Sequence record: PV730299.1 | DNA: 64,000 bases | Source: a phage | Direction: 5' to 3' (one strand) | In this document: in pieces, positions 1 through 64,000 of the stretch | Layout of the letters: the number at the start of each line of letters is the position of its first letter | Position numbering within the stretch: position 1 is the stretch's first letter | Translations under genes and position numbers: made by a program | The notes under the pieces: generated by a model | Database searches by the model: none | Seen by the model: only the letters and a program-made list of their open reading frames with translations | Told to the model about the DNA's origin: nothing

Positions 1-266
1 TTCAAGCGCAGAATATTCTGCGCATTATCTGCGAGACTCTGGAGGTCGGTGGGACATTGAAGGTTCCTAAGATTCTAACGACTGAGATCATCGCTGACAA
101 ACTGACTGTCGCTCAGACGATCAATGGTAACATCATATATGCCGAAGGTGCTGGTCGCGCTTCTTCTCTGTCAGGTGCAACCCCTGCATCCCCTACGGGT
201 CCGGGTGAGATTGACATCAAGGCAGAATTAAAAGACAATGGTGGTAATTTCGGCACCAAAGAGTAA
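1..266 (+). CDS. 3' portion of a gene whose start lies upstream of the window (function unknown)
   Basis: Frame 3 is open from the window edge to TAA at 264-266; the track ORF 57-266 begins at an internal TTG; the gp25-like gene follows 73 nt later. Confidence 0.35.
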   Translation, partial: QAQNILRIICETLEVGGTLKVPKILTTEIIADKLTVAQTINGNIIYAEGAGRASSLSGATPASPTGPGEIDIKAELKDNGGNFGTKE

Positions 267-339
267 GTTGGTATAAGTTTAGTGGCAGAGGGACAGCACG
301 TCTCTCTGCTCCTTATAGGCATCCTGAGAGGATCGCGAA

Positions 340-720
340 ATGAAAGAGTATAAAGATGTCGATCTGAAGTTCGGCATGCATCCGGTGACCAAAGACGTCA
401 CTATGAAATCAGGTGTGTATGCTGTCTTACAATCCGTGCGGAATATCGTCATGTCTTCAGTCGGGGACTGGCCCACTTATCCTGGGATCGGCGCGGGGCT
501 TTATGGGCTGTTGGGTGAAAACACGACACCGACTATCCAGGTAGATGTGAAGAACAAAGTAGAGGACGCTATCGCCCTGTATGAACCCAGAGCAGAGGTA
601 GAAGAAGTCACGGTGAGTCTGTCAGAGGATTACCATTCTCTGGGCGTGACCATCACATTCTATGTGGTCAACAATCCAGATCCAATAACAGACACCGTGT
701 GGTTGAAAAGGACGAATTAG
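340..720 (+). CDS. 25: baseplate wedge protein, T4 gp25-like (GPW/gp25 family)
   Basis: 126 aa; C-terminal block ALYEPRAEVEEVTV...VVNNPDPI parallels T4 gp25 RNYEPRIDKLAVNV...IDNPDDI; ATG preceded by GAGAGGA. Confidence 0.75.
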   Translation: MKEYKDVDLKFGMHPVTKDVTMKSGVYAVLQSVRNIVMSSVGDWPTYPGIGAGLYGLLGENTTPTIQVDVKNKVEDAIALYEPRAEVEEVTVSLSEDYHSLGVTITFYVVNNPDPITDTVWLKRTN

Positions 721-1067
721 AATTTCGTCCTGAATGCCGGAGCCACGACTAACATGAAGTGGCTCAATAACCTGAACATCTCTTTACCGTTGAATTGGTA
801 GAGGATAATCATCGGCCTGACGTCAACCACTGATCCCTCCAGCTTCTTGTTCAACACAAATCTGGAACCCACACTGACCTGTCCGCGCTCTTCGTCTCCT
901 GGTTTGTCGTAGACCACGCAACTGGTGGCATAACCGATTTGAGATCCATCCTCAGACCGCAAGGGCAGCATATGCCCTTCAGACATCAGATGATGCAGGT
1001 TCTGGTATAAACCTTTGTCTGGTATGGGGACTGCCAGCTGCATTCTCAACTCTTTGTAATCTTGCAT
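717..1067 (-). CDS. hypothetical protein
   Basis: 116-aa ORF, GGAG about 8 nt upstream of ATG, start packed against the stop of the upstream gene. Confidence 0.45.
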   Translation of the reverse strand: MQDYKELRMQLAVPIPDKGLYQNLHHLMSEGHMLPLRSEDGSQIGYATSCVVYDKPGDEERGQVSVGSRFVLNKKLEGSVVDVRPMIILYQFNGKEMFRLLSHFMLVVAPAFRTKF

Positions 1068-1072
1068 GAGGA

Positions 1073-1534
1073 CTACTCCGCCAGGGTGATCACAACCATA
1101 TTTAAGACTGTGTCGATAGCTCGGCCTGTTTCCTCTTCATGGAGGGTTTCGGCTCGGAGGTGCACGTCGGTGATGAAATTGTCGATGTGCATTGAAGTCA
1201 GATACGGGCGGTGTTGACTGACCGGGCGGTTGACCAGAACATAATTGCGCAATGTGTTGAAGTCCTGATGAGAGCACCCCGTTGTATCGATACGAAGGAA
1301 GCGTTCGTTGTGACTTGTCTTCAACTCAGTCACCTTGCCAAGGTAGACCAGAGGTCCATTGCGACCGATACGGAACATGACATCAACAACAGACTTGAAG
1401 ATTTCGCGTTCAATCAGTGCGGTGGGTGACCAGCAGATCTCTTCTTTGTCGTCGGCGTACAGGGTGTCGATCACCAGAGGGAGTTGAATGTAACCGAAGT
1501 TGTGCAGTGGGTTGGTGAGTACTTTGTTTGTCAT
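1073..1534 (-). CDS. hypothetical protein
   Basis: 153-aa ORF; AGGAACTATATC-ATG initiation region shared with other early genes; sigma70-like promoter just upstream. Confidence 0.55.
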   Translation of the reverse strand: MTNKVLTNPLHNFGYIQLPLVIDTLYADDKEEICWSPTALIEREIFKSVVDVMFRIGRNGPLVYLGKVTELKTSHNERFLRIDTTGCSHQDFNTLRNYVLVNRPVSQHRPYLTSMHIDNFITDVHLRAETLHEEETGRAIDTVLNMVVITLAE

Positions 1535-1584
1535 GATATAGTTCCTGCTTTTAATTTGTGGCGAATGCCAATGAATTACTGGGA

Positions 1585-1613
1585 AGTATAAGCGCAGGGA
1601 TTATAGAAGTAAA
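1585..1613 (-). promoter_or_regulatory. sigma70-like early promoter (TTTACT-N17-TATACT) abutting a hairpin at about 1614-1630
   Basis: Minus-strand reading TTTACTTCTATAATCCCTGCGCTTATACT directly after the hairpin GCCCCTCAATGAGGGGC; same hexamers and spacing as at 14320-14348; the copies at 51183-51210 (N16), 7899-7928 and 29197-29225 (TATTAT -10) vary slightly. Confidence 0.5.
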
Positions 1614-1639
1614 GCCCCTCAATGAGGGGCTTCGGCTTG

Positions 1640-1864
1640 TCAGCGTTTAAGGCTGGCGGCGAGTCCATTAACGTCGGTCACGGTCTGGTCAGCGAGGACG
1701 ATTACAGGCATCGACACGCGCGGCTTACCCGTCAACTGCTGAAGTTCTTCCAGCCGGTAATCTTTGTCCAGCTTGAGGATCTTGTGTTCCAGCCCTTTCA
1801 TTTTGCACAGATTTTCGGCTGTTACACACTGAGCGCAACCTTGTTTGGAATAGATCGTAATCAT
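1640..1864 (-). CDS. nrdH: NrdH-like glutaredoxin (redoxin partner of ribonucleotide reductase)
   Basis: 74 aa with N-terminal CAQC redox motif (MITIYSKQGCAQC); directly downstream of nrdB. Confidence 0.75.
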   Translation of the reverse strand: MITIYSKQGCAQCVTAENLCKMKGLEHKILKLDKDYRLEELQQLTGKPRVSMPVIVLADQTVTDVNGLAASLKR

Positions 1865-1873
1865 TTCTCACCT

Positions 1874-2977
1874 TTAAGCGAATTTGAGGCCATCGGATAC
1901 CGAACCAGTCAGTACACCCATCAGATAATCAGGAGCTTCCGCTTCCTGCAACGCGTACTGCATTGCCTTATTATCTAGCCAGTCATTAATCCATGGGACT
2001 GGGTTCTCCTTGCGAGGTTCACCGGGATATGGATGCCCGATAGCGCCCATCCGGTGGGTTGCCAGCCAGTCTACCATCTGATGAAGGATCTTGGCGTTCA
2101 GCCCCAGGATGGAACCGTCTTTGAATAGGTAGTTCGCCCACTCCTTCTCCTGATGGACCACGTCCAAGAACATCTGGGTCATCTCACCACGCAGTTCCTC
2201 ACGGATGATTGCAAAGTCGGGGTCCATACCAGGCAGGCGGTTTAGCAGCGTCTGGGTCAGGATCAGGTGATCCTGCTCATCACGGGCGATCTGTCGAATG
2301 ATTTTGGCATTGCCTTCCATCTTCTTCTGAAACTGTGTGAATGCCCAAGAGCATGCAAAGGACACGTAGAAGCGGATGCCTTCCAGTGTGTTGGCAGCAA
2401 ACAGAGCACGCCAGAATGCGCGTTTGGCATTCATCAGATCTTCTCGGGTGAAGATGCGTCCGGCCATACGCATGCCACTGTACTGTACCATGTCATCGTA
2501 GTACACACTGATCTGGTGAGCACAGTCCACGATCTCCACAACATCCAGTACGTGGTCAAACACGATACCTGGATCGTTCACAGTATTGCGCAAAATGTGG
2601 GTGTACGATAAAGAGTGAATGGCTTCCTGGCGCGTCCATTCAAGGACAGCAAACTGCATTTCAGGGGTAGACGCCCATGGACCAAACGCCTCGAACGGAG
2701 CCGCACCCTGGATAGAGTCCAGCATGGTCTGGCGCTTCAGGTTGCTGAAGTAGACATGTTTCTCTGCTTCGTTCAGAGTAGCGAAGTCTGCCTTGTCCTT
2801 GGTGATGTCCACCTCTTCAGGACGCCAGAACTGACTGAGACCTTTCTCATACCACTTCTGTACGAATGGCCAGGCCACGACATCGTAACGCTGGATGCTC
2901 ACTGGGTCACCGAAGAACGGTAGACCAGTGTTGTCCGAGCTTGGGTCGAATACGGAGAATTGTTTCTGTTCGCTCAT
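1874..2977 (-). CDS. nrdB: ribonucleotide reductase class Ia beta subunit
   Basis: 367 aa; ferritin-like di-iron/tyrosyl radical protein with overall similarity to E. coli/T4 NrdB; uninterrupted (no intron). Confidence 0.95.
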   Translation of the reverse strand: MSEQKQFSVFDPSSDNTGLPFFGDPVSIQRYDVVAWPFVQKWYEKGLSQFWRPEEVDITKDKADFATLNEAEKHVYFSNLKRQTMLDSIQGAAPFEAFGPWASTPEMQFAVLEWTRQEAIHSLSYTHILRNTVNDPGIVFDHVLDVVEIVDCAHQISVYYDDMVQYSGMRMAGRIFTREDLMNAKRAFWRALFAANTLEGIRFYVSFACSWAFTQFQKKMEGNAKIIRQIARDEQDHLILTQTLLNRLPGMDPDFAIIREELRGEMTQMFLDVVHQEKEWANYLFKDGSILGLNAKILHQMVDWLATHRMGAIGHPYPGEPRKENPVPWINDWLDNKAMQYALQEAEAPDYLMGVLTGSVSDGLKFA

Positions 2978-3047
2978 GTTTCTTTCCTGATTAATAAGGG
3001 GTGATCTCTCACCCCTGATGATATAACGGTAGTAGGTTTAGACCAAT

Positions 3048-5330
3048 TTATACAACACAGCTATCGCACTGAGTTTCCTCGGCCTGCTTCAGCTCTTCGT
3101 CTTCCTTGGCGTCCTTGTTTGTGTTGTAATACAGAGTCTTGCCACCCCACATATAGAACGACAGGATATCCTGCATCATCTTGGCGCGAGGGATCTTGCT
3201 GTCAGGGTACTTCTCTGGGTCATACCACGTGTTGGTACTGATGGACTGGTCAACCCAGCGCTGGATGACAGCAGCGGTCTTCAGGTACTCAATACAGTCC
3301 AGATCCCACTTGAGGTCATACATCGGTCCAAGGGTCTCAACGTCCGGGACGACCTGCTTATAAGTGCCGTCCTTGCTACCCTTGATGCTCACCAAGCCCT
3401 TCGGTGGCTCAATGCCGTTCGTTGCGTTGAGGACCTGTGAGGAGCTTTCGGTAGGGGCTACTGCCAGCAGGGTGGCGTTGCGGATACCATAGGTCTTCAG
3501 ATTATCCTTCAACCCATCCCAATCCAGCCCGTATGCCATCCCTTCTGGCTTCTTGCCATTTGGTAGGATATCAAGTGGAAGCGGCTGAAGGTCGGCGGTG
3601 ACCTGCCCATTATTGTGGATGGTTCCGCGTTTACACGCCCCGAACTTCATAGCCAGACGGTTGGACGCCTTGACCAGATAGAAGTGCAGGTGTGCCATCC
3701 ACGCATCCAGCATTTCAAGACCAGCTGGTGAGCCATAGCCCGTGAAGTTCTTGGCCAGGAAGTGAGCCACGTTCACGATACCAACACCCAGAGGACGATA
3801 GTCTTCAACAGCCTTGCGAGCCTGAATCGCTGGATAGTCCTGATATTCCAACAGCATGTCCAGCGCAGACACCAACACGAACGCCACGTCTTCCATTTCG
3901 GTCGGGTCTTCGAATGCTGTCAGGTTGAAGGAAGCCAGGGTGCACAGAGCCACGCGCCCGTTTTCATCGTTGTACTGCTCAAACTCACGGGTCGGCAGGG
4001 CGATTTCTAAACAAAGATTTGAAGAATAAATCGTGTCTAGGTTGAATGGACTGTATTCATTCATGTGATCGACAAACGCGATGTAGATGCGGCCTGTGTC
4101 TGAACGCTGGTCTAACAGCATCTGGAACACCTCTTCTGCCTGCAACTTTTTAGCACGAACCAAACCAGCATCAGCGGCCTTGATCATGTTCTCATACAGA
4201 GTACGGAACTTGTCAACGTCAGCGAAGTATGCTTCATACATTTCGCGGTTGTCTTTCGGGTCGAACAGATACAGAGGCTGCTTGGCAACCAGGCGCTCAA
4301 ACATCACGCGGTTGATCTGAATGCCATAGTCGATACGGCGTTCGCGGTTTTCTTCAGTACCACGGTTGTTCTTCAGAACAACGACGTCATCGAACTGGTA
4401 ATGCCACAGAGGGATGTACGCTGTTGCTGCACCACCACGAATGCCGCCCTGAGAGCACGATTTGAGTGCCCCAGTGAGATACTTGATGAACGGGATCAGG
4501 CCTGTGTGAACCATCTCTCCGCCGCGAATAGGACTACCAATCCCACGGATTGCCCCGACGTCGAAGCCGATACCCGCACGTTTGGACACATAGTCAACGA
4601 TGGTCTTGGCTGTTGCGTTGATAGAGTTCAGGGTGTCATCAGTCTTGATTAACACGCAGGAACTAAACTGACGAGTAGGAGTACGAACACCTGCCATAAT
4701 CGGGGTGGGAAGACTGAACTTGCCTGTGCTGGCATATTCATAGAACTTTTTCACCATCTCCAGGCGGCTGTCTTTGTCCCAGTTAGAGAACAACGCCATG
4801 GCGATGCCCATGTACATGACCTGAGGGGTTTCGTAGAAGATCTTGCTGTCTTTCTTGGAACGGTCGCGCAACAGGTACTTCTCAGTCAGCTGACCCATGG
4901 CCGCCCACGTGAAGTTCTTATCGCGTTTGTGATTGATGACATCGTTCAGCTCGTTGAACTCTTCGGTCGTGTAGAGATCAAGGAACTCACGATCATACAC
5001 GCGCTGTTTGATGTTCTTGACGAAGATGTCCAGCAGGTGAGGCGGCTTGTACTGACCGTAGACAGCCTTGCGCAGATCATACGACTTCAGACGAGCAGCC
5101 ACATACTGGTAATTGGGTTTGTCTACAGAGATCAGTGAAGCCGCAGCCTGGATGAGGATATCCTGAATGCGATCTGTTCTCATGTTGTCGGTGAACTGAA
5201 TCTTCGATGCAGCGATCACCTCTGACATTGACACACCAGACAGGCCATCACAGGCGCGGTCTACGACTGCGTGTAGTTTCTCAATATCAAATGGGACAGA
5301 AGATCCGTCACGTTTTATAACGTTAATCAT
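3048..5330 (-). CDS. nrdA: ribonucleotide reductase class Ia alpha subunit
   Basis: 760 aa; N-terminal ATP-cone (MINVIKRDGSSVPFDIEKL), length matches NrdA (about 760 aa); SD GAGGAACACC-ATG; no intein. Confidence 0.95.
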   Translation of the reverse strand: MINVIKRDGSSVPFDIEKLHAVVDRACDGLSGVSMSEVIAASKIQFTDNMRTDRIQDILIQAAASLISVDKPNYQYVAARLKSYDLRKAVYGQYKPPHLLDIFVKNIKQRVYDREFLDLYTTEEFNELNDVINHKRDKNFTWAAMGQLTEKYLLRDRSKKDSKIFYETPQVMYMGIAMALFSNWDKDSRLEMVKKFYEYASTGKFSLPTPIMAGVRTPTRQFSSCVLIKTDDTLNSINATAKTIVDYVSKRAGIGFDVGAIRGIGSPIRGGEMVHTGLIPFIKYLTGALKSCSQGGIRGGAATAYIPLWHYQFDDVVVLKNNRGTEENRERRIDYGIQINRVMFERLVAKQPLYLFDPKDNREMYEAYFADVDKFRTLYENMIKAADAGLVRAKKLQAEEVFQMLLDQRSDTGRIYIAFVDHMNEYSPFNLDTIYSSNLCLEIALPTREFEQYNDENGRVALCTLASFNLTAFEDPTEMEDVAFVLVSALDMLLEYQDYPAIQARKAVEDYRPLGVGIVNVAHFLAKNFTGYGSPAGLEMLDAWMAHLHFYLVKASNRLAMKFGACKRGTIHNNGQVTADLQPLPLDILPNGKKPEGMAYGLDWDGLKDNLKTYGIRNATLLAVAPTESSSQVLNATNGIEPPKGLVSIKGSKDGTYKQVVPDVETLGPMYDLKWDLDCIEYLKTAAVIQRWVDQSISTNTWYDPEKYPDSKIPRAKMMQDILSFYMWGGKTLYYNTNKDAKEDEELKQAEETQCDSCVV

Positions 5331-5413
5331 GGTGTTCCTCGGGTTTGTTTACGCAGGTTTTATTATACGCCACCCTCGTAGATTGAAGGCGGCGGGGAGG
5401 GTTGGCGAGTTAC

Positions 5414-6256
5414 TTAAATGTCGTACAGATCGTTGACTTCCAGCATCAGGCGGGTGAAGTCGCCGCGCCCGTTGCGGTCAGACTTGTCGAACTCGATGAT
5501 ACTGAACGGCTGAACCCATTCAGGGTACTCATCACCGACGCCAACACCATCGATCTTCAGGGTTCCGGCCTCCAGCTTGGCGTTGAAGTCGCGGAAGGAA
5601 CTGACGTACTTTTCAAGGGCGCTGTCGCGCAGGCGCTTGTTGGACTGTTTGATGTCACCGTTGACAAAGATGTAAGTCGAGTCAGATGCGCGGGTCAGTA
5701 GGTTCTTCAGCTGCTCCATATCACATTCCTGCGCTTCTTCAATGATCAGGAAGGTGTCGTCAAAGGTCATCCCCTTGATGGTCTCCAGATCCTGGATCTC
5801 AATGATCCGCTTCTCCCACAGATAGTTGAAGAAACCGTCGCTACCTGTGTCAGTCTTCAGCACCTTCTTCAGCGTCTGAATCAGGGGCATCAGATATGGC
5901 ATCAGCTTTTCGTATGTGTCGCCAGGGCGGAAGCCTGCAGTCTGGCCTGTTGGCAGCGGAGAGCGCGTGATGACGATCTTACTGACCACTTTATCGATCA
6001 GGAGCTTGGCGGCGGCTGAGGCACCGCAGTACGATTTACCTGTACCGGCAGGACCGATTGCGATAGTGAGGTTTTCTTCAAGAGCAGATTGATATGCGAG
6101 GTTCTGATTCTCTGAGAGGCCATTGAACGGAGCGATTCTGAAGTCACCTTTAGAGAACTTCATCCAGTCATCTTCTTTCTGAATTGTCTCTTTCTTACGT
6201 GCTGACTTGGTCTTGCCCGCTGGCTTCTTACTTACAACTTTGGTGGCAGATTGCAT
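5414..6256 (-). CDS. phoH: PhoH-like ATPase
   Basis: 280 aa; Walker A GPAGTGKS and PhoH-family layout. Confidence 0.9.
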   Translation of the reverse strand: MQSATKVVSKKPAGKTKSARKKETIQKEDDWMKFSKGDFRIAPFNGLSENQNLAYQSALEENLTIAIGPAGTGKSYCGASAAAKLLIDKVVSKIVITRSPLPTGQTAGFRPGDTYEKLMPYLMPLIQTLKKVLKTDTGSDGFFNYLWEKRIIEIQDLETIKGMTFDDTFLIIEEAQECDMEQLKNLLTRASDSTYIFVNGDIKQSNKRLRDSALEKYVSSFRDFNAKLEAGTLKIDGVGVGDEYPEWVQPFSIIEFDKSDRNGRGDFTRLMLEVNDLYDI

Positions 6257-6325
6257 GGGAACCTTCCTATATCTCAGGGTGTCATCACCTCTAATTAAGG
6301 TGACAACCCCAGCATACCTGAGGAT

Positions 6326-6355
6326 TGGATAAAGAAAAGGCCGTTTCCGGCCTTT
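6326..6355 (-). terminator. rho-independent terminator downstream of the endolysin gene
   Basis: Hairpin AAAGGCCG-GAAA-CGGCCTTT followed on the transcript by TTCTTTATCC. Confidence 0.55.
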
Positions 6356-6358
6356 GAG

Positions 6359-7153
6359 TTAACTGAAACTCTTGTATGCTGCTGCGAGCTTCTTGTCGTA
6401 CTGGTTCTTGGCATACGCCGGACCATTATAGCGCCGTGCAAATTCAGACCAGTTCTTGTCCTTCAGAGCCTGCCAGAGCTTGGCGTCAGCCTTGATGAAC
6501 TTCACGAATGCCATCAAATGAGCACGTTCTCCTGTCAGGAAGTCGTTGAACATCTCCTTGGCGTTGGCATATCCACAGACCTGGCAGTTGAATCCCATGA
6601 TCTGGAAGAGACCGTAAGAGGCGCTCTCGTACGCACAATCCTCATCGATGTTGATGGCCGCATGAAGTCGATCCAACTCCGCGTCGCCTCCCGTGTACCC
6701 GCCTGCAGAAGGGTTGACCAACGTCGGGTACATATGTCCCATGGCATTCGCCCGAGCCTGTCCGAACTTCGCCATCAACTTCTTATACATGATGTGGCGC
6801 TCAAATAATGTCTTGATCTTACCTGACTTGGTGAAGCCCGTGCCGCGCGACTCAACCTGATTCACCGCCTTGACAGAGGCAAGGTCAACACCCAGATCGT
6901 TAGCAGCATCAATCAGGTCTGACTCAGTTAGATGATCCTGATGGGCGTCTCCAGCGTTGCGAATAGCATAGGAGGTCTTTGGACCCACGATACCATCAAT
7001 GACAAGCCCCGCACCCGCCTGAACAGTCTTGACGGCGTTCTCTGTTGCCTTGCCAAAGATACCATCAGCGACGAGGGTGAAGCCGATTTTGTTGAGGCTA
7101 TCCTGGAGTGCCTTCACTTCAGTGCCACGGTTGCCAAGTTTTAGAATGGCCAT
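6359..7153 (-). CDS. endolysin: two peptidoglycan-binding repeats plus a C-terminal muramidase-like domain
   Basis: N-terminal repeats GTEVKALQDSLNKIGF... and GIVGPKTSYAIRN typical of PG_binding_1; C-terminal domain resembles phage N-acetylmuramidases; start taken at the internal ATG (MAILK) with GGAGGT SD, the track start at 7171 lies inside the leader hairpin. Confidence 0.8.
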   Translation of the reverse strand: MAILKLGNRGTEVKALQDSLNKIGFTLVADGIFGKATENAVKTVQAGAGLVIDGIVGPKTSYAIRNAGDAHQDHLTESDLIDAANDLGVDLASVKAVNQVESRGTGFTKSGKIKTLFERHIMYKKLMAKFGQARANAMGHMYPTLVNPSAGGYTGGDAELDRLHAAINIDEDCAYESASYGLFQIMGFNCQVCGYANAKEMFNDFLTGERAHLMAFVKFIKADAKLWQALKDKNWSEFARRYNGPAYAKNQYDKKLAAAYKSFS

Positions 7154-7159
7154 AAGAAA

Positions 7160-7191
7160 ATACCTCCACAATGAATGTAGAGGTATTTAAA
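7160..7191 (-). promoter_or_regulatory. late-promoter-like TTTAAATA motif plus leader hairpin that includes the SD of the endolysin gene
   Basis: Minus-strand CTTTAAATACCTCTACATTCATTGTGGAGGTATTTTCTT-ATG; same architecture upstream of the gene starting at 49770. Confidence 0.45.
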
Positions 7192-7337
7192 GTGAAAGTG
7201 AACTACTCGAGGAGCTGGGGGAGACTTTGTTCTGAATGTGTCAGCAACCCAGAGAGCGCCTAAAGAGGATTGAATGACTGTGATCTCCTCCCAAGACCTG
7301 ATAGGGGGAGTTGCCTCCCCCATGTTACACGTCTGGA

Positions 7338-7826
7338 TTAGGCCAGTTTGCTCACCAGAGCTTCAACTGCGTCGGCGCTCAGTTTACCCATTTTGACGTA
7401 CTGAGCTTTTGCTTCACCACCAGCCGCTTTCACGATGTCTTCGTTTGCGTAGCCTTTCTTAGGGAAGACCATCACAGAGAAGGAACCGTTGTTCAGCGGG
7501 TTCAGCTGGATGCGACCTTTACCGACTACGATGGTGCCGTAAGTTTCGGTGTTTGCTTCGACAATGTGGATGTCGTGACCCAGGTTTTTCAGCATACCAA
7601 CTTTGTCGGCAGTCTTAGCAACCACAGCTTTGTCAACCACAACCTGCTCTACCAGGGTGAAGCCGTTTGTCGATTTCACTTTACCGTTCAGCAGGTTCAT
7701 GAAGGAAGTTTTACCACCAGTGAAGCCAGCTGCCTGAGCGATGCGGAACATTTCAACTTTAGCAACTTCGGTGTTCAGTTCGAAAGAGATGGTGCCGTTG
7801 GTGATCAGAGTTTTGGTAGTAGCCAT
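7338..7826 (-). CDS. hypothetical protein (likely abundant early protein)
   Basis: 162 aa Ala/Val/Lys-rich; strong SD GAGGAAT and a TTTACT-N17-TATTAT promoter upstream; start taken at MATTKTL. Confidence 0.6.
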   Translation of the reverse strand: MATTKTLITNGTISFELNTEVAKVEMFRIAQAAGFTGGKTSFMNLLNGKVKSTNGFTLVEQVVVDKAVVAKTADKVGMLKNLGHDIHIVEANTETYGTIVVGKGRIQLNPLNNGSFSVMVFPKKGYANEDIVKAAGGEAKAQYVKMGKLSADAVEALVSKLA

Positions 7827-7898
7827 GATGTAATTCCTCATAATGTAGTTGGTGCGTTTCACTTTTCATTCGGCGGTGTGTTGTCGCCCTATGTGAAC

Positions 7899-7928
7899 TA
7901 TAATAGTGCATCATTATTGAAGAGTAAA
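7899..7928 (-). promoter_or_regulatory. sigma70-like early promoter (TTTACT-N17-TATTAT)
   Basis: Minus-strand TTTACTCTTCAATAATGATGCACTATTAT about 70 nt upstream of the 7826 start. Confidence 0.5.
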
Positions 7929-7961
7929 GTCTTTTTCAATAATTTTTAAAAATTATTTTTG

Positions 7962-7994
7962 AAGTATTTTAAAAGGCCTCGTCGAATGAGGCCT
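7962..7994 (-). terminator. rho-independent terminator
   Basis: Hairpin AGGCCTC-N7-GAGGCCT followed by TTTAAAATACTT on the minus-strand transcript, after the stop of the 8023 gene. Confidence 0.6.
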
Positions 7995-8022
7995 GGAGGG
8001 AAGTGATGTGAATTAAAAAGTT

Positions 8023-8229
8023 TTAGTTCGGGCGAAATCTTACAAACTCGCGAGCCAATTCGGCCTGCTCATCACTGATGGGAACCCCATGGAAGTCCGC
8101 CTGACCATTCTTCCAGCCGTGGATGAAACTCGGAGATTCTTCCCCAGATAAGACATACCCCTCACGAGATTTCAAGTACCCCCGCACGATCTCTCCGTCG
8201 TCCAGTTTGTTCAGTTCTTCTAACGTCAT
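8023..8229 (-). CDS. hypothetical protein
   Basis: 68-aa ORF whose start overlaps the primase stop. Confidence 0.4.
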   Translation of the reverse strand: MTLEELNKLDDGEIVRGYLKSREGYVLSGEESPSFIHGWKNGQADFHGVPISDEQAELAREFVRFRPN

Positions 8230-9284
8230 CGCACTTTCCTCAGTTCAGCGAATTGTAATGATGCGGCCATACCTTGGTAAACGTTCTTGGCGATTAGCTT
8301 CAGGAGGTCTTGTATGGACATGTTGCCCTTTGATGGCATGACCATGTCGTTGATATCCTTCCAAGGAACGTCTGGTGGGAACAGTACAACTTTGACACCT
8401 TTATCTATCATCTTCTGAATACCGTCACACACCTGCGGGTTCCGGTACTGATTATCAGGGATATAAATGTCACCCTTCACGCTCAGTAGATCAGCATCGG
8501 CCGATGCAAGACAGTTGGGTAGGAACAGGCTGTCAATCGGACCTTCCACAACCAGCTTGGTTTTGTGAATGTTCACCCGGTCTTCACCATACACCTTAGT
8601 GTCTTCATCCTTGGGCTTGACTGTTGCGTAGCGCAGTGTCGCATTCTTGTCGAATGCACGCCCCTGAACGATCTTCATGCGACCATCCTGAGTCCAGAAC
8701 GGAATCACCAGCCGCTCGTCATCGGGGATCTTCAGCTGCTTCTCAGGGTTCGTTTCGAACTGGAGTAGATCCTGGCGGAAGTGCTGTGTGTAATACAGGA
8801 GGGACAAAGTGCTCTCCGGCAGTCCACGCCACTGTACGTACTGTCGAGCCTTATGGTCAGGCGGTAGCAGATCAAGCCGTAGCATATTGCCGAGGAGGCT
8901 CTCGTCGCGTTTCGCCGCCACCGAGCCAATACGGGCGGTCTGTGTCAGCTTTGGTAACGGCTTCAGGGAAGGAAGTGGTCTGCCCGACGTATCACCCAGC
9001 AGACGGAACTTCTCCATGTTGTATTCTGTTGAGAGGCGCTCATCGAACTTCTTCAACCAGAACTCAAATGACCAGCCATTCATCTGGTTGCAGTTGTGGC
9101 ACTTGAACCGGAAGCAGTCATGATCCCGATCATAGAAGAAGTATCCACGGCGCTTGTTAGCAGACTTCGTGGAGTCACCGCACAGAGGGCAACGGAAGTT
9201 CGCAACAGAACCCACGCGCTCCCACTTGAACTTGTCAAGGCGAGGTGACACGTTGTTGATAAATTGCTCGTCAAGAAATTTCAT
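8226..9284 (-). CDS. 61: DNA primase, T4 gp61-like (zinc-binding domain plus TOPRIM)
   Basis: Zinc motif FRCPLCGDS...CHNC and TOPRIM block VVEGPIDSLF, KDINDMV, YQGMAA match T4 gp61 (VLEGPIDSLF, KDVNDMI, AQGLMA); start taken at MKFLDEQ (track start 9362 is further upstream). Confidence 0.8.
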   Translation of the reverse strand: MKFLDEQFINNVSPRLDKFKWERVGSVANFRCPLCGDSTKSANKRRGYFFYDRDHDCFRFKCHNCNQMNGWSFEFWLKKFDERLSTEYNMEKFRLLGDTSGRPLPSLKPLPKLTQTARIGSVAAKRDESLLGNMLRLDLLPPDHKARQYVQWRGLPESTLSLLYYTQHFRQDLLQFETNPEKQLKIPDDERLVIPFWTQDGRMKIVQGRAFDKNATLRYATVKPKDEDTKVYGEDRVNIHKTKLVVEGPIDSLFLPNCLASADADLLSVKGDIYIPDNQYRNPQVCDGIQKMIDKGVKVVLFPPDVPWKDINDMVMPSKGNMSIQDLLKLIAKNVYQGMAASLQFAELRKVR

Positions 9285-9526
9285 TAGATCTTCTGCCTCT
9301 GGAACACTTCGGTCACAGTATAGTCTACACCACGACTTTGAGCTATACACAGTTGTTGCCAAGCCCTATACAAAATATTTGTTTACCAGCCGTGTAGTGT
9401 TCGAAGTGGGCGAAGCTGTCCAAGAGATTCATGTAGCTGCGCATGTGACGGGATAAAGATTTTGCTCATTGTCCTTTCCTTTCGGTGAATAATGAGCAAA
9501 ATTATATGCCTTTATTTCGTATTGAC

Positions 9527-9880
9527 TTACGACAGCTGCTTCAGTTTGTAGATCGTCTGATAGCACAGTGTCTTGATATCGTCAAGAGTGCTCTGAAGGT
9601 GGGAGTCACACTGCTTGTAGATGCCATCGACGTCTATCACCACACTGTTAATATAGGAGATAGGGTCTGGGTTGTACAATTTGATATTCTCGAATGATGG
9701 AACATACTGACCACCCGCACCGATGTATGCTTCGGTAAACGTGTCCAGCAAGTCCTCTAGATCCCCGTAGAACTCCCCGAGTGCCTTGTGCTTGGCATAG
9801 GACGTTGTAACGAAGTGTAAGGCATGAGAGTGGGCTATAGCAAGCAGTCCACGGTTGATGAAAATACTCGCATTGACCAT
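9527..9880 (-). CDS. hypothetical protein
   Basis: 117 aa from MVNASIF; the track start at 9940 reads through the upstream terminator hairpin; SD AAGGAAAC. Confidence 0.5.
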   Translation of the reverse strand: MVNASIFINRGLLAIAHSHALHFVTTSYAKHKALGEFYGDLEDLLDTFTEAYIGAGGQYVPSFENIKLYNPDPISYINSVVIDVDGIYKQCDSHLQSTLDDIKTLCYQTIYKLKQLS

Positions 9881-9892
9881 GATTTGTTTCCT

Positions 9893-9925
9893 TAGAAAAA
9901 GAAATCCCCCTGTATTTAGGGGGAT
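9893..9925 (-). terminator. rho-independent terminator
   Basis: Hairpin ATCCCCC-N8-GGGGGAT followed by TTCTTTTTC on the minus-strand transcript. Confidence 0.6.
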
Positions 9926-9974
9926 CCAGTTACAGACCAAGTTCTTTCGCCGTGGCGTCGTCTAGTGCAACCTT

Positions 9975-10544
9975 CTAGACAGGCTTAACACCGAGGAACT
10001 TGGCAATGTCAGCAGCCAGGTTTTTACCCTTGCTGATGTCGTGTTCTTTACCGCCGACAGTAACGATCACATACGGGTCATCTTCACCACCGAAGTTCAC
10101 GGTGATCGCCTTGCCGATGCCAGGGATGCCAGAGTATTCGAACTCAGTGCGACCACTCTTGCGAGACTTGCCAGCACCCAGTGCTTTACCGATCATCTTG
10201 TCCATGTTCGCCAGTTCCTGAGCATAGGATTCGGTCACTTGGCCTTTGTTGGCAGACTTGCCAAAGAAGAATTCGAAGCCGTCATGGACAGCAACGACTT
10301 CCTGACCTTGGGAGATACCGTGAGTCTGGTCTGGGGTCAGCTTCACCTTGATGGTGTTGCCGTTGGTTAACTCCAGGTTGTAGACATCCGCCTGATTGTC
10401 AGGGGTGATCTGGGTCACGGTAGCGCCGGAACACCACTGGGTGCCGTCAGCTTGCTTGGTGATGGATACGGTCTTACCTTGGACACCAGCGTGGGTCTGA
10501 GGTTTAGCGGCTTGTTCTTTAAAATATTCGATAAAAGGTTTCAT
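9975..10544 (-). CDS. hypothetical protein, probably late-expressed
   Basis: 189 aa; SD GAGGAGAGA; TATAAATA about 25 nt upstream of ATG. Confidence 0.55.
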   Translation of the reverse strand: MKPFIEYFKEQAAKPQTHAGVQGKTVSITKQADGTQWCSGATVTQITPDNQADVYNLELTNGNTIKVKLTPDQTHGISQGQEVVAVHDGFEFFFGKSANKGQVTESYAQELANMDKMIGKALGAGKSRKSGRTEFEYSGIPGIGKAITVNFGGEDDPYVIVTVGGKEHDISKGKNLAADIAKFLGVKPV

Positions 10545-10569
10545 TGGATCTCTCCTCGGGGATTTAAGT

Positions 10570-10577
10570 TATTTATA
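10570..10577 (-). promoter_or_regulatory. T4-type late promoter core TATAAATA
   Basis: Exact TATAAATA on the minus strand immediately after the terminator hairpin of the upstream gene. Confidence 0.45.
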
Positions 10578-10601
10578 AGCCCCCGAAGGGGCTTTCGATG
10601 A

Positions 10602-13562
10602 TCAGATCTTAATCTGCATGTTGCCACCCAGGGACTGCTCGTACTCGCTGTATGCGCCTTCCCCGTAGTCTCGTGCCCACTGGTCAGACTGCTGGGCACT
10701 ATCCAGAGTCATCAGGTTTGGTTCAGTCGGGTTGTAACCCTTGGACTTCGCATCCCGGTACAGAGTCTGCAGGTACTGGTTGGCGCGGTCAATCTGAGCT
10801 TTGAACTCGCGATATGCCCCTTCAGTTGTGTTGCGGCGGAAGGTGATATCCCAGTCCACGTTCAGAGTCTGACCATCACGGCTTGCATAGATCTGCCAAT
10901 CCAGGTCGCGACCTTTTGGTGCGTTGTCGCGGATGGAGTCGGCGTATGCCGCAAGGTCGTCCTTCGGATTGTGCGACGTGCTTTTCAGAAGTAGTGCATG
11001 ACCCATACCACCGTTTGACTGAAGAGACCATTTTCCTGTTTCTCTTCCCAGGCGTTCTATGTTGTTGAGTTGGTTTATCGACAATTCAGAAGAGTCAAAT
11101 AATACCACATCACGTTTTTTGGGGGTTCTCACATAAGGGGTGAGATCAATGTCGATCATCCGGTTTATAAATTCTACCACTTCAGCTTGTTTCTTTGGCA
11201 ATGTGGTATTGATATCCGGCGTGTTTGCTACTTTCTCCAGGCGTTTGTTTTCTGCGCTTATCATGGATAGCATAATTTGTGTAACTTTGCCGTCAGACAA
11301 GTTGTAATCATTCCAAATCACTTCACCTTTATCCGTGATGGTTATATCGTTCAAGAACACCTGGTTTGGGTTGTATGACTGACTTTTCAACTGTTGGAGG
11401 TTTCTGGAAAGATATTCCATTTTTGATGAAATCTCATCAATCACACTCTGGACCATATCTTTGTTTAAAGGAAGTTCATATGTCTTTGGATTGTTCAGGG
11501 TACGCCCTTTCTGAGAGACAATTGGGGTGAATGCAACTTTACCTTTGTCGTAGTAATAGGTCACGTTGGTTATCATAGAAGCACCGGCGTATTTTCCCGT
11601 TTCGGGGAAATTGACATCCCACCGAATGGACATACCGTTGACAGTCTCACCAAACACCATGGCGTTGCGTGGCATCTTCAGGGTTCCAGAGTTGACCAGA
11701 TCATCGCCTTGGGCATTCAGGTCGATAGAACCATAGATGGCCCCGGTAATACGATCTTTCAGCATCAGGGTCTTGTCGCCCTTCTCTGGGATGATTTCCA
11801 GCGGGTGCTTGCCACGCGGAGGCTCTTTGATGAGTTCCAGCAGAGCAGTGTTCCCAGGCTTCACACGATTCAGGACAGCGTCTGACACTGTCAGAGTCCA
11901 GTTTGCGGTTTCTACATAACCCCAGCCCCGAGAACGGCGAATGGCTTTGATAGGGTATGGAGCGCTTGTTGGCACTGCGCTAATTTCCCATTTCCCAGTG
12001 TACTGGGTCTTGGCAACCTCAAAGATGGACGCAATTACCGCATTGGCGACGTCACGGGCGCTGCCTTTGGCCACGTTCTCCTCTTCAGCAATTTCGCTGA
12101 AAACTGAGTATTGAATGAAACCAGCGAGGACGTTTGTGAAGTTGACAACGATAACCAACCCGCCTGCCGTCGTGTAACGACCAGCGCCCACACGACGGAT
12201 GTTCTCACCAGGAAGAATAGAAGTGTCCAGCCCAACGTTGGTATCAATGATACCCAGAACACGAGCGATGAAACCGCTGTCACGTAATTGATCAACACTG
12301 GTTGCACCCTCGGTCGAATCCGATGCGGATTTAGACACTTTGTTCAACTTGATAGAGACAAGGGTTTCCCCGTTGACACCGATGATATCCCATTCAGTAC
12401 CCTGCTCGTTCGAGATGCGGGCAATCTTGCGCTTTGAATTGATGGCACCTTCGTAACGCCCGTTTTTGACCACAACAGAGGCAGTGGCAGCATCAGTCGC
12501 ACTTGCTGCATTTGAAAAGTCTGGGTCGGAAATACTGATGTCGACGTCACCGTTTTGAGAACGCATGCGAACACCGTTTTTGAATCGTTCCACGTTTACT
12601 TCTCGAGCACCAAGTCGTTTGGCATCAATAACAGCAGTTCCAGAACCGATAATGTTGGCTGGGTTATTTCTGTCTGAACTGTTTTGAGAACCTTTCCAAA
12701 ATTTTGTGGACGCCGTGGTGAAATCATTCAGGATACTGATAGGGACTTGCGGTAATTTCAACTGACGAGCAATGAAATCAGCACTTTGCCCACGCACAGG
12801 TTTCTCATTCATGTATGCGCCAACATACACACCCGGCTCATTGTAGTGGGGAGCGATATTTGCCGTGTTCATGCGGCCTCTCTCCTTACCAGCCCATAAC
12901 AACATGGGCTGATCCCCGTTTGAAGTCAATTTCCATCCGTTGGAATTATCAGCAGAAGATGACACACCCACATCCGGAGTATTGTTCTGAACCGGAACGT
13001 CACCGACCTTGTCTGGATCATCCCAGGTGATACCCTGCATCTTCGGACCGTCGAATACCTGAGCCGGATCTTTACCCTTGCGGACCAGCCACACATAACC
13101 ACGGTCAGGGACAGGCGCGTAGGTCAGGTCCATGACATTCAGTTTCTGTTTCAGGCCGGACTGGCGGATGATCTTAGGAATCAGGGTCATACCGCGATCC
13201 AGCGCTTTCTTAGAGAAGTTGACAGCAAAGCCATCGATGGTCTTGCCCAGAGGAGTCGCCATGAATTGTTTGGTCGCTTCGATCATGGAAGCGATAACGC
13301 GCATTGGGTTCTTGAAGCGAGCGATGGCGTCAGGATAGACGGAGCCGCGCTTCTGGCCGATGAAAACCTGACGAACGCTCTTGCCCAGCCCCTGAGGGGT
13401 ATAGAACTGAATACGGTATTCCTTTTCATCTTCGTCGATGAAGGTGAAGAACACATCGCCTGCGTTCTTCTTACCCATGGTCAGCTCATACGGAGCGGAG
13501 TTGAACGCTTCGTCCAACTGATCTCTTTCCTGCATGAACTGGAGGAAACTTAGCTTTGACAT
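10602..13562 (-). CDS. large hypothetical protein (986 aa), possibly virion-associated
   Basis: Uninterrupted 986-aa ORF with strong SD AGGAGATATAAA-ATG; CTAATTAGAA motif upstream as for gp19 and portal; no family recognised by eye. Confidence 0.7.
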   Translation of the reverse strand: MSKLSFLQFMQERDQLDEAFNSAPYELTMGKKNAGDVFFTFIDEDEKEYRIQFYTPQGLGKSVRQVFIGQKRGSVYPDAIARFKNPMRVIASMIEATKQFMATPLGKTIDGFAVNFSKKALDRGMTLIPKIIRQSGLKQKLNVMDLTYAPVPDRGYVWLVRKGKDPAQVFDGPKMQGITWDDPDKVGDVPVQNNTPDVGVSSSADNSNGWKLTSNGDQPMLLWAGKERGRMNTANIAPHYNEPGVYVGAYMNEKPVRGQSADFIARQLKLPQVPISILNDFTTASTKFWKGSQNSSDRNNPANIIGSGTAVIDAKRLGAREVNVERFKNGVRMRSQNGDVDISISDPDFSNAASATDAATASVVVKNGRYEGAINSKRKIARISNEQGTEWDIIGVNGETLVSIKLNKVSKSASDSTEGATSVDQLRDSGFIARVLGIIDTNVGLDTSILPGENIRRVGAGRYTTAGGLVIVVNFTNVLAGFIQYSVFSEIAEEENVAKGSARDVANAVIASIFEVAKTQYTGKWEISAVPTSAPYPIKAIRRSRGWGYVETANWTLTVSDAVLNRVKPGNTALLELIKEPPRGKHPLEIIPEKGDKTLMLKDRITGAIYGSIDLNAQGDDLVNSGTLKMPRNAMVFGETVNGMSIRWDVNFPETGKYAGASMITNVTYYYDKGKVAFTPIVSQKGRTLNNPKTYELPLNKDMVQSVIDEISSKMEYLSRNLQQLKSQSYNPNQVFLNDITITDKGEVIWNDYNLSDGKVTQIMLSMISAENKRLEKVANTPDINTTLPKKQAEVVEFINRMIDIDLTPYVRTPKKRDVVLFDSSELSINQLNNIERLGRETGKWSLQSNGGMGHALLLKSTSHNPKDDLAAYADSIRDNAPKGRDLDWQIYASRDGQTLNVDWDITFRRNTTEGAYREFKAQIDRANQYLQTLYRDAKSKGYNPTEPNLMTLDSAQQSDQWARDYGEGAYSEYEQSLGGNMQIKI

Positions 13563-13637
13563 TTTATATCTCCTGACTGAATTAATGGCGGTTTCTTCTA
13601 ATTAGCGAAACCAAAAGGGAGCGTCAGCCCCCTTATC

Positions 13638-13973
13638 TTATTTTTGAACTTGGGCTACAGACATCGCCCAGAGCGGGAGGGTGTGGGGGTCCAGGGCTTC
13701 CAGTAGATATTCGACGCGCTCTGACATGATACCTTCAGGGAAGTTTACTTCTTCTGGTTCGTTGTTGGCCGTCCAACCCAAGGTCAGTCCTTCAGCGTGA
13801 TGGATGATATAAACGAAGTCGTCTGGTTCGTAGTCCTTTTCCATCAGGTCGAAGAACGCTTCCATCTCTTCGTCGGAGAAGTAGTAGATGCGAGGTACGG
13901 AGCCGTCAGCAAAGTGCTCAGCACCCTGGAAGGCAAACATGTCATCGGCGGTGAAGTTCTTGAGTTGTGTCAT
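13638..13973 (-). CDS. hypothetical small acidic protein
   Basis: 111 aa from MTQLKNF, D/E-rich; AGGAACTATATC-ATG initiation region. Confidence 0.55.
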   Translation of the reverse strand: MTQLKNFTADDMFAFQGAEHFADGSVPRIYYFSDEEMEAFFDLMEKDYEPDDFVYIIHHAEGLTLGWTANNEPEEVNFPEGIMSERVEYLLEALDPHTLPLWAMSVAQVQK

Positions 13974-13995
13974 GATATAGTTCCTTCGGTTCAAA

Positions 13996-14271
13996 TTAAC
14001 GGCGGAAAGGGCGGTTTGCGTTTTCGCGGTTAGACCAATTCTTTTCAGCCCGAGCGATAGCCGCTGGACTCCATTCGCGCTCCCACTCTTTGTCTACTTC
14101 AGCCTGGTTGGCAGGCTCTACCATTTCAACGCCAGGGAAGTCGCGTGACATGATTTCGCGCAGCTGGGCAGCTGGGGCGGTCTGGGCGTGGATCAATTCT
14201 TCGCCGTCGTAAACCTTGGCCATCAGGTATTTCTGACCGTGGCGGATATATGCGTCGAGAATAATTTTCAT
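13996..14271 (-). CDS. hypothetical protein
   Basis: 92 aa from MKIILDAY; SD AGGAAC; first gene after the promoter at 14320-14348. Confidence 0.55.
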   Translation of the reverse strand: MKIILDAYIRHGQKYLMAKVYDGEELIHAQTAPAAQLREIMSRDFPGVEMVEPANQAEVDKEWEREWSPAAIARAEKNWSNRENANRPFRR

Positions 14272-14319
14272 GGTGTAGTTCCTGCTTTTCAAGTTGGTGT
14301 TGTACTGCTTATGGAATGA

Positions 14320-14348
14320 AGTATAGGGAAGGATATTGAAGAAGTAAA
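14320..14348 (-). promoter_or_regulatory. sigma70-like early promoter (TTTACT-N17-TATACT) with conserved leader
   Basis: Minus-strand TTTACTTCTTCAATATCCTTCCCTATACTTCATTCCATAAGCAGTAC; the run TATACTTCATTCCATAAGCAGTAC is identical at 51160-51188. Confidence 0.55.
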
Positions 14349-14378
14349 GGGGCGAAAGCCCCTTTTATTGAATTATTT

Positions 14379-15017
14379 TTACGGCGTCGGATTCGCAACC
14401 GGAATGTGGGATCGAATACCTGCGATGATATCCTTCAGCTGTGGTTTCCAGCCATTTACCAAACGGGGGAGAGCGATAGCGCCAGGCTGGACCAAAATGA
14501 TGTCGCTGCCTGTGATATTGTGCTGAGGGAACTGGGCAAGGTACTGCTCCATGGTGACACCCTCATCAATCAGAACCGCACCGACGTCAGACGATGCGTA
14601 GGTTGCACCCAGACCGTCAACGCCCCACGCCAAAATACCCCAGTCAGGGATGTTGGCTTCAGATGTGATGGTGAATCCAAACACGGTGTTCAGTGAGGTA
14701 AAGGAATAGACATCGTGGGTGAGGTCATACACCAGATACCCCTTGGCCAGCATATCGGCAAAGATCGCGTCCGTATCGCCTGCAGCCGGAGTCGGTACAG
14801 TAAACAACAACTCGCCCTCAGGAGGGGCAGGATACGTACCGAGGGCATAGAGGCACCATGCGTCAATACACTTCTTGATAAATGCCTCCGGTGCGACATA
14901 ATCAGCAAGGCGAACCGTGCCTGAGTACTCGGATACGATGATGCCTTCCTTCGCACCCTGTAGAGCAATGAAGACCAAGATATGTTCATATCCGGCCTGA
15001 GATGGAGTGATGTTCAT
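14379..15017 (-). CDS. hypothetical protein
   Basis: 212 aa from MNITPSQ with SD GAGGA; the track start at 15113 overlaps the upstream gene. Confidence 0.55.
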   Translation of the reverse strand: MNITPSQAGYEHILVFIALQGAKEGIIVSEYSGTVRLADYVAPEAFIKKCIDAWCLYALGTYPAPPEGELLFTVPTPAAGDTDAIFADMLAKGYLVYDLTHDVYSFTSLNTVFGFTITSEANIPDWGILAWGVDGLGATYASSDVGAVLIDEGVTMEQYLAQFPQHNITGSDIILVQPGAIALPRLVNGWKPQLKDIIAGIRSHIPVANPTP

Positions 15018-15631
15018 TATCTTGTCCTCTTCAGTTTCTCTATCGTGTGCTTGTTCATGGCGATCACCCGAGGATCTACCTCGGAGATGGTCCGGCCTTT
15101 GAAGGACACACATTTCTGAAGATATTTAGCTTTCTTCACGACGTCAGCGGCATAAGCGTTCGATGCAGGATTACGGGCAAAGCCAGCATTGTAAGAGGAG
15201 AGGGATTTGCGGATATTCTGATTGTGATAGGTCAGCCAGAACTGCATCTCATCGAGGGCGGCTTGCGCGGCATATTCTTGGTCGGTCAGCAACTTTATGG
15301 CGACATTGGCATAGCACTTGCGATTCTTACAACCTTCGCGATCACCAACTGTCTTCACCTTGTTCTGAAAGGCTCCCATGTTGGCCGCCTTGAGGCCGTA
15401 TCGCATTGACACTACATCTTCACCAGCGCGGCTCTCTCGCCAAGATATGGCGGCCAGAGTGTAGCCAAGATCTTGTGTCTTGCCTACGTGATAGGCGGTT
15501 GCCATCGTATTAAGTTGTTGCTCGGAGAAATTATAATCACATTGGGTGGTACTTTGGGAAGCGTGCACATTCCCGCTGGCAATGGTAAAGGTCACGGACA
15601 AGGCCATGGCCTTCAACGTTGTCATCGTCAT
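15017..15631 (-). CDS. secreted lytic transglycosylase-like protein (SLT domain)
   Basis: N-terminal signal peptide MTMTTLKAMALSVTFTIASGNVHA; catalytic-region motifs ISWRESRAG and YNAG as in SLT/IagB-family transglycosylases. Confidence 0.6.
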   Translation of the reverse strand: MTMTTLKAMALSVTFTIASGNVHASQSTTQCDYNFSEQQLNTMATAYHVGKTQDLGYTLAAISWRESRAGEDVVSMRYGLKAANMGAFQNKVKTVGDREGCKNRKCYANVAIKLLTDQEYAAQAALDEMQFWLTYHNQNIRKSLSSYNAGFARNPASNAYAADVVKKAKYLQKCVSFKGRTISEVDPRVIAMNKHTIEKLKRTR

Positions 15632-15728
15632 GATGGCGTTCCTTATGTTTTGTCGACTTGCAGCTCGCTTGAGCCTCCTGACAGGGGTTAAAAGATAAAG
15701 GGCACGTGGTATTTAGTGCCCTTCAGCC

Positions 15729-16013
15729 TCATTCGTAGATGAGGTGGTAGGATTCCTCGATGCACTCCAGCCAGCCATAGACGAACTGTAGAGGGTCATC
15801 CCATGCCGTCTTGGTCGCGACGGTAAAGTTGCCGTCCAGGATCTGCATATCTTGGTACTTGTTGAAAGCGAGTACAGCATCAACCACAATCAGGCCGCCC
15901 TGCTCAAGATAACGATTCAGAGTGACGGTCACTTGGTAATGAGGATTCCTGCGATTCCATATCTCCACAGCAATGTCACAGGATTCCTGAATTTCATCTT
16001 TGTTTTCTGACAT
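15729..16013 (-). CDS. hypothetical protein
   Basis: 94-aa ORF in the operon-like run, terminator-like hairpin downstream. Confidence 0.5.
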   Translation of the reverse strand: MSENKDEIQESCDIAVEIWNRRNPHYQVTVTLNRYLEQGGLIVVDAVLAFNKYQDMQILDGNFTVATKTAWDDPLQFVYGWLECIEESYHLIYE

Positions 16014-16323
16014 ACGTTTGTCTCAGATGTTCAGTAAAGGATTTACCCAGCTTGCGGAATAGTTTAATACGACCAATGACTTTGACGTAAACATCTCCGT
16101 GGCAGGGGCGCGGCTTACACCAGCACCCCAATACCTTCCCGTCAAGATCAAGGAGTTCATCCTCAGTGATATCCCCTTCAATCAGGCGCACATACAGGTC
16201 GTCCTCAAACAGTTCGATACAGACGCCTCGTCCATGGTCTTTGACCTCAAACGGGTTCCCCCATTTACCAGGCCGACCAATGTAGACGTCATATGGCTCC
16301 TTCTTGAAGTGGACGACTTTCAT
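15994..16323 (-). CDS. DUF4326-like protein
   Basis: 109 aa with GRPGKWGNPF and LGCWCKPRPCHGDV motifs characteristic of DUF4326. Confidence 0.6.
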   Translation of the reverse strand: MKVVHFKKEPYDVYIGRPGKWGNPFEVKDHGRGVCIELFEDDLYVRLIEGDITEDELLDLDGKVLGCWCKPRPCHGDVYVKVIGRIKLFRKLGKSFTEHLRQTYVRKQR

Positions 16324-16484
16324 TTCAGGATTTGACCTGCAAGTAGATAACAGAACCAGACAGAGAACCCGAGATACCCCAGTGATTTCAGGTAGTTTTT
16401 CCTTTCGACTTCACGAGAAAACGCAACGATGTCAATGATGCATGCAAAGATCAGTATTGCGAGTTTAATTTGTTCGTAGTTCAT
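16320..16484 (-). CDS. small membrane protein (not in the ORF track, under 60 aa)
   Basis: 54 codons, MNYEQIKLAILIFACIIDIVAF...LGYLGFSVWFCYLLAG, two hydrophobic segments; SD AAGGATTGATC-ATG; stop overlaps the next start (ATGA). Confidence 0.4.
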   Translation of the reverse strand: MNYEQIKLAILIFACIIDIVAFSREVERKNYLKSLGYLGFSVWFCYLLAGQILK

Positions 16485-16486
16485 GA

Positions 16487-18832
16487 TCAATCCTTCTTGA
16501 TAACTTCAGTCAGGCCGTTTCGCAGACCGTAGCGAATGTTGTGTTGGAAGTATTCCTGGAACTCCTGCTCACGCTGACTGATGACAAACAGGTTGTTCCC
16601 ACCGAACTTATGCTTCAACATCTCAACAGATTCCTGCACCCCGCGCTCGCTCATGTTCTCAAGGATCTCGTCCAGCACGAACAGGTTACATTGTACAGAC
16701 GCCTTGAGGTTAGCCACATCGCGCAGGGCTAATGTCACAGCCAGGTTCAGACGACTGCGCTGGCCAGTAGACAGGGAGAAGATACTCTGTCCTTTGCGAC
16801 CTGCTGCGCTCATGGTGATCTCAAAGGTATCGTCAACAACGATGTCCAAGAACATGTTGAGGGCTTCAAGATACTCGTTGATCTTACTATTGAGGAATGG
16901 CAGATACAGAGCGATGATACGCGCCTTGGTCTGGTCATCTTTCAAGAAGAACAGCAGGTGCTGTAAGTCCTGGAGTTCCTGGTCGGCATCCTCGCGGCGC
17001 TGGTATAGATCCTCCAGTTCACCTTCCAACGCAGCGATAGAGTTCTCTAGGTCGGTGGTAGGTGTTGGCTGTACAGCCAGTTTACGCTCCAGATCGGCAA
17101 TAGACGCCACGAGAGGAGCACGACGGGCTTTCAGCTCGGCGATCTTATCATCGACGACTTTAATCCCGCTGACGGCATTCTCTCGCGTCTGTTGCAGCGA
17201 AGCGGTGATGTCTTCAAAACGAACGTTCAGTGCCTTACGGATGTCAAGGATCTTCTGTTGGCATTCACGGTTCAGTGAATTACATTCAATCGTGGCGGTA
17301 TCATGAAAACCTTGAATATCACGGCGCAGCTGCTTGATGTTGTCAACGATTTCGTCGGCCTGCTTGCGCATTGCATCCAGTTCAGCATCCAACACAGCAA
17401 TGTCAGCAACCAGCTTGTCGTCCTGAGCCTTGTGATCATCGATCAGGACATTGATATCGGCGGTAACTTTGTCCAGTTGATCTAACTTCGACTGTAGTTC
17501 CTGGATCTGAGGATTGTACTCACTCTCAATCCGCGCCTTGGTGTCATCAGACACCAGTTGGGTACATGTTGGGCAAGTCCCCATATCGTGGAAGCGCTTG
17601 ATGGCCGACTGATGCCCCTCCATTTCAGTCTGGAACTTGATGCGGAAGTTCTCACCCTGTTGGCGACGCTGGATAGCAGCGTTCAGGGCGTCCAGATTTG
17701 TGTTGCGCTCGGTGAGCAGGGTGTTCTTGCGTTCGGCCACTGTAAAGGCGCGGTCACGCAAGACCTGAAGATCATGCTCCGCAGTAGACACTTCGATGCG
17801 CTCATAATCGTCAGCCTTGTCCTGCGCGGCGTCCTTCACCGCCTGGATCTTGGTATCAAAGTCTTTCTTGACAGCCTCGATCTCTACCATGGATTCATCA
17901 TGCAGGCGGCTTTCCACCGTCTTCATTTCCTGGGTGGCTTCAAACTCCACAGCCGTGAGGCGGGTGCGCTCTTCGTTCTGGGAAGCGATGTCGATATCCA
18001 GGGAATTCAGGGCTTCCTGTTGCTGTACAAGGATATCGGCCGATTGCTGTCGGATCAGGGCGTTGGATTGCTCGATCTGCTGAAGCTGCGTCTTCTTGTT
18101 GGTGTGGTCAACAACCTTCAGTGCGCATTCGTTAGATATAGAGTCCAGAGTTGCATTTGTCCTTTTGATGGCGGCCTTGACATCTTCGTTCATCAGGCTG
18201 AAGAAGCCCAAGTCCCAGATAGTCTCCACCATGGCGCGGCGGTCGGCTGTGTACATCTCCGTGAACGGAATGAACTTCTCTTTGCCCAGCACCAGAGAGT
18301 TCTCAAACATCTTCTGGTCCACGCCGATGAGGTTCACGATGTACTTGTTCATGTCGGCTTTGGCTGCTTCGTTATCGATCTTCAACCACTTGCCGTCCAC
18401 CATCTGGTATACTTCAACAAAGTCAGGTTTAATGCCACGGCGAACCTTCCATTCGCTACCACGGCAGGCAAACTCCACCTCACCCACACATTCCTTGCGG
18501 CTCTGTGAGTTAACCAGGCCTGCCTTCTTCTCCTTCTTGCTGTATGTGTCGTTGTACAGTACGAAAAACAGCAGCCATACCAGCATCGTGGATTTACCCG
18601 CGCCGTTGTCATCAGACGTGACAAGGGTGGCCGGGTTGCGCTGATAATCAATCTCCATGAACTGATTGCCGATGGAGCGGAAGTTCTTGGCGCGGCCTTT
18701 ACGGAAGGTCAGTTTGTGTGTAACAACGTTACGCACTTCAAATGGGACTTCAACCTCGACCGGGGCGTCGGCTTCCTTCAAAAGATTACCAAATTTGGTC
18801 AAGATATCTGTGCTCTGAGTCATGTTATGCAT
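16487..18832 (-). CDS. 46: recombination endonuclease subunit, T4 gp46-like (Rad50/SbcC family)
   Basis: 781 aa; Walker A GAGKST, zinc hook CPTC, signature STGQRSRLNLA and Walker B LFVLDE, long coiled-coil region. Confidence 0.9.
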   Translation of the reverse strand: MHNMTQSTDILTKFGNLLKEADAPVEVEVPFEVRNVVTHKLTFRKGRAKNFRSIGNQFMEIDYQRNPATLVTSDDNGAGKSTMLVWLLFFVLYNDTYSKKEKKAGLVNSQSRKECVGEVEFACRGSEWKVRRGIKPDFVEVYQMVDGKWLKIDNEAAKADMNKYIVNLIGVDQKMFENSLVLGKEKFIPFTEMYTADRRAMVETIWDLGFFSLMNEDVKAAIKRTNATLDSISNECALKVVDHTNKKTQLQQIEQSNALIRQQSADILVQQQEALNSLDIDIASQNEERTRLTAVEFEATQEMKTVESRLHDESMVEIEAVKKDFDTKIQAVKDAAQDKADDYERIEVSTAEHDLQVLRDRAFTVAERKNTLLTERNTNLDALNAAIQRRQQGENFRIKFQTEMEGHQSAIKRFHDMGTCPTCTQLVSDDTKARIESEYNPQIQELQSKLDQLDKVTADINVLIDDHKAQDDKLVADIAVLDAELDAMRKQADEIVDNIKQLRRDIQGFHDTATIECNSLNRECQQKILDIRKALNVRFEDITASLQQTRENAVSGIKVVDDKIAELKARRAPLVASIADLERKLAVQPTPTTDLENSIAALEGELEDLYQRREDADQELQDLQHLLFFLKDDQTKARIIALYLPFLNSKINEYLEALNMFLDIVVDDTFEITMSAAGRKGQSIFSLSTGQRSRLNLAVTLALRDVANLKASVQCNLFVLDEILENMSERGVQESVEMLKHKFGGNNLFVISQREQEFQEYFQHNIRYGLRNGLTEVIKKD

Positions 18833-19940
18833 CCAGTTTGTTCAGGCGTTGTTGGGCAGCATTATAGAAGTGCTCTGCTAGTTTACAGACATTGTCGGGG
18901 CGCTGAATGTTGTTCCCTGCGCGGATATCCTTCTTCAGGACTTCCACCGCATCGGTCGCCACCATCTCTTCGGTGACCTCAACCTTCTCGGCAGCAACAG
19001 TAATCGTCCGGTCGATGAAGTTGTAGTCAATACACTTGCATCGCTTCATGGCATCACAGAACTTTTCATAATGCTTAGCATTGTCGCGGTTCTGTACAAT
19101 AACCTTAACGATTTGCCCTTCAATACCCAAGCCTGTGTTCAACCATTCCGGGTCGATCCAATTACCTTCTTCATCAGAGGACAACTTGGTGTAATCATAT
19201 TCCACATAGCGGAACAGCGTCTGGTGCTCGGCGTTCGGGATAAAGATCTCACCACCACGCATGTCGTCCACATAGAAGCCACGGTTAGTGCCGTCTTTGT
19301 AGTCTTCCCAGTTCAGGTGATACGGAGTCCCAATATATTGAATGTTACCTTCCATCGAACGGGTATGGAAATGCCCCGTGTCGACCCTGGTAAACTTGGA
19401 AAGCAGAGCAACGTCGATCTGACCGTGATCACAAGTAGAAGACTGGTACATTTTGAACCCCGCCAGCTCCAGATGCGCAAAACAGTACTCGGCGTCTGTA
19501 TCTTGTATCGCTTTAATAGACGCATCATAGTTCTCCTTGTTGATCCAAGGCAGCAGCAGAGTCTTGACACCCTCGATCATCACTTCGGTCGGTTCGCTGT
19601 AATAGCAGTACACATCCGGGTCGAGTTCGTTCAGGTAGGATGGCCAGTTGATGCGGTTGGACTCTTCCAGGGTGATATCATGGTTACCCACGATGCCATT
19701 CCACTTGATACCAGCCGCTTTCAACGCAGGGGTGAGTTCATCCTTCAGCCAGTCTTTGTCACGACCGTACATGAATTTGCGGACATCAAACGTATCACCG
19801 AACTGCCAGACCTCTTTGATATCAGAGTCGACAAGTTCAGGAATGAAATAATTGATGAGATAGTTCTTGATGAAGTCGCGAACGTATCGAGAACCATTAC
19901 GGCTCCCGATATGCAGATCGCCAATTTTAGCAATCGCCAT
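18825..19940 (-). CDS. 47: recombination nuclease subunit, T4 gp47-like (Mre11/SbcD family)
   Basis: 371 aa; phosphoesterase motifs IGDLHIG, GNHD; placed immediately upstream of the gp46 homologue as in T4. Confidence 0.9.
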   Translation of the reverse strand: MAIAKIGDLHIGSRNGSRYVRDFIKNYLINYFIPELVDSDIKEVWQFGDTFDVRKFMYGRDKDWLKDELTPALKAAGIKWNGIVGNHDITLEESNRINWPSYLNELDPDVYCYYSEPTEVMIEGVKTLLLPWINKENYDASIKAIQDTDAEYCFAHLELAGFKMYQSSTCDHGQIDVALLSKFTRVDTGHFHTRSMEGNIQYIGTPYHLNWEDYKDGTNRGFYVDDMRGGEIFIPNAEHQTLFRYVEYDYTKLSSDEEGNWIDPEWLNTGLGIEGQIVKVIVQNRDNAKHYEKFCDAMKRCKCIDYNFIDRTITVAAEKVEVTEEMVATDAVEVLKKDIRAGNNIQRPDNVCKLAEHFYNAAQQRLNKLDA

Positions 19941-20718
19941 TATTCTGTTTCTCCCGTTCTTCTAATCTTTGTTTGAGGGCTTCCCAATCTGGTTCCATCG
20001 CACAGATATTATCTTCCAGATTGAATTGGGTTTTGCCGAAGTCCTGATCTGAATTGTCTTCGGCCTGCGCTGTTACCGTATTCTTAGCCTGCGCCATGTA
20101 TTGAAGTATGCCTTTCGCAATCTTTTTATTCGATTCTGCGAGACGAGCTGCCTCCACCTTCTCTCGTTCCTTCTGCCTTTGAGCGTCCTTTTTGTTCTCA
20201 AAGTTGCCGATACGTTCACGGAAGTCCATGCCAATTCCTGTAGCATCAACAAAGATCTCTTGTTGGAAGTCGGGATCGTCTGCCAGGCCTGCGAACCCAC
20301 CCGCCTCTTCAAATGAGCGCAATTTGATGTACGTATGTTCTTCTTCGATATTCAGTTTACGAGCAAATGAGCGATCCGCACACATGGTCACCCAAGAAAA
20401 GAAGTTGATCTTCCCTTTCTTTCCAATATGGTCGACGTCAAAGGTGTGGAGGTAACGCAGGATGTTGACGATTGCTTCAGAGACCATGTCTTCACGGAAG
20501 GGATAATCGCGATAGTTGTAGCGGGTACTCATCTTGGTGATGATGCGCTGGACCTGCAGAGCAACATAGTTGGGGATCTTTGGAAGCCTGGTGCCCTCAG
20601 CAAGTGCTTTCTTGCGAGCAGGGATCCAATCACGAAGGATACTAATGACACGCTCGTTGTCTTCGTCCGTGAAATATTTGACGACATTCTCCCCTCTGTC
20701 CACGAAGTTCATTCCCAT
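19927..20718 (-). CDS. 55: late-transcription sigma factor, T4 gp55-like, with C-terminal extension
   Basis: 263 aa; position after gene 47 as in T4 and N-terminal two-thirds resemble gp55; about 80 extra C-terminal residues rich in Lys/Glu. Confidence 0.6.
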   Translation of the reverse strand: MGMNFVDRGENVVKYFTDEDNERVISILRDWIPARKKALAEGTRLPKIPNYVALQVQRIITKMSTRYNYRDYPFREDMVSEAIVNILRYLHTFDVDHIGKKGKINFFSWVTMCADRSFARKLNIEEEHTYIKLRSFEEAGGFAGLADDPDFQQEIFVDATGIGMDFRERIGNFENKKDAQRQKEREKVEAARLAESNKKIAKGILQYMAQAKNTVTAQAEDNSDQDFGKTQFNLEDNICAMEPDWEALKQRLEEREKQNNGDC

Positions 20719-20729
20719 TATGATAGCCC

Positions 20730-21257
20730 TCAGATACCGATAAATTCATCAAAAGATCCAACAACCTTCTTCACCGAGATATTGTCATTCTCAATCAGGA
20801 AGTTGCTGTCGTTTTTGGCTGCTGTAGCCCAGTCATCGGCAAGTTCGTTGCCTTCGTGTCCCGCATGACCCTTAACCCATTTTAGTTCAACATCACAAAT
20901 TGAACAAACGAGATCATAGATTCTGAACAGATCTTTGATGAGTTCAACGTTCTTTTCTGGGAACCCCTGATACTCCCACTTCGTTCGCCATTCGGTGACA
21001 CTCTTGATGGCATATTGGCTGTCAGACCAAATTGTTGCCTTTGGTATTCTGCGCTCACCCTTTCCTGAGAATGCCCACAGTAGCTTCAATGCGTTGGTCA
21101 CACCCAACAACTCGGCGATGTTGTTAGTGGACGGGGGAGGTAGATGACCGAAGAACACCTTCCATTGCATACCCGTTATTGGCCTGATGACAAATGCCCA
21201 GCCTGCGGCCTGGTTGGTCTTCGGGTTAGAACCCCCGTCAGAATAAATTTCTATCAT
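20730..21257 (-). CDS. rnhA: ribonuclease HI (RnhA-type)
   Basis: Motifs IYSDGGS, TNNIAEL, SDSQY, WVKGHAGHEGNELAD match the RNase H1 catalytic core; start taken at MIEIYSDGG. Confidence 0.8.
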   Translation of the reverse strand: MIEIYSDGGSNPKTNQAAGWAFVIRPITGMQWKVFFGHLPPPSTNNIAELLGVTNALKLLWAFSGKGERRIPKATIWSDSQYAIKSVTEWRTKWEYQGFPEKNVELIKDLFRIYDLVCSICDVELKWVKGHAGHEGNELADDWATAAKNDSNFLIENDNISVKKVVGSFDEFIGI

Positions 21258-21259
21258 GA

Positions 21260-21267
21260 TATAAATA
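21260..21267 (+). promoter_or_regulatory. T4-type late promoter core TATAAATA
   Basis: Exact TATAAATA on the plus strand about 36 nt upstream of the 21303 start codon. Confidence 0.5.
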
Positions 21268-21302
21268 TCCCAAACTGGTTTTATAGAAAGAGGAATGAAA
21301 CT

Positions 21303-22070
21303 ATGGCACCCCGCGCATATCGTTTCAGTCTCACCGCCCCGCAGATTGAGCAATTGCTCCTCTCTATCTATGATGCTATCAAGTCAGAAGATATCATCTA
21401 TGATTATGCTGCAGGTGGGACTGCTGGACAAGTCGCAGCAGCGTCTGCTGTCAAGAACATGTGGTTGAAGCTCAACGAGATGGTGACAGGCCAAGGTCTC
21501 AAAGATGCCATCAACGATGCAGAAGACAGCAACGTGTTCACCGACTATTATAAGTCTTTACTGGATCGCGAAGGCTGGAAATTTATTGGATCTCCAGCAG
21601 ATGAACTTCAGCGAGGCGACATCGATACTTCGAACTTCAAAGGTGGTGAGGTCATTCTACTTCAGAAGAACGCTTCGGGCAACCCAGAATTCCAATACTG
21701 GAAGCGAACCCCTGTTGCTGGGGGTGATCCTACCTTTGCATGGGCTTCGGTCTATGAAGGGAACTCCAATGATTCCAGCATAGAGATTCCCGTGGTTGGC
21801 ACCAGCGTACTCAAGGACATCCCCAAGGCACTCTTCCATATGATCGAGTTCAGAGTGCATGTGTACGATGAGACACTGGGTCATTGGCAAGACACCGACG
21901 GGAAGGTGGGGTATCGTGGCGAGGATCTGATCTACAGTGTATACAACCATATTCAGACCAAACCTCTCGCCACCATTGACTTCAGCCAAGATACGGACAA
22001 TATGACGGTTTCTGTGACGTCGTTGGAACCGAATGTCAAGTGCCATCTGTCCTTCGTTGCGGGTTACTAA
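21303..22070 (+). CDS. hypothetical late protein
   Basis: 255 aa from MAPRAYRF; SD AGAGGAATGAAACT-ATG; the track start at 21144 overlaps the antisense RNase H gene. Confidence 0.6.
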   Translation: MAPRAYRFSLTAPQIEQLLLSIYDAIKSEDIIYDYAAGGTAGQVAAASAVKNMWLKLNEMVTGQGLKDAINDAEDSNVFTDYYKSLLDREGWKFIGSPADELQRGDIDTSNFKGGEVILLQKNASGNPEFQYWKRTPVAGGDPTFAWASVYEGNSNDSSIEIPVVGTSVLKDIPKALFHMIEFRVHVYDETLGHWQDTDGKVGYRGEDLIYSVYNHIQTKPLATIDFSQDTDNMTVSVTSLEPNVKCHLSFVAGY

Positions 22071-23785
22071 ACCTCAAACACGGCATCAGTGAACCAAGCG
22101 GGGAAGAACTCTGGGTTGCGCATCATCAGTGATTCAAAAGAAGAATCAAGGATGTACGTCGCAGCCCAGTCATTCACGCCCCTGACCGAACGCCCACACA
22201 TCTGAACGATACGCAGTACCGCCATCCTGAAGTACGCCGATGGGTCCACACTGTTGACGTGGGCCACCAGAGGATCACCAAGGTAATCGTATGGCACCTT
22301 GATCAAGATCTGAAATCGACTATAATCGCCTTTGAAGTCATACCCCTCTTCCATGGCCGGACTGGCGATGACACAAGGCGTCTTCGTCCTGAACGCGTGT
22401 TCCATGATGTCCATCAGAGCCTTACGAGTACGAGGAACGTGAATCATATTCCGGTACTTACTGAACTTTTGTAGAGCCAGGGCGCGGTCATAACTGACTG
22501 TGTGAATGATGCCAGACTGCCCAGGGTGGAACGCGATAATTTCATCCACGTATTCAGCCAGCTTCTTCATCTCGTAGTCGCCCATGTTCGCTGTCATCTT
22601 CATGATGGGCATGTAGTTGACTTTCCGGTTCTCAATCGGGATAGGGTTGCCGATCTGTATCTTGTGGTACTCACCCTCGCGGATACCCAGTGACCGGGCG
22701 TACGAGTCAATCCCACAAATGGTAGCCGACATGTGAACGTGGTAGTCACCCTTGCGGAACAGGCCGAACTGGGATACATCAGAGGCGATGACAGGCTTGA
22801 ACTGAATCATGCCCTTGTCCTTCTCCTGTACGATGAAAGTGCTGGCGTTGGTCTGCCCCATGATACCACAGTAGTCGCTGAGGTTGTGAAGATTATCAAT
22901 AATATCAGACAGCTTCATCACCTGGGCTTCAGTCAGGCGCTCATCCTCTACCAGTTCCTCAAGAGTTTCCAACAGGGCTTCAACCTTGCCGTGTAGTTCA
23001 TCAAATATCGCATGCATCTCACCAGACAGGGAATACAGCTTGCCCAATTCATAGTTCTCTGTGCGGGTGATGATATCCTTGATGGTCTCCACGATAGGCA
23101 CTCCCTCGGGGATCGTAAGCAACCCTTCCACAGCCTTTATGTTGTATTCCATGATCGTGTGCTCTAGGAGCGTAGAGGGCATTTTATGACACTCGTCAAG
23201 GATCAGCATATCGGCACGGTTTTCCGGCTTCATACAAATCGTCGTACACATCTCCACCATCATGGCGGCGTTGGTGCAGCGCAGGGAGGAGACGTCGGTC
23301 CACTGTCTACGCGCCTGAACATATGGGCAACGATTCTTACTACAGTGGCCATCACGGCATGCCATACGACACTGAATGGCGTTGTAGTATAGGTCGGGAC
23401 TGATGTGGCAACGATAGTTCTTCTTGCCCTTCAGGATGTCTATCGCCACGGCTTTCTCTGCTGCATACTGATCCTGTAAACCTTTGGTCGGCGTCGTGAT
23501 AGACGTGCGGAACTGACCATACGGGTTGTGCTCAAGAACCAAATGGCGAAGCACGTTATGGATGGTAGTGCCGATGAGGGATTTACCTACACCAGTCGGA
23601 GCCTCGATGATCACGTGTTTGAATTTCTTATTCACAAGGGCATCAATGGCTTCAACGATGCATTCCATCTGGCCGGGGTTGGCGGTGTCATACGGGAAGA
23701 ACTCAGTGGCAAGAGACTTGATGCGGTCTATGCTGACTGGTCCGACGCCGTTAAGCGCCTTGGTATATTGGTTGAATGCTGTCAC
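22067..23785 (-). CDS. DinG/XPD-like ATP-dependent helicase with putative Fe-S cluster
   Basis: 572 aa; Walker A APTGVGKS, DEAH-type box LILDECH, cysteine cluster CHISPD...CRMACRDGHC...CPY; GTG start preceded by AGGAGG at ideal spacing. Confidence 0.75.
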   Translation of the reverse strand: MTAFNQYTKALNGVGPVSIDRIKSLATEFFPYDTANPGQMECIVEAIDALVNKKFKHVIIEAPTGVGKSLIGTTIHNVLRHLVLEHNPYGQFRTSITTPTKGLQDQYAAEKAVAIDILKGKKNYRCHISPDLYYNAIQCRMACRDGHCSKNRCPYVQARRQWTDVSSLRCTNAAMMVEMCTTICMKPENRADMLILDECHKMPSTLLEHTIMEYNIKAVEGLLTIPEGVPIVETIKDIITRTENYELGKLYSLSGEMHAIFDELHGKVEALLETLEELVEDERLTEAQVMKLSDIIDNLHNLSDYCGIMGQTNASTFIVQEKDKGMIQFKPVIASDVSQFGLFRKGDYHVHMSATICGIDSYARSLGIREGEYHKIQIGNPIPIENRKVNYMPIMKMTANMGDYEMKKLAEYVDEIIAFHPGQSGIIHTVSYDRALALQKFSKYRNMIHVPRTRKALMDIMEHAFRTKTPCVIASPAMEEGYDFKGDYSRFQILIKVPYDYLGDPLVAHVNSVDPSAYFRMAVLRIVQMCGRSVRGVNDWAATYILDSSFESLMMRNPEFFPAWFTDAVFEV

Positions 23786-23827
23786 TTTCTTCCTCCTATG
23801 GGATTCGCCTTTAGTTTACCCGATCCC

Positions 23828-23864
23828 CAAGAACGAAAAAGCCGGAGCATTGTACTCCGGCTTT
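23828..23864 (-). terminator. rho-independent terminator downstream of the HU-like gene
   Basis: 10-bp stem AAAGCCGGAG-N7-CTCCGGCTTT followed by TTTTCGTTCTT on the minus-strand transcript. Confidence 0.7.
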
Positions 23865-23913
23865 CTCTTTGCCATGCCCTGTAATGCAGAGCCTGGCCGC
23901 GCGTCAGATAGAA

Positions 23914-24192
23914 TTACTTGCCGTTGGCAGCGTTCTTCAGACCTTCGCCCACTTTGAATTTCACAACGTTTTTCGCCGCGATCTGAATGGTCTGGCCGTT
24001 CAGAGGGTTGCGACCTTCACGCGCTTCTTGGTGTTTCACTTCGAACGCACCGAAGCCGACCAGCTGTACAGATGCGCCTGCAGCAACTGCAGTTTTAACA
24101 CCGTCGATAAAGGATGCCACTACTTTCTCCGCTTCGCCTTTGGTGATATTCTGGGTCGAAGCAATGTGGGCAACAAATTCAGTACGATTCAT
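23914..24192 (-). CDS. HU/IHF-family DNA-binding protein
   Basis: 92 aa; GFGAFEV...REGRNPLNGQTIQIAAKNVVKFK matches the HU beta-arm signature. Confidence 0.85.
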   Translation of the reverse strand: MNRTEFVAHIASTQNITKGEAEKVVASFIDGVKTAVAAGASVQLVGFGAFEVKHQEAREGRNPLNGQTIQIAAKNVVKFKVGEGLKNAANGK

Positions 24193-24317
24193 CTGGATTT
24201 CTCCGTTGGGTTAATGTTTACTTTCATGTTCACTACAAGAGGACTACAGTTTAACTAACAAATTTTATTGAATAAAGCGGAATTAATAGCCTTTCACCAC
24301 GATTACAGTCTTTGTGC

Positions 24318-24758
24318 TCATATTTGCTCCGTTTGTTTCTCAACGCCCAGTGCGGCGGCATAGATACCACGAGCCATGCGATCATCACAAAATCCATGCG
24401 TAAATAATCCAGCAATGGCATCAAGGCGTTCCTGTGTTGGTGCGACAGGCACAGACACCGTTTGAACTTCAGTCTTTTCGGTGCCTTCCGGTTTCATCAA
24501 GACCTCCATTTCTTGACGGCTAACCATAATGGTTTCTACCTTATCTTCATCGATCAACATTTCGTTCAGAAGATCGTATCCCAACACTTGTGTATCGCCG
24601 ATATATGTCTTCGCGTTCAGTTCTGCTTCGATACTTAACACCCTCTGAGCTGTAAGGCCACCAGAGGAGAACGGTACTGGATAGAAGGCGGAACGAACTT
24701 GGGCACACCCATTTACGCTGTAACGAACCAGCAAGACATCACACCATACGCCAGCCAT
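24318..24758 (-). CDS. hypothetical protein
   Basis: 146 aa; SD GGAGGTG; start immediately after the stop of the upstream gene. Confidence 0.5.
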   Translation of the reverse strand: MAGVWCDVLLVRYSVNGCAQVRSAFYPVPFSSGGLTAQRVLSIEAELNAKTYIGDTQVLGYDLLNEMLIDEDKVETIMVSRQEMEVLMKPEGTEKTEVQTVSVPVAPTQERLDAIAGLFTHGFCDDRMARGIYAAALGVEKQTEQI

Positions 24759-24759
24759 A

Positions 24760-25422
24760 TTACACCTCCACCGCGTGAGACTTCAGGAGTTCATCAATCT
24801 CTTTCTGCCCCATGTATGAGAACGGGGTGCGCTGGTAGAACGCCCAGAGTACTAACTGGACAACAGCACGGGAACGGGTTTCGGCCGTCATTACCAGGCC
24901 ACTGAAATGAGGAGACTCAGCTGTCCATTGTATCTCTTCGCCCAGGTCTTGATTACAGGTCACCGAGATGCGGAACTTGTTGCACAGATTGTCGACTTCT
25001 TTGTATGCATCGGTAGACACACGAAGTTGTTCCGAATGTGCCCACGGAGTTGTGATGATTCTTTCACCCATCACTTTATCAGAGATAAACCAATCAATAC
25101 ATTCGGTAAACTCACTAAAATGGTCGATACGATAAATGCAGTCTCCCCCTTCCATAGAACGCATGGCATGATAGCGAGCGTCAATTTCGTTGTTGTGCAT
25201 AGCGTTGAAGTCGATGAACACGCGACGCGCCAACACAACATCTTCTGGTTGAAGTGCCAGGAAATCGTTCAGGCGGCTATAATGGAGGATATTGGAACCG
25301 TCGTGGCCACGTGTGAAATATGCGTAATAGCTACCGATACGGGCGTGGGCAATATAAGACAACGGGGCGAAGAATAATCCGTCAGGATCAGGACCGACGA
25401 TAATAGAATAAAGTTTTTCCAT
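24760..25422 (-). CDS. hypothetical protein
   Basis: 220 aa from MEKLYSII with the conserved CTATATC-ATG initiation context. Confidence 0.55.
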   Translation of the reverse strand: MEKLYSIIVGPDPDGLFFAPLSYIAHARIGSYYAYFTRGHDGSNILHYSRLNDFLALQPEDVVLARRVFIDFNAMHNNEIDARYHAMRSMEGGDCIYRIDHFSEFTECIDWFISDKVMGERIITTPWAHSEQLRVSTDAYKEVDNLCNKFRISVTCNQDLGEEIQWTAESPHFSGLVMTAETRSRAVVQLVLWAFYQRTPFSYMGQKEIDELLKSHAVEV

Positions 25423-25478
25423 GATATAGTCACTCAAATGAAAGGGCAGCTTTATGATAAGCCGCCCGAGGTTATTGA

Positions 25479-26414
25479 TTATTGGAAATCGCCAACATAC
25501 ATGTTCAGCTTGTCGTCCCAATTCAGAACGACACGGATCGTTCCGGTGTCTTCTGGGAAGGTCAGTTTGTCACACATGGCGCGATTAACATAAGTCCCGC
25601 TCTGGTTGACGTTGTAGTCCTTGCCTTGCATGATACCAAAACGCTTGAAGTCGCGAGTGACCATCATGTTCAGAGTTGTCCAAGGGATTGCATCGCGCAG
25701 GGCTTTGCACAGGACGATCTTGCCATCCGACCTGAACGACACAAACAGCTCGTTGGCGACACGGCGGCGAGTAGGCGGTTCAAGTTCACGCAGGGAAATA
25801 AATTCAGAGGGATCGTCCAATGCACCCAGGGCGACCATGTCTTCGCGAACTTTACTGACAACTTCAGTTACTGCTGAAACGACTTCAACAGCTGATTTTG
25901 AAGAATTTTTAAAGGGTTCTACAGTCTTGTCGGTCTTGACAATTGCGTGGCCATTCTCTGTTTTCACCAGACGTTGTGATTCCATAACCACACCCTTGCG
26001 CTTCTCCGCATATTGTTCAACAGACTTTTCGCTCACCGGAGGCAGTTTGGTGGCCGGGTTTGCATCTGGCTTCGCCTTTGGGGTACTCCGAGCCGCACGC
26101 AGCTTTTCCTGGGCTTCCAGAATGCGCTCTTGACGAGAAAGCGGAGCCTTTGGGGTGATCTTCGTACTGAAGTCAGAAACGCCGACCCAGTCACCCTGGT
26201 CATTACGCTTGGCCACCAGAGTCAGTTTGTGGATGATACCCTGAAGTTTGCTCTCACGTAAGTTGTCGGCATACCAGAACTTCGCGCCCATCTCGAACTT
26301 CTCGGCGAAGATCACGCGAGCGTCTTCGTGTACCAACATAACTTTGGCTGCGTTGGGGGCAAAAGCCTTATTCTTTTCGATAATCGCCGCAGCGATTGTT
26401 TTGGTCAGGAGCAT
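25479..26414 (-). CDS. hypothetical protein
   Basis: 311 aa; SD GAAGGAAT 8 nt upstream of ATG (the track start is a GTG one codon upstream). Confidence 0.55.
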   Translation of the reverse strand: MLLTKTIAAAIIEKNKAFAPNAAKVMLVHEDARVIFAEKFEMGAKFWYADNLRESKLQGIIHKLTLVAKRNDQGDWVGVSDFSTKITPKAPLSRQERILEAQEKLRAARSTPKAKPDANPATKLPPVSEKSVEQYAEKRKGVVMESQRLVKTENGHAIVKTDKTVEPFKNSSKSAVEVVSAVTEVVSKVREDMVALGALDDPSEFISLRELEPPTRRRVANELFVSFRSDGKIVLCKALRDAIPWTTLNMMVTRDFKRFGIMQGKDYNVNQSGTYVNRAMCDKLTFPEDTGTIRVVLNWDDKLNMYVGDFQ

Positions 26415-26453
26415 CACAGTGTATTCCTTCAGTTCACAATGTAGGGCTAAATT

Positions 26454-26780
26454 TTAACCCGAAACTTTATTTTGAAATCCGACAAAGTCCTGGGCAATCC
26501 CCCGACAATACATCAGGTCTTTCTTCGTTTGTGGACTGTTATCAGCCGCAGTCAGCATCATGGGAAGATCCAGCGCATTCTCTATCTGATCAACACTGAA
26601 CAGATCAAGGCGCTTCAGCTCCCCCTCGAAGTCGGACAGGAGGATAGATGTGTCTTTGTCATCTGGGTGGAACTGCTGATACGTCTCCATCCATGCCACA
26701 CATGTGTTCAGTTTGGACGGTGGCGCGGCGTTTACACACCCGGCTATCAGTACCAACAAGAGCAGGATTTTACATTTCAT
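26454..26780 (-). CDS. putative lipoprotein (lipobox LIAGC)
   Basis: 108 aa; N-terminus MKCKILLLLVLIAGC is a signal peptide with lipobox; strong SD GAAGGAGAA; start overlaps the stop of the upstream gene. Confidence 0.6.
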   Translation of the reverse strand: MKCKILLLLVLIAGCVNAAPPSKLNTCVAWMETYQQFHPDDKDTSILLSDFEGELKRLDLFSVDQIENALDLPMMLTAADNSPQTKKDLMYCRGIAQDFVGFQNKVSG

Positions 26781-27466
26781 CACTCGTTCTCCTTCATCAT
26801 ATTGTCGCAGTCAACACGAGTCTGCTGGAGTTCGCGCGACATGCGGGGATCATCAAGGTTCACGCTCAGATTCGTAGCCAGGTCTTTCAGACCGTTCTGA
26901 ACCCTGTCTTCAAAGTAATAATCGTTCTCAACCAGCCAGGCTCTGAGACCAAGAGCGCGGGTGCGCCATTCCTTCTTCAGGACGCGATCAGAGGTCTGTG
27001 TAGCGCTGTATTCGAATACTTTGATGCACTGGTTGCCATCGTTGATAAGGTTCAGGTGGCGGCGACCAACCTGCACACCCTTCTGTAATGCCGGAGAAGG
27101 GAGCGAACGGCACTGTCTTACGGTCATTCGGCCTTGGGTGCCCATACGCCCAGTCATGATCAAATCGCCAGCCTCCATGCCTCCACGGTTAAATTCGTCG
27201 TCATTGAGGTAGCCTTTGAGGTTATAGGCTCCCTGTTTGTAACGGTTGAACTCAATTCCGGCATTGACGACAGCAGTGGAGACGTTGCCTGTGTTCCAGA
27301 GTTCAGCGAAGTTCTCTATGGAACCAGACTTGTCGATGGCAACCGCCTGGGAGAACCCAGCGCAATAGGAAAGGTCGGACCACAGTTTATCACCTGTGGA
27401 GTTCAGCTTGGCAGCGGCGGGTAATGCCAGACCAACCAGCACAACCCCGAGGATTAAACGTTTCAT
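26780..27466 (-). CDS. secreted or membrane-anchored periplasmic protein
   Basis: 228 aa from MKRLILGVVLVGLALPAAA (hydrophobic N-terminus) with SD AAGGAGAA; immediately upstream of the lipoprotein gene. Confidence 0.55.
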   Translation of the reverse strand: MKRLILGVVLVGLALPAAAKLNSTGDKLWSDLSYCAGFSQAVAIDKSGSIENFAELWNTGNVSTAVVNAGIEFNRYKQGAYNLKGYLNDDEFNRGGMEAGDLIMTGRMGTQGRMTVRQCRSLPSPALQKGVQVGRRHLNLINDGNQCIKVFEYSATQTSDRVLKKEWRTRALGLRAWLVENDYYFEDRVQNGLKDLATNLSVNLDDPRMSRELQQTRVDCDNMMKENE

Positions 27467-27545
27467 GGCGATTCTCCTTATTTCATTGGATGAAATGATA
27501 GGCGGCTCACCATGATGAGTAAAGGGATTCAATAAACTATCGTAT

Positions 27546-27995
27546 TCAGAAACGGGTATCACTGACCGTTCTGTATCGCACACCCTGAAACTGTTTAGCG
27601 AGTTTAACAAATTCCATCGCTGGCAAATCAACTTTGTAGACCTTCATGCGCTGTTTGCCGTCCATGTTCAACGCAGCGACAAATCGGTGAGAACCGTCAA
27701 CAACGTAATTGTCAGAAGACACCCAAACTCGACCCATAGGTTTCTTATTTCTGATGTTCTTCATGATCTTCCAGACCTTCATCTTGTTGATTTCGTTCTG
27801 GGTAAGACGAAGCATTTTGATGGGCACTTGCACAGCATCTATGGACACGCCGTTGTCTTCAAGATATTTGTGAAAATCTTCTTGTTTGTCGGCATCGATT
27901 TGCGGCATAGAAGAACGAGAAAGCCCGAGGTTCCCAACAGGAATCCTCAGGCCGTTAATGATGTTCAACCAGTCAATAAAAGATGTAAGGAACAT
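27546..27995 (-). CDS. ParB-like nuclease domain protein
   Basis: 149 aa; motif YVVDGSHRFVAA matches the ParB/Srx DGxHR box. Confidence 0.55.
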   Translation of the reverse strand: MFLTSFIDWLNIINGLRIPVGNLGLSRSSMPQIDADKQEDFHKYLEDNGVSIDAVQVPIKMLRLTQNEINKMKVWKIMKNIRNKKPMGRVWVSSDNYVVDGSHRFVAALNMDGKQRMKVYKVDLPAMEFVKLAKQFQGVRYRTVSDTRF

Positions 27996-28027
27996 GACAC
28001 ACCTCGGGATATAGGGTTATCCCTTAG

Positions 28028-28186
28028 TTAGCGCATCCATCGATCCTTTCTCTCTTTCTCCTTGCGTTCGCGACGTTTCTGGTCGGATCGGAATAACCAA
28101 TAGAAGAAGTTCCCACCCAAGATGAAAACCACCGCGATTATTACTAGGACACCCTTCACAATTTCCCAAACCAATTCTTTATCCAA
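28028..28186 (-). CDS. small membrane protein (TTG start inferred)
   Basis: Hydrophobic segment VLVIIAVVFILGGNFFYWLF followed by a basic tail; SD GAGGTATAAT then TTG; the track ORF 28028-28219 starts at an upstream TTG overlapping the previous gene. Confidence 0.3.
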   Translation of the reverse strand: MDKELVWEIVKGVLVIIAVVFILGGNFFYWLFRSDQKRRERKEKERKDRWMR

Positions 28187-28187
28187 A

Positions 28188-28475
28188 TTATACCTCGTCT
28201 TCTTCAGGTCCACCGTCAATCAGGATACGAGCGGCGTCGAAAGTTTCCCCGCCCGTGTTCAGCAGCTTGGTCAGATCGTCAAGATATCGGACCGTGCCAA
28301 GATCAGACGACCGCGATATAAACTCCAGCATGCCATACAACGCTGTTTGGAATCGGCTGTTGTCGATATCGTTCTTTATTACCATCAGGCGCAAGATGTT
28401 CTCTGACTGAGTATGGCCAACACACGCCTTGTCTCTGATCATCTCCTTGATAGAACTTCTCTCTGATGGTGTCAT
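28188..28475 (-). CDS. hypothetical protein
   Basis: 95-aa ORF; ATGA start/stop overlap with the upstream gene. Confidence 0.4.
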   Translation of the reverse strand: MTPSERSSIKEMIRDKACVGHTQSENILRLMVIKNDIDNSRFQTALYGMLEFISRSSDLGTVRYLDDLTKLLNTGGETFDAARILIDGGPEEDEV

Positions 28476-28846
28476 AACGTACCCCCGACAGAGATCAAGA
28501 ACTCTTCTTGCATGGTCTTGACCGGGTGGTGGTTGCGGGTTTCGAACATGAAGCCCCAGCCACCGTCGGCGACGTTGCCAAAGGTCTTGACGCCAAAGGA
28601 CTTCGTCCCGTTGGAGCAGGAATAGATGTCCAGGACGTATGGGCTACCCTGATTGTCGATCCCACGATTCACGTCGTCTGATACGCAGCGCTCAATCATC
28701 TTCCCGTTCTTATACAGAACGAGGTCTTGGCCATACGCCTTGAAAGCATAAACACCGTTGGTAGACACTCCGGTGATGACAGGAGGGGCGGAAACAGCAG
28801 CAAAGGAAGCGCCCAGCAGGGCAACAGCGAGGATTAACTTTTTCAT
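28472..28846 (-). CDS. secreted protein of unknown function
   Basis: 124 aa from MKKLILAVALLGASFAAVSA (signal peptide); conserved CTATATC-ATG initiation context. Confidence 0.55.
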   Translation of the reverse strand: MKKLILAVALLGASFAAVSAPPVITGVSTNGVYAFKAYGQDLVLYKNGKMIERCVSDDVNRGIDNQGSPYVLDIYSCSNGTKSFGVKTFGNVADGGWGFMFETRNHHPVKTMQEEFLISVGGTL

Positions 28847-28905
28847 GATATAGTCTCTTGGTTTCAAATAGACGGGGTAATCATACCCCGCCCAAAGTTA
28901 TAGAA

Positions 28906-29145
28906 TTAACTGATGTGCTTCAGAAGAGCGAAGAGGATCACGGCCTTGGCCTTTACCTTTCCTACGATGCCTGTCTCGACATCAACTTCTTCAGCAACCC
29001 ACTCTTTGCCTTTCTTGCTGATGATAACGTCACGACGCTGTGCGTAGACTTCTTTGGTCGCATACACACGGCGGAACCCTTTAGCGCGGAGCAATCCCCA
29101 ATTGCGATCAATCTCTACTGAAGTTTCGACCATTTTGTTCTTCAT
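28906..29145 (-). CDS. hypothetical protein
   Basis: 79-aa ORF downstream of a TTTACT-N17-TATTAT promoter. Confidence 0.5.
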   Translation of the reverse strand: MKNKMVETSVEIDRNWGLLRAKGFRRVYATKEVYAQRRDVIISKKGKEWVAEEVDVETGIVGKVKAKAVILFALLKHIS

Positions 29146-29196
29146 GATATAATCTTACCTTTCAACCCGGTGAACCCATCGTTCGCCAGTTATTGA

Positions 29197-29225
29197 ATAA
29201 TAGGACATTCCTTAGAGGAAGTAAA
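29197..29225 (-). promoter_or_regulatory. sigma70-like early promoter (TTTACT-N17-TATTAT)
   Basis: Minus-strand TTTACTTCCTCTAAGGAATGTCCTATTAT upstream of the 29145 start. Confidence 0.5.
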
Positions 29226-29230
29226 CCCCT

Positions 29231-29262
29231 AAAAGTAAAAATCCCCAACAAAACGTTGGGGA
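29231..29262 (-). terminator. rho-independent terminator
   Basis: Hairpin TCCCCAAC-N5-GTTGGGGA followed by TTTTTACTTTT on the minus-strand transcript, just after the ACP-like gene stop. Confidence 0.65.
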
Positions 29263-29268
29263 CTTCTG

Positions 29269-29592
29269 TTATTTGCGCAGGGCAACCACGAGTTCAGCGA
29301 GTTCACCCATGGTCGGGTCATCGCCTTTACTACCCAGCCAACCGTCGTCGATTTCGACCTGAAACTCTTCTTCTAGTTCCATTACGATTTCGATGGCATC
29401 CAGTTCATCACCGCCGAGGTCTTTCTTGGTACGGAGGCCAGCCAGCTTGTCCAGGGCGTCCTCGTTCTGAGATGCCACGTCGTCCAGCAATTTACGCTTG
29501 TCATCGTCACGCCACAGATCCATATTCAGATTGTCAGTGGCGTACTGAGCCAGATGACGCATGACTTCAACATATGTTGGTTTACTGCTCAT
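29269..29592 (-). CDS. acyl-carrier-protein-like small acidic protein with Glu in place of the carrier serine
   Basis: 107 aa; KKDLGGDELDAIEIVMELEEEFQVEI parallels the ACP helix II region ([20 protein letters not shown]) but the phosphopantetheine-attachment Ser is Glu. Confidence 0.6.
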   Translation of the reverse strand: MSSKPTYVEVMRHLAQYATDNLNMDLWRDDDKRKLLDDVASQNEDALDKLAGLRTKKDLGGDELDAIEIVMELEEEFQVEIDDGWLGSKGDDPTMGELAELVVALRK

Positions 29593-29600
29593 GCTACTTC

Positions 29601-29627
29601 TCCCAAAGAAAGGCGGGTTGCCCCGCC
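29601..29627 (-). terminator. rho-independent terminator
   Basis: Hairpin GGCGGG-N4-CCCGCC followed by TTTCTTTGGG on the minus-strand transcript, after the VWA gene stop. Confidence 0.6.
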
Positions 29628-29634
29628 CGTTGGA

Positions 29635-31878
29635 TTAGATTTTGATTTCTTTCTCTGTCAGTTCGGCAGTGACCTTGTACTTCACGCCATCCACTTCAAC
29701 TTCCATGGTGGACTCTTCCAAGTCGAGGTCGGTGAACCAGCCATGGCCAGCAACGATACCATAAACCACTTTAGACAGCGTCTTGTTCAGGGCACGGACT
29801 TCGGTGATGGCCGCCTTGGCAGCAGCGTCGATCCAGTTTTCGATCAGATGTTTCTGTAAGGCTTCAGGCACGGCAGTGATCATAGGAGACTTCACGAATG
29901 CTTCGTACTCCTTCAGCGCATTGGCGATGAACAAGTCACCAGCATTGAGTTTCTTGTTCTCGGCAATCTTCTTCTGTACCGCTGCGATAGACGGTAGAGA
30001 AGAAGCGCCAGCGATCTTCACGTTCAGCTCACGGCTCATGTAGAAGTCGGTAGACTCTTTGGTCTCAGTCTTCGGTGAGAATCCGTAATCGCGGATGCCG
30101 TAGGAGGACAGGAACTCGGCCGCCTCAGCGCCGTACTGTACTGCCAGGCCTTTGGCGTTACCCTTACCAACCAGGGCGTCTCGATAGAACTTCAGCACCT
30201 TCTGCTTGCCTTTCAGGGCTTCCAGACGGACATTATCCGCAAAGAACTGAGCAGCACTGATGTTCTTGACCATGGCGCGGTTGACCAGTGGTACACTTTC
30301 CAGGTTCAGGACAAACACTTCTGGACCACCAAACACGTGGACACCCATTTCGATCAGCTTATGCACGACTTCGATATCAGCCTTGAACGGCAGAGTCTTC
30401 ACGTTAATGATACCGTCTTTGACGATCGTGTAGTTGCGCCACTGGAAAGTATCCAGTTCTTCAGGCAGGCCGAACTTCTTCTGTGCGAATTCAGGCACAG
30501 CCACAGTACCGTGTTGAATTGTACGCACACTGATGTTCGGGCGCTCGGAGTTATAGACCAAATCGCTGATTGGCACAACACCCAGGTCGTTGGTAGGTTC
30601 GAACGTCGGGTTCCACTCTTCGTGCTCTGCCAGCTTGAGAGCCAGGGCTTTACGCTCTTCTTTGGACTGAGCATTCGCGATCTGTTCTGCCAGCTTGTCT
30701 TCGGTGTCGTCGGTTTTCTGCACAGTACCGCGCCCGATACTCTTATAGGAGAACATCGGATGCTTGGTAGCAACAGGCACACCAGCTTCAGCCAGGTACG
30801 TCAGCACATCAACAACGGTGGTCGCGTCTTCGGCCGGAACCAGGTCATAGTCAATACCGTCAACGCCGCGCAGCTGGTCGTCAACAATCGCCTGAACCAG
30901 ATCGTTCTTGATGTTGGAGTAGTCCTGCTTGGTGAAGCAGTTGCTGTACTGTTTGATGAAGCGAACGTCACCCGTTTTCTTCAGTGCAGCCCACACCAGG
31001 TCCGCGTCCATGATGTGTACGCCGTAGAACGCCAGCACGTATGCCGCCTGGATATCCGTCAGACTATCCATCTGGTCGATCATGTTAGGGTTTACAACCC
31101 ACAGCTTGGTGACGCTCTCAGGGATGCTCACATAGCCGACCGGGTGAGAGTCATCGTCCTGCACCGCCAGTACTGTTGCCACACCGTTTTCGACGTAGAT
31201 GGCATGGGTGTAGATGACTGGGACATCAACTTTCACCTTCGGCACTGATGACTTCAGCACGTTTTCCAGTTCGGTCTGGTATTCGGTCTGACCTTCGGCA
31301 AACACATGAGTCGCGCCAGAGCGCTCGGACATCAGAGCCAGCAGTTCGCGGTTACAGTGCCAGCCGTATTCGATGAAAGTAATGTTATCGAACACAGAAG
31401 GCAAGGTTTCGGCGACGGCCAGGATTTCGTTTGAGCGCCAGCAGTTGTCATAACCATCGGTCATGAATGCCAGGTTGTTGACGTAACCAGGTTTCTTCAG
31501 GTCACGCGCAGTATCCATCGCCAGTTTCAACGGCTCAACGAAGCCAGTACATCCGGACGGTTGCAGGAAGCGATCGATCAGTTTGTTCAGCTCGCTCAGG
31601 TCAGACGCAGCACTAACCTGGCGGCCAGCGAACACAGTACCAAAGTCGCCTTTGGAGGAGAAATACAGAACGCTCACAGTGTCTTCCGGTTTCACCAGGG
31701 AAGGCAGGTTCTCCTTCAGATGCTTACGGACTTCAGGGAGCGCACGGTACATAGAGCCGGAAATGTCTACAACGATTACATGGTTGGACGGGGCAGCAGT
31801 CGCAACCGCATTCTTAAATTCTAATGATTCAATCATTGTTCTCTTCGCCTTGTGCGTAAGGGTTAAGTTCAGACTCAT
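29635..31878 (-). CDS. von Willebrand factor A (VWA) domain protein, function unknown
   Basis: 747 aa; N-terminal VWA with MIDAS motif VIVVDISGSM and downstream T/D residues; long C-terminal region without a recognised family; start could alternatively be the ATG 14 codons in (MIESLEF). Confidence 0.7.
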   Translation of the reverse strand: MSLNLTLTHKAKRTMIESLEFKNAVATAAPSNHVIVVDISGSMYRALPEVRKHLKENLPSLVKPEDTVSVLYFSSKGDFGTVFAGRQVSAASDLSELNKLIDRFLQPSGCTGFVEPLKLAMDTARDLKKPGYVNNLAFMTDGYDNCWRSNEILAVAETLPSVFDNITFIEYGWHCNRELLALMSERSGATHVFAEGQTEYQTELENVLKSSVPKVKVDVPVIYTHAIYVENGVATVLAVQDDDSHPVGYVSIPESVTKLWVVNPNMIDQMDSLTDIQAAYVLAFYGVHIMDADLVWAALKKTGDVRFIKQYSNCFTKQDYSNIKNDLVQAIVDDQLRGVDGIDYDLVPAEDATTVVDVLTYLAEAGVPVATKHPMFSYKSIGRGTVQKTDDTEDKLAEQIANAQSKEERKALALKLAEHEEWNPTFEPTNDLGVVPISDLVYNSERPNISVRTIQHGTVAVPEFAQKKFGLPEELDTFQWRNYTIVKDGIINVKTLPFKADIEVVHKLIEMGVHVFGGPEVFVLNLESVPLVNRAMVKNISAAQFFADNVRLEALKGKQKVLKFYRDALVGKGNAKGLAVQYGAEAAEFLSSYGIRDYGFSPKTETKESTDFYMSRELNVKIAGASSLPSIAAVQKKIAENKKLNAGDLFIANALKEYEAFVKSPMITAVPEALQKHLIENWIDAAAKAAITEVRALNKTLSKVVYGIVAGHGWFTDLDLEESTMEVEVDGVKYKVTAELTEKEIKI

Positions 31879-32044
31879 CAGCGGCTTCGATGCGCGTCTT
31901 TACAGAGTCCAGCATATTGTTGATAAATTCACGAGACTGCTCCAGCTGAGCCAAGAGCACATCCTTTGGAGCATAGTTCTGAATGCAAGCCGGAATACTT
32001 TCAGACGTCGCCTTCAGGTCGGTAAAACATTCTTTCAGTATCAT
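31829..32044 (-). CDS. hypothetical small protein
   Basis: 71-aa ORF between the NadV-like terminator and the VWA gene; weak SD. Confidence 0.3.
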   Translation of the reverse strand: MILKECFTDLKATSESIPACIQNYAPKDVLLAQLEQSREFINNMLDSVKTRIEAADESELNPYAQGEENND

Positions 32045-32110
32045 TTGATCTCACTTAACAGAGACGAAGCCCTGTTGGGATTTAATAGCGGTCTTCACAG
32101 ACATCAGGTT

Positions 32111-32138
32111 TCCCTCAAAACAGGGGAGTCTCCTCCCC
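32111..32138 (-). terminator. rho-independent terminator downstream of the NadV-like gene
   Basis: Hairpin GGGGAG-N4-CTCCCC followed by TGTTTTGAGGG on the minus-strand transcript. Confidence 0.6.
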
Positions 32139-32146
32139 TTCGGTTA

Positions 32147-33811
32147 TCAGATTTGTGAGGCCAGTTCTGTCACCAGAGGAGCGGCACGAACACGCGCATC
32201 TTCCAGTGTTTGAGTATTGAAGAACTCGCCATCACGATACACCAGCTGGTGCTGGTTGTCGGCGTCTTGCACCTGATCAAAGGTGATACCGTCAACCAAC
32301 ACTAGTTTACCCTGAGAGTCTTTAATGACTTTAAGGAAACCACGCGCAGACTTTTTAGTCCCGCCTTTATCGGTCTTCGGCTCTTTGAAGATCTCACGGA
32401 ATTCGCCGTTCACTTTACCAGCCGTGGCTTTCACCGCCGTGCCAGTACTGTCACGGGTGTTCATCTGGTAGGTGTAGGAACCGATACCGAACACCACGTT
32501 GATGGAAGCGAAGTTCCGGTCAGCCAGACGGCTAAAGATCTGGTCTTCACGCGACAGGGTGATAGAATCACCGTAGATCAGGCCGATGTGCTCATCCAAC
32601 AGGAAGTGCCCAGTTTCAGTCTGGGTGCCACCAAAGATCTCCCACAGGCGCTGGATAGAGCCGACCGCTTCTGAACGGCTGATGATATTACGGTCATCTG
32701 CCATCAGAGAGTTGATCGTGCCTTCGCCTGTAATCAGGTGGTAGGTGTTCGTCTCTTCGATGTGAATAACTTCTGTGTCGCTAGACACACCGCTAATGTT
32801 CAGCGTGGCACGGTCTTTGAACCCCTCGATGCGGTAGCCGCCAACAATGTGTACAGGGTCGCCCGAGTCGGGGCGGATCACGACTTTACCATTGCGCGCC
32901 ATGATAATGTCTTTCAGGCGAGGGAGATAGTCGTCGATGACCTGCCAGTAATCCCATGCATCAGACACGATGCTGACGGTGCCATCAGGATACACGTCCT
33001 GCACCAGGCGGCGGAAGGTTTCGAATTCGCCATCCTTCGTGCCCATACACATCACGGCGTGTTCGGTAGCCGCAACAGAACCAGCAACGACATAATCTTC
33101 GTCGATGTCTGCGCCATAATACTCTTCTACGAAGTCTAGGGCAGGGTTGGTATCGGTGCCTTTGAAGAACACCAGATGACCGGAACCGGAAGACGCCGCG
33201 TCATGCCACCCGCTCATACCACGGAAGGAGAAGTCGTGGCCTTGGTAGTCGATGAACCAATGGTCCGGCGACACGCCTGTAGCGAGGGCAGCTTTCACCA
33301 TCAGTGCCTTGTAATGCAGAGCTATGGTGGCGTTCGTCATCGGCTTCCATATCTCAGAGCTGAACACGGTCTCCAGATAGTTGGTCAGCCAGTAGAACTC
33401 CGGCAGGGTATTGAACATCACATACACCGGAACGCCATACGGGCACATGGTGCCTTCAGGCAGCGCACGGACTTCGATAGGAAGGTAGCCGAGGTCATGC
33501 AGGGCTTCAATATGCTCTGTGCCGACGCGGCCTGGACCCAGGACTTTGTTCATGCGACGGGCATACTTCTTCAGCACCTTGGCCTTCGGGCACTGGAAGA
33601 ATGCTTCGTCAAACAGTTCGTGGAACCAGGTCATGAAGCCCTGGATGCCCCAGACCACCACTCCGTTCTTCGGCAGGTGAGAGTTGAACAGTTTGTTAGA
33701 GCGCGGAGTTCCGTTGGAGAACACCAGCTCACTGCCTTCAGGGAACTGATAGATGTGCCCCGATTTGTAGAAGTCGATTGCATGGATTGGGTCTAAGTGG
33801 CGCATGCTCAT
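32147..33811 (-). CDS. nadV: nicotinamide phosphoribosyltransferase family protein (NadV/Nampt-like; candidate Namat of a NARP1 module)
   Basis: 554 aa with overall Nampt/NadV-like character; start overlaps the stop of the Prs-like gene (ATGA). Confidence 0.85.
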   Translation of the reverse strand: MSMRHLDPIHAIDFYKSGHIYQFPEGSELVFSNGTPRSNKLFNSHLPKNGVVVWGIQGFMTWFHELFDEAFFQCPKAKVLKKYARRMNKVLGPGRVGTEHIEALHDLGYLPIEVRALPEGTMCPYGVPVYVMFNTLPEFYWLTNYLETVFSSEIWKPMTNATIALHYKALMVKAALATGVSPDHWFIDYQGHDFSFRGMSGWHDAASSGSGHLVFFKGTDTNPALDFVEEYYGADIDEDYVVAGSVAATEHAVMCMGTKDGEFETFRRLVQDVYPDGTVSIVSDAWDYWQVIDDYLPRLKDIIMARNGKVVIRPDSGDPVHIVGGYRIEGFKDRATLNISGVSSDTEVIHIEETNTYHLITGEGTINSLMADDRNIISRSEAVGSIQRLWEIFGGTQTETGHFLLDEHIGLIYGDSITLSREDQIFSRLADRNFASINVVFGIGSYTYQMNTRDSTGTAVKATAGKVNGEFREIFKEPKTDKGGTKKSARGFLKVIKDSQGKLVLVDGITFDQVQDADNQHQLVYRDGEFFNTQTLEDARVRAAPLVTELASQI

Positions 33812-34662
33812 TTTACACGTCCTGTATTTTCAGTTTTGAAAGGAAGCCCGTCGGCGGTGATGTTCTCCCACCAGACAGTGTCGGCATACACAGCATCATA
33901 GATCCCGTCGAAAACAGAGAGACCTTTGCTGAAGATGCCATGGGTAACGAAGAGTGTCATGTGCTTAGGCTTGTGCTTCTGAAGCTCTTTGCCTAACTCA
34001 ACGAAAGTGCGCCCGCCGTCGCAGATATCATCAACCACAACCAGATAGCGGTCTTTGATCAGTTCAGGGTTCGTAATACTCACCCCAATGATCTCACCAG
34101 TCTTGGTGTCACGGTTCTTGTGACCGTAGACAATAGGAACACCGTCCAACGACAGGCTGAGGGCTTCGGTCTTCTTAGCCGCGCCGCCGTCAGGGGCCAC
34201 CAACACAGCGTTGTTCCCACGGATGAACCAACCCAGATACTGACGCACGATGTAATCTTGCGGGACAACATGGACGTTGTTGATCAGAGAAGACACAACA
34301 TGGCTGTGAGGATCTTTGATCGCCACGCGGTCAAAGTTCATGCTATTGATGAACTCAGCCGCCCACTTCACAGACAGAGGCTCACCGAAGTCACAATGGC
34401 GGTCCTGGCGAGCATACGGGAAATAAGGGATATACGCATGGAATGTCGTCAGACGGTCCACGTTACCCAGACCACGAACGGCGTTTACCAGAAGCGCCAG
34501 CTCAATGAAGTCAGCCGATGATTTGATGTGAGCATCAATCACCACGTTCTGAACGTGGCCGATAGGGATACCAGACTTTTGAATCTTGATATGTTCCTCA
34601 CCACCTGGGAAGGTGAAGTGTTTGTAGAACACATCTTGGTCGTTCAATTTCAAACGAAACAT
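33808..34662 (-). CDS. prs: ribose-phosphate pyrophosphokinase family protein (Prs-like; candidate Adps of a NARP1 module)
   Basis: 284 aa; IPYFPYARQDR and VVDDICDGGRT match the Prs motifs IPYFGYARQDR and LVDDMIDTGGT, but the protein is shorter and more divergent than housekeeping Prs. Confidence 0.85.
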   Translation of the reverse strand: MFRLKLNDQDVFYKHFTFPGGEEHIKIQKSGIPIGHVQNVVIDAHIKSSADFIELALLVNAVRGLGNVDRLTTFHAYIPYFPYARQDRHCDFGEPLSVKWAAEFINSMNFDRVAIKDPHSHVVSSLINNVHVVPQDYIVRQYLGWFIRGNNAVLVAPDGGAAKKTEALSLSLDGVPIVYGHKNRDTKTGEIIGVSITNPELIKDRYLVVVDDICDGGRTFVELGKELQKHKPKHMTLFVTHGIFSKGLSVFDGIYDAVYADTVWWENITADGLPFKTENTGRVK

Positions 34663-34770
34663 AATGCAGCCTCATGGTGTATTGTACAGCCGTATTATAC
34701 TGTGATGCACAAATTGAAACGTCCAGCATTTACGCTGGACGTTATTGATATTGAAAAGGTTTTGACAAAC

Positions 34771-35004
34771 TCAGGATTTGGAGGAAGCGCCCTTCCATGT
34801 CTGACGTTTGTAGTGGGAAGCCATGGCCATCGACCCGGCGTATTGTGTTTCACCCCTGACTACCACAGCCACAACCAGCTTATGTCGCAACAGGAAGTCC
34901 AGACCTGACTTAGACGGGATATCGCCAATGCTCAGTGGACCACGATTGTACAGGGCATACATGGTGTCAAGCGCCGCCCCGGTAAAGATAATCTCTTTAG
35001 ACAT
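34771..35004 (-). CDS. hypothetical protein
   Basis: 78 aa from MSKEIIF; the track ORF starts further upstream and overlaps the preceding gene. Confidence 0.4.
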   Translation of the reverse strand: MSKEIIFTGAALDTMYALYNRGPLSIGDIPSKSGLDFLLRHKLVVAVVVRGETQYAGSMAMASHYKRQTWKGASSKS

Positions 35005-35011
35005 GGCGGTC

Positions 35012-35317
35012 TCACTTAAACGAGTCAACGATGGATGTAAGAATTTCGGGGGTGGGTTTGGCGTCTTGTGGTTCACGGAAACCCACCTTTGCGATGCGAC
35101 CCAAGACATTGTACACTTCGCGCGGAAGGGTGTCTACGACCGTGTCCGACATGAACGCCACGTCTTCTTGGATGGCGTTGTATTCGGCCAGTTTAGCCAG
35201 TTCTGATTCTACCAGGGACTTCAGCTTTTGCAATGGGTCGTTGCAATAGTTGAGACGGTTGCAGTTGGTGAGCGCCTGGGTTAGATTCTCAAACGCTTCT
35301 TGTATTTCCTTTGACAT
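35012..35317 (-). CDS. hypothetical protein
   Basis: 102 aa from MSKEIQEAF with GAGG about 10 nt upstream. Confidence 0.45.
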   Translation of the reverse strand: MSKEIQEAFENLTQALTNCNRLNYCNDPLQKLKSLVESELAKLAEYNAIQEDVAFMSDTVVDTLPREVYNVLGRIAKVGFREPQDAKPTPEILTSIVDSFK

Positions 35318-35404
35318 TGATATGTGCCTCGTATTGTTGACAGACAACAACTACTTTACGGCACATGTCGATATCGAACAAGCCAATATGACACTCACGC
35401 TTCT

Positions 35405-35698
35405 TTATCCCCAGCTTATGCGCCAGCCAACTGTAAGCGTCGCTCCTGCTCCTCTCTCCGTTTTCCATAATGGGTCAAACGATCTATGGGCTTTTTGCTT
35501 CTCGGCACGGAGAGCGGCATTCGCCATCCTTCCCAGAGGCTGTCTGCCGTCGCCATGGGCATGGCAACCGACACGGGCATCACACGGGGTGCATATCCAG
35601 AACTTCAGATTGCGGAGGTCAGGGCGATGAGGGTAGAGAACATCACCACCGACGAATTCGGCTGGGAGGCCACAGTAATCACATATAACATGTTTCAT
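35405..35698 (-). CDS. putative zinc-ribbon protein
   Basis: 98 aa from MKHVICDYCG; cysteine pairs CDYCG and CTPCDARVGCH; the track start at 35725 lies inside the upstream terminator hairpin. Confidence 0.5.
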   Translation of the reverse strand: MKHVICDYCGLPAEFVGGDVLYPHRPDLRNLKFWICTPCDARVGCHAHGDGRQPLGRMANAALRAEKQKAHRSFDPLWKTERGAGATLTVGWRISWG

Positions 35699-35705
35699 AT
35701 TCTTT

Positions 35706-35736
35706 GTCCAAAAGAAACCCCGCACATGGCGGGGTT
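35706..35736 (-). terminator. rho-independent terminator
   Basis: Hairpin AACCCCGC-N5-GCGGGGTT followed by TCTTTTGG on the minus-strand transcript. Confidence 0.6.
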
Positions 35737-35758
35737 GCTCAGGCTGAGGTCAGACAGA

Positions 35759-36130
35759 TTATTTCAGGAGTGCTTCCAGTTCTTCAACAGATTTGCTTTC
35801 CAGCTCTTGCTGTTTCTTACGCTGGATCAGCTCCAGGATAATCTGGTTGTTCGCCTTACGCTCTGCCGCTTCTCTGCTGTCGTCACGTTCTTTCAGCTTA
35901 ACGCCGATGATGTGCTTGACAACGTCGAAGCGCAGCTGCAGTTCGGAGTCAACGTTGCTTTTGGTGCCAATGAAATCTTCTTCATCGGTTTCTGCTGCTT
36001 TCACCTGACGGCTCAGACCTTTCGCCATTTCGTTCAGGGCAGTCAGGCTCAGGTCCCAGACCTGCTCAACAGACAGCAGACCTTTGTTAGACTCGAAGCG
36101 CAGTTTCATACGGGTTGCTTTATCAAACAT
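35759..36130 (-). CDS. hypothetical protein (predicted coiled-coil)
   Basis: 123 aa; SD GAGGATAGTAAA-ATG. Confidence 0.55.
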   Translation of the reverse strand: MFDKATRMKLRFESNKGLLSVEQVWDLSLTALNEMAKGLSRQVKAAETDEEDFIGTKSNVDSELQLRFDVVKHIIGVKLKERDDSREAAERKANNQIILELIQRKKQQELESKSVEELEALLK

Positions 36131-36174
36131 TTTACTATCCTCAATGATGAATGGGTTACAATTTCAAATCAGGT

Positions 36175-38193
36175 TTAGAACACAACTTTCACAGTGCGGT
36201 TGAACGAACCGCTCACCTTCACGAACACGTGGTTACGTTGGGTGGTAGAGAAGCCCAGACCGGACAGCTGCTCAGTGCTTGGCTGTACTTTAATCTTACC
36301 ACCTAACATTTCAAAAACCTTGCGGTGTTTATCAAGTTCCGGCTTCAGATATTCGTTATAGAAACCACGGGTGCCGACAGGGTTAGCACAACCTTCCAGG
36401 ATGAAGAACACGTGCTTGTTGCCCGTCTGCTCGCCGTCCCAATGGTTTGGTGAGTTCAGAACCAGCTGTACCTTCTGGAAGACGGAGGTCTTGATGCCCC
36501 AGATTTCCTGAGAGCGAGCGTCGTCTTTCAGGGTAGAACTGATGTCAACCACCTGACCAGCGCGAACCTGAACCACAACAGCCAACGTGCGATCTTTGTT
36601 ACCCAAGCCAGGGTGTGAGAAGCGCTTAGTCTGACCTTTGTATTCAACTTCGATTTCGAAACCAACGTCACAGGTTTCACGCTTGTTGAAGTTGGTGACA
36701 TAGAACTCATAATTCCCGTCGCGCAGCTTGCTTTCATCGCTAAAGAAGATGTTCTCCACCGGACGGCGGTTTGGATCAATGCCGTCCATACCGTTCATGT
36801 CGATGTCCAGAGTTGCGCCAGTTGACGAACGACGGTTGCGAAAATATACGTGGTTGTGAAGAGGATCGTTCATGCTCAGATCCAGGTCGTCGTTGTTATG
36901 CCAAGCCAGTGACACACGGAGGAAACTGTCGACATTACCACCTGCGGTCTTCACGCGCTCTTTGATGGAGTCGGCCACTTCGCCATTGTACGACCAGCTG
37001 AAGCCGTTGTTCCACTTGAACAGGTTAGGAGCGCCTGCGGTGGCCGGAGCGATCAGGGACATCAGGTTGCCAATGTGAGAGTTTTCGACCAGCACTTCCA
37101 GGGAATGCGCCTTTGGCAACACGTTTGTCAGGAAGTCGTCGATCGTGATCTCTTCAACCTTGTCCAGGGACTTGGTCGGAGTCTTCACTTCAGACGCCAG
37201 CTGAGCAAACGGGTCCATCTTCTTCTGAGCTGCCAGATCGGCGAACAGAACGTTGTTGATGGTCAGATCGTCATACACGGCATAACGGCGACCCAGTGAA
37301 TCAGTCAGACCCAGCGCTTCGACTTCTTTCTGCGCGTTTTCAATCATCGACTTCGTGACCAGCGCGGTTGGGCGCTTGTAGTTCGTCGGAGCGACTTTGG
37401 CTTCAAAGGACTTCACGGCGGTTTCCAGATCCCGGCCTTCATTGAGGTCTACCAGCAGAGAGCCAATCACGGTATTACGAATGCCGTGAGGGGTATGACC
37501 GTTTGCACGGTAGCCAGTGCGCCAAGCCCACAGAGCGCGTTTCTCTTCTGCAGTTTGTTCGTACATGGTCTTGTTCACCACGAACGCCTGCACTGCCGCT
37601 TTGTGCTCTTCACCGCGATACAGAGAATTCTGGTCAATCAATTCCAGAACGATTTCAGCCGATTCCAGAGACAGTTCACGCAGGCCGCGCTCAAACACTT
37701 CAATCGCCTGGCGGATTTCACCCTTCTTAGAAGCGATGGTATCTGCCCGCAGAACATAGCTGCCCAGCAGGTCGGTGTGGAAGTGGTTGTAGGTGCGGAC
37801 AATACCATCTTTCATTTCGTGATTCGACTCAACACCAACTTTCTTGGTGTCGTTGAAGTACACGTCGACGATTGCGTGCTGCTTAACATACGCTGACAGC
37901 GCCGCAGCGACAACGTCGTATTCGTTACCCAGCTGAATGTTATCCCAGATAGAGATCACGTTCAGGTCGGCGTCGATGGTGACCACACCGCCGATGTTAC
38001 GGATGAATTGTTTACAGCAGGTGCAGTCGTGCTCGGTACGCTCACGGTAGAGCGGGTTGGTACCAGCAGGAAAAGAAGACAGATACAGATCCCACAGAGC
38101 ATCTTTATCGATGTTGGTCATGAACAGACCAGTTGCTGACATGGCTAGCACGTTGTTGTTAACAGCTACTGCGAAGGGCTTAAATTCTGACAT
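36175..38193 (-). CDS. large hypothetical protein (672 aa)
   Basis: Uninterrupted ORF with SD AGGAAGACTACACC-ATG; no polymerase, ligase or helicase motifs found by eye. Confidence 0.7.
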   Translation of the reverse strand: MSEFKPFAVAVNNNVLAMSATGLFMTNIDKDALWDLYLSSFPAGTNPLYRERTEHDCTCCKQFIRNIGGVVTIDADLNVISIWDNIQLGNEYDVVAAALSAYVKQHAIVDVYFNDTKKVGVESNHEMKDGIVRTYNHFHTDLLGSYVLRADTIASKKGEIRQAIEVFERGLRELSLESAEIVLELIDQNSLYRGEEHKAAVQAFVVNKTMYEQTAEEKRALWAWRTGYRANGHTPHGIRNTVIGSLLVDLNEGRDLETAVKSFEAKVAPTNYKRPTALVTKSMIENAQKEVEALGLTDSLGRRYAVYDDLTINNVLFADLAAQKKMDPFAQLASEVKTPTKSLDKVEEITIDDFLTNVLPKAHSLEVLVENSHIGNLMSLIAPATAGAPNLFKWNNGFSWSYNGEVADSIKERVKTAGGNVDSFLRVSLAWHNNDDLDLSMNDPLHNHVYFRNRRSSTGATLDIDMNGMDGIDPNRRPVENIFFSDESKLRDGNYEFYVTNFNKRETCDVGFEIEVEYKGQTKRFSHPGLGNKDRTLAVVVQVRAGQVVDISSTLKDDARSQEIWGIKTSVFQKVQLVLNSPNHWDGEQTGNKHVFFILEGCANPVGTRGFYNEYLKPELDKHRKVFEMLGGKIKVQPSTEQLSGLGFSTTQRNHVFVKVSGSFNRTVKVVF

Positions 38194-38533
38194 GGTGTAG
38201 TCTTCCTGTTTCAGTTCAAATGTGCGCCCCGTTTGCCAGGGCGCTTCGTTTAAGTGAGGTCAATAATACGTTGAAAAGAGTTATTGAAGAACGAAGTAAA
38301 GGGAATCTTTATTCAGACGATCTTACCGCCGTCACAAGGCCGAGTATCACCGGAGTTGTATGCCAACATCCCCTGCATCAACAAACGTCTTGGCCCAGAA
38401 ACTGATTTCTGTTTCCTCAACGTACTACAAAACCGAGTAGTGCCTGGGTAAGGAGTGTACACGAGACGTCCTTCCATACGGGCTTTCAGAAGAAACTCAT
38501 CAGTCGCTTTACGCAGTTTGAACAATTTCCAGC

Positions 38534-39463
38534 TCATTTCTCACCCTTGTATCTTTTTAACCATTTGACGCATTTTAATGGTTCCCACCCTTTATTGAAA
38601 CGTTCGATTATCCCACTGGTGGCATTAAACGCCTTCAGATCTTTTGTTCCGTACACATGCATGAGGGCTTCTGAACGTTTCATCGTTTTCAGGGCTTCAA
38701 GGAATTGATCAGCTTTCTCCCAATATACGTCATTGTCGGGGTTCCATTTACCCTTCTCCCAAGGCATCTTAGCCAACATGCCTTTCTGAGCGTTTTCTTT
38801 CTGTTTGGCGCGTTGCTCTGGTGTGAATGAGTTGGTTAAGTCCTTCCCATAATTGGGATTGAGTTCCCCCAGTTTAGCTTTCCTGGCACATTCAGAAAAT
38901 TGTTCTAAATCCATGTTGGCGCGGCGTTTCTCTAAAACCCGCCTTTTATATTCAGGATCAGAAGCCATCCTTTCATGGATTTTCATCAATCCTTTGGTAA
39001 TTTTCTTGACTTGCTCTGGGGTTCTCTTATACCCATATTGGGGATTATTCTTTCCTCTTCTCCCATACATTGGGTTGTCTTTACCCACAAACCGAGAAAC
39101 CCCTTTCCATTGTAAAGACAGTTGTTCGCTGAATTTAATTCTGAAACGTTCATACAAATGAGAATTAAACCGAATACCTGATTTATTTCTTCTTCCTCCC
39201 TTTCTCATAGCTACCACAGCATACACCATTCTCGTGTTTGGGAAAGCCAAGGCCAAGCATACATGGACAAGATAATGTTGTCTGCCTGTTAATCGAACCA
39301 AATTTATCTTATCTTTAGAATATTCAGGGAACATGCTCTTGGGAAGGATGTGGTGCAATTCAGTGTAGTCACCATCAGAATATTTGAAAGATTGAATCAT
39401 CCTCAAATACTTCTTGATAAAATGCGGTTTACCGCCTTTAGAAATCAATAATTCGTAAAACAT
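38534..39463 (-). CDS. HNH homing endonuclease with NUMOD3-like repeats (free-standing mobile gene)
   Basis: 309 aa; HNH core TELHHILPKS; repeated NPMYGRRGKNNPQYGYKRTPE / LNPNYGKDLT modules; gene and flanks are markedly AT-richer than neighbours. Confidence 0.8.
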   Translation of the reverse strand: MFYELLISKGGKPHFIKKYLRMIQSFKYSDGDYTELHHILPKSMFPEYSKDKINLVRLTGRQHYLVHVCLALAFPNTRMVYAVVAMRKGGRRNKSGIRFNSHLYERFRIKFSEQLSLQWKGVSRFVGKDNPMYGRRGKNNPQYGYKRTPEQVKKITKGLMKIHERMASDPEYKRRVLEKRRANMDLEQFSECARKAKLGELNPNYGKDLTNSFTPEQRAKQKENAQKGMLAKMPWEKGKWNPDNDVYWEKADQFLEALKTMKRSEALMHVYGTKDLKAFNATSGIIERFNKGWEPLKCVKWLKRYKGEK

Positions 39464-39522
39464 AACAGGAACTCCAAATGAAAGTTCCTGTTATAATATA
39501 CTTTCTTAATTCACAAAGTAAG

Positions 39523-40719
39523 TTACTTTTTAAATAAATTTAGTAGGTTTTTAGAACCAGATGTCGCCGCTTTGGGTTGTCCTTCCCCATTGTATCCAAC
39601 CTTCCCGCGCGGTTTTTTACCTTGCTGTATGGCCTCTACACAACGGGTATATTTCGACAATTCACAAAAGTGGTTTTCTAACTGTTGAACATTCATACAC
39701 TGATCCCAAGGCTCTTCCGCAGACCAGAATTGCTCACGAACATACCCATATTGGGAATACACCGCGTCCTGATTGTCCCGCAACCAGAAGATGCATTCTT
39801 CATGCGTCATGCCATCTTTGTCCTGGAACATCAGATCAATCCCTGCGCGACAGCCTGGTCCAGCAACCGTGAAGTGGTTCTCACTGAAAGGATATCCAGG
39901 AATGTAAGTGAAGTCTACCCAGATCTGATAGGCCAGGAATGGACCAAGCCCTTCGATGTCGTCATACATGCGCTGGTATACTTCCAAAGGAGTACCAAGG
40001 CGCAGCAGGTCATGGAAATAATTTGGATACTTGTTGACGAATGCCTTCAGGGAGCGGATGACACGCATTGGCATGTACGGTTCCCAACCTTCGATGGTGT
40101 AGAAGTCCGGCTCTGCTTCGGCTATCGCCTTGGCTTCTTTATAATCCATGTTCTGGGTTGAACCGTCTTTACAGATCAGATTCACCATCATCCCACCGAA
40201 GCACTGCTCCTTGTGGTTGACAACCATCTCAGGGAAAGCCAGGCATTGCTTCAGGCCGCCCGTGTTGAAGGCATTGGTGAATACCTTACCACCGTCGGCC
40301 TCGAACTTCTGAAGTCGTTCGCGGGTTGCATCGAGGTTGATCTCGGCGAATTCTTTGATCGTCATCGCGCCGCCGATAGCCTGGATTGGATCCCAGAGGT
40401 TGAACATGCGGAACAACACGCAGTTGAACATCTTGTCGGCCATACTCAGAGCATCGTTGTTGACGATGTTGTTGATCAGGTTGAGAGATTGCCTGTCGTG
40501 CTCTCTCCGGACATTACAGAACTTGACCTGCCGTAGTATGGGATTATCAGTCCAAGGAGCAGGAAGGCGCTGGACGTCCTTCTTGACGTGGATCTGATAA
40601 CGATCGCGCATCCATTCGTAAGACAGGCGGGTATGGGTCGGACTGAGAACCGGTTTGGCCGACTTTATCTTTTCTTCACGGACACCGCAGTACGGGACGT
40701 CCAGGGCTTTATCTTTCAT
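39523..40719 (-). CDS. hypothetical protein (398 aa)
   Basis: Uninterrupted ORF; SD AAGAGGATACC-ATG; no family recognised. Confidence 0.65.
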   Translation of the reverse strand: MKDKALDVPYCGVREEKIKSAKPVLSPTHTRLSYEWMRDRYQIHVKKDVQRLPAPWTDNPILRQVKFCNVRREHDRQSLNLINNIVNNDALSMADKMFNCVLFRMFNLWDPIQAIGGAMTIKEFAEINLDATRERLQKFEADGGKVFTNAFNTGGLKQCLAFPEMVVNHKEQCFGGMMVNLICKDGSTQNMDYKEAKAIAEAEPDFYTIEGWEPYMPMRVIRSLKAFVNKYPNYFHDLLRLGTPLEVYQRMYDDIEGLGPFLAYQIWVDFTYIPGYPFSENHFTVAGPGCRAGIDLMFQDKDGMTHEECIFWLRDNQDAVYSQYGYVREQFWSAEEPWDQCMNVQQLENHFCELSKYTRCVEAIQQGKKPRGKVGYNGEGQPKAATSGSKNLLNLFKK

Positions 40720-40730
40720 GGTATCCTCTT

Positions 40731-40765
40731 AGAATACGAAAACAGAGGCCATTATAGCCTCTGTT
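40731..40765 (-). terminator. rho-independent terminator
   Basis: Hairpin AACAGAGGC-N7-GCCTCTGTT followed by TTTCGTATTC on the minus-strand transcript. Confidence 0.6.
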
Positions 40766-40787
40766 GTTTAGTGAATAACCGTATATC

Positions 40788-41660
40788 TTAATCGATACGT
40801 GTCAGTTGGGTGATAGATGATTGCACTGGGCTGGCCACATAGATACGGACGTTGGCTTTCCATTCACCCCAGATCAACGGTAGAGTTGGGAAGTTGTCTT
40901 CATTGAAAACAAACACGGGAATGTAGCTCTCGACTGTTTCGCCAGAGAACGCCTGGAAGCCCATCTTGGTGTATCCCATGATCTCGTCAATAAAATCGAA
41001 CGGAGCGAAGGCAACACCAGCGTGTTCGTTAGAACCGAGCTGGCCTGGAATGGCCGTGCCCGTCAGAATGATTTCGGTGATCTGGCGCTTAGGCTCGGTG
41101 GTCAACATATCAGAGAAGTCAGGCTCTTTGAAGGTTGCCATGTTCTTCAGGAACTTGCCAGCCGGGTACTCTTTGCCGTCGACGGTGATGGTGTCTACCA
41201 CTTTGATGCACGCCTGAGGGAATTCCCCTTCGATGCGTAGACTTTCGCGTGGGAAGCCTTTGTTGTAGTAGTAATCCAGTGCAGGCACAACTTCACCTTC
41301 ATTACGGATGAACTTGCTCATGTTAGAGGCATACACGCGCTGTAGGCATTCGTCACCGTCGAAACCAGCAATATGAGCCACGCCGTCGTTGACTGTTGTG
41401 ATGTCACCCTGGGCATCCATGATCTGGCGCATAATGTCTTTGATGTCGACAACAACGGGTTCTTTCAGGACTCGAGGAGATGCGGCGAACTCAATTTTCA
41501 CCTCGTGGTCGAAATACGCCGCTTCTAGCAGTTCACGAGTTTCTTCCAGCACCAGTTTCGCCTGATTGCGGATCTTACCAAAGTCGGGCGATGTGACGTC
41601 GCCCTTTGCATTACCGAAAGCCAGATTCAGATTCACGTTCTTAGAAAATGTAGTTGTCAT
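40788..41660 (-). CDS. hypothetical protein (290 aa)
   Basis: Uninterrupted ORF between regA and the 398-aa gene; no family recognised. Confidence 0.65.
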   Translation of the reverse strand: MTTTFSKNVNLNLAFGNAKGDVTSPDFGKIRNQAKLVLEETRELLEAAYFDHEVKIEFAASPRVLKEPVVVDIKDIMRQIMDAQGDITTVNDGVAHIAGFDGDECLQRVYASNMSKFIRNEGEVVPALDYYYNKGFPRESLRIEGEFPQACIKVVDTITVDGKEYPAGKFLKNMATFKEPDFSDMLTTEPKRQITEIILTGTAIPGQLGSNEHAGVAFAPFDFIDEIMGYTKMGFQAFSGETVESYIPVFVFNEDNFPTLPLIWGEWKANVRIYVASPVQSSITQLTRID

Positions 41661-41676
41661 GATTTAGCGACTCCAG

Positions 41677-42141
41677 TTATTCGCTTTTTGCCTTTGTAGG
41701 CCGGATGATGTATTTTGGAACCAGTTTCCATTCAGGAACCTGATCGTGTTTAACCACTTTAATGCGAGACATATCGGCTGCTTCAGTGACCTGCTCAGGA
41801 TGAATGACCTTCACCATGTTCCACTGCTCCAGCAGCTTGATGATTCGGTTCATCCTCAGGACATCTTCGCGGTTAAATCCGTTGTAATGCCCGTCCAGCA
41901 TAAATAGATGCTTAAAGTGGACGATATAATACTTGCCACACTTATGAAGAATATGGCAAGTCTGATACAGAGTATTCGGCTCTTGGCGCGTGTTTACCCC
42001 AATTCGACTCAGTGTTTCCTTGATCCCCAGGAATATACCTGGCCGATCTTGGTTCAATTGAACTTCAACCATACAATCAACGATGCTGGCCTCATCGTTG
42101 ACTGCTGAAATATTCAATATGTCTAGCGTATTACGCGCCAT
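41677..42141 (-). CDS. regA: translational repressor RegA-like
   Basis: LYQTCHILHKCGKYYIVHFKHL and PEWKLVPKYIIRP parallel T4 RegA (LYQSCHILQKKGLYYIVHFKEM, HEWKLVPKYTIGN); the ORF carries about 23 extra N-terminal residues relative to T4, true start may be the internal ATG near 42072. Confidence 0.7.
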   Translation of the reverse strand: MARNTLDILNISAVNDEASIVDCMVEVQLNQDRPGIFLGIKETLSRIGVNTRQEPNTLYQTCHILHKCGKYYIVHFKHLFMLDGHYNGFNREDVLRMNRIIKLLEQWNMVKVIHPEQVTEAADMSRIKVVKHDQVPEWKLVPKYIIRPTKAKSE

Positions 42142-42170
42142 GACTCATTCCCCTTTTACAATAGTTTGAA

Positions 42171-42593
42171 CTATTTAGCCTTGCGCGGTTTCGCTTTGGC
42201 GTTCAGCTCAGTGCGTCTCATCTTCTCGCGTATCTCGGCCAGGACTTCCTTCGGCAAGAAACGGACGTACTCCGATGCCTTCTCCATGCTGATGTAGAAG
42301 TACTCTGAGAGTAACTTCACGTCAGGATCAATCGGACCTTTCTTAGACCATTTGTCGTAGCGTTTCCGAGCCGGAATGGTGTAAAAGGCATATGACCATT
42401 GCATCCATGGAGTGATAGCATGTAGCTTATTCATCTGTTGCGCAGCCACTAGAGTGTCTTTGCTCTGAGCTAAACCACGCCGCGTCATAAACGGGTCGAA
42501 TCCTTTCAACACTTCTGGGTCATCAGACCGCAAAAGGTTTTCTTTGCTGCTGTTCAGAGCAGCCAGGTAATCGAACAATCCAAGGGCGGCCAT
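42171..42593 (-). CDS. 62: clamp loader small subunit, T4 gp62-like
   Basis: IPARKRYDKWSK parallels T4 gp62 VPRGKRYGKWAK; located directly downstream of the gp44 homologue; start taken at MAALGLF. Confidence 0.6.
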   Translation of the reverse strand: MAALGLFDYLAALNSSKENLLRSDDPEVLKGFDPFMTRRGLAQSKDTLVAAQQMNKLHAITPWMQWSYAFYTIPARKRYDKWSKKGPIDPDVKLLSEYFYISMEKASEYVRFLPKEVLAEIREKMRRTELNAKAKPRKAK

Positions 42594-42597
42594 AATA

Positions 42598-43587
42598 TCA
42601 CTTCCACTTGATGTTGAGCATGACATTGGTCAGGAAAAACACAGCATGCAGCCAGACATCGCCGACTTGACGGTGTTCAATCTGAGACTGACCACATACA
42701 CACACCAGATCAGGAATAGACTCATTCTGGACCAACATTTGCTTCTCTTTATCCTGTGGTACACAGAACTGGAAGAAGCGGGAATAGAAGTCTTCAGTGA
42801 TATAGTTCTGGTTGTCGGTCACCCACTGCTTCATCCCAGCCCAGTCATTATCCTTCAACATATTCACCAACATGCCCATATCGGCCGATTTTAACACAGC
42901 CAGTGCACGTTCGTCGATCTTGCCGTAAGTGGTGACGTTATCCTGTAGAACACCCATGATGCGGCGGTTATCAGGGAAATGGCGCTTGACAATAGCAGCC
43001 AACACAGGAGGGTCATACTCAACACCTTCGCAGCGAAGGATTTCAGCACAGCGGCGCATGAACTGAAGTTTGACCTCATCAGCCTCGGTCTCATTCCAGA
43101 TAAAGTCGATTTCACGGCAACGAGAGCGCAGAGGTTCGTTCACACGTTGCTTGGCGTTGGTGGTCAAGATGAATGAACAGTTCTTGGAGACCTTCTCCAC
43201 AATACCCTTCAGCGACTCCTGTGCCGCCATAGACAGACGCTCTACTTCGTCGAGGATAACGACTTTGCGGCCACCGAATACGCTCACACCAGTAGAGTAC
43301 TGAATCACGCGGTCACGGATAACGTCGATGCTGTTGTCCAGGGATGCGTTGATCATCAGTGGTTGCTTACAACCGATTTCATTACACACGGCCAGGGCGG
43401 AGGTAGTCTTGCCAGTACCAGGCTGAGGAGAGTAGAACAGCATAGACGGGATGTTGCCGTTGCCGCTGGTGATGTAGCCATGGATTTTAGCGCGGACGTC
43501 TTGAGGGATGATAATCTCGTCCAGGTTGTCAGGGCGGTACTTGTTTTCCCATGCGTACTGGTCGGAAACGATAGTGATATTAGACAT
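42598..43587 (-). CDS. 44: clamp loader large subunit, T4 gp44-like (AAA+ RFC-like ATPase)
   Basis: 329 aa; WENKYRPDNLDEII, Walker A GTGKTT, Walker B ILDEVE, SRC-like SRCREI. Confidence 0.9.
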   Translation of the reverse strand: MSNITIVSDQYAWENKYRPDNLDEIIIPQDVRAKIHGYITSGNGNIPSMLFYSPQPGTGKTTSALAVCNEIGCKQPLMINASLDNSIDVIRDRVIQYSTGVSVFGGRKVVILDEVERLSMAAQESLKGIVEKVSKNCSFILTTNAKQRVNEPLRSRCREIDFIWNETEADEVKLQFMRRCAEILRCEGVEYDPPVLAAIVKRHFPDNRRIMGVLQDNVTTYGKIDERALAVLKSADMGMLVNMLKDNDWAGMKQWVTDNQNYITEDFYSRFFQFCVPQDKEKQMLVQNESIPDLVCVCGQSQIEHRQVGDVWLHAVFFLTNVMLNIKWK

Positions 43588-43669
43588 TTTCAGCCTCGTG
43601 TAGAAGAATCATTTCAAATAGGCGGGGAACGCCCCCGCCCACACATTATAGCATCAGGCTGGAGATTGA

Positions 43670-44338
43670 TTACTCAATCTGTGCGCCGACGAAGTAATTG
43701 ATCGTCGCGTCGGATGATTGGAAGTTCACCATCTGTAGATCAGCACAGGCACGCAGAGTGTAGTTGCCTTCGATCATTTTCAGGTTGGCAACATCCAGCG
43801 GCATTACGAAGTCCGGCAGCGCGGTTTCGCCCAGCTCAACAGTGTAGTTGTTGGAGTTGTCCAGGGTAGTGGTGGTTGCAACCAGGCGTGTTTTGCCACC
43901 CTGAGCAACCAGGCGCACAGTCTTGTGTCCGAGGGTAGAACAGGCGCGGGTCAGTTCTTTCATCTTCTCTGGAGTGATGATCGCTTCAAAGTCAACAGAC
44001 GGCAGTTCAATAGTATCAGCCGGGACAACCGTGAGTTCTTTAGCAGAACGCCAGAATTGCAGCTGAGAGCTTTCGCCTTTCAACAGGATGTAGTCCTGAT
44101 GGAATTCGGCTTTGGCACCTTTGAAGGAAGGTAGGCGCTGGATGGCCAGAAGTTTGGTCAGGTCCAGAATCGGGAACTCAAACGGGAAGTCTTCTTCGAT
44201 CTGCGCCACGGCGATCACAGTAGAAGAATCATTAATACTGCGCAGCATCTTACCCGGTGTCAGAACGATAGATGGGTTGATGGTCTCAAAGTTGGCCAGC
44301 AACTGAAGTGTACGTTCGGAGAGAGTGATCTCTTGCAT
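43670..44338 (-). CDS. 45: sliding clamp, T4 gp45-like
   Basis: 222 aa; N-terminal LQLLANFETIN resembles T4 gp45 LLKNFATIN; synteny 45-44-62-regA as in T4. Confidence 0.85.
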   Translation of the reverse strand: MQEITLSERTLQLLANFETINPSIVLTPGKMLRSINDSSTVIAVAQIEEDFPFEFPILDLTKLLAIQRLPSFKGAKAEFHQDYILLKGESSQLQFWRSAKELTVVPADTIELPSVDFEAIITPEKMKELTRACSTLGHKTVRLVAQGGKTRLVATTTTLDNSNNYTVELGETALPDFVMPLDVANLKMIEGNYTLRACADLQMVNFQSSDATINYFVGAQIE

Positions 44339-44470
44339 TTGTATGTATCCTCAAAATATAGTGGGGGTTCAAGTCATGTTTGACGCAATCTAGTATCGCT
44401 GTGTTTTGCTTATAGAACAAGTGGCAAATTGCGCTACGCGTTATTAATAAATGCCTTCGGCATTTATGGA

Positions 44471-44516
44471 CTTTATTAAAGATAATAACCTTTATTAAAG
44501 ATAATAATCTTTATTA
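44471..44516. repeat. tandem direct repeats (about 19-bp unit TTTATTAAAGATAATAAYC, 2.4 copies) in a 360-bp AT-rich divergent intergenic region
   Basis: Read directly: tttattaaagataataacc tttattaaagataataatc tttattaa; adjacent hairpin AAATGCC-TTCG-GGCATTT at about 44448-44464. Confidence 0.6.
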
Positions 44517-44699
44517 ATCCTATTCGCTTCGCTCATAAAACAAATACTCGTTGTTCGCTAACGCTCACAACTCGTATAATACCACGCCATTGTTCAACAA
44601 GAAAGCAGTTTTTATTCAACAGCAAAAATAATTTATTTGGTCTAAACATGCACGCGAAATAATATGTATGTCATGTTAACCAACACACGAGAGTAATAT

Positions 44700-45071
44700 A
44701 TGAAACAGTTCGTAGGATTATACGCAGTCGGGTGTAGTAAGCCAGACGCCAACCTCACCACAGGTCAATTTATCACAGGCACCCCAGTTTATCTGACACA
44801 GCTGGCGTCAGACAAGAACTTACCATCGGAGCCGCGATTTGTCCCTCTGGGTTTGATGACAGGCCTGAAAGTTGGTCTGTATGTCGGTGTGGTGACGTTT
44901 GAAAATGGCGTCGAAGCGAAAGTTCTGCCATTCAAATTGGGCAGCGAAGAAATGCTGAAGGATACGATCAGTGAACACCTGAACGCACAATGTCTGGCTT
45001 CTCTGGACAAATTGTTCGGTGTAGTAACTGATGAAGGCGAGGCCACCCCCGCCTATGTGAATCAAGATTAA
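44700..45071 (+). CDS. hypothetical protein
   Basis: 123-aa plus-strand ORF, SD GAGAG, divergent from gene 45 and convergent with uvsW. Confidence 0.55.
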   Translation: MKQFVGLYAVGCSKPDANLTTGQFITGTPVYLTQLASDKNLPSEPRFVPLGLMTGLKVGLYVGVVTFENGVEAKVLPFKLGSEEMLKDTISEHLNAQCLASLDKLFGVVTDEGEATPAYVNQD

Positions 45072-46576
45072 TCGTGATTACCCAGCGCCACCTTCATGAA
45101 TTCCACAGGGTGGCGCTCTGCTAGGTAAAACTTGTAACGCTCGTGAGAGTGCCTAAGAGCGTGGTTCGTGCTGGCGTTGTACGATGCATCATCCACTAAG
45201 TCCCATATCCACGCGACGTCCTTAGAGGAGTGCTGACGCATCAGACGACCCAATGTCTGTATGACGCGGATATATGACTTGCTCGGGTGTGCCAGTACAA
45301 GGTGGTGTAGCTTCTTGATCGACACTCCCTGCTGCATTGTCCCGTATGATGCCAACAGGGTGATGTCCTCTCCATCCTCCATCGCTTTCTGTATGCGGCG
45401 GCGGTCTTCGATCTTCACTTCCCCGTTGATGACAAACACGTTGGGCTTGACTGCGCTCAGCATATCATATACGACCATCATGTGACCATCAATACGCTCG
45501 AACATGATGGCCACGTTTCCTTTCAGATTCAGTGCCATCTTGGCGATCAGTTCGTTGCGGGACTGGTGTGTGATAAGGTATTCTATTTCCTTGGAATAAT
45601 CCCCGTCCAGACCAACAGCATCCGCCGGAGTGTGCTTCAGCTGAATCATCTTCACTTTGATGTCAGTGGCGTACCCGAGATTGATAAGATCGCGAGCCGT
45701 GATGATCTTATGGTACGCCCCGAAGTGAGCCACCACCTGAAGCCCGGCAACTTTGGTATTCGCCAGCGTACCTGTAACCCCCAGGCGCTGGTCGGCATAG
45801 ATGCAGTTGTTTAGGATGTAAGACAGTTTCTCAGACTTGGAGGTGTGCACTTCATCCACCACGATATCACCGAACTGGTGGAACCATTCCTTCGGCTGGT
45901 CTTGAATGCCTTGCCATGTACTGATGACGATTGGTTTGCTGATCTCCTTTGTCGCGCCCTCAAAAATCAGCTGGGTGTTAACAACGGGCTTCCAATCACT
46001 GCCATGCGCATACTCTTCGAAGTTGTCGTACAGCTGAGTGACTAGGTGGATTGACGGCACCACGATAAGCGTCTTCAGAGGACTTTCGAGAGCTTCTCTG
46101 CGCCGCCTGTAGTACCGCGCCATGACATACAGAATAAAGGACTTACCGGCACTCGTAGCCAGTTCACAGACGCATCTGGTTTGACGCATAGCCTTGGCGA
46201 TGGTGTCGTACTGGTAGTCACGAGTCTCGGCATCGATATATTCGTGATTTTCGGTGCGGATCTTTGGATGCAGACTGTCGATGAAGTCACGGATTTCTTC
46301 ATCTGGGATGTCCTGAATGTACTTCAGCGTCGGATCCAGTTCAATGGTGTATCCGTTGTTCTTACAGAACTTAAATACCTCAAACAGCAGACCGATATCG
46401 ATTAGACCAGATGACTTGGTAAATAGGCGGACAACCCCGTCCCATTTAGAGAAGGGGTTGGGAACGAAGTTCGGGTCTTCGAATTTGAAGTAGTCATTAA
46501 GTTCTTCCCTGATAGAAAGATCTGCGATGCAACGCATGCGGACTTCGTTAACCTTAACAATCTGAATGTCTGCCAT
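45068..46576 (-). CDS. uvsW: UvsW-like SF2 DNA helicase
   Basis: Walker A LATSAGKS, DEVH box, overall collinearity with T4 UvsW (NLPTSAGRS, NDECH, VVLAH); start taken at MADIQIV with SD GGGAGA. Confidence 0.85.
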   Translation of the reverse strand: MADIQIVKVNEVRMRCIADLSIREELNDYFKFEDPNFVPNPFSKWDGVVRLFTKSSGLIDIGLLFEVFKFCKNNGYTIELDPTLKYIQDIPDEEIRDFIDSLHPKIRTENHEYIDAETRDYQYDTIAKAMRQTRCVCELATSAGKSFILYVMARYYRRRREALESPLKTLIVVPSIHLVTQLYDNFEEYAHGSDWKPVVNTQLIFEGATKEISKPIVISTWQGIQDQPKEWFHQFGDIVVDEVHTSKSEKLSYILNNCIYADQRLGVTGTLANTKVAGLQVVAHFGAYHKIITARDLINLGYATDIKVKMIQLKHTPADAVGLDGDYSKEIEYLITHQSRNELIAKMALNLKGNVAIMFERIDGHMMVVYDMLSAVKPNVFVINGEVKIEDRRRIQKAMEDGEDITLLASYGTMQQGVSIKKLHHLVLAHPSKSYIRVIQTLGRLMRQHSSKDVAWIWDLVDDASYNASTNHALRHSHERYKFYLAERHPVEFMKVALGNHD

Positions 46577-46604
46577 ACAAAATCTCCCAAGGATTATGGG
46601 GTAT

Positions 46605-47351
46605 TTAGTGATCCGGCCAGACTCCGTTTTGTTCTTTATCCATGCGATGATACAGACGAACACGCTCAAACATCTTAGTCAGAATGTCATCACGGTTGAA
46701 CTCAATTACGGTTGGTAGAGGGGAAGACTCGTTGGCAATCACGTTGATGAGGCGGGTGATCTTGACGCCGAACATCTGCTGGAACATGACCGAATATAAG
46801 CACAGCTGGATACTGTAATCCTCGATCATGCCCCGCGTCTTCATGGTGTTCGATGTCTTGAAGTCGATGACAGCAGGTTTACCCTCATAAACCCCGATAA
46901 GGTCTACACGACCTGCAAGACCAAGCACCTCACTATATAATGGGATCTCCTGAGCATAGATCTTTGTCATCTTGTTCAGGTAAGGGAACAGCTGCTTGAA
47001 CATGAACATGTATTCACCAGCCGCTTCCAACACTTCTTTCATTGGGCGGTTCTTTAGATACAGTTCACACGCAAGGTGCAGCTTCTCCCCTCGGTCAGCA
47101 CAGCGCATGGTCTCAAGATCAGCGGCCTCTGCGCCCAGCTTCTTCCTCCAAGACTCAAGCCATTCATGATCTCCAGTGCGTCCCAGCATAGTCGTGACGG
47201 ATGTCAGTTTAACACCAGACGGTGAAACGTAATGACGACCATTCTCCGTCGTAACACACTCCAGTTCCTTATGAGGAAGTTCGTATTGCTGGAATGTGTA
47301 ATGACGGTTTTCGAAGTCATTCAGCTTGCGTAGATCCTGGAGAGATGCCAT
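46605..47351 (-). CDS. PD-(D/E)xK nuclease superfamily protein
   Basis: 248 aa; GRVDLIGVY...VIDFKTS resembles the D...(D/E)xK active-site arrangement of Cas4/lambda-exonuclease-type nucleases. Confidence 0.6.
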   Translation of the reverse strand: MASLQDLRKLNDFENRHYTFQQYELPHKELECVTTENGRHYVSPSGVKLTSVTTMLGRTGDHEWLESWRKKLGAEAADLETMRCADRGEKLHLACELYLKNRPMKEVLEAAGEYMFMFKQLFPYLNKMTKIYAQEIPLYSEVLGLAGRVDLIGVYEGKPAVIDFKTSNTMKTRGMIEDYSIQLCLYSVMFQQMFGVKITRLINVIANESSPLPTVIEFNRDDILTKMFERVRLYHRMDKEQNGVWPDH

Positions 47352-47366
47352 TATGTGTGATCCTCG

Positions 47367-47819
47367 TTATACACCATCAATATATTTTCTCCACTCAATA
47401 GCATTTTTCACTTCGTATCCCAGTTTGTTCAGGCGATCCAAACAAGTCTCTATGAACTTGACTTTTGCTTTTTGTTCTTGTAACAGAACAGACAACTCCA
47501 CATAGTCATCGTCTGCTTTGACCCATGTATCTAGGTCAGACTTCAGGGGGCGAACCTTCAGGGGGCGATCTGCGTAGATGTTAGGGGGTAACTCCCCTGC
47601 ATAGTAGCGGCGCAGATAGAGATCGATTTGGCGGAAGCGCCCGTTGAGAAATTCAAGATAACGTCCCTCGCGCAGATAATGCCGCTGTACAGCCATCCAA
47701 GAGCGCCCGATTTTCAGAGAGATCTGGTCAAGGTTCATGTCTTCTGGGTCCACTGTGATCAGCGGCTCCAGTTCGTTCATGATGTCCTCGGTAGCCATTG
47801 TCTGTAGTTGTTCTTTCAT
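47367..47819 (-). CDS. uvsY: recombination mediator UvsY-like
   Basis: 150 aa; LYLRRYYAGEL and C-terminal LDRLNKLGYEVKNAIEWRK parallel T4 UvsY (ARLDYYSGRGD, LDAIKSRGFAIKHIQDMRAF); position next to uvsW as in T4. Confidence 0.6.
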   Translation of the reverse strand: MKEQLQTMATEDIMNELEPLITVDPEDMNLDQISLKIGRSWMAVQRHYLREGRYLEFLNGRFRQIDLYLRRYYAGELPPNIYADRPLKVRPLKSDLDTWVKADDDYVELSVLLQEQKAKVKFIETCLDRLNKLGYEVKNAIEWRKYIDGV

Positions 47820-47861
47820 AAAATATCCCAGCTTGTCAATGTCATAGAATTATACCGCATT

Positions 47862-48362
47862 TCATGGATTAGAATCAATCGCCTTCCCACCAGATAGTGG
47901 AACCAGCTGTTGGAACTTGAAGGTCACTGTCGTCACCAGCTGAGGTACAGCCGCGTCTACGTCCACCAGTACGTTGTCCAAAGCAGTCGGGCGGGCTTCC
48001 TCCAGCACGAGAGTGAGGCCAATCGGTCGGTTGAGGTTATCCAGCAATTCAATGGTAATGTCCTTGCTGACAGGCAAATCCTTGCCGACGTTGCTGGTAA
48101 TCCATTGGTGGATCTGTAACCATGATTTCCAGTCCTCGTCTATAACGAAAGTAAATACGACGGGGTCATAGGTTAAACGCTCTGAAGGTATAGAAACCAG
48201 TACGTCACCAGGAGACGGGCCATCGATGCCTTCGGAGTACACCCCTGGTATACTGAAGTCGTGGATATTACGGGTTAGGAGTACAAGGTCTCCGATGGTC
48301 AGACGCCACTTATCGGACGCCGCGAAATTAGGGTTTTCGTTCTTAAATTGTACGTTGGACAT
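47862..48362 (-). CDS. putative tail/baseplate structural protein (tube-fold-like)
   Basis: C-terminal 166 aa from MSNVQFK look protein-like with SD AAAGGTG; the ORF stays open to 48665, so the true start may be further upstream. Confidence 0.45.
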   Translation of the reverse strand: MSNVQFKNENPNFAASDKWRLTIGDLVLLTRNIHDFSIPGVYSEGIDGPSPGDVLVSIPSERLTYDPVVFTFVIDEDWKSWLQIHQWITSNVGKDLPVSKDITIELLDNLNRPIGLTLVLEEARPTALDNVLVDVDAAVPQLVTTVTFKFQQLVPLSGGKAIDSNP

Positions 48363-48633
48363 AATAGCACCTTTACTGTGGAGATATGTTGTGACCCTGA
48401 TGCGCGGGATCAGTAGATTGTTGTTGGCATGCTCGATGCTCTTGTTTACGAGCTGTCGCATCTTTGTCACGCCAATAATTTCTGTTTCCGAACTCTGGAC
48501 CCCAGAAGTGCGCACCGTACCTGTGATGTTGTCGGCCAGTGTTCCCACTTGTAACAAGGGTATGCTGGACATCATCGTGCAAGAGTTCCAGCCCTTCCAG
48601 AAGCTCGTACCTTTAGGTTGCTTTGATGAGAAC

Positions 48634-49041
48634 ATGAGCACCCTCAAGCCATACTGGAAGACCACAATTCCTCTCCTGCGGCGTGGCGATGAAGGGAAGA
48701 TTCCATACCTTTCAGCCAGTATTTATTACTCTCAGAACAACAGCATCATTATCACTTTTAATCCATCATTCTATGCCAAGCTGAAGCAACGCATGGTTGG
48801 ACGACTGGGTACAACATCGGATATAATCGTGACGTTCAAGATCATGAATGACACAGATAAACCAGTACGAATCGCAACTCAGGGTGTGTTCGTTAACAAC
48901 GACGCGGTTGGAAATGGGATGAGCATCTTTGAAGTTAACCCAGGGGGAACAATCTTGATCAGACTGAGTAATGCGGGTGTGAACTCCCTGCTGTTGGATG
49001 GCATCGAACCATTGGGAGTTCTTCCGGCGCGGGAGCACTGA
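48634..49041 (+). CDS. hypothetical protein (plus strand, uncertain)
   Basis: 135-aa segment from MSTLKPYWK is the only ORF covering 48666-49041; weak SD; overlaps an antisense open frame upstream. Confidence 0.3.
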   Translation: MSTLKPYWKTTIPLLRRGDEGKIPYLSASIYYSQNNSIIITFNPSFYAKLKQRMVGRLGTTSDIIVTFKIMNDTDKPVRIATQGVFVNNDAVGNGMSIFEVNPGGTILIRLSNAGVNSLLLDGIEPLGVLPAREH

Positions 49042-49770
49042 TTACTTCAGCGCATTCTTCAGATTATCGGAACCGATGCTGTTGATGACACCTCCGGCGC
49101 AGATATCTTTCGCCCACTCTGAGATCACGTTGGCGAAAGAGAAGTTAAGACACTTACCAACCATGTCTTGGATATGGGCTAACTCTGCTGCAATACCGTT
49201 CGTGATGTCTTGAGCAATAGAGGCTACTGATGCGACAGCAGTGTCGATGGCTTGAGTAACTTCAGCAGCCAGTGCCCGAATAGCATCAAGACCAGCACTG
49301 ACACCCTGAGCTACCAACTCAGCCAGCTCATTCATCTTGTTTGTGATAGTTGTGAGAACACTTTGCATGGTGTTGATCCACTGTTTGCCGAGGTTCTGAA
49401 TAACCCCAAATGCATTATTGATCAGATCACAGTTGTTCGGTTCTCGACCTATAGACTTCAGGGCGGACTTATACGATACAGATGTACCGATGCGGGAATA
49501 TGCCTCGTTCACTGACTGGTCGCCATAGTTGTTCAAAGTAGTGATGCTGTTGTTGGCTGAGTTGAACATTGCTGTAGATTCGTTGAGTTTGGCTGTAGTC
49601 AACCCACCTGCCGTCAGCGCTTCCTGAATCTGCGCATTTCCGGTGTTAGCCAGTGACTCTGTAGTCGCCTTACCGCTGGTGATCAACCCCTGTGAGGCGC
49701 TGCTGAGGGACGGGAGAGGATTGGTAAAGGCGTTGCCCTGCGATAGGGCGTCATAGATCTGTGCGTTCAT
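49042..49770 (-). CDS. hypothetical late protein (Ala/Ser/Thr-rich)
   Basis: 243 aa from MNAQIYDAL; CTAAATA motif and leader hairpin upstream, same arrangement as the endolysin gene. Confidence 0.55.
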   Translation of the reverse strand: MNAQIYDALSQGNAFTNPLPSLSSASQGLITSGKATTESLANTGNAQIQEALTAGGLTTAKLNESTAMFNSANNSITTLNNYGDQSVNEAYSRIGTSVSYKSALKSIGREPNNCDLINNAFGVIQNLGKQWINTMQSVLTTITNKMNELAELVAQGVSAGLDAIRALAAEVTQAIDTAVASVASIAQDITNGIAAELAHIQDMVGKCLNFSFANVISEWAKDICAGGVINSIGSDNLKNALK

Positions 49771-49777
49771 AAGAAAA

Positions 49778-49805
49778 TACCCCCATGGATGATGGGGGTA
49801 TTTAG
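49778..49805 (-). promoter_or_regulatory. late-promoter-like CTAAATA motif plus leader hairpin including the SD
   Basis: Minus-strand CCTAAATACCCCCATCATCCATGGGGGTATTTTCTT-ATG. Confidence 0.45.
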
Positions 49806-49808
49806 GGA

Positions 49809-49979
49809 TCATGGTAGTTTGTAAACGAAGTTGGACCAGAACTTACGAACAAACTTCTTGACATAAACCATTCGGTTGGCGTATTCCCCATCCTTCAGGT
49901 CATTGTAGGTCTCGATCCCTACCGCGCCCAAGAAGTACGCCGTGAAGATATAGCAGAACAGATTGATGACGACAAACAT
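49809..49979 (-). CDS. small single-pass membrane protein (not in the ORF track)
   Basis: About 56 codons, MFVVINLFCYIFTAYFLGAVGIETYNDLKDGEY...; SD GGAGATACATC-ATG; ATAAATAA motif upstream. Confidence 0.4.
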   Translation of the reverse strand: MFVVINLFCYIFTAYFLGAVGIETYNDLKDGEYANRMVYVKKFVRKFWSNFVYKLP

Positions 49980-50020
49980 GATGTATCTCCGCTGTGTGTA
50001 CTCAAATTATTTATGATATG

Positions 50021-50443
50021 TTACAAAAGGCGCTTGGTCTTCGGCTTACCCATTAGAGTGATATCCACAGGGAGGCCAGCTTTCTTGCAACGGTTGATCA
50101 TGTCCAGGGTGCCAGTGGACGAACCATCCCACATCGCAATCGGATACACTTCCAGCTTGGTCTGCCTGACGAGATCCAATGCCTTGTCTAACATGTCCTG
50201 ATTACGTTTATTGCCCATCCCTTTCCCATACTTTTCATAATAGCTCGGAGGTATTGGCATAGGAGTGATATGAACATAATTGATTTCAGCCCAGTCACGG
50301 CAAATCTTGTCCACACCAGAGGCTTCACCCTCAATCAGTGTATAGACCTCACGAGGATCCAAGAGTTCGTCCAGCTTGGCGAATACCTTATCCCGCTCGG
50401 TGATTGAGCGGGAACCCGTAATGAGAACGATATACTTCTTCAT
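50021..50443 (-). CDS. SLOG-family (DUF2493/YspA-like) protein
   Basis: 140 aa from MKKYIVLITGSR; Rossmann-like GSR ... GEASGVD motifs typical of SLOG/LOG-like domains. Confidence 0.5.
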   Translation of the reverse strand: MKKYIVLITGSRSITERDKVFAKLDELLDPREVYTLIEGEASGVDKICRDWAEINYVHITPMPIPPSYYEKYGKGMGNKRNQDMLDKALDLVRQTKLEVYPIAMWDGSSTGTLDMINRCKKAGLPVDITLMGKPKTKRLL

Positions 50444-50447
50444 AGAA

Positions 50448-50792
50448 TCACAGCGCCCCAAGATTGCCGATTACGTACAGGGAGCACAGAGGAGTGCCTG
50501 ACGAACGAGGTTCGATCGTCATCCCGCTCAGGCGGATCAGTTCCAGTAAGCCGTCAGTGGTCTGATACGCGCGTGTCGAACCGTTCGGTCGATATAGCTC
50601 CAGCTCAGTTCGCCCTTCCTTTATTGCATTGCGAATGCGAGTGAACACGCTGTGGTCGCCGAACTTCTGTTTCAGAATATCCAGTTTGGTGGTCAGGCGG
50701 CGCGTTTTGCGTGGCTTGCGCTCACTCGGCTTTTCGAATTTGACGATGTGGGGGATCTCCACGGATTTGTTCAGTTTGGTGTCTGCTGCCAT
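50448..50792 (-). CDS. hypothetical protein
   Basis: 114-aa basic ORF in the same operon-like run. Confidence 0.45.
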   Translation of the reverse strand: MAADTKLNKSVEIPHIVKFEKPSERKPRKTRRLTTKLDILKQKFGDHSVFTRIRNAIKEGRTELELYRPNGSTRAYQTTDGLLELIRLSGMTIEPRSSGTPLCSLYVIGNLGAL

Positions 50793-50851
50793 GGTAAAGT
50801 CCTCTATTTGTAGGGGATAGGGTATGTGGTTAACATACCCTGTTCAAAGGT

Positions 50852-51133
50852 TTAGAACAAATGCTCACCTTCCACATGGTATGCTAACACGCCGTCAGAA
50901 CATTCAAAATACATGTTATCATATTCCCACAGAGCGGTGATTTCTTCACCCTGGCAAACCACCGAAAACTTCGGCTGGCTGGCCTTAACTGGAAATTTTT
51001 CAGGGGAAGAGATTGGGGTGAATTTGGCATTTCTGACGGCCATACCAACAAATTGCTGCAATGTTACTTTGTAACGAGAGTGGGTGATAGTGCCAGCATT
51101 CAGGGCTTCGATCAATTGCGCTTTAGTTGTCAT
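50852..51133 (-). CDS. hypothetical protein
   Basis: 93 aa; AGGAACTATATC-ATG initiation region and the conserved promoter/leader upstream. Confidence 0.5.
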   Translation of the reverse strand: MTTKAQLIEALNAGTITHSRYKVTLQQFVGMAVRNAKFTPISSPEKFPVKASQPKFSVVCQGEEITALWEYDNMYFECSDGVLAYHVEGEHLF

Positions 51134-51182
51134 GATATAGTTCCTTCATTTCAGAGTCAGTGTCGTACTGCTTATGGAATGA

Positions 51183-51210
51183 AGTATACGGGGTTTATTG
51201 AAGAAGTAAA
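51183..51210 (-). promoter_or_regulatory. sigma70-like early promoter (TTTACT-N16-TATACT) with conserved leader, second copy
   Basis: Minus-strand TTTACTTCTTCAATAAACCCCGTATACTTCATTCCATAAGCAGTAC; the -35 region sits in the loop of the hairpin ACGGGGTTTA...TAAACCCCGT. Confidence 0.55.
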
Positions 51211-51232
51211 CCCCGTTTATTGAAATGTTCTT

Positions 51233-53143
51233 TTAGTTCAAGACATATTTGATCAGTCCACAATTCCAAATCCTGACCAGCCCGGCTTCGGTTGCTAACT
51301 GATCTTCTGTCTTACCTTCTACGTCATAGCCCATCTGAGCAAAGTCTGCCTTTCTGAATCCAAACTTGTGCTCCCGCATGAGAGTCCCTGGTTTGTGATA
51401 TTTGTAATCCGGGTCTTGTATTTCTTCCTCGACGAACCCGTGAGAAAGATAAATGTTGGACAACCGACTAACAACACACCTATCGCCAAAGGAGAAAGTC
51501 TTCACGCCATCCCAGAGATGTTCCTTGTAGTACGCCAGCAGTTTAGAGAACGCCCCGTGAATGCCGTCGGAGGCAAACCTCGTAAGTTCCATACACTGTT
51601 CCCCCTTCACCACACGTTTGATAAAGGTCATAACAGCCCGAACCCGGTTGTCTCTCTTATCTCTGAGGAGAAGGTAATGCGTGGCTGAATGAATGGTGCC
51701 CTGTATGTGTTGAGAGGCCAGGAGTTCTAGAATGTCCGACTTCTTACCTTCCTCTACATAACACTGACGGGCGTACCCGGATGGCTTCTTGATCCCGAGT
51801 TTGGCAGCCAGCAACCCTTTCACGATCTCTGGGTTGTTATGCCACTCATCTTCCCAGATGTGTATCAGCTGAACGCCTTGTGCTTCACATGCCTCTGTCT
51901 TTTCGAGATGATAACGGCGATATTTGTGTATCTCACTATGCCAGTACAGGCCGTTAAATTCAATTGCCAGTTTGTGGTCTGGACAGTAGATGTCGATCTG
52001 GCGCCGAGTTCCACCGTCCTGGCAATTCATATTGTTTAGGAGGGTGAAGTCTGAGCACTTGTGCACAACACCCATTGAGGCGAGCCACTCGGATATTTCT
52101 ATTTCTGGTTTGGACTGGAATTTACGGAAAGAAATAATGTATTCCCAAACGGATTTGTTTTGCATAGCATACGGAACGCCATATAACTCAATATTTTTTA
52201 TCCTGGCATTTTCTAAGCAAACTTCTGTGTTTAGAGAGCATTTAACCCCGTAACGATCGAATACAGTTTTTCCTATCTTATCTCGAATTTCTTGTACTTG
52301 TCCCGTCCATTCCTTTCCGTATCTTTCTAAATTGGTCTTGATCAATTTGTTTAAGACTGCAGCATCACGCATAGGATGACCGCCCTCATACTCCCCGAAT
52401 GCCTTCTCTCGTGCCGCTTTACCTTCTGGGGTAGCATACCAAGACCGAGCACCGAGGGTTTCCCAGGCGCGCTGTTTGACCTCTTCCACCTGCATCGGAT
52501 GCTCAACTCCATACTTCTTCATCACGGAATCTTTGAACAGCTGTCGCCCATGTTCTGATTGCATAACATGTTCCGCACCGAAACGCCGAAGTAAGGTAGC
52601 TCTTGCCCTACCCTTTACAGATTCATTCTGGAATACGTTGGATACACCATATTTGTCAAGGATTGTCTTGTCCAAGACTTTACGGGCTTCACCACCCAAC
52701 TTCATTGATTGGGCATAGCATTCCTCCGAACAATATTTCCGGTAGGATGGGATAGACTTCTTAATCTCGACAGAAGTTCTAGCACCGCAGGTGATACAAG
52801 GTGTTGGTTTGACGTCGTGTAACCAGACCAATACACGGGCGTTCACGGATTCTTCAGAGTTGTGCTGGTTGGCATATTTGAGGGGGTCTACGCCAAGGTA
52901 AGATGACAACAGGGGTGAAGACAGTAGTTGGTAATTCAGGTTGCCATTCTTCATATAGAAATATTCACGGATGAAGTCTTTGTAGTCATCTTCAGTTTGA
53001 ATAAATTTGGCGTCCGACATTAACTCTGGGGAGAATTTGATACCAACTGTTTGGTAAAAGGTTCTGCAATCAACACTACAGTAGACGGCCTTTGACTGGG
53101 CATTGACGAATGAGGTTTTGCATGTCCGGCATATATGAATCAT
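51233..53143 (-). CDS. putative homing-endonuclease-like protein (zinc ribbons, tandem YG...PMQ repeats, C-terminal Vsr/DUF559-like nuclease domain)
   Basis: 636 aa; N-terminal CRTCKTSF...CSVDC and CITCGARTS...CSEEC; five repeats of the KYGV.HPMQ type; C-terminal QIDIYCPDHKLAIEFNGLYWHSE resembles the PD-(D/E)xK Vsr-like motif. Confidence 0.6.
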   Translation of the reverse strand: MIHICRTCKTSFVNAQSKAVYCSVDCRTFYQTVGIKFSPELMSDAKFIQTEDDYKDFIREYFYMKNGNLNYQLLSSPLLSSYLGVDPLKYANQHNSEESVNARVLVWLHDVKPTPCITCGARTSVEIKKSIPSYRKYCSEECYAQSMKLGGEARKVLDKTILDKYGVSNVFQNESVKGRARATLLRRFGAEHVMQSEHGRQLFKDSVMKKYGVEHPMQVEEVKQRAWETLGARSWYATPEGKAAREKAFGEYEGGHPMRDAAVLNKLIKTNLERYGKEWTGQVQEIRDKIGKTVFDRYGVKCSLNTEVCLENARIKNIELYGVPYAMQNKSVWEYIISFRKFQSKPEIEISEWLASMGVVHKCSDFTLLNNMNCQDGGTRRQIDIYCPDHKLAIEFNGLYWHSEIHKYRRYHLEKTEACEAQGVQLIHIWEDEWHNNPEIVKGLLAAKLGIKKPSGYARQCYVEEGKKSDILELLASQHIQGTIHSATHYLLLRDKRDNRVRAVMTFIKRVVKGEQCMELTRFASDGIHGAFSKLLAYYKEHLWDGVKTFSFGDRCVVSRLSNIYLSHGFVEEEIQDPDYKYHKPGTLMREHKFGFRKADFAQMGYDVEGKTEDQLATEAGLVRIWNCGLIKYVLN

Positions 53144-53247
53144 GATCTAATCCTACCTGTTATTATTTTAGAATTATATGCTGGTTTGTTTCAAAAGAAA
53201 ACCCCGCACGTTGGCGGGGTTTGTCAGGGTTAAGGACAACTGTTCGA

Positions 53248-54579
53248 TTAGAACAGGCCTTTGATCAGCCCTTTACGGAAATACACGTTGGTGTCCTTGG
53301 CGATACCATCCGCAGTCACATAGACCTGTGGATCCTGGTTCGCTGGGATCTGAACGAATGGGTTAGCACAAATCCCGTAGCGGGTCTTGAACGCCATACG
53401 TGGTGCGAAGGTGGTTTCACCCTGGGTGCGGTACATTTCCAGCGGCACGTATGGCGCGAAGAAGATACCAGCATCCAGCGCGGTTGCACCTTTGTATGCC
53501 AGGGTGATGTATTCTGCTACTGCATACGGGTCGATATAGACACGCATACCGTTAGACAGCACACCAGCGAAGGTCTGACCAGTCGGATCAATCGCCAGCT
53601 TGGTGTTTTCCTGCAGCGCCGGAGCATAATCCAGCATGCCGGACATCGCCAGAGCGGATGCTACGTTCGGAGAGCACAGAACACGGTTGCCTTTACCACG
53701 ACGGGTGTCAACACCGATGCCGTTCGCTTCAACTTCCAGCATGAAAGTCATGTACTTCCATTTTTCCAGCGCCCAACGACCGGAGATGTCAGTGGAGATA
53801 TCTACGATACCGTTGGTGCCGAATTTTTTGAAGCGTACTGCGCTGAAGTTCATGGTGCGGATAAACTCACGGTTCATCTCTGCCTGAATTTCAGTTACCA
53901 TCACGTCGGACAGGATGCTGTCAACGTCTTCGCCGTGGATCGCCATCATGTCCTGGCGCAGTTCGTGGCTGTAGTCAGCGTACAGGCCGCGAGACTTCGC
54001 AGTCACGGTTGCTTTCTGAACGGTGATACCAACACGTGCCCATGGGTTGGTGGTGGTGCCCAGCAGTTCAGCGTCGGCAGTTGACATACCTTTACCGATG
54101 GTGGTGGTAGCAGCGCCGGAACCTTCGATCTCAGTCTGGGAGAAGCCAGATGGGTCGCCAGCCTGTGCAGTGTCGTCACCGGAGTAACCGGAGTTGGCTT
54201 CGTTCATGAACAGCTCAGCGCGGGACTGGGCAGTGTTGGAGCCGTCTGCAACACCCTGGCGAGCACGCAGTGCGAAGATCTGACCGTCAGGACCAGACAG
54301 CGGCTGAACGCCGAAGAAGTCCATCGCGATGTTGACCGGAGCCAGGCGTTTGGCCATGTCGATCAGGACTGGCTGCCATTTGCCCACAGAGGCGTTCACG
54401 GAGCCAGGAGCGTCGGATTCGCCCAGGTTTTTGGCGTTCCACTCAGCCTGGTTTTGCAGCAGACGGACGGCAACGTTTTCGGCAGAAAGCGGCTGGATGC
54501 TTTCAGATTCTTTCTGAAGAACTGGCAGCCACTGCTCGCGCATTTGTTCAGTAACAAGTTTCTTAGCCATGATGGTCAT
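53248..54579 (-). CDS. 23: major capsid protein, T4 gp23-like
   Basis: 443 aa; blocks FALRA, NPW, KSRGLYADYS, EMNREF, FAGVL, RVYIDPYA, YKGATALDAGIFFAPYVPL, FKTRYGI, NPF, YFRKGL are collinear with T4 gp23. Confidence 0.95.
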   Translation of the reverse strand: MTIMAKKLVTEQMREQWLPVLQKESESIQPLSAENVAVRLLQNQAEWNAKNLGESDAPGSVNASVGKWQPVLIDMAKRLAPVNIAMDFFGVQPLSGPDGQIFALRARQGVADGSNTAQSRAELFMNEANSGYSGDDTAQAGDPSGFSQTEIEGSGAATTTIGKGMSTADAELLGTTTNPWARVGITVQKATVTAKSRGLYADYSHELRQDMMAIHGEDVDSILSDVMVTEIQAEMNREFIRTMNFSAVRFKKFGTNGIVDISTDISGRWALEKWKYMTFMLEVEANGIGVDTRRGKGNRVLCSPNVASALAMSGMLDYAPALQENTKLAIDPTGQTFAGVLSNGMRVYIDPYAVAEYITLAYKGATALDAGIFFAPYVPLEMYRTQGETTFAPRMAFKTRYGICANPFVQIPANQDPQVYVTADGIAKDTNVYFRKGLIKGLF

Positions 54580-54661
54580 TCCTTACATTGATATTCAGTT
54601 AAGTTGAAATTACTTAGTAGTTCAAAATCAAGCCCCCTTTCGAGGGCTGTGGCTGCTAAAA

Positions 54662-55513
54662 TTAGCCGTTGATACCGAAGCGACGATTATAGTCGGCCAA
54701 CTGACGCTTGATAGATTCTTTCAGCTCTTTGTCTGTTTCATCTTCATCGTCATCTTCATCGCCTTCTTTCTTAGGCTTTTTGCCTTCGGCTTTAACATCT
54801 TTGTTGTCGTCATCGCCGTCTTTACCGCCGACTTTGTCCTGGAAGTCATCGTCATCGTCATCGCCTTCTTTCTTCACGGACTTACCTTCTACCAGGTTGC
54901 GGAAGGTGTGTACGCGGGAAGCGAATTCGCTTTCGGTGGTGAACTGCACCGCTTCCAGCAGATTGACAACCGTTGCTTTCTTGGTGTCGACCATACCTTC
55001 ACAGATACGGGCGATCACAGAGTCACGCAGAGTCGCATTCGCGGCTTCTTTGATTTGACGGTTTTCGCTTTCGGCAATCGCAGCACGTCGTTCTGCTTCG
55101 GTCAGGCGGGCAGTCAGCGCAGCGATCTGGCCGTTTTCGTCGGTGGCAAAGTTAATACCAGCTTCTTTCAGAACACCAGTCAGGCCAGTCAGCAGATTTT
55201 CAGCCGCTTCACGTTTGATCTGAGCATCGATTGCAGGAGCGTTTGTGTTAGCCCACTCTTCTACAACAGCATTCAGGAAGCCATCGACTTTGGTCGCGAT
55301 TTCCATCAAGTGAGACTCTTTCAGCTGAGCAATCTCAGCCTGATGAGCTTCAACCAGACGCAGGCGCTCAATGTTGGCAGCGTTTTCGGTTTCTTGAATA
55401 GCGGTCAGGCGAGCGGCTTCTACTTTAGATTCCAGCAGACCAGACACTTTATCCAGGAAGTCGGTGCTGAGGCCGTTAACGCCCTCAAACAGTTTTTGCA
55501 ATTCAGGTTTCAT
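54662..55513 (-). CDS. 22: prohead core scaffold protein, T4 gp22-like
   Basis: 283 aa coiled-coil-like protein with acidic/lysine-rich C-terminal tail, located between the gp21 and gp23 homologues as in T4. Confidence 0.8.
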   Translation of the reverse strand: MKPELQKLFEGVNGLSTDFLDKVSGLLESKVEAARLTAIQETENAANIERLRLVEAHQAEIAQLKESHLMEIATKVDGFLNAVVEEWANTNAPAIDAQIKREAAENLLTGLTGVLKEAGINFATDENGQIAALTARLTEAERRAAIAESENRQIKEAANATLRDSVIARICEGMVDTKKATVVNLLEAVQFTTESEFASRVHTFRNLVEGKSVKKEGDDDDDDFQDKVGGKDGDDDNKDVKAEGKKPKKEGDEDDDEDETDKELKESIKRQLADYNRRFGING

Positions 55514-55558
55514 GATTGTTTCCTTCTGAACGATTTTCAGTATTTAGTGAGGCTGAAT

Positions 55559-56227
55559 TCAGCCCAGATGTTTCAATGCGATATCGAGGCGGCGCAGGAA
55601 GTCGTCTTCTAACTGAATATTGGTTTTCACCAATGAATCGACCACATGCCCCTTAATGTCCTTAGGAACCCAAATTCCTGAAGATTCATCAAGCTGCCAT
55701 TCCACAGATTCGCTCACAGCCTTTACATAACAAACTTGTCCAGAAGGACGGTCGACTGCATCAACAGCAGTGAGCATAAAGCCGGGTTGAACGTCATCAT
55801 AGCCGTTCACTGACTTGGTCTCACCAAGGCCACGTGTAGACACGGCCAGGTTGAAGTCTGCTTCAGCCAGAGCACGAATGATCTGACCTTTCGGTGTATT
55901 CAGGATCCGCGCTCGACCGATAGCGTTGGTGCCTTCCCAGCGCAAAGATTCGGTTTTGAGTGCAGCGTGTTCGATATCGGGGAAAGGATAATCCGGATGC
56001 TTGAGTTCACCGATTGCACGACGATCCTGGATATACTCTTTGTCGTATGCTTCGACAGCAGGGATACCCACCTTTTGGAGATCGTAGTTGCGACCATTAC
56101 GGTTCACCTGGTTACACATCACGAATGGACCTTCGATGTACATGGCTTTGCCGCCAGTGACCGTGGCCGCTTCACCAATCTGAAGTTCTTTCCCTATCGC
56201 AGTGATCTCACGCAACAGTTTCATCAT
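55559..56227 (-). CDS. 21: prohead core protein/protease, T4 gp21-like
   Basis: 222 aa; position and overall similarity to T4 gp21 prohead protease. Confidence 0.8.
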   Translation of the reverse strand: MMKLLREITAIGKELQIGEAATVTGGKAMYIEGPFVMCNQVNRNGRNYDLQKVGIPAVEAYDKEYIQDRRAIGELKHPDYPFPDIEHAALKTESLRWEGTNAIGRARILNTPKGQIIRALAEADFNLAVSTRGLGETKSVNGYDDVQPGFMLTAVDAVDRPSGQVCYVKAVSESVEWQLDESSGIWVPKDIKGHVVDSLVKTNIQLEDDFLRRLDIALKHLG

Positions 56228-56234
56228 TCGCTCC

Positions 56235-56540
56235 TTAACTCAGCCCCATCATACGACGGAACTTCATTGCTTTTTTCTTACGACGCTCGATTTTGCGCTG
56301 ATATCCCATACCCATGCGTTTCTTGGCTCGGATCGCCTTGCGGTTGCCCAGCTTGCGGGTACGGCGCTCACTGGCGACCATCACCTCACAACGGGAACCA
56401 TCCGCAGACAGTTTGAAACCAGGAGCACACTGCAGACGGCGACGGCGTTTGCCTTTTGCGTTCACCTTGTCAATGACTTTCTGCTCATCCATGCGGGAAG
56501 CCAGGAAATCAGCGAACGTTGCAACTTCTTCGATTTCCAT
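56235..56540 (-). CDS. 68: prohead core protein, gp68-like (by position)
   Basis: 101-aa highly basic ORF between the gp67-like and gp21-like genes; SD GAGGAATGTATC-ATG. Confidence 0.5.
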   Translation of the reverse strand: MEIEEVATFADFLASRMDEQKVIDKVNAKGKRRRRLQCAPGFKLSADGSRCEVMVASERRTRKLGNRKAIRAKKRMGMGYQRKIERRKKKAMKFRRMMGLS

Positions 56541-56552
56541 GATACATTCCTC

Positions 56553-56723
56553 TTACTGGTCGTCGCCGAAAGGACCCATGTCTTGGCTCAGGGAGTTCAA
56601 GACATATTCAGTACCCTGCTGGACCAGTTCTTGGGCGCGAGCGGATAGCTCCATTTCGCATTCAGCAGCAGCGGCATCAGTATCACCGGCGATGATTGCT
56701 TTTACCAGATCGATAGCGGCCAT
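56553..56723 (-). CDS. 67: prohead core protein, gp67-like (by position)
   Basis: Small acidic protein immediately after the portal gene; start taken at MAAIDLV with SD AGAGGA; the track start at 56774 overlaps the portal gene. Confidence 0.45.
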   Translation of the reverse strand: MAAIDLVKAIIAGDTDAAAAECEMELSARAQELVQQGTEYVLNSLSQDMGPFGDDQ

Positions 56724-56760
56724 GTTCATATCCTCTAAATGTTTTCTATACTTAGTCGAA

Positions 56761-58455
56761 TTATTCTTCACCACCAGGAGGGTTAGTCGCTGGGATGACG
56801 TTAGGTCTGAATTTCAGTGGACTGACTTCCCCGCTGCCGAAGCCGCCGGACTCATCTGCCTGCACTTCAGGGTATTTGCCTTCTTTCTTCTCTTTCGCGA
56901 TCTTCTCTTGCTGGTCTTTGATGTCTTCATCGGACATACGCAGCAAATTGCGTTGAGCAAAATCGATAGAGAAGAGAGTGCCGATATATGGTTCGATCTG
57001 ACCGAGAGCCGCCATACGCTGTGACAAGATTTCGTTCTCTTGTTGTTCACGGATGAAGCTGTCAGAAGTGAATTCGAACTTGACGAACGGCTTGATCTTC
57101 TCATTCCAGTCAGCCTGATCTGTAATGCCTTTCAATATCAGTTGACGGCGCAGAAGTTCCAGGAAGATACCAGAAGAATAACGACGGCGCAGGCTCGCAC
57201 AGAACTTGTTGAAGCGCAGTTCTTCCTGTGTGATTTCAGCAAGATTGGAACCACCGATGTTGATGGAACCTTCCTCTTGCAGGCGGCTCTTAGGGATCAT
57301 CAGAGCCTCATAGAGTTTCTCGCGGAAGTATACCACATGATCCATTTGACCCAGTTGATCGCCACCGCCTACGTTGGAGATCTCGGTTGCGTTCTGTCCT
57401 TCGCGACGTGGTAGCCAGTAGTCCTCAGCGATACCCATCAAATGAGTGTTACCAGCCACCTTACCAGTGGTGCGATCATACGCCAGACGGTTCTTGAATT
57501 TGCCCATCATGGCTTGCATGTATTCTTCGGCCGACTTCTTACCCAGCGTACCCACGTCGAGATAGAACGCTCGCTTCTCAGGAGCACGTGTTATCGCATA
57601 GATCACCGTTGCATCTTCAGTTGTAACAAGGTTGTTCAGGGGACGGATAGCTGGGTTCAGCAGGCTGGGTACAACCCCATTCGCCAGAGGCTCTTCACCA
57701 CTGTCCAGATACACTATGCTCTCATCATCAAACACCAGCTCTTGCTGTGACGGTTGGAAGTTCTGAGACGTACCGGACTGGCCAGTGAATTGGTTGCGGT
57801 TGTAGTTCGGGTTGTAGTAGTATTGAAGTTTTACGTCATTGATGACTTCGATACCGTCGCGCATCGCCTTTTGAACGATGTATACAGGACGGATACAGCG
57901 TGAGTCCATCATGATGAGTTTGGCGATACCCGCTTTCTTGTTCTTCGGGTCCACTACAACGTGGAATGCCTGACGGCCTTCAATATACCATTTGCGGATC
58001 TTCTGATACGCCGTGTTGTCAAAGTCAAGGAGATGCATGATCTCTTTGAATGCGTCAGTGATCTTCTCTTTGACTTCGTCTGTGATGCCATCTACCTTTT
58101 CCAGGTTGATGGTTACAGGAGTCTCTTCCTCTTCACAAGTGACGACGTCGTTGACAATGATATCCACAGCCTTACGAATCTCAGGCTGCTGAGCCATAGA
58201 CTGGTACTCTTCGACCAGCTGTTTGACGTTGAGCAACTCATTCTCAACACCAACGAAATTGAATGTGTTCGCGCCGCCCTGGAGGATGATGGAACCATCC
58301 TGAGAATCGTCCAGCGCAACAACAGTCGCTTTTGAAAGCAACTTCTCTTCTTGGTTCGTGACCATCTTGTCGGTATCAATCGGCGCTTCTACTTTGCCGC
58401 CTCTGCCGAACAAGCCGAAGAACCCATTTCCGAATGCACCATTACCGAATGCCAT
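56761..58455 (-). CDS. 20: portal vertex protein, T4 gp20-like
   Basis: 564 aa; size and order (18-19-20-67-68-21-22-23) as in T4. Confidence 0.9.
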   Translation of the reverse strand: MAFGNGAFGNGFFGLFGRGGKVEAPIDTDKMVTNQEEKLLSKATVVALDDSQDGSIILQGGANTFNFVGVENELLNVKQLVEEYQSMAQQPEIRKAVDIIVNDVVTCEEEETPVTINLEKVDGITDEVKEKITDAFKEIMHLLDFDNTAYQKIRKWYIEGRQAFHVVVDPKNKKAGIAKLIMMDSRCIRPVYIVQKAMRDGIEVINDVKLQYYYNPNYNRNQFTGQSGTSQNFQPSQQELVFDDESIVYLDSGEEPLANGVVPSLLNPAIRPLNNLVTTEDATVIYAITRAPEKRAFYLDVGTLGKKSAEEYMQAMMGKFKNRLAYDRTTGKVAGNTHLMGIAEDYWLPRREGQNATEISNVGGGDQLGQMDHVVYFREKLYEALMIPKSRLQEEGSINIGGSNLAEITQEELRFNKFCASLRRRYSSGIFLELLRRQLILKGITDQADWNEKIKPFVKFEFTSDSFIREQQENEILSQRMAALGQIEPYIGTLFSIDFAQRNLLRMSDEDIKDQQEKIAKEKKEGKYPEVQADESGGFGSGEVSPLKFRPNVIPATNPPGGEE

Positions 58456-58521
58456 GATTAAGTCCTCAACATTTTCTTGTAATTAGTGAGGGGGAATAAA
58501 GATCCCCCAGCACTGAGGACA

Positions 58522-59055
58522 TTAGAGAGACTTGTCTGAAATGGCCTGGAAGTAACGCAGGTCAACAGTGAACTGAGTATAAGAGTCCATTGCAGACATG
58601 TCCAGTTCCAGCTGACCGAGGTTCTGAGGCCAGGTGCCCTGAAGGGTCCAGGTCTTGGTGACGTTGTCGTTAGCATCCAGCAGTTCCATGATTACATCAC
58701 GGAAATAATCATCTGGGTTAGCAGACGCACGGTTGTTGTTGCTGCCGTTGATATACTGCTGCCAGACTTCGAATGCGTTGTACGGGGCGTTGTCCACGAC
58801 GTTGATGAACGTCACAGGCAGAGCCTCGAAGCGGCGGTCACCTGGGAATGGAAGTTCACGACCACCCCATGGGACGAGTATTTCCCCGAGCTGGCCTGTT
58901 GGGGTATTTGTGGTCACCGCCAACAGCGAAACATCACGGATAGTATCGCTTCCAGCCACGAAGGAAGGGAAGTTAACAGTCACACGCCAGCGGTGTTGGC
59001 GCTGAACGCCGCCCCCGCGTGACATAGCTGCTCTGAATTCATTAACTGTAGCCAT
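58522..59055 (-). CDS. 19: tail tube protein, T4 gp19-like
   Basis: 177 aa; C-terminal GQLELDMSAMDSYTQFTVDLRYF parallels T4 gp19 GELQLDWDSNNEIQTFEVTLALDYWE. Confidence 0.8.
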   Translation of the reverse strand: MATVNEFRAAMSRGGGVQRQHRWRVTVNFPSFVAGSDTIRDVSLLAVTTNTPTGQLGEILVPWGGRELPFPGDRRFEALPVTFINVVDNAPYNAFEVWQQYINGSNNNRASANPDDYFRDVIMELLDANDNVTKTWTLQGTWPQNLGQLELDMSAMDSYTQFTVDLRYFQAISDKSL

Positions 59056-59075
59056 TATAGATTCTCCAGAAAGAG

Positions 59076-59771
59076 TTACACAATTCTAATTAGCTGCCAA
59101 CCCGTCGTGTTCAAACGCTCTGCGGTCGCAGTTTTCCTATGATACACAGACGGTGGTGGAACTGGAATACCCTTGTCGATGTAATCATAGAGTGCTGAAT
59201 ATTTAAGTCCCAACCTCTCCACATATTCACGACAGTTCCCGTGGATTTCGTGTTCTTCGCCGGAAGGAGATACCAATTTGAATCGCTTGGCATTGGAGTT
59301 TTTGGATCCGATTCTGCTCTTTGCAAATACAGATAAACTCTTCGAGAACGAACGTTTGACTCCGGTCTTACAATGTATCAGTTCCCCTGTAGCCCACCTT
59401 GGGTCATCACAGCCAACAAGACCAATTCGCTCTCCTGTTGACGCATCAATAGCACCTGTCTTTCCATAGAATGTCGCACCGTCACCACCCCAAGTTTTGT
59501 TGTACCCTTTCAGGGACATGTGGGTGCCATGCTGCTTAATCAATATGATCTCTAATTCTTTCAAGTCTTTCAGGGACTTGGTCTGGGCTATCACCTGTAC
59601 AGAAAATAATTCTTCTCCATATTTGCGGATAGCCTGATGAACAAAGTAACCAGAGCCGTTTTGAGCGCTGTTACAATGTTCCCACCACCTATCGATGGGA
59701 TCACGCGTGGTGATCCCGATATAGGCTTTCTGATTGACTAGATTTGTAATTTTGTAAACACTTCCGATCAT
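59076..59771 (-). CDS. GIY-YIG homing endonuclease (free-standing, between sheath and tube genes)
   Basis: 231 aa; N-terminal VYKITN...KAYIGIT (GIY...YIG), conserved Arg and Glu/Asn of the catalytic domain, C-terminal basic DNA-binding region. Confidence 0.8.
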   Translation of the reverse strand: MIGSVYKITNLVNQKAYIGITTRDPIDRWWEHCNSAQNGSGYFVHQAIRKYGEELFSVQVIAQTKSLKDLKELEIILIKQHGTHMSLKGYNKTWGGDGATFYGKTGAIDASTGERIGLVGCDDPRWATGELIHCKTGVKRSFSKSLSVFAKSRIGSKNSNAKRFKLVSPSGEEHEIHGNCREYVERLGLKYSALYDYIDKGIPVPPPSVYHRKTATAERLNTTGWQLIRIV

Positions 59772-59855
59772 TTCGATGCTCTCTCAGTAAAATCGTTCCA
59801 TTTTAACCCGCGAGAGACCATTGAAATGCCCTCCGAAGAGGGCATGAGGGGTAAA

Positions 59856-61751
59856 TCAAGAAGCAGCGACGATACCACCGCCGGATTCGATCTCACTGAA
59901 TTCCATGTCTGGACGCACGGAAGCAAAATCTAAAAATATCCAATTAATACTGTACTCTGGTTTCAGCCAGATACCCGCGACCATCTGGTTCGCAGCGATG
60001 ATGTCGGCGGTGTTGTTGTCCTCGTCACACTTCACCATCCCGTCATAGATCGCGCCCATGTTGGCCAACTGGCGGATATATGGGCGGACAGCGTTGCTGA
60101 ACAACCCACGAGTGAATGCATCGTTGTTCTCACCAAGGTAGTATTTGGCGATGGCTGCGATGTTCTGCTCTGCCATAATGAACAGACCACGAACGTTGAT
60201 GCGGTCGAACGCAGATGGGCGGGTCAGGCCAGTCTTGTCGCCGTACAACACGATGCCTTCGTTGGAGAAGGTGACGATGCTGTTGATCTGGTTGCGATAC
60301 AACACAGCACGCTCATCAGAAGACGCAGACCACGCCATTCGATTATAGTTGTTGTATTTACCACGGTTGTGGAACGCTGGAGACTTGTAGATACCCGCGA
60401 TTTCAATGCTTCGCGCCCAAACACCTGCGGTGCCACCACAAGCCGGAATCCAACGCATTTTGTCGTTGTACTTGTCGTACACATACGCCCAGTTGTCATC
60501 CATGAAGAAGTAGGAGGAGTCGCGAACAAGGCTTTCACGCCAGGCCACAACATCATCCATCTCACGGCCACGGTTTCCGACGACCGTATCGCGAAGAGGA
60601 GACACGAAGGACACTGTGTCTTTACGCTCGGTGGACAGGTCGATCAGTGCCTGCTGCTCAATCAGTTCTTCACAGAAACCGAACACTGGCTTGGCATCAT
60701 ACGCTTCGGCGTTGTTCAGTGCCTGGATAGCCGCAACACGGTTCCCAGTGTAATCGTCTACACCACCTTCGAGTTCAATGACACCAGCAGCCAGGGTAGT
60801 GGCGAAGGTGTACACCCAATTTGAGGTGCCGTTGATCACGTCTTTGAAGTACGCATTGGATCCATCAGATTTCTTAGAACCCTGAGCGGTCTGCACCAGT
60901 TCATACTTCTCGATGATCGTACCGGAAGCACCAACAGTGGTGACGGCAGCGGTAGCAGTCAGACCATTCGCGTCTGGAACAATCGCAGTCGCAGCCTGAG
61001 GACCGATTGCTTTGTGAGTGACGGTGACGGTGTTGGACTTCACGACAACAGAAGAATACACGCTAGACAGAGACGTCAGCGCAGTTCCGATCTTTGTCGC
61101 CAGAGTCGCCGGGGTGTCAGCGTCAGTGTATGCCACGGCTTCCCCAGCAACAGAGATGGAACCAGCAGCGGTGGCAGTACCGGATACAGAGATACGATCA
61201 ACCTGACTAACAGCGCCAGAAGAGTCGGTAATGCGACCTACTTTGTCAACGATGGCGATATGGTACTCGCCATCCTGCGGAGCATATGCGAAGTTGTTAC
61301 GGAATTCCCAGGTCGGGAACAGCGCAGCGTCACAGATGTTCACAGCAATGTCGTTACCCAGAGAGCCAGCATAGCGGCCTGTCCAGGTAATAGACGCAGA
61401 TGGGGACGCAGTTTCGAAGTCTAGTTTGTTGCGGATAAGGATTGCAGTCTGACCTTTGGTTACAGCGTTGCGTGCCGCCGGACCGACCACACGGGTCACC
61501 CATGCAACAGAGCTGTAAGACAGGAAGTCAGCAATCACCAAGAAGTCGGTGGCAGTTGCATCGTTTGGCTTGAAGAATTTCTTCACCAGACCAGTTTCGC
61601 CACCAGTGACCAACACAGGGAGTTCTGCTTCACCCCATTGGAATTTGCCGACAGTCGCACCCTGAACAACAACGGATGGAGACGTCTGAAGCGTGGCATC
61701 ACGCTCAGTCCACTGTACGGACGGCGCAACGCTGAAGCTTTGAGTTGCCAT
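59856..61751 (-). CDS. 18: tail sheath protein, T4 gp18-like
   Basis: C-terminal blocks DKYNDKMRWIP, YGDKTGLTRPSAFDRINVRGLF, AFTRGLF are collinear with T4 gp18 (DKYNDVNRWVP, YGDKTATSVPSPFDRINVRRLF); start taken at MATQSF. Confidence 0.9.
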   Translation of the reverse strand: MATQSFSVAPSVQWTERDATLQTSPSVVVQGATVGKFQWGEAELPVLVTGGETGLVKKFFKPNDATATDFLVIADFLSYSSVAWVTRVVGPAARNAVTKGQTAILIRNKLDFETASPSASITWTGRYAGSLGNDIAVNICDAALFPTWEFRNNFAYAPQDGEYHIAIVDKVGRITDSSGAVSQVDRISVSGTATAAGSISVAGEAVAYTDADTPATLATKIGTALTSLSSVYSSVVVKSNTVTVTHKAIGPQAATAIVPDANGLTATAAVTTVGASGTIIEKYELVQTAQGSKKSDGSNAYFKDVINGTSNWVYTFATTLAAGVIELEGGVDDYTGNRVAAIQALNNAEAYDAKPVFGFCEELIEQQALIDLSTERKDTVSFVSPLRDTVVGNRGREMDDVVAWRESLVRDSSYFFMDDNWAYVYDKYNDKMRWIPACGGTAGVWARSIEIAGIYKSPAFHNRGKYNNYNRMAWSASSDERAVLYRNQINSIVTFSNEGIVLYGDKTGLTRPSAFDRINVRGLFIMAEQNIAAIAKYYLGENNDAFTRGLFSNAVRPYIRQLANMGAIYDGMVKCDEDNNTADIIAANQMVAGIWLKPEYSINWIFLDFASVRPDMEFSEIESGGGIVAAS

Positions 61752-61803
61752 AATCTTATTCCTTCTCTGTAGAGTTTCGCTCAATTTGAAAGATATTTAG
61801 TGA

Positions 61804-64000
61804 TCACCGTCTCAGCCATTCTTCCATAGACATACCAGAGCGTTCATCATAAACCTGAATTCCACCGAACCCTGGGATGTTCTCCACAGAGTGAGGATCT
61901 GGCGTCGACATCATACCCCCAAATGGTAGCATCTGAGATTCTTCCATCGCAGACAACCGTCCTCTCATGTCCACAGAGATATTTGAATTGGTGAGATCAC
62001 TAAACCATTCTTGTTTCACCGCCCATGCATACAACACGAGGGGCATTACACAGTCATCATGACAACCATCATCGGCTTCATACCTTGTTCCAGTCCATAC
62101 GAATGTACTGAGTTCATCTATCGTGTCCTGGTCATCTATCACCAGCATTTCACGTTCAATCAGGGCTTTCAGGTTGGCACAGCCGTTTGTGCGCACCTTC
62201 TTGTTGGTATTGATACCAGGCTCAGGGCGGCGACCACCGATTCTCTTGCCTGTACCCTTGGTATCTGTTGTAGTGAATATGATCTCGGGATATTCAATTT
62301 CCTGATATAGAATTGTGATTACCTGACCACCCACGTCGTTGTTGGTCTCGACTAGCATCGGGCACGTTCCATACTTCTCACCCATATCGGCGATTGTGTA
62401 CGCGTACATCATTGGAGGTATCGTGTTATTTCGATACTTGGCTGCGATCTTGTGAGGATAGTCTGTGATGTCGATAATGGTCAGCACAGAATAATCCCCT
62501 TCGACACCCTTGCCTGTATCTGCGATACCCATATAGATGCGTTTAGGATCGTAGTCGTGATAAATCTTGGTGAACTCGTTCGGCTCCTGATACAGCTTCG
62601 AGGTCATCTTGTCCAGACACTTGGCAGGTATCAGTGATCCCACAGAACCACGGAACTTAATGCCAAATTCTTGATCGAAACGTGCATCACCCAGCTTCGC
62701 CCTCTGTTTGGATTCCCAGTCTGGATCTTTGGTGTACGTTGGAACACGATACCATGGGACCTCTGTGAGTTTGAAGTCGTTGTATTGTGGATGTTCTGGG
62801 TTCGCCTTGGTGACGATGTCGTAGAACAACCCGCGCTGACCTTTCGGCGTACTGGTCAGAATACAACGTGAAGTCTCTGCAGATGCAATCGCCGGGAATG
62901 TAGACTCCCAGAATTCAAAGTCGTTTTCAATGAACGCCACTTCGTCCACATACAGGAGCGATACAGATCGACCACGGATGGAGTCGGAAGATGTCGCATA
63001 GGCGTAGATCTTTGATCCGTTTTCGAACTCGATCAGCGTGGAACCGAACTTCTCACAACCCTGTTGGAGGAAGAATGGCAAATCTTGATATGCTTTGCGA
63101 ATACGATCTAGGATTTCAATCGCCTGCTTCTCTTTGTTCGCCAGTACTGCGATCTCTTTGTCGGAGTGGAACATCGCATACCAGAGCAGGAACGCTGCCA
63201 CGACAGTCGTGTTGTGGCTGAGGAAGCCGTTGGTGTAGTAGCGCTGATCACTAGATTTCACCTGTAGGTCATACATGTGATGCGTCTCACCAGTCTGCCA
63301 AACCTCACGGATTTCTTCTGGACCTTCTGACGTCATGATGTATGACCCAGCATTCAGGTCTTTGGCAAATATCTCCTTCATTTCCGGAGTGAAGAACATA
63401 TGTTCATCGGCCACGTTAATTCGCCGCCCAGTAACAGTCACAATAACGAATTCCGCATATTTCTTCGTCTTATGCGCTGCGATAACCGGAACCCAGCCAC
63501 TATCGGATTGCACAAAGTAACGTTTGCCGAAGCGGCTGTCCACGAACTTGTCATGGTTGCCAATGGTATTCAGCGGCACAGCGTGGTTGACGTCCTCGAA
63601 GCGGCTGTGAAGCTCCCCTATGGTCAGGAGCAACTGCTCTTGGCTGAGAGTATCGTAAACTGTGACAAGCGTGTCACCTTTTACACATTTCCCAGACTGA
63701 CGAGCCTGGACGACCGCATTGAATCGATAGTCCTGGAAGTCATGGAACAACTGCTTCTGATAATCGTGCATGTCAAAGAGGATGAAGCCTTTATCGATGG
63801 TCGTGATCTTGTAGTAGTTGGCGGCGAAGTAATGGGCGTCCATCGCGCACTCGACGAACTCCGATTCCTGCTCATCTGTTAGCATCAACTCCACACGAGG
63901 AGCGCGCACAGACGGCTTGCGCATGAACGTTTGGTCCATACGCAGTCTGACGTCTTCTGTCTTAAACCCCGTCTTGAGCGGGGCGTATTCCACATCACGC
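61804..64000 (-). CDS. 17: terminase large subunit, T4 gp17-like, containing a mini-intein; 5' end runs off the window
   Basis: Nuclease/ATPase blocks collinear with T4 gp17 (KDKAVGILAHK, LIEKDKLIIHH, EEGYHDDLVMSLV vs EKEIAVLANK, LIEREMLVID, DDGCHDDCVMPLV); reading frame still open at the window edge (the track M at 63993 is a GTG). Confidence 0.9.
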   Translation of the reverse strand, partial: RDVEYAPLKTGFKTEDVRLRMDQTFMRKPSVRAPRVELMLTDEQESEFVECAMDAHYFAANYYKITTIDKGFILFDMHDYQKQLFHDFQDYRFNAVVQARQSGKCVKGDTLVTVYDTLSQEQLLLTIGELHSRFEDVNHAVPLNTIGNHDKFVDSRFGKRYFVQSDSGWVPVIAAHKTKKYAEFVIVTVTGRRINVADEHMFFTPEMKEIFAKDLNAGSYIMTSEGPEEIREVWQTGETHHMYDLQVKSSDQRYYTNGFLSHNTTVVAAFLLWYAMFHSDKEIAVLANKEKQAIEILDRIRKAYQDLPFFLQQGCEKFGSTLIEFENGSKIYAYATSSDSIRGRSVSLLYVDEVAFIENDFEFWESTFPAIASAETSRCILTSTPKGQRGLFYDIVTKANPEHPQYNDFKLTEVPWYRVPTYTKDPDWESKQRAKLGDARFDQEFGIKFRGSVGSLIPAKCLDKMTSKLYQEPNEFTKIYHDYDPKRIYMGIADTGKGVEGDYSVLTIIDITDYPHKIAAKYRNNTIPPMMYAYTIADMGEKYGTCPMLVETNNDVGGQVITILYQEIEYPEIIFTTTDTKGTGKRIGGRRPEPGINTNKKVRTNGCANLKALIEREMLVIDDQDTIDELSTFVWTGTRYEADDGCHDDCVMPLVLYAWAVKQEWFSDLTNSNISVDMRGRLSAMEESQMLPFGGMMSTPDPHSVENIPGFGGIQVYDERSGMSMEEWLRR
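63211..63687 (-). mobile_element. mini-intein (about 159 aa) inserted in the Walker A P-loop of the terminase large subunit
   Basis: Host sequence QARQSGK / TTVVAAF reconstitutes the P-loop GKT when the segment is removed; the insert begins with Cys (CVKGDTLV) and ends with His-Asn followed by Thr (GFLSHN/T), the class 1 intein boundaries. Confidence 0.75.

Follow-up and report, generated by a model that had tools for sequence, protein, structure and literature searches.

Putative late promoters embedded in hairpins over the ribosome-binding sites of two genes in an Ackermannviridae phage, in an arrangement like that of T4 gene e

The endolysin gene and the gene of a DUF7217 protein in an Ackermannviridae phage are each preceded by a predicted stable hairpin, whose 5′ arm includes part of a late-promoter-like element and whose 3′ arm contains the Shine-Dalgarno sequence. 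Each of these elements is rather probably a late promoter set within a hairpin that masks the ribosome-binding site, which is the arrangement of T4 gene e. Both elements were found in a stretch of 64,000 nucleotides (sequence record PV730299.1; hereafter the window), whose source is an Agtrevirus-like, ViI-like phage (Ackermannviridae) that encodes a gp55 late sigma factor.

In the proposed mechanism, the gp55-type core (T/C)TAAATA would form the base of the 5′ arm, and in the 3′ arm GGAGG or GGGGG, the Shine-Dalgarno sequence, would be held 8–9 nt before the ATG. Read-through RNA, either early or middle RNA from neighbouring replication genes or RNA from an upstream ORF, would carry both arms. 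Its Shine-Dalgarno sequence would be locked in a helix of 12–13 bp, and the gene would stay untranslated. The hairpin may terminate transcription too, and the U-rich tail UAUUUUCUU may in this way stop part of the read-through transcripts. Late in infection, host RNA polymerase with phage gp55 would initiate at ~7178 and ~49793, roughly 6 nt past TAAATA and inside the hairpin. The late mRNA would have a leader of 23–25 nt without the 5′ arm, leaving the ribosome-binding site open for efficient translation.

No other hexamer is as enriched upstream of gene starts in the window as TAAATA. When the motif was counted relative to start codons, as proposed in an earlier sequence-only reading of this DNA, TAAATA was observed 11 times in the regions from −70 to −16 of 80 called starts, against 0.69 expected from window composition. 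This is a 16-fold enrichment, slightly diluted because the gene calls (longest ORF plus a Shine-Dalgarno heuristic) are crude and a few plus-strand ORFs are probably false. Shuffled −70 to −16 regions hold 2.2 copies on average, and none of 2000 shuffles reaches 11. The enrichment is directional, as the reverse complement TATTTA does not occur in these regions. The motif is concentrated 23–42 nt upstream of the start codons of structural and late-type genes. The distance from motif to ATG is 25–42 nt on the coding strand at the 11 window sites preceding a start (Table 1), and a purine lies 6 nt after TAAATA at 9 of 12 motif sites in the window. In PC3, a close relative with a genome of 155.9 kb, 14 of the 19 CTAAATA sites have a start-like ATG 15–49 nt downstream, against a background of 6.1%. 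The genes behind the motif include sheath, scaffold, endolysin, UvsW, and orthologues of virion proteins confirmed by mass spectrometry.

Table 1. Late-promoter-like motifs, hairpins and associated genes in the window (distances to ATG are on the coding strand; predicted starts follow T4 geometry).
Feature	Position	Strand	Remarks
TTTAAATA, late-promoter-like −10 element, endolysin	7184..7191	-	last five bases AAATA are the base of the hairpin 5′ arm
Endolysin hairpin	7158..7188	-	5′ arm 7188-7176 (AAATACCTCTACA), loop 7175-7171 (TTCAT), 3′ arm 7170-7158 (TGTGGAGGTATTT)
Tail TCTT of endolysin hairpin	7157-7154	-	followed by ATG at 7153
Endolysin Shine-Dalgarno GGAGG	7163..7167	-	wholly within 3′ arm; read from sequence
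Predicted late transcription start, endolysin (A)	7178	-	6 nt after TAAATA; predicted from T4 geometry
Endolysin gene, PG_binding_1 (PF01471) and Muramidase PF11860	6359..7153	-	profile matches
CCTAAATA, late-promoter-like element, DUF7217 gene	49799..49806	-	CTAAATA at 49805; 49805-49795 is an exact CTAAATACCCC
DUF7217-gene hairpin	49775..49803	-	5′ arm 49803-49792 (AAATACCCCCAT), loop 49791-49787 (CATCC), 3′ arm 49786-49775 (ATGGGGGTATTT)
Shine-Dalgarno GGGGG of DUF7217 gene	49784-49780	-	hairpin tail TCTT, then ATG 49770
Predicted late start, DUF7217 gene (A)	49793	-	predicted from T4 geometry
DUF7217 protein gene	49042..49770	-	profile covers residues 1-242 of 242
CTAAATA, tail sheath (gp18-like)	61794..61800	-	42 nt before ATG 61751; without hairpin
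CTAAATA, scaffold (gp22-like)	55541..55547	-	27 nt before ATG 55513; without strong hairpin
ATAAATA	50008..50014	-	28 nt before ATG 49979 of 56-aa ORF (phrog_4845) directly upstream of DUF7217 hairpin
CTAAATA (exact CTAAATACCCC), UvsW	46602..46608	-	25 nt before ATG 46576; hairpin weak, imperfect
CTAAATA, RegA	42172..42178	-	30 nt before ATG 42141
Exact TATAAATA	10570..10577	-	25 nt before ATG 10544; orthologue LIMEstone1 ORF080 is a confirmed structural protein
Terminator-like hairpin, CTAAATA (9919-9913) in loop	9902..9927	-	32 nt before ATG 9880
TTAAATA	1099..1105	-	31 nt before ATG 1067
Exact TATAAATA	21260..21267	+	35 nt before ATG 21303; orthologue LIMEstone1 ORF093 is a confirmed structural protein
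gp55-type late sigma factor gene, presumed motif reader	19927..20718	-	phrog_234, E = 6e-52

The T4 core TATAAATA is present in exact form at only two window sites, before the genes at 21303 and 10544, both of which had been named in the sequence-only reading. The CTAAATA or TTAAATA copies it listed before endolysin, the gene at 49770, the gp18 and gp22 homologues, and uvsW were all found. Its suggestion of a core relaxed to (C/T)TAAATA is supported by the directional enrichment, by the genes for gp55 and the gp45 sliding clamp homologue (43670-44338), and by the annotation of the same sites in Dickeya phage LIMEstone1. With ATAAATA included, this in silico evidence supports a T4-type late-promoter core that is relaxed here to roughly (C/T/A)TAAATA, and the true tolerance is perhaps wider, CTAANTA. 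Homologues of gp55, gp33, and gp45 in ViI-like phages were reported in the CBA120 paper (PMC3184105). T4 late promoters occupy −13 to −6 and prefer AT-rich sequence just after the box (PMC2988020). The bases right after TAAATA are GC-rich at both hairpin loci (CCCCC, CCTCT), which speaks against T4-type initiation there, although T4 e itself has CCTTC.

The late-promoter motif itself is already known and annotated in this phage group. A Viunalikevirus regulatory motif, CTAAATAcCcc, was reportedly described by Adriaenssens et al. in 2012 (Arch Virol). It is quoted as a Viunalikevirus or Ackermannviridae motif in PMC7283392. The window has two exact copies of this 11-mer CTAAATACCCC, at 49805-49795 and 46608-46598, and four matches with one mismatch allowed, against 0.44 expected. 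In LIMEstone1, 33 'putative late promoters' are annotated (PMC3296691, GenBank HE600015), and such features lie at sites orthologous to those of endolysin, the genes at 9880, 10544, and 21303, UvsW, DUF7217, and the 56-aa ORF. The endolysin feature falls exactly on TAAATA (54277-54282), and the DUF7217 feature sits 6 nt off it. In the sources consulted, the motif figures only as a sequence signature or a T4-like −10 box, and the hairpins are annotated separately, as terminators. No statement was found there that 'cCcc' pairs with the Shine-Dalgarno sequence or that the promoter lies inside a hairpin hiding the ribosome site. No Rfam family matched anywhere in the window, and the literature searched yielded no transcription start sites, transcriptomes, or 5′ or 3′ transcript ends for Ackermannviridae. 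The minus-strand terminator coordinates of LIMEstone1 are shifted by their own length in all six cases checked.

The leaders of the two genes, TTTAAATACCTCTACATTCATTGTGGAGGTATTTTCTTATG (endolysin) and CCTAAATACCCCCATCATCCATGGGGGTATTTTCTTATG (49770 gene), have nearly identical 3′ parts, GG(A/G)GGTATTTTCTTATG, as the sequence-only reading had described. That reading also saw a hairpin with the Shine-Dalgarno sequence in its 3′ arm at both loci, which is borne out by predicted stems of 13 bp (endolysin) and 12 bp (DUF7217). It placed the hairpin after the motif, but the 5′ arm, which begins AAATACC, overlaps it. At both loci, and in every relative compared, the first 5 nt of the 5′ arm belong to TAAATA. 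Folding gives −18.9 kcal/mol (z −4.2) for the endolysin fragment and −19.5 kcal/mol (z −3.4) for the DUF7217 fragment, and the hairpin is also the predicted minimum-free-energy structure in longer contexts at both loci. The pattern TAAATACC-N8-30-GGTATTT occurs twice in the window and in none of 100 shuffles.

The cost of opening was calculated as the constrained-ensemble energy over the ribosome-binding site (−14 to +3), in read-through RNA and in late RNA. Mean unpaired probability over −15 to +3 separated the cases poorly, so opening energy was used instead. The predicted cost for the endolysin site is 17.4 kcal/mol in read-through RNA and 2.6 kcal/mol in late RNA. For the DUF7217 site it is 21.5 and 8.1 kcal/mol, respectively, the latter value meaning that the predicted late leader retains some structure. 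In relatives (eight endolysin and six DUF7217 leaders), the values are 11–22 kcal/mol in read-through RNA and 2–10 kcal/mol in late RNA. The same script gives 15.5 and 4.1 kcal/mol for T4 e, the experimentally validated case. The Shine-Dalgarno sequence is thus predicted to be sequestered in a stable helix in upstream-derived transcripts. With T4 spacing, the first 10 nt of the 5′ arm precede the start, out of 13 nt at the endolysin gene and 12 nt at the 49770 gene. As a start 6 nt after TAAATA lies inside the hairpin, a late transcript of this kind cannot form it. If T4 spacing holds, the hairpin probably belongs to transcripts arriving from upstream and not to the late mRNA. The earlier suggestion that some late mRNAs share a structured leader is probably wrong, because starts at 7178 and 49793 would cut off the 5′ arm. 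It also conflicts with the late starts 6–10 nt downstream of the motifs on which the same reading had made itself depend.

The hairpin is conserved with compensatory changes. Pair 11 of the endolysin stem is A-U, G-U, or G-C, depending on the relative. In Erwinia phage Ea2809 (58% amino-acid identity) the stem runs for 14 bp without a mismatch, and its upper part differs in sequence. Further changes on both sides of the stem, and one inserted G-C pair, occur in the KNP4 and RuvC-like modules. The PC3 RuvC-like stem was also considered as a C-to-G / G-to-C substitution, which was rejected in favour of the inserted G-C pair. The DUF7217 hairpin is kept in Limestone-, Kutter-, Taipei-, and Miltonvirus, and in relatives the module also precedes tail-spike, neck, and RuvC-like resolvase genes, with a tail between 3′ arm and ATG that is fixed at 2–4 nt across modules. 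In all, the structure and its compensatory changes extend over five or more genera and no fewer than five gene families. Over 16 module instances, 187 of 189 cells are paired. A pair-count tool gives 98% paired, against 89.5% in shuffles (0 of 500 reach it) and 41–62% in slid controls, with 5 of 13 pairs changed on both sides. The alignment behind these values had been fitted to the structure of the model, combines paralogous modules, and has some rows from the reverse strand. These counts come from the covariance-model alignment and a script; a MAFFT alignment misplaced two distant sequences and was not used.

A covariance model built from endolysin hairpins alone recovers the DUF7217 module (35.7 bits, E = 1e-4), and also the Ea2809, tail-spike, and RuvC-like modules. 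On the T4 e leader it finds the exact position, with only 16.6 bits and E = 1.9. Around 60 phages outside Ackermannviridae with homologous endolysins have neither TAAATA nor hairpin, suggesting that the module belongs to the phage lineage and not to the gene. An IMG/VR scan for TAAATACC-N8-30-GGTATTT gave, among the matches listed, three informative ones in Ackermannviridae contigs of ~155 kb; most others are unrelated, since the pattern and its reverse complement are almost the same. The compensatory changes and the pair counts support selection that maintains the pairing.

The two loci differ in their surroundings. Endolysin is a late-function gene among replication-type neighbours and shares its strand with primase, PhoH, and nrd genes. 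Sigma-70-like sites lie upstream of it at ~7900-7940, and LIMEstone1 has a 'putative middle promoter' two genes upstream of its endolysin (HE600015). A 60-aa ORF at 7141-7323 overlaps the endolysin hairpin; it has no family match, relatives differ in sequence there, and it was taken as spurious. At the other locus, the DUF7217 orthologue LIMEstone1 ORF129 is a virion protein confirmed by mass spectrometry, and the gene upstream of the hairpin carries its own late-type motif. The need for a block on early expression is not obvious at the DUF7217 locus or at the tail-spike genes. ATG 49812, which forms an ATGA overlap with the upstream ORF, was rejected as the DUF7217 start, since Pfam and PHROG profiles match residues 1-242 of 242 from ATG 49770.

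The hairpins could also be plain rho-independent terminators of the upstream unit, with a late promoter packed alongside in a compact genome and a Shine-Dalgarno sequence that falls in the 3′ arm only through TAAATA-CCCC / GGGG-TATTT complementarity. Like intrinsic terminators with an upstream A-tract, both elements have a GC-rich stem-loop between AAAUA and UAUUUUCUU, among convergently organised transcription units, and the DUF7217 hairpin begins 5 nt past the stop codon of the upstream ORF. The LIMEstone1 authors (TransTerm, Mfold) marked each of the two hairpins as a 'putative factor-independent terminator' of 28 nt, the endolysin hairpins of L178/L179 have the very terminator-like GGGTTTTTCATT at their end, and two other terminator-like hairpins in the window (9927-9902 and ~15725-15690) have CTAAATA in the loop. 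We nevertheless regard this explanation as unlikely. Neither hairpin was flagged by a simple terminator scan of the window, and ordinary terminators in the window keep the Shine-Dalgarno sequence outside the stem, whereas these elements include it at a fixed short distance from the ATG, which suits a ribosome-binding site and is needless for a terminator. Their U-tract is interrupted in the window, and in PC3 the tail-spike (GGGGTATTATCATG) and neck (GAGGGTATCGATATG) sister modules have poor U-tracts or none, yet they retain the Shine-Dalgarno sequence in the 3′ arm, which points to its concealment, and not termination, as the common feature. In the T4 e precedent, the same pairing acts on translation (PMC3014915). 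Terminator and translational roles are compatible and do not exclude each other, and with their U-rich tracts the hairpins could even act mainly in termination.

It is improbable that late mRNAs begin ahead of the stem and have the hairpin in common as a structured 5′ leader, serving mRNA stability or as the target of a regulator such as RegA. The −10 element would then lie within the transcript, which is impossible for a TAAATA that forms the stem base, and another promoter would be required. A stem of 12–13 bp over the Shine-Dalgarno sequence (17–21 kcal/mol) would repress genes that need strong late expression, T4 has mapped late starts inside a hairpin of the same layout (PMC3014915), and most late-type motifs of the window have no hairpin. 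In favour of such a leader are the near identity of 3′ arm and spacer at the two loci, the conserved stem, the presence of RegA and a RegB-like gene in this phage, and the possibility of a start spacing other than that of T4. A role of the inverted repeat as DNA, either as the operator of a dimeric regulator or as a cruciform modulating the late promoter, is very unlikely. The conserved outer halves AAATACC / GGTATTT are indeed centred on the promoter, but the spacing of the half-sites varies from 4 to 17 nt among modules, and inner arms with compensatory substitutions and a paired insertion point to a folded single strand and not to a protein site of fixed geometry. In addition, G-U (G-T) pairs are tolerated only on the mRNA-sense strand; several reverse-strand matches score lower, and some of their cells break. 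Least credible of all is functionless chance complementarity, which could arise because both arms hold sequence needed otherwise (promoter and Shine-Dalgarno). The shuffles, the z-scores of both folds, and the compensatory conservation across genera and gene families given above all speak against it.

The preferred reading, a late promoter within a hairpin that hides the ribosome-binding site, has its precedent in T4. Genes e, soc, 49, and I-TevI use a ribosome-site hairpin whose 5′ strand is missing from late transcripts, with a 100-fold effect on lysozyme (Uzan & Miller 2010, PMC3014915), and the gene e hairpin with internal late promoters goes back to McPheeters et al. 1986, as reviewed in PMC3014915. 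In the T4 e leader read from NC_000866, TTATAAATACCTTCTATAAATACTTAGGAGGTATTATG, the pairing AAATACCT / GGAGGTATT is as in the window. The 3′ half of the promoter with CCT(C/T) forms the 5′ arm and the Shine-Dalgarno sequence the 3′ arm, so that TATAAATACCTTC...GGAGGTATT-ATG in T4 corresponds to TTTAAATACCTC...GGAGGTATTTTCTT-ATG in the window. In both phages the regulated gene is a lysis enzyme amid early or middle genes on the same strand, with similar predicted opening energies in read-through and late RNA. The RuvC-like Holliday-junction resolvase gene, which bears the module in relatives, is a functional analogue of T4 gene 49.

There are also differences. T4 belongs to Straboviridae, its core is TATAAATA and not (C/T)TAAATA, and its lysozyme is unrelated to the window endolysin (BLASTP against T4 e, E = 98). 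T4 e has two promoters, one in the arm and one in the loop, whereas the window hairpins have one, in the 5′ arm. The window stem is longer than that of T4 e and is followed by a U-rich, terminator-like spacer. Unlike in T4 e, the module also stands before virion genes (DUF7217, neck, tail spikes) with late upstream neighbours. The T4 e system is experimentally established, whereas the window modules are known from sequence and predicted folding. Shared constraints can account for the resemblance to the T4 e leader, since the Shine-Dalgarno region is the promoter's complement. The proposed modules would be a further example of the T4 lysozyme timing switch and not a new principle.

A broader interpretation is offered tentatively, and we hold it to be somewhat less than an even chance. 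The 'cCcc' tail of CTAAATAcCcc would be the anti-Shine-Dalgarno strand and not part of the promoter, and the promoter-in-hairpin would act as a genome-wide insulator on at least 6–7 genes (endolysin, RuvC-like resolvase, neck protein, tail spikes, and the DUF7217 virion protein). Translation of each of these genes would be confined to RNA from its own promoter and would never occur on read-through RNA, even behind a late neighbour. The lysis and resolvase genes on which the design would have arisen are unrelated to T4 e and 49. The design would therefore either be an old inheritance of gp55-using phages or result from repeated convergence forced by TAAATA-CC(C/T)C / GGAGG-TATTT complementarity.

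ViI-like phages are widely used as biocontrol and therapy candidates. If confirmed, a promoter within the hairpin would explain how they withhold endolysin synthesis until late infection. In 2011, the lytic enzyme or holin of this phage family was not yet identifiable according to the CBA120 genome paper (PMC3184105), and the 2024 Ackermannviridae family review never mentions promoters, transcription, or lysis. Confirmation would also correct annotations, as 'terminator' features beside late promoters would probably be translational gates, and a mechanism could be assigned to part of a published taxonomic signature motif. A classic T4 regulatory device would then be known from another phage family and from genes that are not homologous, which would be useful for predicting late and lysis genes in uncharacterised phages encoding gp55 and for engineering payload timing. 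The hairpin at 9902..9927 presents a second layout of a promoter overlapping a hairpin, in which the Shine-Dalgarno sequence lies outside the stem.

The window shares about 97-98% identity, in mosaic blocks, with Escherichia phages PC3, ZQ1 and AV101 and Shigella phage Ag3, which are Agtrevirus-like Ackermannviridae of the subfamily Aglimvirinae. Nearly all of its genes are on the minus strand, and it encodes a gp55-type late sigma factor and a gp45 clamp. The late-promoter motifs listed by the sequence-only reading, among them those preceding the genes for endolysin, DUF7217 protein, tail sheath, gp22-like scaffold and UvsW, were all found at their positions in the window sequence; the RegA gene, absent from that list, is also preceded by one. 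The minus (coding) strand has 15 copies of TAAATA and the plus strand seven; of these, ten and one, respectively, are situated 25-42 nt 5' of an ATG bearing a Shine-Dalgarno sequence (SD). A motif count relative to start codons, a check suggested by that reading, placed TAAATA as the most enriched hexamer at -70 to -16 of 80 called gene starts (11 seen, 0.69 expected); shuffled segments held 2.2 on average, and 11 was reached in 0/2000 shuffles. Its reverse complement, TATTTA, has no copy in these segments. In the complete PC3 genome (155.9 kb), a start-like ATG lies 15-49 nt 3' of CTAAATA at 14 of 19 sites, against a background of 6.1%. The same holds for 6/15 TTAAATA, 5/17 ATAAATA and 4/15 GTAAATA sites, and for no site of control heptamers such as CTATATA (0/8) and CTAAATT (0/6).

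These counts support the proposed relaxed core (C/T)TAAATA, but the late motif is already known and is carried as annotation in the records of relatives. Its original source is reportedly the 2012 proposal of the genus Viunalikevirus. Exact copies of CTAAATACCCC are found in the window at 49805-49795 and 46608-46598. In the Dickeya phage LIMEstone1, 33 late promoters were found through T4 similarity (PMC3296691). Its GenBank record (HE600015) places a "putative late promoter" exactly on TAAATA at the site orthologous to that of endolysin, and such features also occur at the orthologues of genes 9880, 10544 and 21303 and at the orthologous sites of UvsW, DUF7217 and a 56-aa ORF upstream of DUF7217. 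The CBA120 paper (2011) described the ViI-like late recognition sequence as yet to be identified (PMC3184105), a 2024 Ackermannviridae review makes no mention of promoters or transcription, and no Ackermannviridae transcript ends were found in the literature searched.

Fifth-base variants of the motif were also observed 25-46 nt 5' of minus-strand ATGs: CTAATTA at 59093, 58486 and 13605 (tail tube, portal and a 986-aa gene), CTAAGTA at 54617 and 56755 (major capsid and a small head gene) and CTAACTA at 28031 (a virion-protein orthologue). In PC3, CTAATTA (3/7) and CTAAGTA (3/6) precede start-like ATGs, with a background of 6%, and the late core may be CTAANTA instead of (C/T)TAAATA. Opposite-strand TAAATA pairs at divergent PC3 gene pairs (L155-L157; 110738/110765, 90166/90195 and 25940/25949) are jointly palindromic, as in TAAATAG...CTATTTA, and resemble late promoters placed back to back. 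Upstream of the minus-strand genes starting at 5330 (nrdA) and 34662, gccTTCAATctacgagggtggcgTATAAT and TTTCAATttgtgcatcacagTATAAT match the other published Viunalikevirus motif, TTCAAT-N14-TATAAT.

The hairpins at endolysin and DUF7217 proved real, with predicted stems of 13 bp (fragment -18.9 kcal/mol, z -4.2) and 12 bp (-19.5 kcal/mol, z -3.4), respectively. They had been said to follow the promoter motif; instead, they contain it, as the final AAATA of TAAATA opens their 5' arms AAATACCTCTACA and AAATACCCCCAT. The SD lies within the 3' arms TGTGGAGGTATTT and ATGGGGGTATTT, and four bases, TCTT, separate stem and ATG at both loci. This combination of promoter motif and SD in opposite arms is termed the module here.

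Coordinates of genes and modules discussed in the text
Feature	Sequence	Coordinates	Strand	Remark
Endolysin gene	window	6359-7153	-	PG_binding_1 and Muramidase PF11860 domains
DUF7217 protein gene	window	49042-49770	-	orthologue in LIMEstone1 shown by mass spectrometry to be a virion protein
gp55-type late sigma factor gene	window	19927-20718
RuvC-like resolvase module	PC3	86400-86447		36400-36447 in L156
RuvC-like resolvase module	L059 (relative)	666-714
RuvC-like resolvase module	L098 (relative)	4490-4536

Directly 5' of the endolysin TAAATA, CACTTTCACTTT occupies 7192-7215 (-) and the same place in relatives L159-L177; it is kept in Agtre-, Limestone-, Kutter- and Taipeivirus despite its intergenic position, and not in Ea2809 or L178. 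A 185-nt non-coding spacer (7200-7338) lies 5' of endolysin where ZQ1, PC3 and LIMEstone1 have two small ORFs, and it holds a strong hairpin, GGGGGAG-gcaa-CTCCCCC (7321-7304, -), without a U-tract.

Several observations indicate that the pairing is under selection. At pair 11 of the endolysin stem, the window has A-U, L159 and PC3 have G-U, and Limestone-, Kutter- and Taipeivirus have G-C; at pairs 9-10, C-G/U-G is exchanged for U-G/C-G among orthologues. The stem of Erwinia phage Ea2809, whose protein is 58% identical, is perfect over 14 bp and differs in its upper sequence (CCCTCTGAA / TTCAGAGGG), a core also present in L178 and L179. The DUF7217 hairpin is retained in Limestone-, Kutter-, Taipei- and Miltonvirus with differing loops and one U-A to C-G change. 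About 60 homologous endolysins of non-Ackermannviridae phages have neither TAAATA nor the hairpin. A covariance model trained on seven endolysin hairpins only recovered the DUF7217 modules (35.7 bits, E = 1e-4), Ea2809 and modules 5' of a tail-spike gene and a RuvC-like resolvase gene, and marginally matched the T4 e leader at the exact position (16.6 bits, E = 1.9). In its alignment, which was fitted to the structure and mixes paralogous modules, standard pairs fill 98% of cells, reverse-strand rows included, against 89.5% in shuffles (observed value reached by 0/500); both sides changed in 5 of 13 pairs, and slid controls gave 41-62%. The 16 sense-strand rows are paired in 187 of 189 cells.

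In PC3, the module also lies 5' of three tail-spike-region genes (2622, 5456, 155249) and a neck protein gene (17373). Outside the window, it is also found upstream of the gene for a RuvC-like Holliday-junction resolvase (phrog_159, E = 2e-51), with one inserted G-C pair in PC3 compared with Kutter- and Taipeivirus. This parallels T4 gene 49, a resolvase gene with a promoter in a hairpin; the two are functional analogues with unrelated proteins, as are T4 e and the endolysin.

T4 late promoters span -13 to -6 (PMC2988020). If this spacing holds, late transcription would start at A 7178 and A 49793, and a purine occupies the predicted position at 9 of 12 window motif sites. The predicted late transcripts would lack 10 of 13 (endolysin) or 10 of 12 (DUF7217) nt of the 5' arm and could not form the hairpin. 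By calculation, opening -14 to +3 costs 17.4 kcal/mol in read-through RNA and 2.6 in predicted late RNA for endolysin, and 21.5 and 8.1 for DUF7217; 14 relatives show the same contrast. T4 gene e, the positive control in the same script, gave 15.5 and 4.1 kcal/mol, and its leader in NC_000866, TTATAAATACCTTCTATAAATACTTAGGAGGTATTATG, has the same AAATACCT / GGAGGTATT pairing as the window hairpins. Long early transcripts of T4 e, soc, 49 and I-TevI sequester the SD or AUG (PMC3014915). Given the predicted loss of the 5' arm, the opening costs and the T4 e parallel, a timing gate of the T4 e type is the best reading and probably the correct one. We infer start sites, timing, translational block and termination from sequence analysis.

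The alternative originally put forward, that late mRNAs share a structured leader, is improbable, as the -10 element on which it relies would then have to lie 3' of the transcription start. It is somewhat less improbable, though still unlikely, that the two hairpins are terminators only. Each is followed by the tail UAUUUUCUU, and in LIMEstone1 a 28-nt "putative factor-independent terminator" adjoins each of them. All six minus-strand terminator features checked in HE600015 (loci L033/L034) are shifted downstream by their own length, with the real hairpin immediately upstream, which is a systematic coordinate error; therefore, both hairpins had been noticed by the LIMEstone1 authors, who took them for terminators. 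Two other terminator-like window hairpins (9927-9902 and ~15725-15690, -) hold CTAAATA in the loop. On the other hand, U-tracts are poor in several PC3 modules, which favours SD hiding over termination as the common denominator, and the two roles are compatible. A DNA-level operator is very improbable in view of the variable spacing and compensatory changes. Chance is the least probable explanation; the composite TAAATACC-N8-30-GGTATTT has exactly two copies in the window, and 100 shuffles yielded none.

The two loop-CTAAATA hairpins, with the SD outside the stem, represent a second layout of promoter/hairpin overlap, in which late transcription would begin within the 3' arm and thereby escape termination. 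In PC3 tail spike 2, the annotated start (5483) falls within the hairpin 3' arm (ctATGGGGTATC); the ATG 15 nt downstream (5498), with GGGG as SD, looks the likelier start, and the start of this gene is possibly mis-annotated in several records. A further leader, ...TTTGAA...(A)GGAACTATATC-ATG, recurs at minus-strand ATGs 1534, 13973, 14271, 25422, 28846, 38193 and 51133, often 3' of a GC-rich hairpin and ahead of small early-type genes, and has the look of a repeated cassette carrying an early-gene promoter or a ribosome-binding site.

Follow-up and report, generated by a model that had tools for sequence, protein, structure and literature searches.

The 986-aa gene and its genomic setting

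The window that we analysed is a stretch of 64,000 nt (sequence record PV730299.1) and is the DNA of an Ackermannviridae (ViI-like) phage, not of T4 proper. The ORF under study starts with ATG, and its predicted full product comprises 986 aa (plus the stop codon), with a mass of 109 kDa and a pI of 8.6. The first-pass annotation had called it the largest gene in the window without naming a strand; it is indeed the longest complete ORF, located on the minus strand, and the next in size comprise 781 and 760 aa. Its length of 2.96 kb in DNA of about 50% GC and its hundreds of homologues imply that the ORF did not arise by chance. Homologues were detected in 357 phage records at E ≤ 1e-5 and in 271 protein clusters. 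The best match, in Escherichia phage vB_EcoM-ZQ1 (Ackermannviridae/Aglimvirinae), is 92.7% identical at the amino acid level, and the whole protein matched PHROG 3867, annotated as 'unknown function', with E = 0. The gene, its flanking signals and the head genes that are relevant here are the following.

10602..13562, minus strand: whole ORF, 986 aa, PHROG 3867
13569..13574, minus strand: Shine-Dalgarno sequence AGGAGA, 7 nt ahead of the ATG, from sequence reading
13615..13634, minus strand: terminator-like hairpin, 8-bp stem followed by TTGGTTT, between the upstream 111-aa gene and the 986-aa ORF
14348-14320, minus strand: sigma70-like TTTACT-17-TATACT, the nearest promoter-like site, two small genes upstream of the ORF
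10577..10594, minus strand: GC-rich hairpin AAGCCCC-TTCG-GGGGCTT, right after the stop codon and abutting the late-promoter motif
10570..10577, minus strand: exact T4-type late promoter motif TATAAATA, the sole exact copy in the region, in the 57-bp spacer 3' of the gene
9975..10544, minus strand: 189-aa gene, leader MKPFIEYFKE against MKTYQEFIAE of T4/IME08, a clear match to the capsid-targeting sequence (CTS)
54662..55513, minus strand: T4-type scaffold (T4_CASP, gp22-like), Pfam PF25623, E 1e-42
55559..56227, minus strand: T4-type prohead protease (Peptidase_S77), Pfam PF03420, E 2e-29

The gene is situated in the interval from gp46/47 to the primase gene, among replication and recombination genes and outside the head/tail block, in agreement with the earlier remark that it stands outside the conserved T4 core order. 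The T4 alt and ip genes are likewise found outside the head gene block. The head machinery itself (Peptidase_S77, T4_CASP, the capsid protein Gp23 and Portal_T4, gp20) occupies 53.2-58.5 kb of the window. The 189-aa neighbour is probably a second internal head protein; its homologues were found in virions of LIMEstone1 (ORF080; PMC3296691) and Sajous1 (gp215, 32 spectra; PMC10892097), and both gp215 and gp216 of Sajous1 start with T4-type capsid-targeting leaders.

The strong Shine-Dalgarno sequence noted previously was confirmed at 13569-13574, whereas the late-type upstream motif did not hold up. No TATAAATA with at most one mismatch was present within 75 bp upstream of the ORF. The sequence directly preceding the ATG is caGGAGAtataaaATG, and the element TATAAAAT has two mismatches to the T4 late consensus TATAAATA. 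Moreover, it is located in the spacer between the Shine-Dalgarno sequence and the ATG, so that a transcript starting there would be devoid of the start codon, and it is not conserved, since LIMEstone1 reads gatacaaaATG at the equivalent place. The exact motif at 10570-10577 serves the downstream gene 9975..10544 and not the 986-aa ORF; the authors of the LIMEstone1 study annotated a late promoter at the equivalent position (PMC3296691). A conserved element, CGCTAATTA...CCAT, was also observed upstream of the ORF. Our literature search found no usable Ackermannviridae transcriptome or AG3 proteome.

Leader, Alt-type N-terminal domain and cargo modules

The protein is modular. At least six modules were distinguished, and in the AF2 model they form a chain of small globular alpha+beta units. 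In the lines below, a slash marks a predicted or possible cut.

13509..13562, minus strand: leader (predicted propeptide), aa 1-18, MSKLSFLQFMQE/RDQLDE/, T4-CTS-like F-x-x-F-M-x-E, then L-x-E/A-F
12993..13508, minus strand: Alt-type N-terminal domain, aa 19-190, profile and fold match to Alt, about 97% identical in enteric Ackermannviridae
12687..12950, minus strand: conserved small alpha+beta module, aa 205-292, from homologue comparison and the AF2 model
12303..12677, minus strand: optional cassette, aa 296-420, in about half of the homologues, lacking in Sajous1 gp214
11205..12299, minus strand: central body, aa 422-786, found in every homologue, 35% identity with Sajous1 gp214
10983..11201, minus strand: Ip9-like cassette, aa 788-860, in about 43-60% of homologues
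10605..10958, minus strand: C-terminal domain, aa 869-986, ending in ...GEGAYSEYEQSLGGNMQIKI, acidic, pI 4.7

About 80 diverse clusters have the leader and the N-terminal domain (aa 1-190) in common, at the N-terminus of proteins of 279-1439 aa, and their variable leader ends in the family motif L-x-E/A-F-(N/D)-S-x-P-Y. Among the N-domain proteins, P3 is L/I/V/F/M in 76 of 79, P1 is E in 77 of 79 and P1' is A or S in 75 of 79, while the length of the leader ranges from 1 to 45 aa. In the hhalign alignment, I4-T5-E6 of T4 Alt was paired with L16-D17-E18, and ITE-6 is the mapped cleavage site of T4 Alt (PMC5694885). This suggests a cut after E18 (LDE/AF), in which case the mature protein would begin with A19; the semi-tryptic peptide corresponding to this predicted cleavage is AFNSAPYELTFGK. 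In addition, MSKLSFLQFMQE has the same F..FM.E spacing as the T4 CTS, shifted by two residues; the key positions of the CTS MKTYQEFIAE are 4, 7, 8 and 10 (PMC9026906).

Pairwise BLAST of the 986-aa protein against T4 Alt gave no significant match; profiles and fold were required to link the N-terminal domain to Alt. The N-domain HMM matched T4 Alt collinearly with E 3.4e-5, at a score of just 9.8 bits, and a Melville Alt-N protein with E 9.6e-8. The hhalign comparison extended over 174 columns from Alt residue 1 (E 0.002). A search for homologues of the Alt N-terminus yielded just 4 proteins, which is not enough for a strong profile on the Alt side. The full-length AF2 model was built with the family MSA, whose sequences are about 97% identical in the N-domain; aa 1-206 consequently stayed below a pLDDT of 50, and a diverse MSA resolved the domain (pLDDT 87, pTM 0.78). 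When this model was compared with BFVD by Foldseek, it matched Alt proteins, six or more in number and among them those of phiAS5, HY03, SP18, CF1 and Henu6 (TMq 0.53-0.58, E 1e-6 to 9e-5); a GNAT-like resemblance was limited to a single weak BFVD match (E 0.06).

The connection is also supported by a bridge protein, P0185, which combines the N-domain (E 1e-17 to Ackermannviridae) with an Alt-type ADP-ribosyltransferase (ART) domain (E 3e-12 to T-even Alt), and whose gene lies beside Gp23, T4_CASP, S77 and portal genes. In other phages the fusion partners of the N-domain are ART, deaminase, zeta-toxin and ParB/Srx effectors, alongside uncharacterised cargo. The relatives of the 986-aa protein among the matches listed have no precomputed Pfam family, and Alt N-terminal fragments are annotated as PF26846 (Tevenvirinae_ADPRT). 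Judged by profile and predicted fold, aa 19-190 are homologous to the N-terminal domain of T4-type Alt. PF03496 was matched by T4 Alt and by the N-domain proteins P0185 and P0196. In the 986-aa protein no Pfam domain appeared even at E ≤ 1, in keeping with the earlier reading by eye; PF03496 was absent and no ART domain was seen, so that the protein is neither an Alt orthologue nor an Alt-type enzyme.

The remainder of the protein varies between homologues at the level of cassettes, a mosaicism typical of arms-race cargo. Insertions flank the module at aa 205-292, occurring after aa 198-199 and after aa 295, and the optional cassette at aa 296-420 is beta-rich in the AF2 model (pLDDT about 70-83). 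Within the Ip9-like cassette, aa 790-843 were 44% identical to Ip9 of IME08 over 54 aa (BLASTP, E 2e-12); the cassette also matched phrog_7673, 'internal head protein' (E 5e-10), and tblastn gave matches at T-even ip loci. The N-terminus of IME08 Ip9 is MKTYQEFIAE. About 45 clusters that show no other relationship end with the C-terminal domain, and [LIVMF]xE[ASMGQ] was found within the first 20 aa in 21 of 42 proteins carrying it, compared with 9% in control windows (p = 4e-12); small proteins sharing this domain have T4-CTS-like leaders. The N-domain, aa 205-292 and aa 788-860 are basic (pI 9.2-9.6).

Sequence-profile searches of PDB with the N-domain and with the whole family gave no meaningful match, and the best Foldseek match of the full-length model in PDB had E 2e-3 and TM < 0.1. 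Neither an enzymatic or inhibitor domain nor a structural homologue could be recognised for the cargo, so that any activity assigned to it is a guess. We also considered a polyprotein whose modules are freed by the prohead protease and rejected it, as no [LIVMF]xE was found at the borders near aa 198, 295, 420, 787 and 868.

Virion presence of homologues and alternative explanations

The suggestion that the protein is a virion component, and the proposal to examine it by virion proteomics, could be addressed through published data on homologues. In CsCl-purified virions of the Salmonella phage Sajous1, gp214 was represented by 196 spectra and was among the five most-represented gene products, and its neighbours gp211, gp215, gp216 and gp217 were likewise detected (PMC10892097). 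Sajous1 gp214 is syntenic with the 986-aa protein and aligns with it in three collinear blocks: an N-terminal one of 299 residues (74% identity), a central one of 367 (35%) and a C-terminal one of 118 (75%). In the Dickeya phage LIMEstone1 the gene is split into ORF081 and ORF082, both listed among the 'confirmed structural proteins', the former with 23 unique peptides and 55% coverage (PMC3296691). In these two independent proteomes, which come from different genera, the homologues belong to the leading virion proteins, and after normalisation to length their spectral counts are higher than those of portal and sheath. The gene is absent from selz_8t1, a viable engineered genome-reduced mutant of a related phage (PMC9825161); the homologue is dispensable there, as Alt and the IPs are in T4-type phages.

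We consider it about 68% probable that the 986-aa protein is an abundant, dispensable, core-targeted, protease-trimmed and ejected internal head protein, built on an Alt chassis with swappable cargo. The earlier option of an ejected internal protein fits the Alt-type N-domain with its LxE leader, the Ip9-like module, and the S77 protease and scaffold encoded in the window. The size of the mature protein counts against this, as 107 kDa greatly exceeds the classical internal proteins (IPs) and unfolding would be needed for passage through the tail tube; so do the weak sequence similarity to T4 Alt itself, the lack of a late promoter directly upstream and the replication-gene neighbourhood. These last two features would suit a non-structural protein, serving replication or host takeover, that is present in virion preparations as a contaminant, but the abundance of the homologues in both proteomes and the position of T4 alt and ip make this the least credible explanation. 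A structural or morphogenetic component of the head core (cf. T4 IPIII, gp67, gp68), which would help to build the prohead, set its size or condense DNA and be retained or passively expelled without an effector role in the host, shares the head-targeting features and the high copy number. Its basic modules could bind DNA, and in selz_497L, the smallest-genome selz mutant, the burst fell from 622 to 194, although this mutant carries many deletions (PMC9825161). However, selz_8t1 is viable without the gene, the mosaic cassettes and the embedded IP-type module are hard to reconcile with a purely architectural protein, and elsewhere the same N-domain carries effectors; we regard such a role as rather unlikely.

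Both proteomes were obtained from whole virions, in which MS does not separate head from tail, and the Sajous1 authors named gp214 a 'tail completion protein' and interpreted gp214-217 as an entry module for iron/molybdate carried by the tail, a 'Ferrojan horse' (PMC10892097). This is in line with a weak TOBE/molybdate-binding match in gp215 and in the 189-aa protein of the window (E 0.0076, below the Pfam cutoff) and with a neighbouring ferritin/Dps-like DUF5856 protein. On the other hand, gp214 is hypothetical in its GenBank record, the tail-completion families (gp3/gp15) do not match the 986-aa protein, its N-domain and LxE leader are those of head-packaged Alt, and gp215 and gp216 carry capsid-targeting leaders; moreover, the Sajous1 authors observed no TonB/FeoB dependence (PMC10892097). 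A tail location thus appears improbable. Still more so is an external adhesin such as a tail fibre, the alternative named in the first-pass annotation, or a spike. Its size, abundance in virions and mosaicism recall receptor-binding proteins, but the protein has no internal repeats and no beta-helix, coiled-coil or collagen-like segment, and its model is a string of small alpha+beta globules. Furthermore, the tailspike genes of Ackermannviridae form a tsp cluster of their own (PMC11721090), the most conserved part of the protein is the Alt-like domain with its protease-site leader, and the viability of selz_8t1 argues against an essential adhesin.

Proposed delivery route and comparison with known systems

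For the internal head protein that we favour, the head-interior location, the cleavage at E18, ejection and any anti-defence role are inferred, and we propose the following route. The protein would be produced in time for prohead assembly, and its 18-residue leader and Alt-type N-domain would dock onto the gp22-like scaffolding core, the presumed partner. Once the shell is closed, the S77 prohead protease (55559..56227), the likely processing enzyme, would cut after E18 and perhaps also after E12, leaving a mature protein of about 107 kDa free inside the capsid with DNA packed around it. During infection it would exit via the tail along with the DNA, and the variable cargo (the optional cassettes including the Ip9-like one, the central body and the acidic C-domain) may act in the first moments of infection. 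T4 IPI* acts against GmrSD, and by analogy the most plausible role of the cargo would be to counter host defences.

A broader reading, which we put forward tentatively and hold to be possible rather than probable, is that the Alt N-domain and LxE leader constitute a portable, MuF-like chassis for head loading and injection in the T4 superfamily, and that the 986-aa protein is a polyvalent carrier stringing together several small IP-like anti-defence modules (the Ip9-like one and the optional cassettes of about 100 aa) exchanged by recombination. If so, the cassettes would amount to a catalogue of uncharacterised counter-defence inhibitors that are injected, perhaps adapted to systems attacking the hypermodified thymidine DNA of Ackermannviridae phages. 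These phages are in wide use for biocontrol and therapy, and a protein that ranks with the most abundant in their virions is annotated just as 'hypothetical' or 'unknown structural protein'; a 2024 review of the family does not mention internal or ejected proteins (PMC11721090). Placement on the Alt chassis predicts a concrete and testable route of assembly and delivery. The Alt N-terminal region, an annotation confined to Tevenvirinae, would also become a carrier domain of about 80 divergent clusters, and so a sequence handle for proteins injected by phages before genes are expressed. The leader and N-domain might moreover serve as a tag for packaging foreign proteins into the heads of Ackermannviridae, a use that the CTS has in T4.

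T4 Alt is a head-packaged, injected NAD+:arginine ADP-ribosyltransferase with PF26846 (Tevenvirinae_ADPRT) as its N-terminal region, and is also trimmed at its C-terminus, at LTE-619. The 986-aa protein resembles it in the N-terminal domain of about 170 aa, homologous by profile and predicted fold, in a putative short propeptide ending in (L/I)-x-E aligned with Alt ITE-6, in a gene outside the head block of a phage with an S77 protease and gp22-type scaffold, and in being dispensable, with homologues found in virions. The similarity is remote (about 20% identity). Unlike Alt, the protein has no ADP-ribosyltransferase domain but about 800 aa of unrelated mosaic modules, its leader comprises 18 aa instead of 6 and includes an extra CTS-like segment, and its copy number looks higher than the approximately 40 per head of Alt, judging by spectral counts of homologues.

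The T-even IPs (IPI, IPII, IPIII, Ip4-Ip13) are targeted by the 10-residue CTS MKTYQEFIAE; a D at P1 abolishes processing in T4 and leaves targeting intact. They share with the 986-aa protein the homology of one module (aa 788-860, 44% identity to Ip9), a leader whose F-x-x-F-M-x-E spacing recalls the CTS with a shift of two residues, a near-canonical CTS on the adjacent 189-aa gene, a hypervariable cassette-like evolution and an expected processing by the prohead protease. However, they are separately encoded single-module proteins of 8-20 kDa, whereas the protein described here is a multi-module protein of 109 kDa whose embedded IP-type module has neither a leader of its own nor an LxE site at its borders. 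The ejection proteins of the giant phages phiKZ and SPN3US, which are processed by gp21-like proteases, are likewise large, head-packaged, trimmed at xxE by a T4-related prohead protease and ejected, as would be the case here. They differ in forming an inner body or bolus and in their cleavage consensus (S/A-x-E against L/I-x-E), and no sequence relationship was found.

Among the polyvalent and MuF-fused effectors (Iyer et al. 2017, PMC5512222), the carrier is MuF, portal or DarA-N and not an Alt-type N-domain, and the papers that we read give no definition of the latter as a carrier module. None of the catalogued effector domains was detectable in the 986-aa protein, and the two or more effector domains that characterise polyvalent proteins were not found, there being no Pfam domain and no PDB relatives. 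At the same time, the overall design is the same: a conserved head-association domain is joined to variable cargo that is delivered together with the DNA.

The gene and its transcription signals

The ORF has an ATG start and 986 codons (10602..13562, minus strand), with an SD sequence (AGGAGA) 7 nt 5' of the start codon, and no larger complete ORF occurs in the window. The first-pass annotation was therefore right about the ORF, its large size and its SD; its late-type upstream motif did not hold, so that the observation is partly confirmed. The sequence TATAAAAT before the ATG is the spacer between SD and start codon and has two mismatches to TATAAATA; LIMEstone1, a Dickeya phage, has TACAAAAT at this position. 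The sole exact TATAAATA in the region (10570-10577, minus strand) lies 3' of the stop codon of the 986-aa ORF and 5' of the next gene (189 aa), before which the LIMEstone1 authors also annotated a late promoter. The signals and genes around the ORF are as follows.

9527..9880, minus strand: 117-aa DUF5856 protein ('starvation-inducible regulator'), ferritin/Dps-like
9975..10544, minus strand: 189-aa gene directly downstream of the 986-aa gene; its product begins MKPFIEYFKE, close to the canonical T4 capsid targeting sequence (CTS)
13615-13634, minus strand: terminator-like hairpin 5' of the 986-aa ORF
14320..14381, minus strand: sigma70-like TTTACT-17-TATACT after a bidirectional GC hairpin (14343-14369), two small genes upstream of the 986-aa ORF
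14379..15017, minus strand: 212-aa DUF7270 protein
15017..15631, minus strand: 204-aa protein that begins with a signal-peptide-like segment and weakly matches SLT lytic transglycosylase (E 4e-4)

The transcript spanning the 986-aa gene may start at the sigma70-like site, just 5' of which lies TAAAAATA; a 'middle promoter' was annotated by the LIMEstone1 authors at the equivalent position of their phage.

The window phage belongs to the Ackermannviridae and is not T4 proper. The top match of the 986-aa protein is in Escherichia phage vB_EcoM-ZQ1 (Aglimvirinae; 92.7% aa identity), and the 357 matching phage records are nearly all from Ackermannviridae, infecting Salmonella, Klebsiella, Escherichia, Dickeya, Serratia, Erwinia and Vibrio. 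Replication genes flank the gene in these relatives, with gp46/gp47 and a few small genes on one side and primase on the other. A Pfam search of the protein gave no match, PHROGs places it in phrog_3867 ('unknown function'), and the Vi01 homologue is annotated as a 'phage associated protein'. Frameshifts or sequencing errors break the gene into two or three overlapping ORFs in some deposited genomes, for example LIMEstone1 ORF081/ORF082 (L008 7416-9012) and Shigella phage Ag3 orf00109/110/110.1.

Homologues of the protein and its neighbours in virions

The proposal that the protein is a virion component is supported by published proteomes of its homologues. Its syntenic homologue in Salmonella phage Sajous1, gp214 (identity of 74% in the first 299 residues, 35% in the 367 central ones and 75% in the last 118), yielded 196 spectra from CsCl-purified virions and was within the top five most-represented gene products (PMC10892097); its spectra per residue, computed with approximate lengths, exceeded those of portal and sheath. 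In LIMEstone1 both overlapping parts of the gene, ORF082 (carrying the N-domain) and ORF081 (55% coverage, 23 unique peptides), are 'confirmed structural proteins', and the authors remarked on a structural-protein cluster at ORF78-85 that they left unexplained (PMC3296691).

Homologues of the neighbouring products have also been detected in virions: those of the 189-aa protein (LIMEstone1 ORF080, Sajous1 gp215), the DUF5856 protein (ORF078, gp217), the DUF7270 protein (ORF085, a confirmed structural protein) and the 204-aa protein (gp211, 31 spectra). Hence the region of ~9.5-15.6 kb looks like a virion-packaged accessory cluster amid replication genes. The 189-aa protein, which has a weak, sub-threshold TOBE match, probably represents another internal head protein; a CTS-like leader at a genuine ORF start occurs in the window only in this gene and the adjoining 986-aa gene. 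The small gene after gp215 in Sajous1 encodes the 80-aa virion protein gp216 (L004 14659-14898; 20 spectra), which has a CTS-like start, MKGFPDFLKE|A; the window lacks a counterpart, the gap between its 189-aa and DUF5856 genes being only ~95 bp. 5' of the DUF5856 gene is a hairpin, GGATCCCCC-TAAATAC-AGGGGGATTT, whose loop contains the TAAATA described as a late promoter by the LIMEstone1 authors. The annotation 'RegB endoribonuclease' carried by relatives of the 204-aa protein looks like a mis-annotation.

As to where in the virion the protein resides, the Sajous1 study labelled gp214 a 'tail completion protein' and interpreted gp214-217 as a 'Ferrojan horse' operon of the tail (PMC10892097, Table 6 and text). 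We cross-checked the numbering: gp215 'molybdate-binding' corresponds to the weak TOBE match and gp217 'ferritin' to the DUF5856 protein beside the window gene. The tail completion label for gp214 finds no backing in the GenBank record or in any family search. Of the two examples offered in the first-pass annotation, the fibre is not supported, and the ejected internal protein is supported as a reading.

The N-domain and its relation to Alt

In T4, the ADP-ribosyltransferase (ART) Alt and the internal head proteins (IPs) enter the scaffolding core, are cut by gp21 and are ejected with the DNA, and they are non-essential (PMC3012670, PMC9026906, PMC5694885). All four T4-type head components are encoded in the window.

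53248..58455, minus strand: head module comprising Gp23 capsid protein, gp22-like scaffold, S77 prohead protease and gp20 portal
54662-55513: gp22-type scaffold
55559-56227: Peptidase_S77, gp21-type prohead protease

A ~64-aa extension is present at the N-terminus of the capsid protein; it carries NLGE|S ~10 residues ahead of the Gp23 domain, a site consistent with L-x-E processing.

Comparison with 70 family members and 1.84 billion cluster representatives defined the modules of the 986-aa protein.

aa 1-18: leader
aa 19-190: N-domain, ~97% identical among enteric Ackermannviridae
aa 205-292: small conserved module
aa 296-420: optional cassette, found in roughly half of homologues
aa 422-786: central body, divergent, present in all homologues
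aa 788-860: optional cassette, Ip9-like
aa 869-986: acidic C-terminal domain

The N-domain stands at the start of ~80 clusters (279-1439 aa) whose sequences beyond it are wholly divergent. Every one of these has a leader (1-45 residues) and then a near-invariant L/I-x-E-A/S-F-N/D-S/T-x-P-Y (hydrophobic P3 in 76/79, Glu at P1 in 77/79, Ala/Ser at P1' in 75/79). PF03496, the ART domain of T4 Alt, was found in 5 of 63 N-domain members, and the Alt ART domain directly matched four. The bridging protein P0185 matches Ackermannviridae by its N-domain (E 1e-17) and T-even Alt by its ART (E 3e-12), and its gene adjoins Gp23, T4_CASP, Peptidase_S77 and Portal_T4 genes. The N-domain HMM aligned collinearly with T4 Alt (E 3.4e-5, single comparison) and with the separate Alt N-terminal protein of phage Melville (E 9.6e-8); hhalign covered 174 columns from Alt residue 1 (E 0.002). 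A model from a diverse MSA was confident (pLDDT 87, pTM 0.78), and Foldseek against BFVD returned, below its own family, Alt of Aeromonas phiAS5, E. coli HY03, Shigella SP18, Citrobacter CF1 and Acinetobacter Henu6 (E 1e-6 to 9e-5, TMq 0.53-0.58), as well as fusions of the N-domain with deaminase, zeta-toxin and ParB/Srx domains. Judged by architecture, sequence profiles and predicted fold, the N-domain of the 986-aa protein is the Alt N-domain.

In an uncultured T4-superfamily phage (L014 616-3968), two consecutive genes adjoin a Gp23/scaffold/S77/portal block; the first encodes 580 aa with Alt-type N-domain and ART, and the second 516 aa, a length equal to that of the N-domain protein P0180. 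In Salmonella phage Melville (L015 3001-5108), Alt is divided between two genes, one for an N-terminal protein of 323 aa (PF26846 Tevenvirinae_ADPRT, starting MLELNE|VFDE) and one for an ART protein of 365 aa (PF03496), which shows that the carrier can be separated from the enzyme.

The prohead protease removes six N-terminal residues (ITE-6) and 63 C-terminal residues (LTE-619) from T4 Alt (PMC5694885). Alignments place Alt I4-T5-E6 on L16-D17-E18 of the window protein, and the predicted mature N-terminus is thus A19. The first 12 residues (MSKLSFLQFMQE) resemble the T4 CTS MKTYQEFIAE, in which positions 4 and 7 serve targeting, and 8 and 10 processing (PMC9026906).

Cargo modules, dispensability and comparison with Alt and IPs

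Beyond the N-domain, the Ip9-like cassette and the C-terminal domain are, by sequence, two more internal-protein signatures. Residues 790-843 match the mature part of IME08 Ip9 (44% identity, E 2e-12), an 'internal head protein' from a T-even ip locus with the N-terminus MKTYQEFIAE, and also phrog_7673 (E 5e-10) and, by tblastn, T-even ip loci. The C-terminal domain, ending in ...G(D/E)SAYSEYEQSLGG..., is likewise C-terminal in ~45 otherwise unrelated, mostly small proteins; half of the C-domain proteins carry [LIVMF]xE[ASMGQ] in their first 20 residues, versus 9% of control windows (p = 4e-12), with leaders such as MKTFKEFVKE|S and MKLTxLxE|MA. Other family members have additional ~100-aa cassettes after residues 198/199, 295 and 861. 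A search for internal repeats in the 986-aa protein found none.

In the engineered Ackermannviridae phage 'Mutant Salmonella phage selz clone selz_8t1' (GenBank OL964746), which originates from a CRISPR genome-reduction study (PMC9825161), the gene is deleted (L009 6001-6345; L011) and in its place stands an in-frame fusion of 114 aa, made up of residues 1-56 from the 91-aa ORF upstream and residues 924-986, the last 63, of the large protein; an independent SRA assembly (L010) encodes the identical fusion. As selz_8t1 is viable, particles can form without the large protein on the laboratory host.

The analogy with IPI*/GmrSD, together with the cassette mosaicism and the effector domains attached to the N-domain elsewhere, suggests that the cargo could have an anti-defence role. 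More generally, the N-terminal region of Alt would be a carrier domain that is widespread and has a conserved leader with a protease site, a point that we did not find stated in the literature examined; Pfam already has a family (PF26846) for the N-terminus of Tevenvirinae Alt. We conclude that the 986-aa protein is, on its predicted features, loaded like Alt and the IPs. It differs from Alt in lacking an ART domain and is therefore not an Alt orthologue, and it differs from the classical IPs in its size, because of which it is not one of them.

What the first reader, a model, noticed from the sequence alone, without database searches (positions are those of the whole stretch)
15017..15631. 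Secreted SLT-domain lytic transglycosylase encoded among early genes
A signal-peptide-bearing protein with SLT motifs (ES catalytic region, YNAG) sits in an early-gene cluster rather than with lysis or tail genes. A periplasm-targeted transglycosylase separate from the endolysin is unusual for this phage type and could act in envelope remodelling or exclusion.
Basis: partly seen in the sequence, partly recalled or inferred. Interest (0 to 1): 0.45.

Follow-up and report, generated by a model that had tools for sequence, protein, structure and literature searches.

The report
Phage T4 Vs.1-type exported transglycosylase
The gene is real and encodes an exported cell-wall-cutting enzyme, but it is the ordinary counterpart of phage T4's long-known vs.1 gene, which is found in over two thousand phage genomes and whose role in infection is still untested.

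Summary

It is not unusual. It is the homologue of phage T4 Vs.1 (PHROG 600; BLASTP E 1e-18). Similarity of Vs.1 to SLT was published in 2006. Relatives occur in 2128 phage records: Ackermannviridae, T4-like phages and Felix O1-like phages. Some GenBank records already call it a lytic transglycosylase. Others wrongly call it RegB or cut off its signal peptide.

The "early cluster" label is only partly right. T4 vs.1 is early RNA and middle protein. Here, however, the gene overlaps a downstream gene whose LIMEstone1 orthologue was found in virions, and it lies beside other virion-protein genes. The real endolysin lies 8 kb away at 6359..7171.

The role in infection remains untested. The most likely role is accessory loosening of peptidoglycan from the periplasm.

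One unexplained extra: the 5' leader and the signal-peptide codons are far more conserved at the DNA level than the rest of the gene.

The parts
15017..15631 (-). CDS of the Vs.1-family exported SLT-fold lytic transglycosylase (204 aa, stop codon included)
15560..15631 (-). Codons 1-24: predicted Sec signal peptide, with proposed cleavage after V-H-A24
   Evidence: The n/h/c regions are read from the sequence. pLDDT is below 50 for residues 1-27. 71 of 76 family members have an N-terminal hydrophobic segment. No dedicated signal-peptide predictor was available.
15434..15436 (-). Codon of Glu66, the proposed catalytic general acid/base (E-S motif)
   Evidence: Invariant in 76 of 76 members; S67 is S or T in all 76. 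It aligns with catalytic E64 of E. coli MltE (weak score) and with the E-S of EtgA.
15182..15196 (-). Codons 146-150, S-Y-N-A-G (SLT motif III)
   Evidence: Y147 and G150 are invariant, S146 is in 69 of 76 and N148 in 63 of 76. The stretch aligns with AYNAG of EtgA.
15020..15109 (-). Codons 175-204: basic C-terminal tail (pI 11), modelled with two short helices, absent from T4 Vs.1
   Evidence: Alignment A1. pLDDT is about 84-92 with helices at 187-203. pI. T4 Vs.1 ends shortly after the equivalent of residue 172.
15639..15644 (-). Shine-Dalgarno AAGGAA, 8 nt upstream of the ATG
   Evidence: Read from the sequence; invariant in 10 related loci.
15696..15725 (-). Terminator-like RNA hairpin (10 bp stem, 10-nt loop) followed by a T-rich run, just after the upstream gene's stop codon
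   Evidence: The one-sided changes (7 across 3 of the 10 stem pairs) swap A-U and G-U, which keeps pairing only on the mRNA strand.
15551..15700 (-). Stretch that is hyper-conserved at the nucleotide level: the 5' leader plus the signal-peptide codons. Its function is unexplained.
   Evidence: 25-30 of 30 positions are invariant per bin here, against 11-26 (mostly below 23) in the rest of the CDS. The synonymous-site deficit has Fisher p from 3e-8 to 3e-4. There is no excess folding and no Rfam match.
14379..15017 (-). Downstream DUF7270 gene (212 aa). Its ATG overlaps the SLT stop codon (TAATG).
   Evidence: Pfam DUF7270 E 2e-111. The pair is adjacent in all Ackermannviridae loci tested. LIMEstone1 ORF085 is 97% identical and was found in virions by mass spectrometry.
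14346..14365 (-). Hairpin AAAGGGGC-TTTC-GCCCCTTT after the DUF7270 stop codon, closing the two-gene unit
   Evidence: Annotated as a terminator in LIMEstone1.

Best explanation
The gene encodes a small soluble lytic transglycosylase of the SLT / GH23 fold, and it is the Ackermannviridae homologue of phage T4 Vs.1.

Inferred mechanism:
- The Sec system exports the precursor, and signal peptidase I cuts it after Ala24.
- The roughly 20 kDa basic mature protein (pI 9.6) folds in the periplasm. A Cys31-Cys174 disulfide probably stabilises it, and possibly a second one between Cys101 and Cys106.
- Glu66 acts as the single acid/base. It cleaves MurNAc-GlcNAc bonds of host peptidoglycan and yields 1,6-anhydro-MurNAc ends.

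It is not the phage's main endolysin, and no evidence places it in the virion. The most likely role is as an accessory factor that makes limited cuts in the sacculus from the periplasmic side before holin-triggered lysis. That would loosen the wall and modestly improve phage fitness.

Shown here: the homology, the fold, the conserved catalytic motifs, and a signal-like N-terminus across the family. Inferred: export, disulfides, enzymatic activity, timing and biological role.
For: - Family: PHROG 600 at full length, E 1.2e-59. BLASTP to T4 Vs.1 gives 30% identity and E 1e-18 over residues 17-172.
- SLT domain: T4 Vs.1 passes the Pfam SLT gathering score (25.1 bits). 36 of 76 family members match SLT at E<0.01.
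- Catalytic residues: E66, G70, Y147, G150 and Y160 are invariant; S67 is S or T in all 76 members. E66 aligns with MltE E64 and with the EtgA E-S motif.
- Export: 71 of 76 members have an N-terminal hydrophobic segment. C31 and C174 co-occur in 45 members and are jointly absent in 26 of 76.
- Separate endolysin at 6359..7171.
- T4 vs.1 is early RNA and middle protein (PMC9697503 supplements). Its knock-down was scored 'Semi-Fit' (PMC11879866 supplements).
- In a Felix O1-like phage and in Vibrio phage K352 the homologue also sits among early or nucleotide-metabolism genes.
Against: - This protein's own Pfam SLT score is 0.9 bit below the gathering threshold. NCBIfam gives no hit. Sequence matches to solved lytic transglycosylases are not significant (E 0.11 for EtgA; hhalign E 0.38 for MltE).
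- No member of the family has a measured activity or a demonstrated location in any paper found.
- Lytic transglycosylase and hydrolytic lysozyme chemistry cannot be told apart from sequence.
- Timing in this phage is unknown. No sigma-70-like or T4-type late promoter was found upstream. The overlapping downstream gene encodes a protein found in LIMEstone1 virions, which points to late rather than early expression.
- From my own knowledge, T4 e mutants fail to lyse even though vs.1 is intact, so any wall damage by Vs.1 must be limited. That fits an accessory role but does not demonstrate one.
Confidence: 0.6

Rival explanations
1. It is a signal-peptide endolysin. It is exported early, held inactive at the energised membrane, and activated when the holin depolarises the membrane, so that it contributes directly to lysis alongside the cytoplasmic endolysin.
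For: Campylobacter Fletchervirus phages, which are T4-related, use a 188-aa protein with a signal peptide and an SLT domain as their endolysin. That protein was shown in E. coli to be Sec-dependent and holin-activated (PMC7692668). Its NCTC12673 orthologue has the same architecture.
Against: The Fletchervirus enzyme is not detectably in the Vs.1 family: hmmsearch finds nothing and hhalign gives probability 0.7%. This phage has a canonical modular endolysin. From my own knowledge, T4 e mutants do not lyse although vs.1 is intact.
Confidence: 0.2
2. It is an envelope-defence or exclusion factor. By altering peptidoglycan in the periplasm, it blocks superinfecting phages or counters a host defence.
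For: It is exported, its T4 homologue is made before replication, and other T4 periplasmic early proteins act in exclusion (my own knowledge). The CRISPRi-ART authors list vs.1 among unknown fitness genes that might hide anti-defence functions.
Against: There is no direct evidence. A wall-cutting enzyme would be expected to help incoming phages rather than hinder them. The invariant catalytic residues point to bulk peptidoglycan as the substrate. The family is conserved across hosts that differ greatly in their defence repertoires.
Confidence: 0.1
3. It is a catalytically inactive peptidoglycan-binding protein, or a virion-associated wall hydrolase used at entry.
For: The Pfam score is below threshold. 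The overlapping downstream gene product is a virion protein in LIMEstone1.
Against: The catalytic Glu and all SLT motifs are invariant across the family. The LIMEstone1 orthologue ORF086 is not in the virion mass-spectrometry table, whereas ORF085 is. A cleavable export signal does not fit packaging into virions. The tail already carries its own hydrolase, annotated as the gp5 homologue.
Confidence: 0.05
4. It is a RegB-type endoribonuclease, as many GenBank records for its orthologues say.
For: Product names such as 'putative RegB protein' or 'RegB site-specific RNA endonuclease' appear in LIMEstone1, Maynard, Coodle, SS3, SS9 and other records.
Against: BLASTP to T4 RegB finds nothing (E 0.26). 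T4 RegB matches Pfam REGB_T4 at 8e-69, and this protein does not match that family. The fold is lysozyme-like. The label probably arose because vs.1 and regB are neighbours in T4.
Confidence: 0.01

Closest known systems
Phage T4 Vs.1 (gene vs.1, NP_049725; PHROG 600)
   Same: It is homologous over nearly its full length (30% identity, E 1e-18). It has the same architecture of a signal-like N-terminus followed by a single SLT-like domain of about 160 aa, the same invariant E-S, G-x-x-Q, S-Y-N-x-G and Y motifs, and a basic mature protein. It is encoded apart from the endolysin. Its function is likewise unknown.
   Different: T4 Vs.1 lacks the C31/C174 and C101/C106 cysteines and the 30-residue basic C-terminal tail. 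Its neighbours are vs and regB, not DUF7270.
Bacterial family-1 lytic transglycosylases (SLT domain PF01464 / GH23): Slt70, MltE, MltC, MltD, MltF
   Different: Sequence similarity is marginal. It has no lipobox, no superhelical or LysM accessory domains, and it is phage-encoded. Whether it forms anhydro-MurNAc products has not been tested.
Specialised secretion-system lytic transglycosylases (EtgA, IagB, IpgF, VirB1)
   Different: No secretion-system genes lie nearby. tblastn finds no homologue in 72,556 plasmids. The EtgA-type Asp in the beta-hairpin is not evident in this protein. Membership is not supported.
Signal-peptide endolysin of Campylobacter Fletchervirus phages (F352 Lys; NCTC12673 orthologue)
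   Same: It has a signal peptide plus an SLT domain, is 188 aa long, comes from a T4-related myovirus, and is encoded outside a lysis cassette.
   Different: It is not detectably related beyond the SLT fold. It is that phage's only endolysin, whereas this phage has a separate muramidase endolysin.

Membership tests
T4 Vs.1 family (PHROG 600) | Full-length match to the family profile | tested here: met
   phrog_600 E 1.2e-59, residues 7-179 against profile positions 4-176 of 178. T4 vs.1 is itself assigned to phrog_600 (PMC11879866 supplement).
T4 Vs.1 family (PHROG 600) | Direct pairwise similarity to T4 Vs.1 | tested here: met
   BLASTP 30% identity, E 1e-18, query residues 17-172.
T4 Vs.1 family (PHROG 600) | N-terminal export signal before the catalytic domain | tested here: met
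   Hydrophobic N-terminal segment in 71 of 76 members, including this protein and T4 Vs.1. This rests on a heuristic, not a dedicated predictor.
SLT domain / GH23 family-1 lytic transglycosylase (Pfam PF01464) | Score at or above the Pfam gathering threshold (21.3 bits) | tested here: not met
   20.4 bits, E 3.9e-4. T4 Vs.1 scores 25.1 bits, and 36 of 76 relatives match at E<0.01, the best at 1.5e-11.
SLT domain / GH23 family-1 lytic transglycosylase (Pfam PF01464) | Goose-lysozyme-like alpha-helical fold | tested here: met
   [not shown]
SLT domain / GH23 family-1 lytic transglycosylase (Pfam PF01464) | Catalytic Glu in an E-S motif, plus the G-x-x-Q, (A/S)-Y-N-x-G and Y motifs in order | tested here: met
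   E66-S67, G86..Q89, S146-Y-N-A-G150 and Y160. E66, Y147, G150 and Y160 are invariant in 76 sequences. Alignments to EtgA and MltE place E66 on their catalytic Glu.
SLT domain / GH23 family-1 lytic transglycosylase (Pfam PF01464) | Non-hydrolytic cleavage that yields 1,6-anhydro-MurNAc | not testable with these tools
   This needs enzyme assays and muropeptide analysis.
RegB endoribonuclease (Pfam PF10715) | Similarity to T4 RegB or to the REGB_T4 profile | tested here: not met
   BLASTP E 0.26. There is no REGB_T4 hit, while T4 RegB scores 8e-69.
IagB / EtgA-type specialised lytic transglycosylases | Significant sequence similarity and linkage to a secretion or conjugation apparatus | tested here: not met
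   EtgA E 0.11. There is no tblastn match in the plasmid collection. The neighbouring genes are phage genes.
Signal-peptide (SP) endolysins | Exported muralytic enzyme that serves as the phage's endolysin | tested here: inconclusive
   The architecture fits. However, a separate canonical endolysin exists at 6359..7171, and there is no detectable homology to the characterised Fletchervirus SP-endolysin. Function was not tested.

The most novel reading that the evidence does not exclude
The Vs.1 family could be a dedicated periplasmic wall-remodelling factor with a specific role that nobody has yet recognised, for example conditioning the sacculus for lysis in highly cross-linked cells, or interfering with envelope-linked defence. 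In Ackermannviridae its production could be controlled by the hyper-conserved 150-nt stretch at 15551-15700, which covers the 5' leader and the signal-peptide codons. That stretch would then be a new cis-regulatory element, such as a translational operator or an antisense target, rather than a recombination junction.
Probability: 0.12. Interest if true: 0.55.

Novelty: already known. Interest (0 to 1): 0.22.

Why it matters
For annotation, it lets this gene be named correctly: an exported Vs.1-family SLT-fold transglycosylase, not RegB, and with its full signal peptide. That corrects an error repeated in many Ackermannviridae records.

Biologically, the family is very widespread, with 2128 phage records and 821 clusters at 50% identity. 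It has invariant catalytic residues, and its T4 member shows a modest fitness effect, yet no demonstrated function was found in the literature searched. Why large lytic myoviruses export a second wall-cutting enzyme remains open. This window, however, adds no new handle on that question beyond the conserved leader.

Tried and rejected
- **RegB identity.** Rejected.
- **IagB/EtgA or plasmid-borne specialised transglycosylase.** There is no plasmid homologue, and the EtgA match is not significant.
- **Homology to the characterised Fletchervirus SP-endolysin.** I fetched the whole NCTC12673 genome and found its SLT gene, but it is not in this family.
- **T4-type late promoter.** TATAAATA occurs only twice in the window and neither copy is near the gene. 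The 'putative late promoter' annotated upstream of the LIMEstone1 orthologue reads TATGAATG there and TACGAATG here, which is unconvincing.
- **Sigma-70-like promoter upstream.** None was found on the coding strand.
- **RNA structure as the cause of leader conservation.** Rfam gives nothing. Folding z-scores are -1.8, +0.46 and +0.93. RNAalifold finds no compensatory pairs. The motif is unique in the window.
- **NCBIfam.** No hit.
- **Direct phmmer search against the PDB.** Only noise.
- **Locus search with alignment A1.** It failed for lack of a conserved stretch, and the search with P0026 found nothing.
- **Literature on a vs.1 function.** Searches found none. Miller et al. 2003 is not held in the library.

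Full report
**What the window is.** The 3 kb around the finding is 97.8% identical to Escherichia phage A221 and about 95% identical to Shigella phage Ag3 (Ackermannviridae, Aglimvirinae). It matches 279 phage records in all.

- An ORF of 204 aa runs from 15631 to 15017 on the minus strand. An AAGGAA ribosome-binding site lies 8 nt upstream.
- The N-terminus has a lysine, a 12-13-residue hydrophobic core and V-H-A before Ser25, as expected for a signal-peptidase-I substrate. I had no dedicated signal-peptide predictor.
- Pfam SLT matches at E 3.9e-4 and 20.4 bits, just under the 21.3-bit gathering score. NCBIfam finds nothing.

**What family is it?**
- PHROG 600 ('unknown function') matches at full length with E 1.2e-59.
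- Shigella phage Ag3 annotates its orthologue as 'Vs.1 conserved hypothetical protein'.
- I fetched T4 vs.1. BLASTP gives 30% identity and E 1e-18 over residues 17-172.
- T4 Vs.1 itself passes the Pfam SLT threshold with 25.1 bits.
- Many GenBank records call the orthologues 'RegB'. This is wrong: there is no similarity to T4 RegB. RegB matches its own Pfam family at 8e-69 and this protein does not. The label appears in the 2012 LIMEstone1 record (ORF086) and probably reflects the fact that vs.1 and regB are neighbours in T4.
- The A221 and Ag3 records annotate truncated versions of 162 and 129 aa that lack the signal peptide, although the full 204-aa frame is intact in both.

**Fold and catalytic residues.**
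- An AlphaFold model built on 18 homologues has pLDDT 86.6. Only residues 1-27 are disordered.
- A profile search of 1.84 billion representative proteins finds 821 clusters at E<=1e-3, most of them 160-200 aa long.
- In an alignment of 76 diverse members plus T4 Vs.1, the residues E66, G70, Y147, G150 and Y160 are invariant, and S67 is Ser or Thr in all 76.
- Profile alignments place E66 on the catalytic Glu of EtgA and on E64 of MltE, though both alignments score weakly.
The Glu is conserved.
- 71 of the 76 members have an N-terminal hydrophobic segment. Cys31 and Cys174 co-occur in 45 members and are jointly absent in 26, which suggests a disulfide and fits a periplasmic location.
- The mature protein is basic, with pI 9.6, as is T4 Vs.1.

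**Is it unusual?** No.
- tblastn finds relatives in 2128 of 50,697 phage records. About 270 have 60% identity or more (Ackermannviridae). The rest are T4-like phages of many hosts, Felix O1-like phages and others.
- None is found on plasmids.
- Nolan et al. 2006 already reported that vs.1 is conserved in 6 of 6 T4-like genomes and resembles the SLT domain. They cite earlier PSI-BLAST evidence for T4 (PMC1524935).
- Some records already name it 'lytic transglycosylase' or 'transglycosylase SLT domain protein'.

**Context and timing.**
- The gene lies downstream of gp47, gp46, a small membrane protein, a DUF4326 (NrdA.1-like) protein and a 94-aa ORF.
- Its stop codon overlaps the ATG of a DUF7270 gene (TAATG). 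The pair is adjacent in every Ackermannviridae locus tested, including lineages where the SLT protein is only 55% identical.
- The pair is bracketed by terminator-like hairpins.
- In LIMEstone1 the DUF7270 orthologue (ORF085) was detected in virions by mass spectrometry, while the SLT orthologue was not. ORFs 078, 080, 081 and 082 just downstream are also virion proteins. One of them has a perfect TATAAATA late promoter in this window, at 10570-10577.
- The neighbourhood is therefore a mix of replication genes and late virion genes, not a pure early cluster.
- I found no convincing promoter for the SLT gene.
- By homology, T4 vs.1 is classed as early RNA and middle protein (PMC9697503 supplements). 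In a Felix O1-like phage the homologue sits beside rIIA/rIIB, and in Vibrio phage K352 it sits near nrdA.
- The phage's endolysin is a separate gene 8 kb away on the same strand (6359..7171; PG_binding_1 plus Muramidase PF11860).

**Function.** I found no experimental study of any family member.
- The closest data point is the CRISPRi-ART screen, which scored T4 vs.1 as 'Semi-Fit' (0.81, p 0.099) and listed it among genes of purely unknown function (PMC11879866 supplements).
- The best-supported reading is an exported accessory lytic transglycosylase that makes limited cuts in the sacculus before lysis.
- A more specific rival is a signal-peptide endolysin of the kind demonstrated in Campylobacter Fletchervirus phages (PMC7692668). 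I located the orthologue of that enzyme in NCTC12673. It shares the architecture but is not detectably in this family.
- The DUF7270 partner gave only weak winged-helix-like structural matches and says nothing about wall biology.

**An unexplained extra.**
- Between this phage and Kuttervirus-like relatives, the intergenic leader is 89-96% identical, against 77-78% for the SLT coding sequence and 70-75% for DUF7270.
- The conservation peak spans 15551-15700, which is the leader plus the signal-peptide codons.
- Synonymous differences are almost absent in codons 1-30 (0-2 among 22-26 conserved codons). They affect about half of the conserved codons in the rest of the gene (Fisher p from 3e-8 to 3e-4). 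These comparisons are phylogenetically related, not independent.
- Neither strand folds better than shuffled controls. There are no compensatory pairs and no Rfam match.
- A regulatory operator, an antisense target and a recombination junction all remain possible.

**Verdict.** The thing is already known as a predicted family, so interest is low to modest.

Noticed in passing
window 15551-15700 (minus strand): The 5' leader and the first 27 or so codons (the signal peptide) of the SLT gene are the most conserved DNA in the region. Synonymous changes are almost absent in codons 1-30, against about 52% of conserved codons elsewhere (p from 3e-8 to 3e-4). No excess RNA folding, no covariation and no Rfam hit explain it.
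   Followed up: partly
window 15615-15650 (plus strand): A terminator-like hairpin of 11 pairs, three of them G-U and so stable only on the plus strand, is followed by a T-rich run. It lies antisense to the SLT start codon. It could mark an antisense RNA, but no plus-strand gene or promoter is nearby.
   Followed up: no
[not shown]
   Followed up: partly
L003 21018-21632, L001 7018-7632, L031 12408-13022: There are annotation errors in public records of the orthologues. A221 and Ag3 annotate N-terminally truncated CDSs of 162 and 129 aa that drop the signal peptide, although the full frame is intact. LIMEstone1 and many later records call the protein RegB.
   Followed up: yes
window 6359-7171 (minus strand): The phage's modular endolysin has an N-terminal PG_binding_1 domain and an N-acetylmuramidase domain (PF11860, E 6e-59). 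It is annotated only as 'putative peptidoglycan binding protein' in A221.
   Followed up: partly
window 10570-10577 (minus strand) and ORF 9975-10544: A perfect T4-type late promoter TATAAATA lies directly upstream of a 189-aa ORF that is 93% identical to LIMEstone1 ORF080, a virion protein confirmed by mass spectrometry. This shows that late structural genes are embedded in this replication-gene region.
   Followed up: partly
window 10602-13562 (minus strand): This 986-aa ORF varies greatly in length among relatives. In LIMEstone1 its ends correspond to two overlapping ORFs, 082 and 081, both virion proteins confirmed by mass spectrometry, and residues about 332-855 have no match in the LIMEstone1 stretch fetched. 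The Ag3 and A221 orthologues also differ in length. There is a weak PHROG hit to an internal head protein.
   Followed up: partly
window 15994-16323 (minus strand): A DUF4326 protein (T4 NrdA.1-like, E 3e-23) lies two genes upstream. In the divergent Ackermannviridae loci L028-L030 it sits immediately upstream of the SLT gene, so local gene order differs between lineages.
   Followed up: no
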